Assembly (NCBI GenBank): GCA_001949185.1
Contig: BDGG01000001.1
Span: forward strand, 8,992,711-9,056,710
Direction of reading: 5' to 3'
DNA: 64,000 nucleotides
Source: Ramazzottius varieornatus
Lineage: Eukaryota > Animalia > Tardigrada
The position numbers were made by a program, and so were the translations under genes. The notes under the pieces are model-generated. The model had not been told where the DNA came from, did no database searches, and worked only from the letters and a program-made list of their open reading frames with translations. Positions 1 through 64,000 of this stretch are shown in pieces. Within the stretch, counting starts at the first letter, position 1. Each line of letters starts with the position of its first letter.

Positions 1-84
1 GTACAAATTTTCTACGTACATTATAAATATTCGACCTCCTTTACCACATAACATGCACACTAATCTGCTGTTTATCTTTTGTAG

Positions 85-875
85 AAGCCAAAGAATGGAG
101 GTAGCAAGTGGATTAACTACAAAGGGACACACTCAGTTGTTCTCATGGCTGTGGCGCGCGCAGATTATACATTCGAGTACGTCGACGTGGGAGGTTTTGG
201 TCGGCAAAGCGATGGTGGTAATTGGCAAAACTGTACTTTGGGCCGCGCTTTAGGTGATGGAGAGTTGGTCCTGCCGCCCGGAAGAAAGCCACCGCTGTGT
301 GCCGAGAAGTTACCGTACGTATTTGTGGCGGACGCTGCATTCCCAATGTCAGAAAACTTGCTGCGGCCATATCCCGGATACGCATTGTCTAGCCTCGGCA
401 AACAAGAACGTATATTCAACTACAGGTTCGACACTGTTCGTTTTTTACAGGTTCATAACCCGAATATGCCGTGTGAATGATTATGATCACTGTATTACTG
501 CAGGTTGTCCCGAGCTCGTCGAGTTGTCGAGAATGCCTTCGGTATACTAGCAGCCGAGTGGGAAATATTACGGGGACCCATCGCACTTGAACCATAACAA
601 GTGATTTACCTGACGCTCGCCTGCTGTGCACTGCAGAATTTTTTGATAACGGAAAATACCAAGGCAGGTGACAAATAAATCTCCCCCACGATGGCACTTT
701 TGTACCTGGTTCTTGGCGAAAAACTATGCCCGCAAGTATGATACCTCTTCGGGTTTTCGGAAACAGAGCTAGACGTGCTGCTATCAAGACGCGAGAGGAC
801 TTTTCTGAATATTTTAGTACGCATGGCAGTGTTCCATGGCAAGATAACATGGTCTTCGGTTTGCTAAACAAGTGA
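85..875 (+). pseudogene. Harbinger/HARBI1-like DDE_Tnp_4 transposase, C-terminal exons, inactivated
   Basis: Exon from 85 reads KPKNGGSKWINYKGTHSVVLMAVARADYTFEYVDVGGFGRQSDGG...LPYVFVADAAFP...LLRPYPG...FNYR. After intron 426-503 it continues [16 protein letters not shown]...GSVPWQ. In-frame TAA at 595 and 676 plus a frameshift near 690. Confidence 0.9.
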
Positions 876-980
876 GTTTACTCCACTGGACAAAATCACC
901 TTAAAAATGAACTAAACGGAATTACAATCATGACTCGCGTCGGTATCACTATGATGCTGCACTGCTGAGTTATTGGGATA

Positions 981-2234
981 TCACGCGAGGATGACGGGAA
1001 AGCCAAAGCCAGTTGCCTGTTCGTACAGAAACATAGCAATAGCCTGTTGGATCTTCCGCCGAAGAACTTTGCGATCGTCTTCGTTTTGGCTCAGCAATGT
1101 GGCAGTTAGATAGGTCCCTGCAGAAAGCAAACCAGTAACGTAAGTGTCATAATATCAAGCGCAAGTCGTTCTGGCACTTATATTATCAAGACGTACCATA
1201 TTGTGCTTCGGGCGAATCAGCTTCTGTCCCTAGGACACCTAGAGCTTTCGTTAATTCATCAGCTTGACTGGCGAGCTTGCGCTCTTTGGACTCATATTCG
1301 TCCAGTTGTCGGGAACATTGGATTTCGTTGCTGCGTCTCTTGGACTTGCTGCCGCTAGACAACGTGGAAGCTACAAGGTACATCAGTCACTGCAATCATT
1401 CTCTGCTGGCAAGCCTTCTCGAAAACCATAAAACTGCTTACTCACCGGTTGACGAACGAACAGACGGTGGATTCGGAATTTCGGGAATTTCATCGTCAGC
1501 AAGGCTTCCGTCGTACACTTCTTTGCCGTTTCCGGTACTGCTTTCTTCGTCATCAGTTGTACCGTCAACCAACGAAAAATCTTCGCCAGCCCGAACAGCT
1601 GCCTTGGCTCTTTCGAGAGTCGATACAGATCTGCAAAAAAACCCTTCATGGTAGCATAATTTGCTACCCATAGAAAATAAAACACGAAAAATTAGACGGT
1701 CAAAAAGTGGACGTACTCATTCGGAGTAATATAGTCCTTGACGAACTGCATGCTCTCCCAGTGCGGCCAGCTTTCAATGACCGCTTGTCTCCCGGCGCCG
1801 CTGGCAGGATGCTCCTTCAGCTTTCTGCCAAAGTTTCGGAAGATTGGTCCAGAGTTTCTTCACGGCATCGCCTGAGTAAAACGACATGAAGCATTTCAGT
1901 AGTCAACTAATAATAAATCAACAATATGCAACAACTTTCACCCACCTGTCTTGTCCAGTTTCAGCTCCGCAGCCATATCTTCCCAGATATCCGGTCGTTT
2001 GTCTTTACCTTTGTAGTAATCCGCATGTCCAGTATCATAGATCACACTGTTTTTCTGGACGAGAGTGATCACTTCGGCGATGTCCTTGTCGCTCCATTCT
2101 TCTTTCGTCGCTGCTTTGCGTCGCGTCTTCTTGGATAGTTCAGCTGAAGTCGTCTTCTTTGCTGCTGTGGCTGTCCCAGAAGCTGCTCGTTTCCTGTTAG
2201 TTGTCGTCCTTGGCTTTAACTGCTGACTACTCAT
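981..2234 (-). pseudogene. Harbinger accessory MADF (Myb/SANT-like) DNA-binding protein with BESS-like C-terminus, frameshifted
   Basis: Exon 1 WSDKDIAEVITLVQKNSVIYDTGHADY...IWEDMAAEL and exon 2 DAVKKLWTNL/.../WPHWESMQFV give the MADF pattern, with a frameshift in exon 2. Last exon reads TYLTATLLSQNEDDRKVLRRKIQQAI. The 3' boundary is approximate. Confidence 0.75.
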
Positions 2235-2635
2235 GGTTACGGAACAGTAGATAGAAGTTCTGAGGAGGTAAAGAAAAAGATCGCCGCTACTGTAGACAAC
2301 AGAACAGAACTTTCAAATAAAATTGAGAAATAATCACAGACTTCGATATGTGGAGTCTGTCACACCGGTCAATCAATACAGACCAAATCAACGCCAGAGA
2401 CAATGGTATAGCCTTTGAGCTCAATCTTGCAAGCTCAAAGCTTTCTAATCGTGTTCCACGCTTGTTCCAGTCAAAAAATCGCTTATGCCAGAGCTCGCTC
2501 AAAGCTCGCTCAAAGGGGTAATATACTTTTTCGCTGGAACAAGGCTAGGTAGCGACCCAAGTATAATTAGCCTTTGAGCCTGCTTTGGAACAAGGCTCGC
2601 TCAAAGCCTCCTGACGCGAGTAAATTGCCGCCTTA

Positions 2636-5600
2636 AGAGGTTTGCTTGCTGTCCGTTACTCGGAATGTCACATTCAGTTTTGGAGAAGTCATAAGGGTCA
2701 TCTCTCACCGGTATCTTGGAAGGATTGTGCGCTGTTCACCCACCAGGGTACATAATGGCTACAAACCCCGAACTTGCACAGCACAGCACGTTACGACTTT
2801 CCCAGCGGCGCGTGTATAGTAAGTTATTGCACATAACAGAAATGTTTTTCCTCTTCCTGGTGCACCGTCAACGTAAAAAACTCCCGGAGTCTGACTGTCA
2901 ACTTTTTGTTGAATAAGCTGAAAAGTTTGGGTTTGTTCTCTGTTGAGTTGTCCGCGGGTGTCGGTGAATTTTTCAAGATTGGTCGTGCAGTTGTGCCGTT
3001 GTCGCTCTTTGTCGGTTTCGCTAAGGTTGTTGTGAGGTGAAGGTAGCGAGAACTCGTCCATTGTTCTACTGTAGCTTTCCAATCTAGCCGATGAACCCAG
3101 TAGCAAATGGTGTAGTGCTCTTTCGTAGGAAAGATTTTCACGTAACTTGAAATCCATCCCTATATATTGCTGGTGTTTTGAAAATAGGTTCAGTGCCGGA
3201 CCTCCTTCGGTTATCAGGACTATAAACAGAAAACGAAGTTGCGTGGGAGTACATAACCATTCTTTCGCCTCATCCATACAAATTTCGGCTTCCGATGTAT
3301 CATCCAAGAGACCCATAGCTTTTGCGCAGTCTGAATAAGTTTGGTATTTAATGCCGCTAATAGCGCACAGTTCTTTGAACGACCTCGCCGGTTTGTTTTG
3401 CAGCAATAATCGTAGGTACCAAAGTTCACCGCTTTGGAGACGCTTGACTTCCATTCTGGTTATGTGGAGACCTGTCCGTCGATGAACTGTTCCTGTGTTT
3501 GGTGCGGGCACTTTGTCAAACCAGATATATTGGGCAGAGCGAGCATTGGTTTGGTCTTCGCGTTTTACCGTCACCACAAACTTTTCATAATATTCCAAAT
3601 ATTTTAAATTTTCGAATAATGGGTCGTTCGGTCGGGCAAAGTAGCGATCAAGTTTGGAAAATCTTTCTTTCGCACTATCTCTCCAGTTCTTGTTCGAATC
3701 GTTGTAAACTACATAATTTTGGTCTTCGAAGTGAATAGGATAACTTAACACAGATGGTCTCTTCTTGTCAATTCAAAACTGAAAATACGCTAAACAGCTT
3801 CCGAAGCGGATAAGTATCGACCGTGAATGTAAAGCTTCGTTTTGTCTTTTGATATAGCGTTTAAGTAATCCAATCCCTTATACAGGTATTTGTACAGGTG
3901 AATAATCAAAGTCACGGACGCGGCTAACTCCAAATTTATGTGACAATCGAAAGCTATAAGCACGTCGGCATTATAAGGCTCAACATTCAGATCAGCTTCA
4001 TGGCGCCGGCGATATTGAGGATAGCCAGCATCGTTGATATATGTTTCTCCGTTGATACGTTTGGGGTATCTGTAGTGACAACTTCTCTGCGTTTTTTCCT
4101 TCTCTGTGCGGCAGCATTGATCGGGATAATGTTTATGCAACATGTGTTTCTGAACTGTCCGACGTAGTAACGGTTCTTCCGGTAGTTCAGCGCAGATAAC
4201 TTGGTCAATTTCTTCTGGCGTTTGTGGTTCTCACTCATTCTAACAGCGATATGAGCATGAGGGAGACCACGGGGTTGAAACTTTACCACAACGATTTTGC
4301 AGATTTGTTTCGCTTTGAAATATCTTGGCAAACATGCTTGAAACTGTTTCACGATTTCTGGACAGTCCGAAGCATTTTGACCAGAAAGTAATCTGCTGGT
4401 CATTTCCGGCCAGTTTGGGTTACATGTGAAGGTAGAAAAGTACGTTGGGTTTTTTAGTCGGCAGATTACGGCGAGCGCATCTGAGATCATCTGCTGATTA
4501 TGTTGGAAAGAACCAATAAAAGATGCGGGTAGGAACACGCGTCCATCGTTGTTATTAGATTGGGGATCGTTCTGTCGACAGATCTTGGACTGGTTATGAC
4601 ATATCCAACTTAAGCGTTGCTCCTCTATACAACTGAATATGTCCAGACAGAACTCGTTTAAAAATCTCCCCAGCGACATTAGTGCGACACAGCGAAGAAT
4701 GATTTGCCGGTAGAACATCATAACTGTAGTGCCTTTGGATTTCTCCTGTCTGTCGATGCTCCAGCCGGGCGTTCCCTCCGGGCAAATTACGATATAATGT
4801 AACGGCATAAATAAGGGAGATGTGACTTTGATAAACGTGGGACGGGTTTTGGTTTTTTTCCAGCAGACAACAGTTCTGTCTTTCAGTTCACCAGATGTTT
4901 CAGGGACGATAACAGCAACAATTTCATTTGTACTCCGAACTGCCAGTTCGGGCCGAGCTTCATTACTGGGTCGGTCAGCCAACATTTTGAACTGTCGTAA
5001 AAGTGGGTTACATTTGCCGAGAATATTTCGTAATTTAGTGACAATAGCTTCATCGAATTGCAGGTTTTTCATGATCTTCTGAGGATACTGTGCGTCATTG
5101 AAAAACCATCGTAATGGTCCTCACTCGTCGCTTCCTTGCATCATGCGGTGATAGGTTCTGCCCTTCAGAATGAGGTTGCTGGGCCCATCTTGCTGTTCGA
5201 AACATCCGGTGGTACCAATAGCCGACATCAACAATGAATTGTTATACTCTCGTGAATGAGTTCGAAGCCGAATGGATTTCAGATAGAGTCGTTTTAGAGC
5301 TGAAGGCAAGCTTGGAATTTCTATCGTCCGAAGGGTTCTTGTTATTATGACCGCAACAAAATCCCTTTGATTCCGTGTTCATTATTAATGCTTTGCACCC
5401 CGAGACACGTTATCCATCTCAACCGTAAGAGCATTAGCGTAAAGGTCACAGATGACTCATCGATCGAGATCACGATATAGCTTTGATTCCGTGTCTTGCA
5501 CGTGGTGCCTTTCATTGTGTGAGTTGATGTCCTCACTTGAGTATTCGCTTCAGAAGCTTTCCAGGTCACTCTCGTTAGGTCCATCAATTGCCGAATCAAA

Positions 5601-5972
5601 CGACGGGTTTTCAACGACGCCTGACTGATCCTCGTCAAAAACGGTGCTGTCGTCCAGTGTACTATGTAAATCAGTGCTGAAGTCGAAGCTTTCCGAATAG
5701 TCATTAATGCTTTCATCGTGATAGTTGTTGAATTCGGTCCTGCGCCGATTATGGTGGTCGGATTCAAATTCTGCTTCGTTTTCCGTCTGACGCACCTGTG
5801 TCCGCGAACCAGAGATTTCTCTTTTCTTTTTTGCACTGTGACATGATTTGGATTTGGTGCGATTCCGTTTTTTCTCCGAACTCGAAGCTGATTTGACAAG
5901 GAAAATTTGCAACCGTCTGTAATCGGCCCTTACGGATATATATCTCGACCCGTTCTTTCGTTTAGGCATCAT
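2636..5972 (-). mobile_element. Helitron RepHel (HUH Rep + PIF1 helicase), fragmented and truncated
   Basis: N-terminal C..C.AL....E...CC motif near 5350-5410. Rep motifs TFTCNPNWPE, FQPRGLPHAHI and HLYKYLYKG, plus GRYLSASEA and ELWYLRLLL. Walker A VDGAPGRGKTFL, then a frameshifted GG*TAH..KIP motif. Many frameshifts; the sequence stops before Walker B at the Harbinger junction. Confidence 0.92.
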
Positions 5973-6895
5973 GAAAATCCGGCCGATTGGCGCTAATGTA
6001 CGTCAATTCGTGCCTGTGGTTTAAAGCACAGTGATCTTTGAAGGACATCAGTGAAAAGACAGGATAGTTCGTTGCATAGCTCGTCCAAACCACGATTTTT
6101 TGCATCAAAATCATGAAACTGGAATCAGGATTCTGGGCACACCCGAACTGAAAATCGTCCAAATCAATAAACTGGCACGATTGCGCACTGAGCTCAACGA
6201 TTACGTCAAGTTTTTTTGGCCGGAAACTAAGTTTGAAAGCCTGGGAACTCATGGTAAGAAAAAAATCTACGTTATAATAAGATAAGGGTAGGACAATGAC
6301 GTAAGGTCGGGGTCGGTAAGGTGCTAGTCTCACGAGGCAATACTGAGCAACCGCGCCCCATGTTGATACATGCCTGCAGACTTGTCAATGCGCAGCAGTC
6401 TGCCGCATAGGCGTTTTTGTGAGCGGTATCGAGACAGACATGGTCAGGCTTGGGTGACGGCAAAAGGCCTTATCCATTGCTGACGTTGCTGCGCTCTCCG
6501 GTGGTAAGCCGGATCTTCTGGAAACTGCCTGTTCCTTGTACACGGTACGCAATACTGTAAGCCTCGATTCTACGCTTCCGCCTATAATTACACGAAAAGT
6601 TTGTTTGCGGACCACATCAGCACTAAGTTTTCAGACATACTGTAACTCCGCCGCAAATGCCCTGCATACTCTAGGGTTAGACACTTTCCCGCATACCTCT
6701 GCCGGACACAATCTTTTAAGAATTGAGTTGCATTAGTCAAGGCAGGAAATTCTGACCAGTTCTTTCACAATCTGCATTTCGAAGTACTAAATTAACTTTA
6801 CTTGCAAGAAAGGCATTGTCGCTTTGAGGTCCGCACTTGTATTGAAAATTTGGCTGGTATGCTCTAAAAATCCAACCTGTCCCAACGCAGCCGAA

Positions 6896-8203
6896 ATGTC
6901 TGCTTGCGAAGAAGCAGCACAGGATATCGAGGAGACGCTACTAAAAAAGCTACCGTACGACCCACAGTGGTACGACGTATGGCGCACGGTGTTTTCCTTC
7001 GTAGCAAACGACGATGCCACACTGTTTTCCCTCCTGGAAGCATCGACAAGTTTCCGAGCTTTTTTCCGACGGGATGTGCTGGAGCGAGTGGACTCGTCAC
7101 CTTACTGGAGAGATGCCTTGGTCAAGCGTGGAGTGCGCATCAGCACCCTGAGCTCCTTGTCGTCGCAGGAGGACTCGCCCTCTCTCACCTGGTTTGACCG
7201 TTATCGGCAGTATGCAAAGAGTATGGGATGCTACCGCTGTTTTTGGCGTCTCTCAAGTGGCCAGCCGGTTAACCCATCCGCATTTTACCGCAGTGATGTA
7301 GGGGAAAGAGACATCACAAACGATTCAGGATCACATCAAAACCCCGGCCACTTTTCAAAGGGACCTCCTCCCAGTGCTGACGTAAGTTCTGCTGCTGTCA
7401 CGTCATCCACTTTTACTCTACGTTTGTTGTCTAGCCGATTTCTCTGCGCTCACAGGTTGGCGATTGGAAGGTTGCAAGGTTTTGCGAGCGACAAACGGAC
7501 TTTGCCTACCTTATTGTCACCATCATCGGACCACCAGATACGCCCTACGTCGGAGGGCGCTTTCAGTTACTCATTGTCTTTCCTGAAAACTACCCTGCCG
7601 AGCCACCACAGGCTAAACTGCTGACCAAGATTGTCAGTCCGTACTTCACGGACCACGGGGACTTTTACTGTAAATACACCAACTTTGACGATGCAGCCGA
7701 TTACGAAACTTTCCTAGGATATCCTCCATACTGGCACACCATGTAAGTTTCTTCTTCTACCGCTATATGTAGCCACAGTGTACAAAATGCATTCCTGCAG
7801 GCCATCGCCCCAACTCAGTAACATCGATTAATGACAACAATCTAAGTTGGATTATCCAAAGGATGATCTGCAGGGATGCATTTTGTACACTGTATAGTGA
7901 GTTGTCTGGCTGATTTGATCCTGACCACTGCGGTTCACTTCTAGGTATTTTGTGGACCTCGTCCAGCAGTATCTGAGCTTTTCGTTCTGCCAAGACGCGC
8001 CCCCAGGCCTGATTGCCGTCCACAAGCAGCACACTGAACTGGTCAAGAGTAACAGAGCAGAATTTGCCCAGTTAGCGCGGAAGTGTACCCTGGAAAACGC
8101 CATGATTCACTGGAACATATCTTGCGAAGATTTCTGTTCAACCCGCTCTTCTTCCATCGACAGGGCTGCCCGTCACAAAACCAAGTTTCTTAAGTGCCAG
8201 TAG
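6896..8203 (+). CDS. F-box-like plus ubiquitin-conjugating enzyme (UBC/E2-variant) fusion protein, about 343 aa, 3 exons (6896-7381, 7456-7742, 7945-8203)
   Basis: Two GTAAGT...AG introns join the exons in frame with no stops. Exons 2-3 read IIGPPDTPYVGGRFQLLIVFPENYPAEPPQAKLLTKIVSPYFTDHGDFYC...ELVKSNRAEFAQLARKCTLENAM, a clear UBC fold. The N-terminal LLKKLPYDPQWYDVWRTVFSFV...LFSLLEASTSFRAF...YWR resembles an F-box; that part is less certain. Confidence 0.8.
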
Positions 8204-8804
8204 CCTTCCAGCGCCTTTTCTAAGTTACCGGACGATGACGGCCACCCAATGTACTCCACTGCGCACTTTATGTTGCAGTTGCTACTTTTTACAGTAGTGG
8301 AATGTACAAAAGCAGCCAAATCGTGATGGCCACGAAAGCAAAAGTACAATACTAAATTGGCTTGATACTGTAGATGATAATTTGTTTCATTCGGGGAAAT
8401 GGCATTTTCTTCAAAAGAAAACAGCCATAGAGAGCCAGAGAGTAAATCGAGATCGAGCGGATAGCGCCACGAACAAAAGACTGCACCTCGAAGAATCGAA
8501 GTACTTCGATTGAGAGAAAGCGAGATAAACCCAAAATGGAAAGAGCTGTCAAAGGACACTCGCTTCACGATCGGTGGCTGTGGCTGACGGAGCTCCCGAT
8601 CATGTTTGTTCTCCCCGTTGCACTCTGTTGTCTCGGCTGGTGAAAGATCTCACCTTAATTTTTCCCGGTCATTTCTTAATACATCGCATTCCACCGTGCC
8701 AATATTCACATATTGCTCGTGGCAATAACAGAGAGTCTCTCTGGTATTATTGTACCTAGAGACTGTAAATCGATTTACCATGCGGAACAAGTCCTTTGTT
8801 TTCC

Positions 8805-8928
8805 ACAAATGGTCGTCGCTGAATGATATATCACCTGCCACAATACAACGGTCTGCTAGTTTTCAACAAATGGTCATCGCTGAGTGATAAAGTATATCAC
8901 ATGCCACAATACAATGGTCTGATGAGTT
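8805..8928. repeat. Two-copy imperfect tandem duplication, about 61-65 bp unit
   Basis: ACAAATGGTCRTCGCTGARTGATA...TATCACMTGCCACAATACAAYGGTCTG occurs twice in tandem. Confidence 0.8.
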
Positions 8929-9051
8929 GTTTTACGTTTTAGATGTGCAAAAAGGAAAGTCTTTCCGGGTGTAGTTGTTTGTTTTTTTGTTTCGCTATCT
9001 TCTCGCTTTTTTGAGAACAGAATATTGTCTTTTCAGTAAAGGTTTCTATAT

Positions 9052-9626
9052 GAGCGGCCCAGGCGGNCACCGNTTTTACTAGCTATCAAAGTTTATAGCC
9101 ACATGTTTTGATAGCTATCAAAATCACAACCTACATACTTTGATACCTATCGAAATTGATAGCTATCAGTTTGTGTAGCTATCGAAACTGATAGCTATCA
9201 GTTTATGTAGCTATCAAAACTACTACCTACATGACTTTGCACCTATATCCTTCTTGTAGGCTCAAAATTGGCCTACTTCGAAAACGTCGGTTTCTACTTG
9301 CGTCTTTATATGGAAGTATAAAAGTGTAGTCATGACGTCATGAATTCAATGAGTTTACGTGAAAGAAATAACCACGCCCACCGGTTTTCTGTGTTCGGGT
9401 GGTAAGAGCGAAGTAGAAACCGACTTTTTCGAAGTAGGCCAATTTTGAGCCTACATGAAGAATATAGGTGCAAAGTCATGTAGGTAGTAGTTTTGATAGC
9501 TACACAAACTGATAGCTATCAGTTTCGATAGTTATCAAAGCATGTAGGTTGTGATTTTGGTAGCTATCAAAACATGTGGCTATGAACTTTGATAGCCAGT
9601 AAAAACGGTGACCGCCTGGGCCGCCC
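9052..9626. mobile_element. Non-autonomous fold-back DNA transposon (MITE) with about 230-260 bp terminal inverted repeats; possibly Sola-like
   Basis: Starts GAGCGGCCCAGGCGG and ends CCGCCTGGGCCGCCC. The arms are near-perfect reverse complements carrying repeated GATAGCTATC palindromes. Flanked by ATAT on both sides, a candidate 4-bp TSD. The superfamily call is tentative. Confidence 0.85.
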
Positions 9627-9644
9627 ATATTTCTACACGGTCTG

Positions 9645-12600
9645 CTAGTAATGATACTTGTTGGGATCAATCTGATAATAGTCTTTGTCGCTATCAAACT
9701 TTAGATACTTTTCCGCTCCAGCCGACTCGTCTAGAAGTTTGCACAAGTCTGTCTCCAGAACAGCAAACGAAGGTCTCTCTAGCGGCTCCTCTCTCCAGCA
9801 GCTCATCATAACATCGTATCTGAAATTCGGACAGTGCATTAAGGCCGATCCAAGCTGCACTGTATAAGAACTAAGGCCGAGTATGAAGCATGCCGGCTTC
9901 GCTTTCGAAGAGACTCACAGTTCTTGCGAGCAGTTTTGCGGACACCCCATTCGACTGCCTTTTCTCAGCTGGCTCAAAAGGTCATTATTGTTGATGGTTG
10001 GATAGGGCGTGCCGCCCATGGTGATGATCTCGAAGAGTACTACGCCGAATGACCACCTGAAATGCATCATCGGCGTACGTACAGTAGGTAGGTAGGTAAA
10101 GTACTACTGTATGGCGGTGTAAGAGCCAGACTTACACGTCGCTAGCAGGACTGAAGGCCAGATTGACGATAGATTCGATGGCCATCCATTTCAGAGGGAG
10201 CTTGCCAGGATTGAGCATGACGTAGTTGCTGTCCTCATCCAGATAGCGGGCCAAGCCAAAGTCGCCAATCTTGACGTGGTCGCTGTCTGTGACAAGTAAG
10301 TTGCGAGCTGCCAGGTCTCTGTGAATGTACCCTCGGCCATGCACATACTCCTACAAGCAAAACAACCGAGCGCCGACGTGCCGTTTATGTCAAGATTTAC
10401 GTTTTTGCTGAGCCTCAAAGCTGAATGTGATAGTGACAAAATCTGAACTACGGTTAGCAACTGACCACTTTCGTACCATGCCCAATGCTATTTGCCGAGA
10501 GAAGGACAGCAATGTTGTCAGCGTTAATTGGCTGACACAGGTTACGGGCAGATAGCTGGAGGAAACGGTGGCCGATTGAAGCGATATGGCTGTCTGACGC
10601 TTGGAGGAGAGATAGCCGCGCAGGTCGCCGAGGGCACAATATTCTAAAACTAGGAGGATGGGCTCGGAGGTCATGCAGGCACCAAGAAGACTGACGACTT
10701 GGCTGTGGCGACCCAGCGCCTTCATTAGTCTGATCTCGCGGAGGAATGCGTCTTTTTCTAGTAGGTCAGCACTTTCTGAAACGACCAACGACGCTGAGTC
10801 CATCAGCATTGGATTCACACTGATCAAAGTTCACTCTACTTTTACCTGGAAGTCGTTTGATAGCCACGGTGCAGTTGAAAAGGACATGTCCATGAGGCGC
10901 ATTCAGCGAACCCTCCACCACACCCTTCAACACTTCTCCGTAAGCACCGTTGCCGATGGAGGCCCCAAAGGCGATGCGCGAACGATCAAGTTCCCATCTG
11001 TCGGTGGCGACAGGCGGTGGTAGTGGTAACCTGCAATCTTCAGCATCAAGGCACAATAACAGGGAACAGAACCGATCTCACACACTAGTGGGCTTGAAGA
11101 GTGCTTACGTCTGACTGGTGCTGGTGCTGGAGGAGCTCTGACTGCTGTGCAGCGCAGTATTGGTGATACTGTATGAAGAGGAGGACGAGTTGGATCCCGA
11201 TGACATGGAAGGCAGCAGTTTGCTTGACAGTCTTTCTTGTAAGAGCCTTTGATATCTGCGGCAGCAGTAGACAGCCGTCACCGAAAAGCAGAGCAGAGCC
11301 AGCAACGGCCCAGCAATGGCTCCCGCTAACGCCCCCGGCGACAGCTCAGACTCCTCCTGTTCTTCGCCACGCTCAATCGTCTCTTCGGTACTCCTTTTCC
11401 CGTAAGCCTCTGTGACAAGTATCTCAGCCGCAGAAATCGTCTGGTTCGGGCCCAGTCGATGGTTGCTTCTTCCGCCAAACGAACGGTTCGAACGAATACA
11501 ACGACCGCCCTCCACCGAAGTGCACTCTGCAAAAAAGATAATAATCTATCCATGTACAAATTTTTCATCTTGCTGCTGTCTGGGGCTTCGCTGCGGATTG
11601 TCCGACTTTAAGAAAGTGCTTATTGTAGAAACCTCGGCAATTTGTCCTGATGTGACAGGCATGTGGTCGCAGACAGGATATATACCTAGCTTGTTGGTGT
11701 AGATAACATCCGGGCTTTTTTCTCCGCAAGTAGTGCTGTAGGAAATATGAAAGACATATCGGCACATCAGCTGGATATTCTCCACGTCAGCTCGTTCCTC
11801 ATTGGCAAATGCCTGGATGGAAGGCGCAGTGGCACTGACACAGCTGTAGTCCTTTACGATGCTGTAGTCGATGCTCAAGTGGTACTTGGCTACATCGGTA
11901 TTGTTAATTCCTTTCAGCAAGACAAAATGTATGGTCCTTCACACATCAAAGTGGGTCATCATGGATTTTTGGCCAAGACTGGAGAAAGGACCTACCTGCT
12001 GGCAGCTTCCATGACAAAAGTCCGCGAACTATTTTATTACTCATAGAAAGAGTGGACATGGTGATATTGGTCACTTGTAAGGAATTATTACGGCTGGAGG
12101 AATCTGTAAAACAACCAGTTTGACGCTAGATTCTACTGTAGTATGATTATCCTCGATCACTTGGCGTCTATAGTTACAGTTAAAAGTTTGATATGGTGAT
12201 GCCCCGACCATGCCATGAGAGTCCACGGCCACGAAACGGATGGTTTTGGACTGACATCGCCTCACGAAGGCCGCCTCCGGCTTGAGCAAAATTTCCTGCA
12301 AAAAAAAGGTTGTTAAAGACAGAGCTGCTGAAGTGCCGACTTTGCTGACGTCACGTCGGGAGCTGTCGGAACCGGGGCTTACCAGGGAAGGTACCCACGT
12401 CACTTCTTGCAAGGTTTCCGTGAAGTATAAAAGCGGCCCATCGATACTGGATGTCATGTTGGGGGGAAGGAGCCATTCGACACGGAAAGAGGCTAGAGAG
12501 CTCTGAAGGAGGAGGGAACCCCAGACCGGAGTTCGGTAGGCGTTGTCTTCTTGCGAGTCGGAGTTGGCCAGCAGGTCGCTCTCCGTATAGTCCATCTGGC

Positions 12601-13075
12601 ATAATGACGGAAGACATATCTGCAAAGTACGGACTCAAAACTGGTGCAACAAGCAGCGGAATTGGTAATACTAACCACTTTATGGCACGACATGGTAGTG
12701 TTGTGCCCGCACTCCGTTTCGCACTGAGCAAAAATCTGCAAGAAATCATCAACAAACAGTCAAAAAATGGACCCTTATCATTGCAACATATGGAAATGAC
12801 GATATTACAAATACAGCGCAGATTTCAGATATTTTCTGAAAACTACGCCCATAAACGTCGCCCACTTTGGGGTGACCATACTGGTGTACGCCGTACCAAA
12901 GCCATGTTCGTACCTTTGTGTTTTCATAAAGGCATCTGCTCACACACTTCGTCTTACAGATCAGATTTAAGGATAGGACATCTCGCTTGAAGTTCTGATT
13001 TAGTCCTTGCGAAAAGTCGAGATTGATTAAAAGCACAGTTATGATTACTCTTCCGCAACCGCAAATGGTACACAT
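9645..13075 (-). CDS. Receptor tyrosine kinase, FGFR/RET/Torso-like, multi-exon
   Basis: Signal-like N-terminus, Cys-rich start and TM segment ALAGAIAGPLLALLCFSVTAVYCC. Kinase motifs WELDRSRI, IGNGAYGEV, VAIK, IHRDLAARN, KIGDFGLAR, LPLKWMAIES, SDVWSFGVVLFEI and CWREEPLERPSF. Confidence 0.93.
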
Positions 13076-13443
13076 TTTTGCGGTACTGCGGGCCGAACCA
13101 TACGAAAAAAAGGGCTATAAATCTGAGGAAAGGCTAAACTGTCGTCAGTGCAAACCGCAACCTGTGCGGTTCCATACTCGGAAGCAGCATGCCTTTTCAT
13201 GTCGGATAGTCATGAGAAGAGACCGCTTGATTTTTCTCTGTAATGGCGAACCGTCAGCAAGCATCGTGGCGAGCGCTGTGTCAACAGATTTTCTTCCGGA
13301 GACCGAGTTAGTGTTACCTCTGGTGGATCGTCTTACGGTGCAATCAAAGTCAGCAAAGCGAGCCAAATGTTCTGCAGTTTGCTGCCACAACATGCGAGTT
13401 CAGCACCCCGGCAGGACACAATGACGTACGCACTACCATCATT

Positions 13444-15800
13444 TGGGTATCTGCATACGAGAATGCGTCCAAAGGGTGTCGGACTAAATTGTTCAGGAAA
13501 CGAGATTTTGCATTTTGCCCCCCAACAAGTTTTCGAAGTGCGTTTTTACCTTCGCCAAACAGACATCCCTCAACCTGAATTCGTTGGCAAAAAGCTTATC
13601 CGTCCAATGGTAAAGAAGTCATGGACATATCCCTGAAAGCTTCGAGAGTGGCAACCATGGGGCTGATCCGCACATGCATGCTCTGTAGCGTACTGCCCAT
13701 TTGCATTTGATCAATCGATCAAACGAGAGCTGACAGGAACAAGCTAGTGTGAAGACGGCTGCAGGTGCGAGTCTCCAGACATAGCACGCTGCTAACGCCA
13801 AGACTGGCTGGTCTAAACCCCTACATTTTCGATTCGAGCCCTCAAATTTTTTGGTCATTGGTACAACATTCATTTTGGTAACAAATGGTAGCAAATGTAA
13901 CTCATGATACAATTTAATGATTAGAAGAACCTGATGTCACAAAAGACCGATTCGGAGGAAAAATACTTTGGACGCATTCTCGTATGCAGATACTCATTTA
14001 CAAAGAGAAACGGTACGAGGTACAGGACATAATTCCGTCGGGGATAGCGGTTTTTGCACCATAATTCGGCCTACTGTAATGCTTCTTGAACTTCGCATAG
14101 CATGTCATGATACGCGTAAATTTACCCATCGGGCACTAGTTTCACGCAATCTGGCCAATCAACAATCCATCACATACCCCGTTATCGTCAGAAAATTCAG
14201 CCCGGCAGATTAGTCATTTTCCGCAGAAGTGAAGCTGAATTCAAAAGTGCAGTTAAAATCTTTAATAATCTCGCCAGCCAACATGTCGATTGGTTCAAGC
14301 GAGATCTGCGGCGCAACAAAAGAGTTCTCGACAGTGAATGTATTGATTTCCTGGAATGACGATATACTTTGACGAACGCATGGCGTCATGTTTCAGCTAG
14401 AAAGTAGAAGGGACAGGTAACAGGCTTCTATTACGCTCATCTGACGTCACGGTTTCGGTATCTGATAATGAGGAGGCAATCGAACAATCATCACAGTTCG
14501 AAATCCCATATGGCTTTACTTGCGGATAATTTTCGCGCGTCCGATAACGTGCTTCGCGAAGTTCAAGAAGCATTATAGTATTTTTCCTCAGTTCCTGCTG
14601 CACGTGATCACGAGTTCTTGTTTCCTGAGGTACATGGGTCCATCTTCTCGAGGTCTGAACAGCTTTGAGAACGGCAAACGGTTGTAGGTCAGAGCAATCT
14701 GTCGTGGGAGACACATGGGTCTGTCGAATGGTAACAAGCCTAAAGTTGTATCAACAGCCGTACGATCAACAGCTCACGATGCTTAAACTTTTCCCATTGT
14801 CCGAATTGTGATGCGAAAATTGCTATGCCCGAATCATGTCCTGTACCTCGTAAAATTGTTGATGAGATTATGGATTTCAGACTAAGTAACCCTATCTGCA
14901 GACATTCGACATTGGTAGCACGAAAAGTAAGGCCGAACGTCGACTTCAGAAAGTAAAAGATACCAAGACAAGTCGAAGAAAGCAGCCATGCAGAGCTGTG
15001 TCTACGACGGAGAATAACCACGCGACACGGCAGCTACACCGGCGGTATTCTGAATACACCGAAATATCCGCTGTTATGGGCTTCCGGATCAGCCGATCAG
15101 AATTCTATAGAGCCGCCGATTTACAAGAGCGCTTTTCCTATCACAGCGCCTTCGGTTCAGTCGGCAATCGGTAATAGCGTCAATACGCATGACATATGGG
15201 TATCTGCGGCCTAACTTTCATACAAACTTTTTTGCTTCCAAAGTGAACTTTTCTGGCATCAGGTTGTTCAGAATACTCTAGGACACCAAGTGGTAGCGCC
15301 GTTACGCTTCGCCACGGGTAGAAGTTCCACATTACCGTTCGCCCTTTAGGAAGATGTCCCCGAAAAAGACACAACTCGTTTTCGGTTATAACGAGGGCAC
15401 ATGTGTTGCTTGCTGCTGTAGTACTTAACTTAGATATTGAAGGGCTCGTGACTGAGACTCGTACGAAAGCGAGGAAACCAAAGATCTCGAGCGCAGTCTG
15501 GACATGCATGTATATGGCTTATTACCATCACTTTGCATAGTTGTAACGCAAATTGAATTTTACATGGGTATCTGCCATTATGACTGCATACGAGAATGCG
15601 CCAGGGGGTTGTTCGGAGAGCCAACTTGTCCAGAAAACTATCCAAAGCTTCCGGCCTCTAAGGACAACTTTAAAACGGAACCTCCGTCCGCACCAAACAG
15701 ACCTTGAGCAACAAGAATCCGAGGAACTTGACATATACATGGGAGGCATATTCTCATACGCAGATATTCACACACAGCATACAGAATACATCCGTACACG
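13444..15800. repeat. Cluster of decayed, mutually related segments in direct and inverted orientation
   Basis: 17-bp identity at 13451-13467 / 15584-15600. Perfect inverted matches at 14014-14030 / 14836-14852 and 14077-14096 / 14556-14575. FSYAD(T/I)H peptide recurs near 13980 and 15755. Confidence 0.6.
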
Positions 15801-18800
15801 GATCCACGTAGCCTCATAGCCTGCATCAAAGGTGTTTGACGCCACGCGATGCCGCGGATGGGTGCATTCTGTACACGACAGCTCCTAAACGCGAGAGGCC
15901 CCTAACTTTTTGGCCTCTCGGGGTTTCCAGCTTAAAAAATCCGATGGCTTGAGTTTGTGCCAATTAGAAAATTTCTTTGAGGGAAGACTCAAGCATTCCG
16001 TAAGACGCCGGATGAACCACCCTATCAAAGTGAATCAACGCATGCGGCTCTGATCCATTCGGCTTGCCGAATCTTACATAATACGTGATTACTTGTGTCA
16101 TCCCTACGTTGGTTGGGAATTTAGCAAACGTGCTGGTAAACCTACTGGGCAAATAATATTACTGCGAATTGAAAGTGCTTCTTAGTTATTTCACCTCCTG
16201 ATGCATTCGATGAACGCTATTATATGCTTCTTACACTTCTGAGCCTGTGAATCAAGCGAGCACGGTGTCTCCAAGAGAAACGGAAGTGTAGAAGAAGCGG
16301 TTGTCAGGCTTGCACATTTGCGTACTTTGAGGACTGCAACCTCTGGCGCTGGTCGGTCAGTTTCTTGGTATCCTGCAAGATAAGCGAATTGACGTATGAA
16401 GGAATATTATGCGCTTTCGGAAGTAGCGTCTGAACTGGTTTAATGGACCGGCCATGCAAGTGAAGCAAGATTGTCTTTTGTTCCGGAAACCTTCAAGGCC
16501 TGAATATGTCAACGTCATGGATCAGTGCGTTCACATGGATGATCTTAGGATGTCTGTGCTTTCCCGTGCCGATAAGCGGAACGCCTTACAATGGCCGGAC
16601 AGATCACGTGACGCCACCTTCCACGGATTCTCCACTGCACAAAGGTGACTACAGCTATACATAGTTACGGTTTACAAAAAACGTTTGGTTTGCATGGTGC
16701 TGTGTTTTTAGGTGGTGACCTAGGCCAAGAAATCAAAGAAACACGCGATGGGTCCAAACATTCAGCCGGGGGAATGTTGATGATGCTTGAGCTTATGACG
16801 CTGCTCAATGCTGCAGGTGGACAAGCTTCAGCTCCAGCTTCCGGATCGGCAGCTGCCGCTCCATCGCCGGTACAGCTACTGTCACCTTTACAATACAGAG
16901 TCGTGTACTGTGATCGAGTCGTGCTCCGATGTGGAACAGAAAGTTTAAAGTCCCTTTGCTTTCACAGGGTGGCGCTCCCGGCGGAAGCGGTATACCGCTG
17001 GGTACGCTCTTGCAGTTGATGACCTGTAAGTCTGCAGCACGCACCTCTAATTTCTAGCAGAAAAACACCAGTTTTATTTCTGTACACCGAAAGTAACGAC
17101 GATTTCAATTACAGTGATGCACGGTGGCAGACATCATAGAGATTAGCTGGAGCATGGCAGAGATGGAAGAATCTTACGTCAAAAGTGACTGGTGTAGTAC
17201 TGCTTGATCTTTCTAGCTGTGACCACTGCACCATACCAGTACTGGTTGTCGGCCAGGTTGCAGCAGCAGCAACCTTCATCTTAATTACAGCCCGTTCAAG
17301 CGAACTTGTCACCACCCTTTCAAAAAATTGATTCTCTTCCAATAACGATTTCTGAGAGCAGCTGCTTTTAATTTTTGCCTGATAGCCCCCATTTTCCCCT
17401 TTCAGAAAAGTACCGGACACCCCGAATCGAACTAGCGTTATCGAAACACCGATCAGAAAAGCTCAAGGCTCGACGGGAGCAGTCGTGTAGAGACGCTTGT
17501 TTTTCCAACGGTCCCAAAACAGACTTTTACCTCGAAAAATTTTGTTTGAGACAACGAAAAGAAACCGCTGATGCAGACTGATAGCGCATCTGATCTAGTA
17601 TCGGACGCGCTAGAGTTTGCGTGAAATGAGTTACGCTGGATTTAGCAGACTTGAATTCCAAGAAAAAAAGTTGATACTCGGTCGGATGACGACCGAAATC
17701 CAAATTTCTTCTCGGCAACCAACGGTACTTTCAAACAATTCGTTTTCGGTTAATTCTAGTAGTTTATTGACAGGGCTTTCACCCGTAGCCTAAAAGTTAG
17801 GCCTGAAACTCTCATCGTGAATTTTCCGACAGTTTTGAAAAACCAGTGGTGACAACTTTGCTTGACCGGGCTGTACTTCGAGAGCCTGTAACTGCATAAA
17901 CTGTGCCTTCCTCGCCGCTCCGACCGCACAGAAACTGACAGTGCAGTTCGTGTGCAAGAGCAAAGACCATAATCATAGTAAAAGTAGACGGTACTACAAC
18001 TAGATTCATAATTGATACTGACATTGTACCAGCTCATAAGCATTAAAAAAGGCTCAGAGGAACAGACTGTGCCTGGGACTGTGGGTAGCGTCGTCGGAGA
18101 CCCGACTACCTTGATCGCTCGACTCGCCAGGCTGCAAACATCCACAACTCCGCCGTCCTTCAGTTGATAGATTTGCGGCGTAGACCGATAGCTTCCCCAG
18201 GCAACGTTTTACGAAGTAGAATGAGCCGTTTCAAGCCGACCTTTGGCACCCCAGGCCATATGAAAAAGCCGGTTCCTGACCGGTTCGGGCGAACCAGTAA
18301 TTTGTAATAAAACCAGCTCTAAAACTAATTGAACCCCCCATGTATAATGATTAACTCGTCCGAGCTCAGTGCGCTCAGTGTCAAAACAGCCGAGTATGGA
18401 CAATGAAAAACCACAAATATTGTCATATTTCTACGAAGACTTTTTCGGTGTTTATGGCAACTGGCCTCCAGAGCGAAGCAACCCCTGCTTTACTGTAATC
18501 CTACTGTACTCGAGTTTTTCTTGCAGTGATAAATAATGACACAGGTTGGCTCCAGTTGATGCTACTTTTACCAGCAGCACTTCTGAAACCGCACTCTGCA
18601 TGTCCACTGACGTAGCTAAGTTGGCATGTCATGCCAGTGCGATCACCAAAGAGGATATATTATACGAAATTTCGGCCTTCTACCACCTGGAATGCCATTG
18701 GAGTGTCACTCGAAACCGATGCAATCCTTTGCACACCTTGTTTCGCTTTATGGACCTGCTTCTGAGCTTTGCGGAAACTTCACTTAGCCATTCACGGATT

Positions 18801-19626
18801 TGCTGCATTGCTTTGGACAGAGCATGAGCAACTGTCTATCAGTCGACTGTGCCTAATTCAGCCAATGCCGCCGCCACCTGTTGCTGTTGTTATTGGTTTT
18901 AAGTCTCAACCTACTTGAGCTCGTCGCACTCGCTGTTAGATCAGCCAGATAACATGTCCAGCACTTCGCTAAAGCACCAGGCGCTTCCCCATGTGTTCCG
19001 GCCGATGCAGTGTTGTGAAAGTTTTACAAATTAGCCCATGCTGATGTACGGCTTCTTCCTGACTTTCGCTGTCTGCTTTATACTGTTTGGAAAAGACCGC
19101 TCGATTCTGGCTCGTTGAGTGTCCTAACTCAGGCGTAACGCTACAAGTCTGTTTTCAGAAACGACCATCGTTGAATGGCTTCAAGTCGTGGGTTTGTTGT
19201 GCTGTCGAAGCTTTTGAAGCGGAAAGAGGCCACCTGAGCAAACAAATTAATCCGCTGGCTACCCAGAGTACACCAAGGTTCTCGGTAGTCAGTCGATTGA
19301 TCTAAGACTACCACGTAGAACGGGCAGCCTGTTCTTTGAGAAGAAAAGGCCCAGGTGTCGAGCCGGATATTTCCGCTGAAGTCAAACTCAGCCAGAGCGC
19401 ATGTGCCGCCAAAATGCAGGCTGACTGCGCGGTAATTCGGACAGCATTTCCGCAATGTTGCGTATCCAAACCTTGGATAAAGCCACGACACAAGCCTGCG
19501 ATGGTTCCTGAATATAGAACAGCTGTTTTTGATACAGAGCATGCGCCGTTCCACTGTTACCCAGTAGCTAATCCAGTGCAGGGGTTTTTCTCAAGGTGCT
19601 TGCGGGAATTAATTCGACGTATAGTC

Positions 19627-20154
19627 ATGTTGCGTATCCCATATGGAGTCGCGGTCTTAAGTAAGTTGGGAACCCACCTCAGCCATTCTGGTGTTACGAG
19701 CGACCTAGGTTTTTCAGTTAATATCGAATTCACTAAAGTTAAAGAAGCTTGTCCTAGATCATTGCATGCTTTACAGGTTTGCTCGTCAGTTGCCTCATCC
19801 AGCTAAGAGCGTTTCCTCTGCTGAAGCCGAGACTGATGACTCCGCCAAACTGCGTCTGCCCTGATACACCATTACTTATGCAACCGGTCTGTGGAAGTAA
19901 TGGCCAAAACTACTCCAATTGGTGCCAGTTCACCAATGTGAAATTCGCCAACCCGAGTGCGTTGACTAAAACGCTTTAAAGGCTATAACCTTCGATAAAG
20001 CTATTTGATAGTCTTTGACGATCCTGCAGATTTGGGAAGGGTTCTCTGTCATGCCCTTCCGGATATATCCAGAAACTTGACTCAGTCTTTGATCACGGCC
20101 CACCCTCGTAGGTTGCATATCTCAAGTTCTTACGTGCAGCAACCCGACGAATGA
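19627..20154 (+). CDS. Small secreted Kazal-type protease-inhibitor-like protein, about 112 aa, 3 exons (19627-19660, 19777-19956, 20030-20154)
   Basis: Spliced product MLRIPYGVAVLSLLVSCLIQLRAF...CVCPDTPLLMQPVCGSNGQNYSNWCQF...NPNLGRVLC. It has a signal peptide and the Kazal core PVCGSNG..Y.N.C. Confidence 0.75.
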
Positions 20155-21603
20155 TTCTGTTTCAGTACAAGTGAGCAAATGCCTGACGAACGGTCGTACC
20201 GTCACCGGCACCCGTTATCAGCTGCACTTCCAGCTGCAATCACAGCCCGGTAAGAATCGGGTTGGATCGACCATTTCTAAAGGTCGTACGCAGATATAAT
20301 TAAGGCCTTTTTGTTTACTGGTAGGGATAGGGTTTCGCTGTGACCAACCATGTCCATGTTCGGTACCGGTCTGTCCTCGCACAGTGGTAAGTTTCACAAC
20401 AGTACATCCTACCGGAAGGGCTACGAAGATTTTTGGACAATGACCCTCTGTTCTTGCAGCGCAGACCACTGCATCTTGTACCGTGATCATTTCGCAACTT
20501 ATTGCCCGACATTGATCTAAAACGAGCCCGTGTCAATGCAAAACCTTGTCTTGTACGTCATCAAGCATTGTACAAGATGGTACCCTTTATTTGAGACAAT
20601 GTTGTCCAACAGTTAAATGCACAATACAAATCTGTAAGACTCTTTGTAGCATTGGTATCTGCGGATGACACCCATACTTTCCTCGACAAAGTAAATAGTC
20701 TTTGTCGCTGTCAAACTACGATGATTTGATTACCTCAACCAGCCAGACGCAACCAACAAGGGGATCACGGCAAGCGTTAAGTCCTAATGCTCCAACCAAT
20801 TCCGCAAGAAGATAGAGAAGAGTTTCCCGTTGACAGCGCATCGTGGCACGTCATCCAGGATAACCCTTGCACATCAGCTGATCGGCTGATGAGTTTATAC
20901 TCAATCAAAACTCTCAATCAAGCATTCTTACGTCACTGCAGCCGCTGGGAGTCGTAACTTCCGGATCTCGCAGTATCTTCCAGGATTTTTCTTCTGACTA
21001 GATCTATAGCTCAAACTGTAGATAAAACTTTCCTCTATCTTCATGCGGTATCAGCTTCAGCATCGGGATTTACCGGTCTCTATAATCCCCTCGTAAGTTC
21101 ATACGTCGATTAGCTTTGTTTGAGTTGACAGAAGATGGTCTTTCGTTTGGCTCACATCGATATCTCAAACTGCTCGTCACAGCATCACGGCAGAAAAATT
21201 CCAAATTTTCAAAACTGAATGGCAAAGCCAGAAAGCATTGACATCCGACAATCCCACTGACAGATTGGTAAGCAGTTTCAACCATTCTTCATTAGAAATC
21301 CTGTCTGGAGGTGGCCCAGAAAAAGATGGCTAAGCTTTATTATCTAGAGCGTAGCGCCCATTGTCATGATGTCGATCTGCACCACGCCGAAGGACCCCCG
21401 AAAAGACAACCAATACTTCATCGTTTCAAAAGAACCAGCTTTTGAGAAAACGAGAAAGGGTTTGAGAAGAAGAGGGCTGCATGCCCACAATGAGAACATT
21501 TGATGTGGTCAAGCGAAGTCCAATGTTGAACAAGTTTCCACAAAATACTGCCGAAGAAATTTTCGTAAATTCCATTTGTCGGGTTCTGATGCGAACTCCG
21601 TGA

Positions 21604-22883
21604 TTACTGAGAGAAACGTAGCTCTTTGCCGCGATAATTCTCGATCCTTCTTTGATATGGTGCCTGCAATGGGCGGAAGTTATCACCCAGCTTGTCCAGA
21701 CCTGACAAGCCATTTCCATCGTCCAAGCGACGAAAGGCGCTCAGTTGCTTTTCCGTGATCTTTTGCGGCTTCTTCATAACGAACCATTGGACGGCCTCCG
21801 TGCAGGGTGGTGTGGTCAAGGAGCCCATGTAGCGATAGTAGCCGGTGGAGGGCGGAAGGAGGCCCGACAAAGTGAAATGTTCCAGTGTCACATTGGCAGG
21901 CTTGTCTGACAATAACACAATATTATTATCATAAGGCCGTTGTCGATTTCTGGATCAGCTCATCTTGAAGTCACAGGAATTGCTCACTTTGTTCGATGAC
22001 CTCCGTAAGCGCTTCGGCGATTGTATCCAGTTGTCTGAGTCTCTTACGTTCGTCGCTGGTCAGTTCGAAGAGGATACCCACCACTGCTAGACCGGTGGAA
22101 TTTCCATGTGCTTCCCTGTTGTCGCCGCTGCTGTGCCGATGGACAATATGTAACTGCAAACAGATTAAATTTGCCCTAGTGATCTTATATTCGACAGGTC
22201 GTCTTTTATTACAACGTTAATTTGATGTTTACCTCAAGAGGAAATCTCTTGTCATTGATGACGTGCTCCGAGCCTCGTAGACTGGTGGTGCCCCAGTGAA
22301 AGTGAAGCTGCGTAAAGGCATAGTCGGCAGCCAGTCCCCCCTTGGACAGTGTGGGCAAATAACTGCTGTTATAGGACCCGCCGAACTGCACTATTAAATA
22401 TCAAAAATTATCATGCTGCTGCCCTTTCAATTGGAAAAAAAGATTTGTGGTGTCACACCCACCCGTATGGCCGTTGTTGACCACAGTCCATAAGTTGGCC
22501 TCGGGGAAGGATGAGTATGCGTGGAAGAGCAAAGGTTCAAGACGGGAAGAGCGAATAGTTTTGGCCGTGTTGATGGCGATGGGCGACTGTTGAGCTCCCT
22601 TACAGGCCGGAAACTTCTTGTCCCATTGGTCCGGCGGCGACTCTGCAAGTACCAGCCAGCTTAATTTGCTGAGGGCTATCCCTGGTTATAAGTAGAGCCA
22701 AGCAGACATCAGCCTACCGTTAGCACCGTGCTCGTATCCCCAATGGCTCAGCGAATTGCCGAACCTCAGATAACGTTGAAGGGTCCTTGGATTGATCAGT
22801 CGTAAGTCACCCTGAAATTTAAACCATCCGCTGCAGAGATGGCCACAGAAAAGCAGCAGCAGCGCTCCAAGATGATACTTCAT
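21604..22883 (-). CDS. Secreted alpha-class carbonic anhydrase, multi-exon
   Basis: Signal peptide MKYHLGALLLLFCGHLCSG, then HWGY, QQSPIAI, the Zn ligands QLHFHWG...GSEH...LHIVH, YYRYMGSLTTPPCTEAVQW and DNFRPLQ. Confidence 0.95.
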
Positions 22884-23924
22884 GTTGGCGGTATCACACA
22901 AGATATTGTTACAAGACTCTGCATCAAGAAGAGCTTCTGAATTCCTAGAGAGTTACTGGCCAACAGGACCGACCCGCAAAAAGTGCCATCCAACACCTTG
23001 CTGTAGTCCCGATAAATTACGGTCAAGTCCTGCTGAACGACATACAAAGAGAGTACTCATCAACGCTGTCCGGCACAGGCAAAAAAACATCCGTCTTGAA
23101 ACATGCGGCTGTGCCTGATCAAGTACGTGGGTGAAACTTTAAATATTTCATCGTATTGTCAGCAAATTTCATCGTCCTTTGCGTTGTGCGTTAATTAACG
23201 GCAGATTTAGTCATCAACAGCAGAAAAAATAAATACTTGTGGATAAAATAGAGACCCACTTGGCAGCCCACCACACTCTTTTGGGACTTGAACAAGCAGT
23301 AAGGAAGGAGGCGGTATACAGTACTTATTGGCAGTGAGCCATATCGTGCATTGGTTTATAATCTCAGTGCAGGTCACCTTCAGCAGCAGACTTCAAGGAA
23401 TCGACCGGTCAAAACGTGTCACGTTGTGTCGATCTGCACATTTGAGCTATGCTAAGATGGACAGGCTAAGCACGATCGTGAGCTTTGCCGGCGATGAGGA
23501 AATGTGAAGTAACTTCTACTGTTCTACTTCGCCGTAGCGCCCTCGGCCCATTCTTGGTATGGCGGAATATAGGCAGTACAGTGCCACAGAGCTCAGCAGT
23601 CTCACGGGCGAGAATTACCACACACACTCATGTTTCTTCCCAGTAAAGCTTAAGCGGATGTGCTAGCAATTATTATCCACAAAGTGCTTTAGTGTAATCC
23701 AGTCAGCAATCTGCCCACCACAACTCTCGATGTATGGAGAAATGAATAGGGCGCAGAAAGACTTGCTGGTTGGCTTTCCATGCAATGAGGCTATCCTATG
23801 ACGCTGCCTTCCTTACCCGTAATGACGTGGTCTTGCTTGCGATTTGCTTGTGCACTAACTTAGCTTACCACAAAACGAACATCCAGTTTTTTATTCTTTT
23901 TCTAGTTTCTTCAATAATTAAAGG

Positions 23925-24058
23925 CAGGGCCGTCGCGGCCTGTATTGGATGTATCAAGATTGCACTGTGACGTCTCCGGCTTAAGGCTGGTCACAGTGCA
24001 AAACTGATCACGACGCATGACGCAGTTGATACATCCAATACAGGCCGCGACGGCCCTG
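23925..24058. mobile_element. 134-bp hAT-type MITE
   Basis: Perfect 33-bp TIR CAGGGCCGTCGCGGCCTGTATTGGATGTATCAA. 8-bp TSD ATTAAAGG at 23917-23924 and 24059-24066. Internal hairpin TGCACTGTGAC/GTCACAGTGCA. Confidence 0.93.
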
Positions 24059-24161
24059 ATTAAAGGACAGGCTTTTCGTGTCAGGCCAATGACAGATATA
24101 ACGAAGGCGACCACATCTATGGACAATTCAACATCGATTTGGTCGTTCAAAGGGGACAGCA

Positions 24162-33566
<9,405 letters not shown>

Positions 33567-33837
33567 GGCAAACGTGAAGAAGGACGAATTTCTTCCCTAC
33601 CACGAGTTGTCCGAGGACGGTGCGGAATCAGCTAAGGCAGAAAAACATCTGAAAAACCGTCATCAATAAGTTCAGCGTGCAGAAAATCTGCCGCAGCCAG
33701 CTTATAACGGATGGAAATTAATACTGTATGACCATGGTATCGTTATCGGAAAGACAATATTCTGTTCTCAGAAAGCGAGAAGGTAGCGAAACTGTTTGAC
33801 TGCATTTGTCAAAACATATGGCACTCCATGTGTGGAC

Positions 33838-34404
33838 TAGGGATGTTAATTAACCAACCGACGACGGATATATCCGGTTAAAAGACGGATTGGATAAGCA
33901 TATTAACCATCCGCTTATTAGCCGGATAAAGCTCTTAACCAACCGGATAGAACCCGGATAAACGTCCGTATCCAACCAGATTTTATCCGGTTAATGAGCT
34001 TCGAATCAATCAGAAAATCAAAGCAAAATGCTGTAGGTTACGAGCTGTAGTCTGGCTGCCGACGGGTCTTGGGCTAACTGGCTCAAAATTCGTTTTTTTA
34101 CGCAATCTCCTAATTAGCAACCGCACCGGAAGTTAGCGTTGTCTTCGAAGCTATGGTTGCGATGATGATTGACGATGATGAGTAAACAGAGCGAAGGTTC
34201 GACAGCTTCGACTCACACCTAAAAACTGACGAAAATCTTTAACCAGAATTTTAACCGGATAATATTCGGATAATCCGGATAAAAGTTTTAACCAGAGAGC
34301 TGGATAAGGATAAGTCTTTTAACCAACCACACTGTATCCGGATAAAGTTTAATCCAACCGCTTATCCAACCGTTTAACCGTTTAACCAACCATTAAAATC
34401 CCTA
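33838..34404. mobile_element. Non-autonomous hAT (Ac/Ds-like) element upstream of the MRP gene
   Basis: Termini TAGGGATGTTAAT ... ATTAAAATCCCTA. 8-bp TSD GTGTGGAC at 33830-33837 and 34405-34412. Many subterminal AACCG/CGGATA repeats. Confidence 0.93.
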
Positions 34405-34928
34405 GTGTGGACACGGTAGAGTATGCATTATGAGGTGTAGGTTTCACACTTTGTGGGCTAACGCACTTCCGGTACGCCTTACATCGTTTTGCGGCGTTTG
34501 TATACTAGTACCAACGTCCGTACCATTCAGCGATGGTGATCGAGATGTCATGACTCATGGGTGATGATGCACCACACTCCAGCGCTCCAATCAGATTCAC
34601 ATAAATCAATTAAGATTCAAGATTCATACCAGTGTAACTGCACATACTACACTTTCGAACGCGACCGAAAGTGTTATCTGTGGTGGCCCAGTTTATCATG
34701 AGCACAATAGCATATAATATGCGCCACCGACTCGGGATCGAGTGTAAGTTAGAGGCGGCGCAGTACTCCGTACAAAAGAACGGAAACTGCCAAAAAACTG
34801 AAGCCGCATCATGTTACATAGACAGCACACAAAAATAATATTATCACAATTCTAGTAGATAAAAACCAATGAAAACAAGGGCAGGAACATCCCGTTGCAC
34901 AGAAATGAATGGTAATATAAGGGAACAG

Positions 34929-36236
34929 TCATTGGTGAAGTGCCGGCCCGGGAGCAACGGGTGGCGATTGTTCCTTGGTCCTGGCTTTTCCTTTGCAGGA
35001 TATTTCTTTGAGTTTATTTGCTGGCCTCATCATCCTTTCTACAAATAGCCTGGCTCGGGATTCGGCCGGCAGCTTGGAGATGGATTCTTTGATGCTTAGT
35101 AAGGAAACACAGAGTACAACGAGCACAGCTCCTATGATGCTGAAATAATGCGGCATCATCTTGAAAATGGTTATTTGCCATATAAAAGCCCAGACAATGT
35201 CTCCTGTCCGCAGCAGGGCGATCAAGCTGGCGGTTTCCAGACGTAAGGCTCGGACCATGGATTCGCTAGACAACCAGGCCAGAAATCCCACTCCGAAGAA
35301 AGCTCCGATCTCTTTGGGATCGTTCATGGGGCCAAACTGGTTCAAGGCACCGGTGACGATGGCGGAGACGATCAAACCGATAACCGCCATGTAGAAGAGT
35401 ACAAAGTTACTGTCCAGGTTTTTCATGTGGCGGATGGTGACGTAGACGGAAGCTGTGAACATGGCCGAGGCGATAGATGCTACGTAGCCCCAAATTCGTC
35501 CATTCCAGTCCACGGACGTCTCGGCCACCAAGGTGCCAAAGATGGCTGGTGGTCGAGAGACCAAGATGCATCCGGTTAAGGTAACCACGATGGCCAGGGC
35601 ATGGGACCAGCGGAAGGGCTCCTTGAGGAATATTCGACTGAAAATGGCAACAAAGACGGGACTGCTGAACATGATGACGGAGGCATCGGCTAGGGGAAGC
35701 TTCTGTAGAGCGTAGTAGCGGGTGAATGTGGCGCCGCATCCCAATACCCCGCGCAGAACCAAAACCCAACCCACACTCCTTACTAATTTCCAGGCGAAAG
35801 GATTCTTCTTGTGATAGATCAACAGTAAGGTTGGCGGTATAATCATAACGGCAAAGCGATAGGTCGATACTTCAAAGATGCTGCGAGTATCGTTGAATTT
35901 GACCAAAAGAGAAATGAAGGAGTTGCATAAGCCGGAAAATAGTCCGAGGAATATACCAAACATGGACTTGAGGTTCTTGCGGAATCCCCCCTTGCTGGCT
36001 GGACTATCGGGTGCGGCATCCTGTACCGGGCTGGGTGCGTCACTGGGGCCACTGGGAGCAATGGGGATAACGCAGTTTGTTGGCGGACGTACGGACTTAT
36101 CGATGTCCGTATCCAGGTACTCTTTGTGGTCGAAAAGAGGAATGACATATGGACACTGACGAGCGGGGAAGGACAGATTTGTCAAGCCTGTTTCCACCTG
36201 CCCCAAACTTTTGGATTTGAAGAGCGTTTGTTTCAT
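34929..36236 (-). CDS. Solute carrier family 35 member G1-like (EamA/DMT) transporter, intronless, about 435 aa
   Basis: About 10 TM segments in two EamA repeats: LVLRGVLG, YYALQKLPLADASVIMFSSPVFVAIFSRIFLKEP, GCILVSRPPAIFG, ALRLETASLIALLRT.DIV.AF..Q. First ATG in the frame is at 36236. Confidence 0.92.
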   Translation of the reverse strand: MKQTLFKSKSLGQVETGLTNLSFPARQCPYVIPLFDHKEYLDTDIDKSVRPPTNCVIPIAPSGPSDAPSPVQDAAPDSPASKGGFRKNLKSMFGIFLGLFSGLCNSFISLLVKFNDTRSIFEVSTYRFAVMIIPPTLLLIYHKKNPFAWKLVRSVGWVLVLRGVLGCGATFTRYYALQKLPLADASVIMFSSPVFVAIFSRIFLKEPFRWSHALAIVVTLTGCILVSRPPAIFGTLVAETSVDWNGRIWGYVASIASAMFTASVYVTIRHMKNLDSNFVLFYMAVIGLIVSAIVTGALNQFGPMNDPKEIGAFFGVGFLAWLSSESMVRALRLETASLIALLRTGDIVWAFIWQITIFKMMPHYFSIIGAVLVVLCVSLLSIKESISKLPAESRARLFVERMMRPANKLKEISCKGKARTKEQSPPVAPGPALHQ

Positions 36237-36635
36237 TTCGAAGTTGGCCTTGATAGACTTCGAGAAAGAAAGGTTCCCGACTATGTGCAGTTTAAGAACA
36301 TTCAAGTAGTCTTGTACAACTCTAAAACGATAACTGAGTTTTCTCTTTTATACTTAGGCAGCAACCTTACTGCTCTATAAGAGGGTGCGGTCAAGGAAAC
36401 TGCACATTGCCGAACTATTTTTTTGGCATTACGGGGAATTTTCCTGTTGTCTCTGTGGCCGATCAGTGACGTACACCACGCTTCACGCTATCCAAAAGTT
36501 CACTTCAGTATACGGTTACGCGGATGTAAGTCTTTCTATAATCCTGGCTCGTACCCAGAACAGCGTGCTGACTAAGGTGTCATACAAGGAAGGTTCGCAG
36601 TGCTTACAGAGAACCATCAAACAAACAGAAACAGT

Positions 36636-36891
36636 ACCTCAAGTCCATGTTTGGTATATTCCTCGGACAATTTTCCGGCTTATGCAACTTCATTTCTCTT
36701 TTGGTCAAATTCAACGATACTCGCAGCATCTTTGAAGTATCGACCTATCGCTTTGCCGTTATGATTATACCGCCAACCTTACTGTTGATCTATCACAAGA
36801 AGAATCCTTTCGCCTGGAAATTAGTAAGGAGTGTGGGTTGGGTTTTGGTTCTGCGCGGGGTATTGGGATGCGGCGCCACATTCACCCGCTA
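36636..36891 (+). repeat. Inverted duplication of SLC35G coding segment 35716-35974
   Basis: 256 bp matching the reverse complement of 35716-35974 except for a 3-bp deletion and about one substitution. The ORF track shows the same peptide on both strands. Confidence 0.97.
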
Positions 36892-38783
36892 GCCGGCTTA
36901 AGATTCCCTCTGTCGTCCAACTTATGGGCCCTTACGCAATGTTCTCCTTCTTATGTCGTTCAATGTTTTGCTATATTTTGATAATCTCTTCTTTTAACGT
37001 CGATCATTCTCCTCGATTCTATGACATTTTCTGCCTTGTATCGGCAGCTTGCCGAGATTTACCAAGTACATAGTCGCAGTGGCTAGTAGAATCTGATAGT
37101 TTGCCTGGGTAGACTGAGACTTTCAAATCAACCGACATCAAACAGTAACAACAAGCAGAAGATCGTTGCGTATCCACCCGGTTCTTTTTCCCATGAATTA
37201 GCAGTCCACAGGGTTCGAAGACACCTCAAACAGCTGACGTTGTAGATGTGCGATAAAGCTTGGTAATATGATCCATCTTTAATGACAGCACAAGAGCCGG
37301 ATGATTTCAGACAAGTGGCGGATGATTCCAGTCGGGATGTGAGCTTTGCGACCTTGTGCGGAAAAAGTAACCGTTGGCAGTGCTTGAGCAGCAGTTTTAC
37401 AGCCGGCGCTAGTCAGAAAAGACGGCGATAACTAAATAAGCATCAGCGTTTTCGACAGCTCAACCGTGGAAGACGCTGCATCAAACATAACAAAAGCGTC
37501 AGCTATTAATGCAAGCTTGTTTGATATTGTGGGTGAGAGGCCTGCCCCGGCAAACAGTACTTTATGGGGGACAAAATTTCCTCGTAAATGTACCCCGCAC
37601 GTGACGGTCGGTTCGTAATTGGGTACGGTTCCCAGTCAGGAACCGGCAACGGGCAAATAGAAAAGAACGATAGGCTGTATAATTGACTACTGAACTTGCA
37701 TGTTTTTAATTACCCATGTGTCATACGAGCCGTGACGTAAGGGCCATGGTTGCCATTCCCCGACTGTTTTCCACAAGGTACTGTGGGTGGTAAACTTCCG
37801 TTATGTACGAGCCATCTGTTATGAGAAATACGAATCAGCGGATCAAACTTTGGGGCGTCAGCAAGAAGTAGCTTTTAATCGGTTCTAAAGCTGCAGAGGG
37901 CGAAGCTGTGTGTTCGTTCCAATATACAGTATATATTGAACAGCCCAATCGAATGCCGCAGAATTCCTTTGGACTTTCACAAATCTAGTTACGTACATGA
38001 TATATTTCAATAGTATATGGCCAACGCCACCGCACCAGAGAGACCACAAGCTCGTCGCTTGGCAGGGGCATATATACATACGCAAAATTGTGAGACCAAA
38101 TTTGGCGTCGTATTGAAGGCCGATGGAAGGGTGCATGCTGCAAGTCGCCCTGCAGTTCACAAAGACCACTTCCTTCTCCCAGATCCCCTGGACGATAAAA
38201 CGTCGGTATAGACTTCTAAAATAGATGCGCCTGCAAGAAAATTTGCTAGAGACTTCAACGGCCGGATGATTTTTGTAGGTTACAAGTCGCCAGCTGCTGG
38301 ATGGTCTCGAGACTTCCATCGCCGTATTCTTCCTCGATACAATACGCCATACGCCCACGACGTGCTCGTGGGCAGTTTGATGGGTGGCCTTCTAGCAGTT
38401 TGTGGAATGGGTCGTCCGTCCGTCCGGCATTCCTGCGAAACAGACACTCGTGTCTGTGGTCATGTCCCTACTGGGAGTGCTGAGGTCACACAATTCCTGA
38501 CATACTTCTGCTTATTGCGGCCTGCTAAGGACGCGTCGAGGGTTCCATACCGCGAATTGGAAGCTCTTCACATTTCATACTTGCGGCAAAGCTCACGTTT
38601 CTTCTTAGCATGTCCCTTTTAGCATCGCTCAAATGTGCACATCGGCATAAAGTGACAAATTCTGACCGGTCAATTCCCTCGAATAATTTCTGCTTTGTCC
38701 GCTGTATATAAAAGCGGAAAATCAACTTTTAGTTCAGTGTCTATCTTTTTGCGGTAATCTCATGATTACCCACTGTCGGTACA

Positions 38784-39759
38784 ATGAACGGTCTTATCTC
38801 TCTGTGCCTTCTCGTTGTGGTGGGGTGTGTGTCGGCCGAGCTGTCCCAGTTCGGACCTCGACGTTCGTCGAAAGAGTCCGCTGAAAAACCTCGACTCCCC
38901 AACGTTAGCGGTGGCGCACTGGCTAAGCCGCAAAATGGGGCAGCTCAAGCTGCAGGACAACCGGCCCGCGCTTCCAGGTAAGAGTGCAAACACCTTCTCT
39001 TTTCAAGTATGTAGCCACCTTAACGGCGTCTTATTTCACATTGATTCACGACGTTGAGTACCCAGGCCAAAGAGAAGTGTTTTCTGCCTCGTAGTGCGAC
39101 TTCGCGGCCAAACAGGTTGCCTGCCAAGAAACGCAGCAGTCATTCATCTGCCAAGCTGACTGCGTCGGCCCAGCCAGAATTAACCCAGGTACAACAACAG
39201 CACCTTATCACAGTCTTCGGAGGAAGTTGACTCTTTGAAAGAGCGCGAACATCCCCATGGTAAGTCGCAGCATGGCGGCCAACACCACAGCAAAGGCAAT
39301 GCTGGATCCTTGGGCAAACCCGCTCGACACGCCAGGGGCAGCGCTCTTCCATCAGCTGGACCTGCTCTTCCCCCGTCATCGTCAAACTCGACTAACAAGA
39401 CCAACGGCTCTTCAGTGGCCAGTTCAGCTGCCTCTGGAAAGCATTCTTCCAAAGAATCCGGCGACAGTCACTCTTCCGAAGAGTCGGCAAAGAAACATCG
39501 TCCTTCCAAGTCCGATGGTGGTCACAGCCACAAAGACTCTGGCAGCTCCGACTCCGACGAACACAAGAGTCGTCCACATAGGGCCGGACACTGTCAAGAA
39601 GGAGCAGATACCAAGCTGACACAAGCTATCCTGAAACAGATCTTGAAAGGTGAGCCTGTCAAGGTCAAGGTCGAGAAGAAAGCCAAGATCTTTTTCGAGC
39701 AAGAGAAAGACAGCGATAGCAGCAGCGGCAGCAGCCGAAGAAAAGAAGTCCCATTCTAG
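38784..39759 (+). CDS. Secreted Ser/His/Lys-rich low-complexity protein of unknown function, about 255-260 aa
   Basis: Signal peptide MNGLISLCLLVVVGCVSA. Donor AG|GTAAG at 38978 splices in frame to the acceptor at 39188, with an optional 21-nt exon at 39095-39115. Open to TAG at 39759. Confidence 0.75.
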
Positions 39760-40354
39760 CTCTGACAAAGCAGGATCTCATGCTTCTGCAAAAGTTCACA
39801 TTCATTGAGTCTGACTCCAGCTCACACCCTACCGTCACTTCATCCCCAGTCGTTTCCTATCTCTTTGGTTCATTCCATCTGTCATTTGACAGCTGCACAA
39901 TGTTAAACACGTATTTTCAGTGTCATACTTGGAACTTAGGATGGGTCAATAACATGTCTGTTGCTCTCAGGAACGATGTTAGTCTGCAGGAGAGGATGGT
40001 TGCGAAAAGGAGCCGAGTAATTACCTTTAGAGGAAAGGTTTATTGGGGTGAGAAGCGCCTTCCTGTTTACGATGATGATGATATAAAGAGGAAGACGCTT
40101 GCGAGGCTGTTGGTTGATGCAGTGTTAGCCGCAAAAGTCTCCTAATCCAAAGAGGCTGATCCATGAGGTGTAGGAGGTGCCACTCACCAGCCGGCTCAAG
40201 ATCGTCGTCGGCCATAATCGGTCCACTTTTCGATACGGCAGCCCACTTCGTACCAGCCAAAAAAAGGCGAACGGGTCGCGCAGCCTCGGTGAATGTTCCT
40301 CCAGTGTCCAGTGCAGTTCAATACGGACAATTGACCTTCTTTGCTCGATTGTGT

Positions 40355-40410
40355 ACTTCACAGGTGGTATCAGTTCGCAAACTTCACAGGTGGTATCAGT
40401 TCGCAAACTT
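40355..40410. repeat. Perfect 26-bp tandem duplication
   Basis: ACTTCACAGGTGGTATCAGTTCGCAA occurs twice in tandem. Confidence 0.9.
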
Positions 40411-40542
40411 TTGCCGATATTTGAGAAAATCTTGAGAGGAAAAACGTATACTTACTACGTCTAAAGTAGACAAGGGGCAAAGACGCTTCCATGAAAATTC
40501 TAGAGGCAGCTAGATTAGATTCGCTACAGAGGAAAACGTATC

Positions 40543-43500
40543 CTAGATTCGCGTCTCCATTTTAGGAACTTGAACAGGTATATACAAGGAGGAACTGAGA
40601 CGACTAGAATCAGCCAAGGATGGTGCCGCTCTCTGGGGTCGCTCTTTGATATTCTCATAGAGACTACTGCTTCTAGCTGATCCATCCGTCGTTGCCGTTC
40701 GACCGACAAACGAAGGCTGCTCATCCTGGAAGACACTGGCCGTCTGGGAAGGTAGTGGGGCGTAGACCGTGTGCTGTAGGGCAATGACGCTTCTGCTGGC
40801 GTTCTCTTCCGCCTGCAACTTCTTGGAGGCGTCCCAGCACGTCTTGGGTAGGTCCTTCCTCGCCAGCCAGAAGACCACCGTCGCTTCCATATTCCATACT
40901 AACACCGATACGAAAGCCATGTACGGACTCAGCGTCGAGTCTTTCAGCCAGTACGGCAAAGCTGCCAGGCTTAACGTCGCGACAAACAGTGTCAGATACA
41001 GAAGGAGAACGGTGGCGTGGTAATTGTAACCCAACTTTCCATCATCCAACACCGTTGACAGAACAAGCTTCTTCTTCCTCCTAGAGGAAATGACGATGGT
41101 AACGAAGAGCATGAACGAGGCAAGTATCATGACAGTAATGGGCACAAGGAATAGGCAGAGATTGGCTTGGGCTCTTGTGTTGGTATGCAGGAAGGCGGCC
41201 AAACAAGTAACCAACACGGGAACTCCCCAGCCAAACAAATACAGACCGCCTAGACCAACCCGTGCTCCGGACCCCTGAATATCACCATTAGGCAGTGCCC
41301 TTGCCGCTTCAACGTCCACTTCCAGCAGGCCCTGCATGGCCGCTGCTCTTTGGGGACTGTAGCCGGTCCTCTGGCGAGCTACAACACTCCGTCGATGGCG
41401 GAATATGGTGTACAAGCCCAGGAAGATCCAGGTGAGGATGGTGAGGGTGAAGTAATGCAGGACGAAGGCGACGACGGCGGTGACGGAGCGGTTGGGGCTG
41501 TAGTTGAAGGCCGTGCTGTACAGCAGCAGCAAGGCCAGGACAGCGCTCCAGGTGTTCAGCAAGGAGTGCCTAAAGACGCGGTCGAGGACCATCGAGGAAA
41601 AGTAAATGGCGTACAGGAAGAGGAGGGAGAGGTGAACGACGATGGCCAGGACGCAGCCGATAAAGACCAGGATGGGAATTGCGCCAGTTGAGCGGGGGCT
41701 TCCGGTGTGTTGCGCCAGAAACACTTCCAACGGCTGCGAAAAGAAACAAAAGCCTCTTGATTATTTTATAAGGCTTTTCACATTAATTCTTGGTGACAAA
41801 TGGATTTGAGTTAAATTTCTATAACGTATTCAGATTTCGGTATTGGCTGTTTTTTTTGGGACAGTGTGCGCCGCTTCACCTGGATGATGGTAACGAATGT
41901 TCCAATGGACCCACATTGGACCTTCACAAACTCGGAGTCTTCTGGCCTCTCGACTTCCAAACAGTTACCGAACATGTCTTTGATCTGTTCAGAGAATGCC
42001 CATGGTGAAGCTTGTTCGGGCAAGCCCGATGCCTGCAGCTCCACAGTCCACTTTCTCGGTGCAGTTCCGGGTTGATTATGGAGAGGGAAGACACCGATGA
42101 CCATACTGATCGGTGTGTGGGCCCTGTCCAAGGTCGCCGCGAATATCTTGACGTTACGGAAAGCCAGCACCAGTGCCCTTCCTTCCCAGTTGCCGTCTCT
42201 GTGGATTCTAATTGTGCTGTTGCGAAGACCGACCGCATCTGTGAAGATACCGAATCGAAATACTTTGAATTATTTTTCAATAAATTATTGGAAACGATTT
42301 CACAGAACAAACCTGTCTTGTCGATAGTTCCGGAACACTCAAGCTGAAGCCTGGTCAGCTCTCCCATGCCAACCTGGCAAGAGACTTGTTCGTCTCGGTT
42401 GAGCTGCACGAGGTTGAGGGCAAAGTGCTTGAGGGAAGTGGGCATTGTTTCGGCCATGAAGGAACACGTCGTCAGGATGATCTGCACGATGCGTTGCGAA
42501 AGGTTCAGCCTTTGCTGGCCTTCTTCCAAGATGGTGTAGGACGTGTTGAGGAGCCAGTTAACGATGGGGAGGACTTCGCTGTGCAGACTGGCCTTCGTCG
42601 AACCTTCCTGAAAACACCGCAAACATGAACAAAGGGGATCCACTTCAAGCACCTGCATACGTCCTTATTACGGCAGCTGCATAGTTCGACGTACCCAGGT
42701 ACATAACGCTCGAGAACCTGCATGCAGGATTAAATGATGAAATGCAGGGTTCGATAATTATATGCATGTATGTAACACTCGATCTGTGTACGTTCTTACT
42801 GCAGCATACGCAGGGTTCGTTGTATGCAGGCATACGAAAACCTGAGCATACTCCAACACGATAGATGCGGAGATGGATGTATGCAGGCATTTGAGATAAA
42901 AATGATATCTCTTACCGCGTGGCTCAAGATGTTTTCCAGAGCCTGAAGAACCAAATCGACATAGTCGGCATCGAGGATGACCCGATCGGTAGTTTCGTTC
43001 AGGATGTAGGTCTTGAGGATGGCCGGGACGAAGCTGGCCGATTCGGCGCTGACTTGACTACCGATGCGCGCCACGTATTCGCCCATCACTCGGGCAAACT
43101 CACTCGTCAGCTGGCAGCGCGACACGTCCAACTTCTGCCATTGTCCATCCGGAGCGCATATGTGACTGGCCAGCGGAGAATCGTCCTGCTCCGCCTCACA
43201 GGGAATGGTGGTGACTTGACCCAAAGCGAGGGTCTCTGGCCAGTAGAAACTACCGCGAGTGGTTAGTGTGTGGTTTGACGGACACTTCACCCCTACCGGA
43301 TCCAGTACCTGCAAAAAAAATTCATGAAAACTATTCCACCCATTCGTGAGGTCGGAAAAGAAGCTGTTAAACAAAAAGGCAAAACAACCGGTTCACATTT
43401 TCTAAACCTTCGCGACATTTGGAGTTTGGCAGTCAAACTCGCCAAAACTGTTTTCTCAAGTGGCGCACGCTTGCTGAGTGTTGGCTGGAGCCGTGAGCCA

Positions 43501-45653
43501 CTCGAAAAAACAACCTTGTCCAGTTTGTTTTCTTGATCTACTGCAAAATGACATCACAAAATGTACATAATAAGCATGTGTGAAAATATTGGCTTACCGA
43601 TAAGCGACGACTGGTGGTCTGGTTGTTGCGGGAGGTGTAGGCGAAGCAGGTCCAGTTGCCGTTGTGTTGCGCGGAGAGCTGGGTGATGTTCAGTCGTCCG
43701 ACAATGAGTCCGCGGTCGTCCGACAGCCGGAAGTCGACCGAGATGTTGGCTGGCAGCCCAGACTGGCCCAGCGACCACACCATGTGAGTACCGCCTTCGC
43801 CCAAGACGTTGGTGGCCCAGCATTCCATGCTAAAATTGTCGCCGGCGACGACCATCTGGTTGTGGGAAGGTGAAATGTCCAACCGATGCAGCTCGATCGG
43901 ATTGCCTAGCGCCACCAATGTAATATTAGCCACATCAGGCAAAACAGAATTTCTCTGTGGCTACTTACTTTCATTGCATGTAAATTCTTCTCCTCGTAAA
44001 CTGGATAAGCGGCGACCGCGGACCAGTCTGGGTGTGAAACAGGTGGTGGCAGCATCTTGCAAAAGTGACAGCTTGCCTTGGCGCAGTCGAACGGACAACC
44101 AAGACAAGTCACAATCACACATCAGCGGCGTCCCAGAAATACCTCTACATAACAGATGAGGAAGACATTTGAAAAAAAACGTGTATACAAACACGACACA
44201 CTGCCGGACGAAACTCAAAAGGATATCGGTCAGGAAATTCTGCACTGTGTACGTACAACTGTGTTATCGAAGGCAGAAGTTCCAAGCTGCGTTCTTGGAT
44301 TTGCGTGATAGGATTATCCGACAACAATCTGGAAGACAGCGAAATGGAACAACCGCCAAGGCTGACTTCAAAGTGGACCAAATACTGCTTTGCCACATTT
44401 TTAGAAATATGTTTTGGCTTCCTTCTGCTTTGGTTGAAATTCTTACAGTTTCTGAAGTTTTGGAAGTCCTCGGAACGATTCGAGCGAGACAACTGTCAGC
44501 TTGTTGAAGGACAGATCCCTGCAACATCAAAGTCCTCATTGAAAAACTTGCTGCCTTTCAGTCGCCAACAAGGAAAAGACGGTTAACCCGGAAAGGGTTT
44601 CCTCTTGCGTACTTACAGAACTTGAAGTTCGGTCATCCCCGTGAAGGCTCCCGCAGCCACGTCCGCAATTTGGTTATGGCTGACATTCCTACACAGTGGC
44701 AGAAGAAAAAGCATCAGCGGTCAGTGAAGGGCAGTGCAAACTGGAAAATTAACGATATCATCAGTATTCCTTCTGTCAAGCGTCTTGGCTGGACAACAAA
44801 ATCCATTTGACACAGTCGGTGGAGGTTATTTATTGGATAGATTAAACATTAACCTGACAAGAGCGATTAGCCTACAGCACCATCAGCATAAAACATCGAT
44901 TAAGACGACGCCTGCAGATGCTCGTCCTGATCTCTCCTTACGCCTCATATCGCACTCTTCCTCCTGTCTTCCGCCTTGAACTGTCAGACGGTATCACCAT
45001 TAACGTCTAACGATCATTACCGAATACATTCTTTCTTCTCTCCTCTTCTCTCCCCAATCCCTATACACCACACCGGGCCGATTACTCAATTAAAGACAAC
45101 AGAAGACGCCGACATGCCCTCATAAACCCATAAAGAATACCATCAGCGTTCCTGTTCGACACTGCCAAAAACAATTTGTGCCTTCCGCTTTACAACATGG
45201 TAAAAGGTCCTTACAGTGTCAGCAGAGTCGCCGTCACATTCTGGAATTCGTTCCGCTCCAATTTGGAGATCGAATTGCGGCTGAAATCTCTGTAAAAGAA
45301 TATTCAGATCATAATATAAATGGCACATGACGTCATGCGACGGCGAGATCATCAATACCGCACAGTGTATAGCCGATTCAGCGGTCTGACGCCGTCGTAC
45401 AACTTGATAATCTTAAATTGGAATCTGCATCAGAGTTTCTCGGACTGCTAAACAACGTAGAGCTGCGAATTTCGAGACTGACTCACAGAGCTGTGGTGTT
45501 CGGCAGTAAATGGGGAAGATGCTGGAGGATTTCTTTGGCCGTTTCCAGCTTTCCATGACACGCAAAGGTGGTGTTTCTCAGGATAGGACAATTCGCATGA
45601 ATGAGTGTGGCAAGCGTCATGCAAAGAAAAACACCGATAAGTGTTCCAGCCAT
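40543..45653 (-). CDS. Adhesion GPCR, ADGRA (GPR124/GPR125)-like: LRR-Ig-HRM-GAIN-7TM
   Basis: Signal peptide; LRR LLSDNPITQI; LRRCT PLMCDCDLSWL; Ig domain with GNWTC; hormone-receptor motif RGSFYWPET...C..DGQW...DVSRC; 7TM with HSLLNTW, LHYFTL...W and YLFGWGVP; C-terminal PDZ-type motif ETRI. Confidence 0.85.
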
Positions 45654-46252
45654 CCCTCTTCTGGAACGGAATCGCAGGAACGAAAGGTGGCCACAGTGCT
45701 TCAAGGAAAGCAACGATGTACCGGCTTCATCGGGAGGAATGCGAAACTTCCGGCGGCGGCAATTCTGCAAAGGGATGGAAACTTCATCACACACACAGAT
45801 GCACTTCATAAATCAGCCGCTTATCTTTAGCGTCTTTACCGTAGAGGCAGCATGCAGAGCAAGTTTCGTAAAGTGTGATCCACATGTAAAGGAGAGGCAA
45901 CAGATGAGTGTCGGAGGTATGAATGGATAATGGAACTTGTTGAAATCGGCCAATGTTTACATCGCCGGCAGAGTAAACGGTATAAAGTGCCATTTTTCCT
46001 CTTGTTCCACTCCCTCTTCAAAAGGGCCGTGCCCGACCACGCCTCGCTGCCGTAGCCATCCATTCACGATCGATTAGCCAAGTAACAGAACGAGGCGATA
46101 GGATGGCTCTCGAAGGAGGCGGAGGCAACAGCTCACGCTTCTGATTGTTGATTGTTCTGTTTCAGTTCGTAGTCGAAACAGCTGCAAGAACTCAGAACTC
46201 TGCTCAAGCTTTGCTTCCCAGTCGTAGCGTAGCGAATCTCGGGTCTGACAGG

Positions 46253-46596
46253 ATGGATCCAGGAATGGCAGGATTCTTCATGGGGCCGGGAAGTGGAGCA
46301 CCGAGGAAACCGAAGTACGAAGGACGACTTGCCGTGCTCAACGACATCTACAATGATCCACTAAAATGGTGAGTTTTCTTTCGCAATCAGTCATCATGCT
46401 GCGGGCCTGCGGCTGGTGCAGTTGAAGTATCCGCAGTACAGAGTACTCTACCACCTGTCTATCTGTGTTCTCTAGGGGCATCATCAAGAGTCTCGTCTTC
46501 TTCGGAGGAGGCGTATACCTGGCGCGACAGCTGAAAGGACTGGATATTATGCAGATTGTGCAGCCGCCGTCTCCCGGTGCTTATCCCCAGTTCTAA
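46253..46596 (+). CDS. TOMM6: Mitochondrial import receptor subunit TOM6-like, 78 aa, 2 exons (46253-46368, 46476-46596)
   Basis: Spliced product ...NDIYNDPLKWGIIKSLVFFGGGVYLARQLKGLDIMQ... matches the metazoan TOM6 tail pattern (LF..GVWLARNL..IDLM). Confidence 0.75.
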
Positions 46597-47032
46597 GCTT
46601 CCACGTCGTTGAGCTTTGTTTCGTTCTCTTCGTTTGTTTATTTTTATTCTTTACTTCTTGTGTCCACGTATCTTGCAGAATCCCGTCGAAATCTGGCTGC
46701 ACGATTGGATTGTAAACGTTCGACTTCGATGGTTCTGTGTTCGTGCTCAAAACTGATACATCTGGCGAGTAAATCATTTCAGCCAACTGCGATTCGAAGC
46801 TTCCCACAACGGACAGATTTCGAATTTTACAATCAAAGTATTCAACGACAGACGTCTGTAAAGCGGGCAAAGCTCTCAAAATGCAAGGTGAATTCGCCCC
46901 TGACGTAAAGACGACGTAAAAGATGACGTGACGCGTCAGTTCATCTGGGTAGTGACAGAACACACTGCAAATTCTTAATTTGTAATTTGAATATTCGAAT
47001 ATTTGATACAATCTACGTGAGACTGTTTCCTT

Positions 47033-47422
47033 CTATCTGGCATGTCCGAGATTTTGCGGGCTCTGTCCAGTTCCTGGTCGAGAAAACTTTATCTTTCCGA
47101 CCTCTTTGGCTTGATCCGTACGGGAACTGGGCAAGCCTTCGCCACCTGCTCCCAGAAGCTGCTCCTTGGACTTGTCGAGCACCAGCGTCGGTGGCTGCAT
47201 CTCACGTCGTCCATCCCGAGCGTAGTAGTAAACATTGGATAGCTTGTGGTACGGGCCACCAGGTATTTGAGGGGGAGGAGGGTTGTGGGAGCTTTGCTCA
47301 TCCGCAAAGCGATTAGGGTTGATCACCTCACGTCCGAAACACCAGTTGCGAAACGTCACCAGTGGCCAGGTTAGATCGCGATGGGCAAACTTCTGTGCCC
47401 ACGCCAACCTTGGACGTGACAT
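47033..47422 (-). CDS. NDUFA7: NADH dehydrogenase 1 alpha subcomplex subunit 7 (B14.5a)
   Basis: PPPPQIPGGPYHKLSNVYYYARDGRREMQPP signature; single coding exon. Confidence 0.93.
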   Translation of the reverse strand: MSRPRLAWAQKFAHRDLTWPLVTFRNWCFGREVINPNRFADEQSSHNPPPPQIPGGPYHKLSNVYYYARDGRREMQPPTLVLDKSKEQLLGAGGEGLPSSRTDQAKEVGKIKFSRPGTGQSPQNLGHAR

Positions 47423-50400
47423 AACAGTACTCTTACAGGATAGTTCGAAACAGGTTGAGCCCAGGTGCTGCCTGCAAGAAATGAAGCATCATCAGTCCCT
47501 TTCTCGATGCTTGAGCTTCGTCGCCAGTCGACTCCCTTCGGCAACAGCAGTCCCGACGTTGTCGTAGTGCACCTACCTTCCACGAAGAAAACGCTAGTAC
47601 AGCAGTCAATTCGGCAAAGGAACTCTCATCATTCGCCAGATAACTTAGAGGGAACGTTTTCTCCACAACAACAGAATGAAAGACCAGCAACACAAGAAAA
47701 GTCTCGAACATTTGGACGAAAAATTCCCTCGGAAGTCGAAATCAACTTCGTGAACCTGCGGTCCGGCTCGGGCTGCTGGAGCACCGCCGGGTAAAAAATG
47801 CTTTTATAAGAACTGGTCGCCCTTGGTCCACATGGACCGCACTCGGAAATGCGATCTGAGCCGGTGAACGGTCAGACACCAACTTCTTTCTCGAATCTTA
47901 AATCTCACTATAGAGTTTGCAAGGACAGGTCAGGTCTCGTAAAAAGCCGGTCTCATCTTACGGTCTCATGTTTCGCCGAACTGTTGGCCAGCTTGAACGC
48001 TATGAACCGCCGCTATTGGCCGACCCGGAATCCGAGACCCAAGTCCTGAGATCAGGCCTGATTGAACTCAAAAAATTTCAAATTTTGATGAGACCGGTTT
48101 CCGTGACCATTCCGTAGTTCATGACCCCTAACTTTCGTACAAATTTACGGAAATACCAGACCACACATATGACACCCGGGAAATAGAACGCCACAAGGGC
48201 GGTGGTTGGCTTCTTGGAATACCGCGAGGTAAATCAATTAAATTTTCACGCCGCCATTCTTACTTTTGTGGAATGCTTCCCCAGCATCAAACGCATCGGA
48301 GTTTTCTGTTTAGCAATACCTCTCACAGATGAAGGGAGAATGGACAATTTTGCTCTTCAGCTCCTCTGATGCTGCATTGGCAGAAGATTAGCAAACGGAA
48401 GTCTTGCAGGATAACGCGGTAACTCGGAGCAATTCCCTTACTCAGCCAGCTCTCACAGAGATATCCAGCCTACCTTCCACCTCAACGACACCAAAGATAG
48501 CCACAAGGGGCATGCGCACCTTAGACTCAGCGAGGCTTTGATTTCCAGCCGTTCATTTCCGCATTCCGTCACAAGATGAAGGGGAGTCCACTTTCCCACA
48601 AATGACAGCAGATTCATCCGAGTCTGGCTATCCGGCTCGGTCGCCATCCAGTGCCGGTTTTAAGAAGGCTAGACGTGCCCGCAAGGAAATGGGAAAGGAT
48701 TCCCCGCCGAAACGATTCAAAGCAGACAACTCATGTGACGAGCTTCTCGCCATCAACGCAGTGAATCTCTTCCAGTTTCCTTTAGAACCGGCGTACAAGA
48801 AAGCCAGGAAGAATGCTTTTTCAGCTTTTCACGAAGAGCGGCAACCAGCCGTTTATGGACACCATCAAGGAGCAGCAAGAGAAGAATGGAGACGGAATCC
48901 ACAACATGCAGTGCCCCGTGACAACTAATATTCGGTAATTTGGAAAGAGGCATCCCGAAATTCCGCCATCGGGTATCTTGAAATTAGCCTTATGAGTCAA
49001 CTGAGCGGCCAAAGCTGAAAACCCGTAGCTGGTCGTATGGGAGGGGTCAGAAATTCTCCTCAAATGCATATCCAGGCTTGGGTGCGCCAGCTACTGTGAT
49101 TGGCCAGGATGGTTGACTTTGCGGGCTCATTTCCGGCTCTACCACCAGACGACCCGCAAGAAATAGTGGAACTATCTGAGAAGGATTGCCTGGTAAAGGC
49201 TTTGGAAGAAAAGAAAGATGCGCAGCCCGCAGCGCCAGCGAAGTTGAAAGTTATGATGAAACCCAACGGTGCTTTGTACCGAGACGCTACCCTTGAAATG
49301 GTGAATGGGCAGAGAACAAGAGACGCAGTTTTCTCCATCGGCGGAAATGAGGATTCGAAGACGTTCTCCTTGGCTAGCCAGGCTGATACCAGTGGGTTTC
49401 TGTGAAGCAGAATTTCGGACCGGATTTCTGCTCAGGTACCTTTCTTCTACAGGCTCATTCCAGAAAAACGGAAAAGGTCTCACGATGCCACCGGTGTGGA
49501 AGTCACGAGTGAGCGGGCTCAAGTTAAAGTTGATTACGTTTGGATGAGATTGCGTATTAGTATGGGTTTAGGTTCACGGTAGAAGCGGCTTGCCAGAGTT
49601 ACATGAGGCCAGAACACTCCTGCCGAGGCGTCCACGCATACGATGCGCAATGCCGAGCGTAAAGAGAACTGATGCCACAGACGACATCGATGCCGAGTCG
49701 TCAAAGTCCATTTCGGTGGTGGTAACCATGATGCGATAGGCTTCGGCGAAGGGCACGAGGTGGACTGAACAGCAAAGGTGCTGTGGAGGAGGCGATACGG
49801 CTCTTCCGAAGCTTGTACGTATGTATTTGGTGCACCAGAAAGCTCTAACACTTCACAGGAATAAACTGCAGCTTCAGTCATCCAGATAAAGTAGTAAACT
49901 GGGTGAAGCTTTATGAAAGTTCCAGCAGAGTTTCAAGTTTCGCTTCCGGTTGGTACACCAAACATTGCGATGTGAGAGTGTCCGAAAGATGAGACAGCGA
50001 AATGAGACTTCTCGCACGCAGAAGTAATGACGTCATTATGAACTCTCGTAAAGCTTGATTGGGGCGGAGTTGACTTGTCCAAATCTGATACGTGTGAAAC
50101 TGAGAGTCGCAAATATGAGGGCAGTTTAAGAGACCAGATCCTGTCCTTGCAAACTCTACAATCTCTACACTCAACAGCTGACTTCGAACTTCCGAACGAG
50201 TTCAAACTTCCTTTTTCACGCACACTGAGTTGTCTTCACTCTTCAGTCTTCATCTTTACCGATTTGTCCACCGGTCCCTGCCTTATATCAACACGTCGTA
50301 TGCTTCTTGGAGGAAGTTGATGCACTAGAGCTTTTGGAAAGGAAAGAGGTAAGTCGGCCAGGTTGCTCTTCGTCAATAGATTATAGATCCGGCAACAGCA

Positions 50401-50748
50401 ACGTCCATTCGGGGAGCGACGCATTCGTTCCTTCCTATTCCAGATGTCGTATAATCCCCGAATCAGTTCGACGCTTGGCCTTCCGGAACCTGGAAGCGTG
50501 GAACTATGATGTGCTTCTTGCCGTACTGTATTTTCTCCAAGTGGTAAGTCGACGTAACTGATTGATTCTATCCGATCTATCTAGACTATCCTGCGTTATG
50601 GCTGATGCGACGCATTGAGGAAACGATTTTACATGTGTTTACCTGATGAAAAACGTCGTCATGCGCAGGTTAATCGGGTATGGTATGTGACAAGTTTTCG
50701 GTCTCAGGCAATTTGGACTTTCGAAGTCGGCTTGACAAATACTTCCTC

Positions 50749-53249
50749 ATGGATCTTCTCCCACCTACCGTCCTGAACTTCGCCTCGGATTCCAGCGATG
50801 ACGACGATGACGTTGTGGTAGTGGAGAGCGAGCGGAAGCGTCCGCGCCTGTCGGAAGCCGTCACTAGCGAAGTCTCGACCAGCGTCGCTCCCGTCAGCGT
50901 CTTGCCTCCCTCGACGCAAGGTGGAGGAGCCGATGTCGACGAGTGCATCATCTGCTATGACAGTATCACCGCCGAAGGTGAACACCGAGCTGCCTGTCTG
51001 AAATGTGGCCACATCTTTGGCGAGAAGTGCATTTCCAAGTGGCTGTTGGCTGCTGCAGCCAGCAGTGAACGTGATAAGCGCGTCTGTCCCCAGTGCAAAG
51101 CTCCGGCCAAGGTAACCGACATCCGAACACTGTATATTCGACGAACGTTCCGTGTGGCAGACAATTCCGAAGTTGAAGAGCTGAAGAAAGACCGCGACAA
51201 AGCACGCAGAGAGTTGTAAGTTGGGTACCGAGCACCTGCATACATTACTGTGGGTGGTACTTCAGGTCGTAAGTATGCAGGTTGGTTTCTCTTCCCTAAG
51301 CATTCTCTTGTGTTTTAGGCGTCGACTGGAAGAGGAAGATCGGATAAAGAACACCCGGTATGACATGACGGTACAGGAAAACAAGCGCCTAGTCAGCGAG
51401 AACCAGGCTTTGAGTAGGCTGCTTGATGAGTACAAAGCGCAAGCACGGGATGGAGGGGACGGATCATCCATGGCCGGTATGGGCGAGTCTTCCACCCATG
51501 CTCCTCCCGGTCAGGCTTCCAACAACCCGACCGTTCCCTCAATAAGACTGGCCCTACAACACGTTAAAGACTTCCAGTCCGCCACGGCGCGAGTCATGGC
51601 CCATTATCCGGCCATGAACATCCTCGTAGTCTCCCAAAAGCTCGAAGGTTCGATGGCGTGTCTCACTGCGCAACTACTTTTCTAACGTTATCTATCAATA
51701 CTGGTTCTTTGTTGCTTGTTGCAGGCAATACATTCGGACCGTTCTCCAATACGTCAGCCTTGCAGCTGGTCAGCTGTCACGATCTCAAGTCCTCCGACAT
51801 GTTCCACATCAACTGTCCCAAGTTGATTCGTGACATCTGCATCAACAACTCCGGAGGTTAGTGTTCAAGTGGTTGCATAATCAGCCCGATTCAAGTATTA
51901 GGTTCGGATCTTTGTAGGTACGGCTTTAGTGGGAGCCATGGATGGCTCCATCTGCTTGGTTGGTCTGCAGAACCGCGTGGTGGTGCAGCGTTACAAGGAA
52001 GAGTGTCCAGTGTGGAGTTGCGCTTTCAACCGCCACAACGCCTGCATCTTCTACTGCGGCTTGGCCAACGGTGCCGTCAGTGTCTTTGACACTCGTAACC
52101 TTTCTCAGGTTTGAGAATTTATTTATCCTCATACGGTAATTAGTGGAGATGCACTGTAGGATAATATGCTTCCTTCTTTGGTTCCAGCGCGTCTCACAGC
52201 TGAACGCTCGCGGTACACGCGCTCCCGTCTTTCACATGACGCATCTCTCCCGCCAGCCTTTGCACAAGTTCCCGCTGAACGGCCTGTGTGTGACCTCCTC
52301 GCTATCCAGCGGGTTCTACACGGGCAGCGACGCGTCGCTGAGTCAGAGTGATTACTACGACTTCAAGCAGGAAGGGCTGGCATATGCGGCAGCAACAGAC
52401 ATCCACGCACGAGTCATGGCTAGATCGTTCAGACCCGATACGACTTCCTCCATGTCAGCTTTACCTCCCGCACTTAATAACAGTATGTCGAAATCCGCCT
52501 AATTTCTGAACCTTGCGTTTCGTCTTTTCCCTTCGAACAAGTGGCGCACTGCTATTGTGAATCAACTTTTGGTATGCGCGGATTGACTTGGGTACGTGCG
52601 CCGCTTGATCGAGGCGCTAAGGTGCGCTTGTTGACCGGGGTAACACAGTGCATCACACGATCTAAGTTATCTGCGCCACTTGGTCGGGGTGGCGAAGTAC
52701 GCCTGTTGACCGGGGTGATGGAGTGCGTCACTTGATCTGGTGATGTTGCATTCCAATCAGCTGGCGCACTAGATTGTGGTGCAGGGCACTGGTCTTGCGC
52801 CAAGCCATCGGGGTGACTTTTTTGTTGCTGCTTTTTGCCGGTACTTAGAGATTGTTCACAGCGCTTTTTTCTTAGAGCCGACTGTTCGGCACTTTATCGG
52901 TCAACTAGACTACATCTCCTCGCCTCAAGACGGTCAGAACATCTCGACAAGCAGCGGCAGAGCGGTGGTCCTCAACGACTACTCGCAGATTCGCGAAGGA
53001 GCTGGTAGCCTACAGATGTCGCGAACTGCCTTGTTCATCCCTAATGGCGGAGACGAGCAGCTGTACTTCGCGGCGGCGGACAACTCGAAGAATGTGGTGC
53101 AGCTGTGGCATCACATGACCAATAATCGTCCGCAACATACAGTCAAAGTCAGCCATCCGGTCTACGATTTAACGGCTTTAGACTTTAATGGGCGAACGCA
53201 TTTAGCGGTGCTGATGGAGAAGAAGCTTCAAGTTTATTCTTGTGATTGA
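50749..53249 (+). CDS. RFWD3: RING finger and WD40 E3 ubiquitin ligase, multi-exon; true start may lie upstream
   Basis: RING CIICYDS....GEHRAACLKCGHIFGEKCISKWL...CPQCK..AKVTDIR.LY, then a coiled coil and WD40 repeats (IRDI; VWSCAF...IFYCGLANGAVSVFDTR). SIM-like DDDDVVVV near the N-terminus. Confidence 0.88.
52597..52740. repeat. Two diverged 75-bp tandem units inside an RFWD3 intron
   Basis: TGCGCCRCTTGRTCGRGG...TGTTGACCGGGGT...AGTGCRTCAC..GATCT starts at 52597 and 52672. Confidence 0.8.
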
Positions 53250-53564
53250 TTTTGACCAGACGATGCTTTTTTGCCAAAGATGTGGTCTGTAGAAGTTAAT
53301 GGGAGGCCAAACGGTTTCTTGCTCATTGAAATATCATCCCTAAGTTGTGATCTCTTGCTCTTGTTGTTAACTCTTCCGTTACAGCGAACCGTTTCTCCGT
53401 TTTATCTCTTTACTTACGCTGGATTATGTAAAGATTTGATAACCTTTTTCTTTAACCAGTAAACAACCACCGATACCTATACGGCTATAGCGTCCACCGT
53501 GTCCAGTGTCGAACGACTCAACTCCAGCTGATACGCTATCATGGCTGTCAGGCTGTCACGACGT

Positions 53565-53588
53565 TATGTCATGTCATGTCATGTCATG
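53565..53588. repeat. (ATGTC)n microsatellite
   Basis: ATGTCATGTCATGTCATGTCATG. Confidence 0.8.
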
Positions 53589-53759
53589 AAGAAGAGCAGT
53601 GCGAATCATGACATACTAGTGCCTTCGTTGATTTTAATTTTTGAACTTTGAAGTCGTTTCCGGTTTGAGAACTTCGGATGCGCTGGAGTGTGGATGGAAG
53701 TATTCATCTGACTCTCGATGGTGTGCTGATTATCAAGTGCAAAGTGGAACGACCCAAGA

Positions 53760-54835
53760 ATGTTACGCGTCTTGAGCGGAGTAGGTACAAGCTGCAAGTC
53801 GGGAGGTTATCCTTCCTCCGCGACATGCCTGCCCCAAGTCATCTTTCCCACTGTACTTTCTCCCACTTCTTCCCTTCTGGCATTATGGCCATCCGCCATC
53901 AATGTCGTCACTCAGCGCTGGAAGTATCGAGCAAGGAAGCTACCGGGTGCACCTAGATCCCGCAAGAAGCGCTACTACACTCGTGTCCCGACACCGCGCG
54001 TTCCCGAAGAAATGGCCGAACTCTTCTGGCGATACAGCCATTATCGGACGGAGATGCGCGCTCTGCGGTAAGCCGAAATCACCCTTGCAGGAACGAACGT
54101 GAGTGGTTTGTTGATGCGGTCTTTGTCGTAGGGAACATTTTGCCCAGTGGAAGTTGGAGAACCATCCGGCCGAAGCTGCACCAGCTTCTGTCGCCAGTAG
54201 TATACAGAACAGCCCAACTTTCACCATTGACGCAGAATTTGCAGAAGCTATCCGCTTCAACAATGAACTCAACGAGCGGAATGCAGCTAAGAGGTACCTG
54301 TTTGGCAGTGTTTGCTAAAGTGGGCCGTAGAATCGGCAGGCAAATTATTCTGTGAGTAAACGTTGGTTTGACGATGCGCTTCTTTGTGCTGCAGGAATGC
54401 GAGAAGAGAGCAGGAAATGGAGTTCCGTATGGTGGAAAGAAGGGACATTTTGATCCAGAAGCAAAATGAGGAGTTTGAAGAACAAGAAAAATACGAGGAG
54501 CTGATAGAGCGGAAGAAGGTAGCTGGCTTTAATACGAACATATCAAACGTGCGTCGACTGGGTGCTCAGTTCGCTCGTTTGTTTTGCAGCAAGTGGTGGC
54601 TAACTTGATTACTCCAGAGAACTTCAACGAACGTCTGGAGAACGCCATGGACAATCCTGTCGACTTCAACTTCTGCATTGGTCTCAATGGCAGGATGACC
54701 CGCGGAAGACCTGATCCTCTCAACAAGATCAACATGCACTTCGTTCCCAAAGATGAATTGTCGCAAACGCCACAAGAAAACCCAGCGGAAGATCGAGATA
54801 ACCTTGACAGACCAAATATGTCAGCTAAAATATAG
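53760..54835 (+). CDS. MRPS26: Mitochondrial ribosomal protein S26 (mS26), multi-exon
   Basis: Presequence-like N-terminus; PEEMAELFWRYSHYRTEMRALR; C-terminal ITPENFNERLENAMDNPVDFNFCIGLNG. Confidence 0.85.
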
Positions 54836-54870
54836 AGCATGAAAAGAATAAGACAAAACTAGATGAAGTT

Positions 54871-55527
54871 TCAGCTTTTAACGTTTGTGGAACTTGTCGA
54901 GGGTGTCGTTTCCTCCGTTGTATCTTTCGCTGCTGGAGGATCGGATATTTGTGATTCAATGCCGGCCTTGCGTAGTGTTTCTCCCAGCTCACCACTACGG
55001 TGCATCTGAATCATGATATCACAGCCGCCTATAAATTCTCCATCGAGGAACACTTGGGGAATAGTCGGCCATTTCGAGTAGGTCTTGATACCTGCAAAGT
55101 GATGTCGTCAGTCGCGCAGTGAAGCTCACATCCGTAAATTAGTCCCGCCTCGTATCTGCCTTTACTGCAGGTACAGTCCGGGCAAGATGTACGGTCCAAG
55201 AAGAGCGCGCGTTGGTAGCTTACCTTGTCTGATGCCTTCGTTCTGCAGGACGTTGACGGTATCAAAATCGTCTACGCCGTGCATTCGGAATATCTGAACC
55301 ACCGCGTTGGAAAAGCCGCATTGCGGTTGCTCCTTGGTTCCTTTCATAAATACCACGACTTTGCTCTTTTTGACCCGCTTGTCGATATCCTGGTGGATGT
55401 CGCTCTCGGATAAGTTTTGCGTCGTTCCGACTCCGCTGTCAGAACTGACCGCCATCAGCGCTGGACGTCCACTGTGAAGACTTCGTTGACCCTGTCGCAC
55501 CAGACATCGCTGCAATAGTCCCAACAT
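54871..55527 (-). CDS. GLRX5: Mitochondrial monothiol glutaredoxin 5, 2 exons
   Basis: Presequence, then [46 protein letters not shown]. Confidence 0.96.
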
Positions 55528-55924
55528 TCTTGCTCCTCGGGACAGCAGATCCAGGTAACCGAGTTAAGAGATCGTCGAGAGTCGAGACGGAAAGGAAAGG
55601 CGCTGAAAATTTTCCCAAATTCCCAGTTGGTGAATCGATGACCTCATTGCAATAGATTAAATTCGACACCCGGAGTGGAAAAGTCTTGCCCACGGTCTAG
55701 AAGGGTGACCCGTACTTCGGCCCAATAGGCTAAAGGTGAAAGTTGTCACTTGTCAGCATCACATTTTCGACCTTCTGAAATCTGTGTTTTTTTTCCCCAG
55801 TTGGGCAGTTCCCAAGCAGATCTTGTTTGTCATCGTTTCCTGGAGTGTGGACAACTGAGGAACATACGGATCTTGTGTTTTGGGGGAGTGGAGACTGTAA
55901 GGAAGAGGGCTTGTGAGCAGAAGA

Positions 55925-58365
55925 ATGTCGACGACGGCGGCCAGCGGTGGCAAGGTATACTCCTTGTTCATCGGTCGAATTCCCAAGAATGTTCGTGTGC
56001 GGGAGCTGGAAGATGTTTTCTCACGGTACGGACCTTTGGCACGGTGCGACGTCAAGTACAGCGGTAAGGGAGATGACTGTGATTCTTGCTTGACATGTGT
56101 TGACCTTGCGCAATGGCCGACCGATGGCGTGGCATTGTCGGGGTGATTGATTGCCTTTGATTGGGAATTACTGATGGTTTGTTTTCGTGTTGCAGGAACG
56201 GGATCTGGTATGTAAATCTGCTCGACCAAAGTGCATTGAAGTTGGCTGATGGTTGACCAGTGTTTTTGGTTGCAGCGTTCGCCTTTGTGGACTATGAAGA
56301 CCGAAGAGATGCCGAGGTAAGACGACACTCGACGTTTGCTCTTTGCCGTCCTTCAATGCCTTCAACGGGGCTAGTTCAGTAGTTATTTGATTGGGACCAT
56401 GTCACCATGAGAATAGTGTAGGGGAAAGGTAATTATGTTGAGTGAGGAAAGAAGTATGGCACTGTCTGGGCCTGGGGAAGGGAAGTATGGCAGTGCACCT
56501 GAAGTATGTGGATTTTGTGGCTGGCAGCACGGCCTTGACAGGTAGCAGCAGCAATGACGACTTGCTGTCCTCCCCATGGCTGTCTGGTCGGGACGCGATG
56601 GAGCGCGGCAGCTTAGGGACGGGTCTTGTTAGTGGTGTAGCAGTAATGGAAAGACTTGCTAGTGGTAGAAGGATGTAAGAGTGGATGTTGGAAATTGGGT
56701 GGTGAGTGTGGTTGATGTATCTTTTTGTAGCTGTCATATCAGCGGATCAGCCATTTTCTTTCCGCTGCGTGTTCCGTACCATGGTGCCGTATCACTTCTT
56801 GACGCTCGCTACGTTTCTTCCATCGAAAAGTAATTGCCCCCTAAAAAGCCTTCCTTCTGAACCGAGCAGCCATTTGCCAGACCTTCCTTTTTCCAAGATA
56901 GCCTAAGCCCAAATTTACGTGTACCAACCAAGCCAATGTCCAAACTACTTGCCAGCCAAACTGACTCTGCTCTGCCTTGCCATGCCATACCCTACCCTGC
57001 CTCCGTTGCCAGTCCCACTGACAAACTCGTGGCAGGCAGGTATGTTCAACCCCCATGAAGCGATGGTTGACCGTTGTTTATGCAGGATGCCATCAAATTT
57101 GAGAATGGACGCGAACTGCACAACTACAACATTGTAGTCGAATGGGCCAAGAAGCCAACCAGACCTGGCGTAAGTCACTTTCTCAAACCTTCCCAACTGT
57201 CAATAGCTGGCATAGTTTCTCTGTAGTATGATCGTGACCGCGATGGCGGCGATGGTGGAGGTCGAGGTCGTGGAGGAAATGACTACCGTGGTGGCGGCAA
57301 CAGTTACGGCAGCCGCAGTGGCGGTGGTGGCGGAGGACGTGGTGGTTACGATGACCGACGAGGTGGCGGTGCAGACAGTTATGGCCGTGATCGACGCCGC
57401 AGAGACTCGTCCAGGGACCGCGATGACGACCGAGACCGACGAAGGTAACCATTCCAACCTCGACAAACGGAATTTGACAAGATTGTCTGTCCAATGAGCG
57501 CACCCTCTCAGCCAAACAGAGGAAGAACGTGCGCCACTTGACAAAAGCCAGTCTTGTCCACTTTGATCGTTTTTCCAAAGTGGCGCACTCTTCCAGTATA
57601 TCACTGAGCGCATGCGCCATCTATGGCTAACAATCTGGGAAAGCTTGTTTGGCCAGCTTCCATTTGGAAATGCATGAAGGATGTAAACTGTGCATTTGTC
57701 GTAGGCGCCGAAGTCGCAGCCGTAGTGGCGAAGAGGAGAAAGGGTCGTCGAAGCGACGACGCAGCGTCTCGCCTTCGCGCGAGGGGAAGAACGGAGAGAA
57801 GGGCAGCGCCAGTCCCGAAGTCAGAAAGGACAAGGACAGGTAAGAGCACTTGCCTTTGTAGGGGAAGGAAGACAATGACTGACGTGCATGGCGAAGAGCG
57901 AGAACCCTACCGTGTTGTGCCTATAGCGGTAACAAGGATTCCCCTCGCACTTCTGACTCTCCTTCACGTTCTTCACCCCTAATTCCAACTGACGATACAA
58001 ACAACACTGGGTACATACACAGTCTTCTCTCTTTCTCTCATTTCCTCTTCAGTCAAATCTGTACTGTATTTTCAACTAGAGGAATACTTGAGCGTTTGTG
58101 GCGGTGAGGTAGTTGACGATTTTCGTTTTGTAGGAAAGAGGCCAAGTCGGAGCGAGATGGCAGTGCCGACGTGGAACGATCTCGTGACAACGGCGACTCG
58201 CCCAAGAGAGAAAAGGATAACGAAGGGAGCAAGAATGGCGGCGGTGGAGGGAAGGAGGAGCGGTCGCCGTCGGTGGAGAACGGGCAGGATAACGAGCAGG
58301 AGGAGAAGGAGGTGGAGAGCCGCCACAGCCGCTCGCGCTCTCCCTCGCCCTCCCTATCCACATAG
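55925..58365 (+). CDS. Serine/arginine-rich splicing factor (single RRM, Gly/Arg-rich linker, RS domain), SRSF3/7-like
   Basis: RNP2 LFIGRI; RNP1 AFAFVDYEDRRDAEDAI...GREL....IVVEWAK; RGG-rich exon; RSRSRS tracts. All joined by GT-AG introns. Confidence 0.9.
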
Positions 58366-58705
58366 AGCAAGATCACTTTCACCTTAGACTCTCTCTCGTC
58401 AGCTTGCCATGTCGCAATGGCCATCTTACCTTTCTCTCTCATTGTCCTCTCTTGACATTCAACCCCGCATTAACCGACAAAACCTTCTTCCATACAAGTT
58501 ACGCCATCTTGTTTTTTGTTTTGATGAAATGAAACGTGGTAAAGTTGGTCCCGTCGTGCCTTCCTTGTGAAACCGATGTGGAAGGATGGCCGAACAGCCG
58601 ATTGCGTTTTTAATCTCTGAATTATTCTTTTGTTTTATAGATTGGAATTGTCATAGTAAGAGTGTCCTCGGCGAGTAAATGCAGGAGCAGATTGAAGATT
58701 GGTCA

Positions 58706-61700
58706 CTAGTCTTCGTCACGGTCCAGGAAAAGACTGGCTTCGTACTTGGTCTGTAAGGTCTTGAGTTCCTTGTTGCCGTCTTCGCCGGTCAGCCAGTAGG
58801 TCGTCAAGGCGCCCTTACCCTTGACAAAAACTTCGCCGCGTTCTTCCGTCCGAAAGCTGCCGAAAGTCTCCAAGACATCCTTGGTGTAGGTGCTAATGTG
58901 AATCTTCTGGGCTGCAAGGGCAAAAAGTCGTCGTACCGTTCGACTTGTTGGTCACACTGTGTGGCTGTTTGGCATGACATTGTATCGACATTAGGTGCAT
59001 GGGGAAAGTCAGCTTACTCGTGCCAGTGGAGAGCATACGTTTGGTGATCTCGATGGTGTCTCCAAAAAGGGTGTAGCGTGGGATCATGCGACCGACGACG
59101 GCTGAAACACAAGGACCACTGTGAACGCCCATCTGCAGCTTGATGGGGTCGTTGGGTCGGTGGTGGAAGCGCAGCTCGCGGATGCGATATTGCAGCGTCA
59201 AGGCCAGCCGGCAAATTTCCCGAGCGTTGAGGATACCGTTGCGGTTGGGAACACCCGAGGCTACCTGTAAGCATAGCTTTGACATGCAACCCATGTCCAC
59301 TCTCGGTCGTATCGATGGAAGAAAACTCTGTGCTTGTATAAACTAGTTGCTCTGCTGCCTTGAAGGCAACAATTATTACCGTGATGAGGTCCAGTTCGCT
59401 GTCGATTTTGTGGCAGTCAAATCGCGAGACGGCCTTGTCGATAAAGAGGTTGTAGTCGTTGAGGACATCGATCAGTTGGTTGGGTGTACTGTCAGCCAAG
59501 ATGCGCTCAAACTGGGCAATCTGCACCAAGAGAATGGTGACAATTTCCATGGCTTCCGGCGAAATGTCTTGATGCTGCTTGAGCTTTTCCGCTACGTCCC
59601 TAAAAGAGAGGGGACATTTTAACAGGGGGCTGAATACTCTGATGCTTCTTTTCTTACTTTTGTAGGCAAGCGTGGATAACTTTTTCGGCTTGGAGTTTCT
59701 CCACCAGGATGTGCTTGCCCTTTTCCTCCACGACCGCTTGTAGTCGCGCATTCTGCTGCTCCATCTGCGTTAATAACATATCCATGATGGAGCCGCTGTC
59801 CTTGATATTCCTGCAGGGGCCTTCACCATGATTATACATGACTTGATATACTGCAGGTGATGCACATCTTACATGTTGGCGGCTGCTGCTTTAACACACT
59901 CCTTGATGGCGCTCAGCTTGGGTCTTTCTCGCGGGTTCTCCGACCAACACTTCTCGGCTAGCTCCATCAAGCTGCCATCGGCCAAGCCAACCATGTCTGG
60001 CGGGAAGAAGGGCCGCAAAGGCTTATCGTTCAGTCGTCTGCCGATGCGCAGGTACGTCGATATAGCTGCATCAAGCCAACCATTACTTCCCATCTCAGCG
60101 ACGTACCGGTACTGCATGATCTCTCTTTTGTCAAGTGGCGCACGCCTCCAGCCAACAGCATGGCAAACGTGCGTCACTTGGGAAAAGCAATCTGGTCAAG
60201 TTTGTTTACCCTTATCTCACTAACACTTGTGACATGTTGTCGTTGAGGGTTGCGCAGTGGCTGGCGCAAGGTGATGAACTTACCATCGTGGTCCAGGTCG
60301 GTATGCATGGAGTAGGGTGGGGCTCGTAGAATGACTTCCTGCAGAATGATGCCGTAGCTGTAGACGTCCAGCTCGGGGCCGTGGCGGACACTGCGGCTTG
60401 GTCCGTCGGTCAGCTCATTGTTGGACTGCACCAGCTCGGGGGCTTGCCATAGCTGACTCTCCAAGAATTTGGCATCTCGCTTGGCTAGCCATGACTCTAG
60501 CATGTTGTGGGAGAAGAAGCTGGGCAGGCCGTAGTCCGACAGCTTCATCAGGAAACGCCGGTCGATGTGACAACAGTCCGACGTCAGACGACCGTGATAA
60601 CCCACCTGCCAAATGCCCCAGCTGATCATGTCATATGGACAGTCTAAGGCTATATTGACTTGCCGCCGAGTTTTGCAGGTAAAGCAGTCCCTGCAGGATA
60701 TCTTCCAGGAAAGCGATGCGCATGGTCCATTCGAACTTTTGTGCCGGGTTATTAATGAGGTCTTGCAGGGTTCCTCGAGGGCAATATTCGTAGAGGACGA
60801 CGGTGGTGTCTTTGGCGATACAGGCCCCGGCAAAAATGCAGAGGTTGTCGTGCTCCAAGGCCCGCACCTGCCGAATCTCCCGCAGCACTTTACGGGACAT
60901 GAAGATGTGCTTCTTGTGGCTCCAGCGCACCGTGACAATGGCCTTGCGCCAAAAGCCTGCAATGGCCAGCTGATGTTACAGGGTCGAGGTCAAGGCTGTG
61001 TTAGTTAGTGGCTGCGCGACCGACCCGTATCGGAGCGCATGCCTTCACCACGCTTATATTGGGAGGCGCCACCAGAGTGGAAGGTGATGGCTGAGCGTCC
61101 GGCGCTATCACGGTTCATGCTGTAGCCGAAGCCGCCGTCGGCGCTATGAGCGCCCATACTCTGCCCATCGTTGAGGGCCGCGTTCTGCTCCAAGATGATG
61201 CCGGCCTTGACGGCCTTGTTCAGCTTGTCCTTGCGCGCCCGATACTCCTCGTCCGGGTGGACCACCATCAGGTCCTTGGCTTGAGCTAGCCATTCCCGCG
61301 TGATGCGCTTCTCTTCGCGCCGTTGACGGTATAAGAAGCAGCCGCTGGCCACCAACAGCATAGCTAGAGGGATCGACGTCGACAAACCCACCAACAGCTG
61401 CTTCATTTGCGCTGAAAGAAGGCCACAAGTTAACGTACGTACTGTCAGTTGGCGGGGGGAAGGCATGATGGCCTACCTTCCGAAGAGACGCATGATGGGT
61501 TGCTGGTGTCGCTTCCCAAATAACCACACAGAGGGACATTTAATGGCACTGCGCCACCTGGCCAGACAATTTCGTGGGTAATGTTCAACTTGTAGGTCGC
61601 CGAATTCCATTTGCCCACTCTCTACAAAAAGCATTAGTCAGTTTCTCCAGCAGTCCAGCCTCTTTATGTCTTTGGGCCTATAACCTGATAACTGCTCTTG

Positions 61701-63358
61701 TCAAAGGTCGTCAGGCTTTTATCCTGGATGGCATAGATGTAGTAGTTTTCGCGCTTATCACCCTGTTGATCGATGAAGAAATGTCGGGTGGAGATGGGGG
61801 CTTTGGTAGTGTTGAAGGTCTGGTTGTAAAAGTAAGTGCTGAGCTGGCCATTGGTGGCCGCATCGTTGGGCGCCACGGTGCCGCCATTGTTGAGGTGTTG
61901 ACGAAGGGCATAGGCCAAGATGATGACAGAGTCGTAGGCGTTGGCCATGAAGGCTGCTTGGTCCAGTCCGGGTTTGGCCGGCAGTGTCGGGTTCTTGGAC
62001 AAGAGCCTGGCCAGCCAGGCCTTTCGGCTGGGGTCGTCGCCGTACATTTCCATCGTCACAACCAGCAGACTCTTCATGGCTTCAACATAGGCCGTAGTGT
62101 TGTCCGGATCTGCCTGACGATAGATAGGAACATTACTGTCATGCAATTGGTTGGCCCACAGCCGACCCTTTTCTGCCAAGCTTTGCTTACAGCCAGTGGT
62201 CCAGTTTGAGTTGATGGCCATGGCTGAGCCGACCATCATGGGATCGTTAATGATGGCCGTCTGGAAAACGTCGACGGCGATGAAGACGTAACCGCCGCTG
62301 CTGTATCCTTGATAGTAGGCTTCGATCATGTAGCGCCGCAGAACGTCATTGTTGGTCAGAAAGACGATGACTATATCAAAAAGGACACAGAGAGCTGTCC
62401 ATCGCTTTCAAAGCGCATAATCTGACAAGAGGTAAAAAGAGGCAGACGTTATACCTCTGGAGGTGTTGGATGCTTTCCATAGATTTTGCAAAGTGTCGTT
62501 GGCGTCCTTGACGAAATTGTTGTGGATAATGTTGGTCAGCTTGACCTTGTTTGGGCGATTCCGATTAGTCTGCATGATCAACTGTTCCAGATCTACAATG
62601 CCATGCATGTCCATTGTGGCATGAGTGATCGTTGATGATGAAGGGGAAAGGGAGCGACTTACTGGACATGCGGCCTTCATGCTGGAAGGCTGCTATTTGG
62701 ACGTCGGTGGCGTTATTGGGGTCCCACTGGTACCAGATGACGGCAATGTTGGTCCAGTCAAACTTGAGGCACATTTGCAGGATGGACTGCATGCTGCTCT
62801 TTACGGAGTAGCCGATGCGGCTGACGGCGCTGGACATGCCCAGCATGTATTGAATTTCCGGGGCGAAGCCGGTAAAGGTCATGACGTTGTGAGCCACCGA
62901 CAGCATGGCCACCGCCGCCATATCCGTGCTGCAGAAGGGGGCAATAAAGAAGAATGGAGTGCCTAGCTTCTATAGGAGACGGCATATAGCATCAATCGGT
63001 AGACGTTCTAGTTACATTGAGACGCAGCATTAAAGTGATTAACCTTTAAACGGGTGAGGTGACGGGAAGAGAGGCCCAGTGCCGGTCCGACATCGATGTA
63101 GGCACAGGCGCTGGTGGGGCCGTCGTCGACAAAGTTGGCCTCGGGAATGCTAAAGTTAATGTTGAAGACATCACGAGCCGTCTGGACAGCCAGCTGGACG
63201 GCTGGACGGATGAAGCGAATACTAAAGGGTCGGCGGACATTGCCCGACTGCACCACCAACAGGTTATATGATGGAGCTGTTCCAGCCACCTCCACCCCAG
63301 GCAAACTGCTCAAGATATCCAGCAGCAGCAGCAGCAGCAGCGCTCCGCAAGCTTTCAT
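58706..63358 (-). CDS. Receptor guanylyl cyclase (natriuretic-peptide-receptor-like) with a degenerate cyclase domain
   Basis: Signal peptide; ANF-receptor ectodomain (KFDWTNIAVIW, GGYVFIAVD, AYDSVIILAYAL); TM; kinase-homology domain (EYCPRGTLQD, HGRLTSDCC, LWQAPE, DVYSYGIILQE); cyclase-like GVHSGPC...PRYTLFGDT...KIHIS...KGKG..TTYWL. Confidence 0.93.
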
Positions 63359-64000
63359 CCTGCTGACTTAATTGAAAGGTTAAAGGCAAATGGCTTGAAT
63401 GCTACTGGTCACCTCTTTTTTGGTCAATGCTTGGAAGGAGGGGAAAAGTGTATCTGCGCAACATTAGGATAAATGACTCCTTCTGCCACCTGCAGCCACA
63501 TGCACTATCTGTATCCCGTACCGCATCCGTGGTGCGAGTCATGCACGCTCTATATGGCAGACACAGCCGATTGAATGGCCCGGAATCAAATCCCTCGACT
63601 CGCAGGTACAACGATCATGTTTGACCAACTAATTATATGGCCTGCAGTCCCGACGGTCAGCACACACTAGTTTACATGTATTATGCCTTCGTTGTCCTGA
63701 TTACTGTTCCAGTCCAAGTTCCTAACACGGTAAAAAAGCCACAGACATATTGCGCCAGCCTCGATACCAAAAGAACCGGGGAGAAGATGTTACCAGGCTC
63801 CGTAACTTGGCCCGGCAGGGGCGGGGAATTTACTACATAGGTTGGGCGCTGTCAAGTCTTGCGCTCATAATATCATATTTATGGGTCACCTGCCGAACGG
63901 CTTGTTTGATGCATGATTGGCAAAACGGATCTCCCCTAGTACGCAGCAAGGTTCCCTCAGCGTTGAATGACTACAGTACCTAAGCTCTGTTTCATTTGCT

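What the first reader, a model, noticed from the sequence alone, without database searches (positions are those of the whole stretch)
6896..8203. F-box-like domain fused to an E2/UBC fold with a remodelled active site, hidden from the ORF track
Seen: three exons splice into one stop-free frame of about 343 aa. Its C-half is a clear UBC fold (GPPDTPYVGG.F.L.I.FP.NYP..PP...TKI; final helix ARKCTLENAM). The canonical HPN reads SPY and the catalytic-Cys position is Tyr, with a Cys one residue later (GDFYC). The N-terminus looks like an F-box. Established: F-boxes dock on Skp1 in SCF ligases, E2s normally arrive separately via Rbx1, and UEVs lack the Cys and act as ubiquitin-binding adaptors. Inference: this could be an SCF receptor that uses a pseudo-E2 to recognise ubiquitin or substrate, or one that carries its own E2. 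The gene is intact although it sits among dead transposons, head-to-head with a Helitron.
Basis: partly seen in the sequence, partly recalled or inferred. Interest (0 to 1): 0.85.

Follow-up and report, generated by a model that had tools for sequence, protein, structure and literature searches.

The report
Tardigrade Morgue-like F-box/pseudo-E2 gene
This is a real, already annotated tardigrade gene (RvY_03259) that joins an F-box-like domain to a catalytically dead E2 fold; the same design has been known since 2002 as Drosophila Morgue, so this is a divergent variant of a known kind.

Summary
Three exons (6896-7381, 7456-7742, 7945-8203, +) give a 343-aa protein identical to the annotated Ramazzottius varieornatus protein RvY_03259. 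Its C-half passes Pfam UQ_con (E 1e-13). HPN reads SPY. Aligned to this genome's own E2s, the catalytic Cys position is Tyr233, and a Cys follows at +1.

All relatives have F or Y at +1 and the same Tyr. The family is therefore a pseudo-E2 (UEV), and the Cys is private to this copy.

The family is tiny: six representatives among 1.84 billion proteins. The three named ones come from three tardigrade genera.

The F-box reading rests on four weak lines that agree:
- sub-threshold Pfam F-box hits in two relatives;
- the top four of 48,161 fold matches are F-box regions (Z 3.8-4.5);
- a Skp1 complex score of 0.59 against a best control of 0.01, which the tool rates weak;
- the nearest ESM Atlas clusters are arthropod F-box+UQ_con proteins.

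The design is not new. Drosophila Morgue is a zinc finger + F-box + UEV protein that binds SkpA and K48 polyubiquitin. The tardigrade family lacks Morgue's zinc finger and its invariant Gly.

The window's copy is a shortened, divergent paralog of RvY_10695. RNA evidence could not be obtained. I found no earlier report of this family on other DNA in the scan.

The parts
6896..7381 (+). Exon 1, residues 1-162: N-terminal helical domain plus a disordered linker
   Evidence: Translation. 100% identical to P0001 residues 1-162. The AF2 model is helical over residues 3-120 and disordered over 131-156.
6947..7075 (+). F-box-like core, about residues 18-60 (LP..YDVWRTVFSFV..DDATLFSLLEAS..FRAFF)
   Evidence: Relatives carry a canonical LPxD/ExW..I..YL motif with sub-threshold Pfam F-box / F-box-like hits. 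The top fold matches are F-box regions of Fbs2, FBXO3, FBXO31 and Cdc4. In this copy the LP is displaced by 5 residues.
7229..7240 (+). CxxC motif (C112, C115), invariant across the family
   Evidence: Invariant columns in alignments A4, A6 and A7. Function unknown.
7382..7455 (+). Intron 1 (74 nt, GTAAGT..CAG, phase 0)
   Evidence: Sequence. The paralog RvY_10695 has an intron at the same position and phase, two codons before the conserved DW.
7456..7742 (+). Exon 2, residues 163-258: UBC core strands and the active-site loop
   Evidence: Pfam UQ_con E 1.3e-13. Best solved relative is UBE2K, E 1.5e-11.
7636..7644 (+). SPY in place of the E2 HPN motif
   Evidence: HMMER alignment to UBE2K. MAFFT alignment to the genome's own E2s. 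The family reads SP[YF].
7666..7671 (+). Tyr233 at the catalytic-Cys column, followed by Cys234 at +1
   Evidence: canonical G-x-V-C aligns with G-D-F-Y. Tyr is invariant in the family. The +1 residue is F or Y in all relatives and C only here.
7743..7944 (+). Intron 2 (202 nt, GTAAGT..TAG), holding a 32-nt inverted repeat
   Evidence: Reading through gives a stop right after the exon. The frame and family homology resume in exon 3. Inverted repeat 7775-7806 / 7862-7893. The paralog has no intron here.
7945..8203 (+). Exon 3, residues 258-343 plus stop: C-terminal UBC helices and a private tail
   Evidence: Translation. UQ_con profile reaches position 138/140 at residue 304. The ARKCT.ENAM.HW helix is shared with RvY_10695.

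Best explanation
RvY_03259 is a member of a small F-box/UEV family seen here only in tardigrades. The family has the same design as Drosophila Morgue.

How it most likely works:
- The N-terminal three-helix F-box-like module and its helical extension dock on Skp1, placing the protein in an SCF (Cul1-Rbx1) ligase.
- The C-terminal UBC fold cannot carry ubiquitin. It has Tyr at the Cys position and SPY for HPN.
- Instead it acts as the receptor end, binding ubiquitin, polyubiquitin or a substrate non-covalently, as UEVs and Morgue do.

The copy in this window is a shortened, divergent DNA-level duplicate of the longer paralog RvY_10695. It lacks that gene's roughly 280-aa N-terminal region, has its Leu-Pro out of register, lacks the helix-1-like segment, gained an intron, and carries a private Cys next to the dead site.

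Shown: gene structure, UBC fold, loss of the catalytic residues, the family and its narrow range.
Inferred: F-box function, Skp1 docking, ubiquitin reading.
For: Gene model and identity:
- The model matches the annotated protein.
- Intron 1 position and phase are shared with the paralog.

UBC fold and dead active site:
- UQ_con is over the cut-off.
- Tyr sits at the Cys column, and SP[YF] replaces HPN in every member.

F-box:
- Pfam F-box / F-box-like / PRANC hits at E 0.02-0.05 fall on the same motif in two relatives.
- The N-domain model has pLDDT 68, and 78-91 over residues 31-80.
- Its four best matches among 48,161 chains are F-box regions in Skp1 complexes: Fbs2 Z 4.5 (rmsd 4.5, 68 aligned), FBXO3 Z 4.2, FBXO31 Z 4.0, Cdc4 Z 3.8. 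The same proteins appeared with the full-length model.

Skp1 complex:
- ipSAE 0.59, best control 0.01, rated 'weak support'. The runs agree in at least 66% of contacts, and partner pLDDT is at least 53.
- The mark was reached by 51 of 78 solved complexes and 2 of 108 mismatches. At 0.60 or under it was reached by only 5 of those 78 and by all 4 passing mismatches of 180.

Architecture and precedent:
- The nearest named ESM Atlas clusters are arthropod F-box+UQ_con proteins (0.92 and 0.91; 7 hits with that set).
- Morgue binds SkpA and K48 polyubiquitin (PMC3787007).
- No other F-box hit lies near a UQ_con hit in this genome.
Against: - No Pfam F-box hit in this protein, even at E 10.
- A profile of the N-domain finds nothing in PDB sequences.
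- Foldseek finds nothing significant.
- All fold Z scores are under 5, a range the tool calls common for helical models.
- The tool itself rates the complex score as more often wrong than right unless the guess was likely beforehand. It may also reflect memory of solved Skp1-F-box complexes.
- The Leu-Pro of this copy is displaced.
- No RNA evidence was obtained.
- No Morgue sequence could be fetched, so the likeness to Morgue rests on architecture and on cluster-level Atlas leads.
Confidence: 0.62

Rival explanations
1. A decaying or repurposed paralog. The family is F-box/UEV, but this copy no longer docks on Skp1, because its Leu-Pro is displaced and its N-terminus truncated. It either acts as a free UEV-like protein outside SCF or is on its way to becoming a pseudogene.
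For: - At the LP position of the relatives this copy reads QW, with an LP five residues upstream.
- It lacks the GRI..E..L.R helix-1-like segment and the FC before DW that relatives keep.
- A third copy, on C5, is already frameshifted twice.
- Only one species is known to have this short copy.
- In Drosophila the Morgue F-box is dispensable for the over-expression phenotypes (PMC3787007).
Against: - 343 codons across three exons are still open, with good splice sites.
- 54 columns are invariant across all four full-length family members aligned, this copy included.
- The Skp1 complex test was run on this very copy and passed the mark, though weakly.
Confidence: 0.22
2. An F-box protein that carries its own working E2. 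Cys234 would take ubiquitin as a thioester, so the SCF would need no separate E2.
For: - A Cys lies one residue after the canonical position.
- With UBE2K-type spacing from the HPN motif the Cys falls in register. This is my own count from the UBE2K sequence as I recall it; the printed alignment ends before the Cys.
Against: - The conserved Gly anchors the alignment, so that Tyr, not Cys, occupies the catalytic column.
- In canonical E2s the +1 residue is an Ile or Leu. From my own knowledge of E2 structures, that side chain points into the core.
- No relative has the Cys.
- The HPN His and Asn are both lost.
- No helix 1 for E1 or RING contact is recognisable.
Confidence: 0.04
3. The N-terminal domain is not an F-box at all. 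It would be a lineage-specific helical domain, and the likeness is chance in a short helical motif. The protein would then be a UEV with an unrelated N-terminal extension.
For: - No profile hit over any threshold in any member.
- Nothing from the PDB profile search or from Foldseek.
- Z under 5.
- The Atlas notes that scores near 0.9 occur for 4-10% of shuffled proteins.
Against: Four methods of different kinds point to the same family and the same 40 residues. F-box chains fill ranks 1-4 of 48,161. The controls in the complex test scored 0.00-0.01.
Confidence: 0.12

Closest known systems
Drosophila Morgue (CG15437) and its invertebrate orthologs, as described in PMC3787007 and the Mol Biol Evol 2009 paper it cites
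   Same: - An F-box followed by a C-terminal UBC fold that lacks the catalytic Cys.
- Length class: Atlas clusters of 246-485 aa, Morgue 491 aa, this protein 343 aa, its paralog 649 aa.
- Predicted Skp1 docking. Morgue binds SkpA in vivo.
- Found in Ecdysozoa.
   Different: - No CX2CX12CX2C zinc finger in any family member.
- The Cys column holds an invariant Tyr, not Morgue's invariant Gly.
- HPN is also lost.
- The family carries a CxxC motif between the F-box and the UEV.
UEV proteins (Mms2/Uev1, TSG101)
   Same: A UBC fold without the catalytic Cys, which binds ubiquitin non-covalently. From my memory, TSG101 also has Tyr at the Cys position.
   Different: Those have no F-box. Mms2/Uev1 work as partners of Ubc13, and TSG101 works in ESCRT-I. 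No sequence-level subfamily link was tested.
Canonical E2s with an insertion after the active site (UBE2G / Cdc34-type); best solved sequence matches are UBE2K and UBE2G1
   Same: - The GPP.TPY.GG.F.L...FP..YP..PP core, 47% identical to an E2 of the same genome over 51 aligned residues.
- A loop insertion after the active site, of similar length to that of the genome's UBE2G-like E2s.
   Different: No Cys, no HPN, no recognisable helix 1 in this copy, and an N-terminal F-box-like domain.
E2/E3 hybrids and E3s with pseudo-E2 folds (UBE2O, BIRC6, FANCL). Named from my own knowledge, not tested.
   Same: A UBC-type fold built into a ligase component.
   Different: UBE2O and BIRC6 keep an active Cys. 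FANCL pairs its pseudo-E2 folds with a RING, not an F-box.

Membership tests
UBC / E2 superfamily (Pfam PF00179 UQ_con) | Profile match over the curated cut-off, covering the UBC core | tested here: met
   Exon 2: 51.2 bits against a cut-off of 27, E 1.3e-13. P0001: profile positions 23-138 of 140.
Active E2 enzymes | Catalytic Cys in the G-x-[IV]-C column | tested here: not met
   Tyr233 aligns with the Cys of four E2s of the same genome. Cys234 is at +1 and only in this copy.
Active E2 enzymes | HPN motif | tested here: not met
   SPY here, SP[YF] in the family.
UEV (E2 variants) | UBC fold lacking the catalytic Cys | tested here: met
UEV (E2 variants) | Non-covalent ubiquitin binding | not testable with these tools
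   Needs a binding assay.
F-box (Pfam PF00646 / PF12937) | Profile match over the curated cut-off | tested here: not met
   No hit in P0001 or exon 1 at E up to 10. Relatives P0002 and P0004 score 14-14.5 bits (cut-offs 20.5 and 24.3), E 0.03-0.05, on the homologous motif.
F-box | Leu-Pro just before helix 1, then the hydrophobic pattern of three helices | tested here: inconclusive
   Relatives have LP[FL][DE][VLI]W..[IV]L.Y[LV]. This copy has QW there and an LP five residues upstream. The rest of the pattern is kept.
F-box | Three-helix F-box fold | tested here: inconclusive
   Ranks 1-4 of 48,161 chains are F-box regions, but Z is only 3.8-4.5. Foldseek best is Cdc4 at E 4.2.
F-box | Binds Skp1 | tested here: inconclusive
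   Predicted complex 0.59 against a best control of 0.01, verdict 'weak support'. No experiment.
Morgue | N-terminal C4 zinc finger CX2CX12CX2C | tested here: not met
   A pattern search of all seven family proteins finds none. P0006 has a loose C-x-C-x15-C-x2-H upstream of its F-box.
Morgue | Gly at the E2 active-site position | tested here: not met
   Invariant Tyr.
Morgue | Domain order: F-box, then C-terminal UEV | tested here: met
Morgue | F-box with five conserved Trp | tested here: inconclusive
   This copy has 5 Trp in the N-domain and relatives have 3-4; the four-member alignment keeps two invariant, W29 and W99. They cannot be placed against Morgue without its sequence.
Morgue | Sequence-level orthology (reciprocal best hit, or a tree with other E2/UEV families) | not tested
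Only cluster-level Atlas leads exist.

The most novel reading that the evidence does not exclude
The tardigrade F-box/UEV family arose independently of Morgue, as a second invention of 'an SCF receptor whose business end is a dead E2'. It would use a Tyr-type UEV that reads ubiquitin chains. The copy in this window would have gone further: it regained a cysteine beside the dead site and shed the E1/E3-binding helix, giving a Skp1-tethered UBC fold with a new chemistry, such as a redox-sensitive or thioester-competent one.
Probability: 0.08. Interest if true: 0.6.

Novelty: new variant of a known kind. Interest (0 to 1): 0.3.

Why it matters
Morgue is a rare case where an E3 adaptor module and an E2 fold sit in one chain, and its biochemical role is still unsettled. 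A tardigrade lineage keeps the architecture but swaps both supposedly invariant Morgue hallmarks: there is no zinc finger, and Tyr replaces Gly. That shows which parts of the design are dispensable. The two paralogs, one long and one short, form a natural deletion series for testing Skp1 and ubiquitin binding. It does not open a new class of system, and the gene is already in public annotation as an uncharacterised 'UBC core domain-containing protein'.

Tried and rejected
RNA evidence

Gene structures of orthologs

Joined protein
Exons were searched one by one by reference. The full-length sequence I used is the database's own record, P0001, returned.

Searches that gave nothing
- PDB profile search with the N-domain alignment.
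- Foldseek with the N-domain model.
- Literature search for the locus tags.
- The Morgue evolution paper (PMC2766937) is not held.

Full-length model
- The full-length AF2 model with 7 sequences was poor (pLDDT 43). I used it only as a pointer.

Skp1 complex prediction
- The verdict was 'weak support'. I report it as such, not as proof.

Helitron capture of the gene: considered and rejected
- The 1.8 kb between the Helitron remnant and the ATG is unique in the genome.

Intron 2 as a copy of an abundant MITE: rejected
- It has no other copy in the genome.

Full report
**What is there**

On the + strand, an ATG at 6896 opens a 486-nt exon. A 74-nt intron follows (GTAAGT..CAG), then a 287-nt exon, a 202-nt intron (GTAAGT..TAG) and a 259-nt exon that ends at the stop at 8201-8203. 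The exons translate to 162, 95 and 85 residues, joined by one split ATG codon, which makes 343 aa.

A HMMER search of exon 1 against 1.84 billion representatives returned a 343-aa database protein, P0001, identical over residues 1-162. It is GAU90905.1, RvY_03259 of the tardigrade Ramazzottius varieornatus, named 'hypothetical protein' or 'UBC core domain-containing protein'. From there on I used that record as the full-length sequence. The gene is real at the sequence level and already annotated. It is hidden only from a naive ORF list.

**The E2 half**

Exon 2 alone passes Pfam UQ_con (E 1.3e-13, 51 bits, cut-off 27). On P0001 the match covers profile positions 23-138 of 140. The best solved relatives are UBE2K and UBE2G1.

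I aligned the domain with four canonical E2s taken from the same genome. The conserved Gly of G-x-V-C lines up with the Gly of G-D-F-Y, so the catalytic column holds Tyr233 and the Cys sits at +1. HPN is SPY.

**The family**

Only six representatives in 1.84 billion proteins match exon 1 at E below 1e-3:
- the query itself;
- Hypsibius exemplaris BV898_08449 (608 aa);
- Paramacrobiotus metropolitanus LOC129593745 (366 aa);
- an 833-aa protein whose C-part is garbled;
- two fragments from run assemblies.

A profile search added RvY_10695 (649 aa), a paralog on contig 5 of the same genome.

A third copy, at C5:2303999-2304690, needs two frameshifts and is probably a pseudogene.

Every member reads SP[YF] and H-G-D-F-Y. 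The residue after the Tyr is F or Y everywhere except in RvY_03259. The family is thus a UEV-type pseudo-E2, and the Cys is a private change of this copy.

**The N-terminal half**

Neither exon 1 nor P0001 hits any F-box model, even at E 10. Two relatives do, below threshold, on the homologous motif: F-box at E 0.034 and F-box-like at 0.046 in the Hypsibius protein, and F-box-like 0.033, F-box 0.046 and PRANC 0.024 in a fragment. The relatives show a textbook start, LP-[FL]-[DE]-[VLI]-W..[IV]L.Y[LV]..[DN]D. In RvY_03259 the residues at the LP position are QW, and an LP lies five residues upstream.

A profile of the N-domain finds nothing in PDB sequences. The full-length AF2 model was poor (pLDDT 43). 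The N-domain alone gave pLDDT 68, with 78-91 over residues 31-80. Foldseek found nothing significant.

The exhaustive structural search put four F-box proteins, each aligned at its F-box and linker in a Skp1 complex, at ranks 1-4 of 48,161 chains:
- Fbs2: Z 4.5, rmsd 4.5, 68 aligned;
- FBXO3: Z 4.2, rmsd 3.3, 58 aligned;
- FBXO31: Z 4.0;
- Cdc4: Z 3.8.

FBXW8 came at rank 9 and beta-TrCP1 at rank 39. The Z values are low in absolute terms. The weight lies in which proteins fill the top.

The genome has five Skp1 loci. I took a 174-aa Skp1 that is 97% identical to the best locus over its last exon and folded it with residues 8-128 of P0001. The result was:
- Score 0.59, best of three controls 0.01, verdict 'weak support'.
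- The runs agree in at least 66% of contacts, and partner pLDDT is at least 53.
- The mark was reached by 51 of 78 solved complexes and 2 of 108 mismatches. At 0.60 or under it was reached by only 5 of the 78 and by all 4 passing mismatches of 180.
- A pass may reflect memory of solved Skp1-F-box complexes.

Finally, the nearest named ESM Atlas clusters to P0001 are arthropod clusters that carry both UQ_con and F-box. They score 0.92 and 0.91, and seven hits share that set. The N-terminal 135 residues alone also land among F-box clusters, at lead level.

Four different kinds of test, each weak, point to the same 40 residues and the same family. I put the F-box reading at about 0.8 for the family, and somewhat less for working Skp1 docking in this copy.

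**Known counterpart**

The Atlas lead led me to Drosophila Morgue. According to PMC3787007, Morgue has:
- an N-terminal C4 zinc finger (CX2CX12CX2C);
- a central F-box that typically holds five conserved Trp;
- a C-terminal UEV with an invariant Gly at the Cys position.

The paper also reports that Morgue is found in a restricted set of Lophotrochozoa, Platyzoa and Ecdysozoa. [quoted passage not shown]

The tardigrade family shares the domain order and the predicted Skp1 contact, but fails two published hallmarks. No member has the zinc-finger pattern, and the active-site column is Tyr, not Gly.

No other F-box hit lies near a UQ_con hit anywhere in this genome. If tardigrades have a Morgue counterpart, this family is the only candidate. 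I could not fetch a Morgue sequence, so orthology versus independent fusion is untested.

**This copy compared with its paralog**

RvY_03259 differs from RvY_10695 in these ways:
- It lacks the roughly 280-aa N-terminal region.
- Its first residues match an upstream LPYD.QW motif of the paralog, joined directly to the F-box helix.
- It lacks the GRI..E..L.R segment that looks like UBC helix 1, and the FC before the conserved DW.

Intron 1 sits at the same codon and phase as the paralog's long intron. This supports the exon 1-2 junction and a DNA-level duplication rather than a retrocopy.

Intron 2 is absent from the paralog, and four residues are missing at that point. Read-through hits a stop at once, and homology resumes in frame in exon 3, so the intron is needed. 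It holds a 32-nt inverted repeat that is unique in the genome.

**Surroundings**

Upstream on the minus strand lie broken Helitron ORFs (Helitron_like_N and PIF1). The 1.8 kb between them and the ATG is unique, so nothing suggests that the Helitron captured the gene. Downstream lie a roughly 135-bp element with dozens of copies and a roughly 580-bp palindromic repeat.

**Mechanism and verdict**

The most likely role (0.62) is a Morgue-type SCF adaptor. The F-box-like module docks on Skp1, and the Tyr-type pseudo-E2 reads ubiquitin, ubiquitin chains or a substrate without catalysis.

Rivals:
- This copy has lost Skp1 docking, or is decaying (0.22).
- The N-domain is not an F-box (0.12).
- Cys234 makes it a working E2 (0.04).

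The finding is a sound observation of a divergent variant of a known design. Interest is modest.

Noticed in passing
G000:C5:2303999-2304690 (L013:500-1240): A third family copy, with an F-box-like motif and an SPFF..HGDFYY core. It needs two frame changes within the N-domain, so it is probably a pseudogene. Its CFWRLS motif is closer to RvY_03259 than to RvY_10695.
   Followed up: partly
L012 (G000:C5:2440500-2444800); protein P0007 residues about 270-300 and 325-345: RvY_10695 carries two F-box-like starts, about 55 residues apart: LPYDIQWQIRKYV and LPFDLWRKILRYV. The N-terminus of RvY_03259 looks like the first start fused to the helix of the second, as if by an internal deletion.
   Followed up: partly
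window 7743-7944: Intron 2 is missing from the paralog and contains a 32-nt inverted repeat (7775-7806 / 7862-7893, 91% complementary). The repeat has no other copy in the genome. This is a possible intron gain by insertion of a fold-back sequence.
   Followed up: partly
window 7229-7240 and the homologous sites in P0002, P0006 and P0007: A CxxC motif (SMACF.CF.RL) between the F-box and the UEV is invariant in the family. A further Cys just before the conserved DW is kept in the relatives but lost here. This may be a metal site standing in for Morgue's zinc finger.
   Followed up: no
G000: C5:303778, C16:721619, C6:1845886, C5:341687, C1:5774150: Five Skp1 loci pass the Pfam cut-off in a 56-Mb genome. 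This is a small Skp1 expansion.
   Followed up: no
window 2759-5072 (-): A Helitron remnant, split into separate ORFs: Helitron_like_N at E 2e-23 and the start of a PIF1 helicase at E 2e-7.
   Followed up: partly
window 8912-9049 and 9048-9630: A roughly 135-bp element with dozens of copies at 76-89% identity across the genome, next to a roughly 580-bp repeat that matches its own reverse strand at 75%. ORF translations show X here, so ambiguous bases lie around 8939-9082.
   Followed up: no
window 10390-12755 (-): ORFs that look like the exons of a receptor tyrosine-kinase-type gene: a kinase-subdomain motif and a transmembrane stretch.
   Followed up: no
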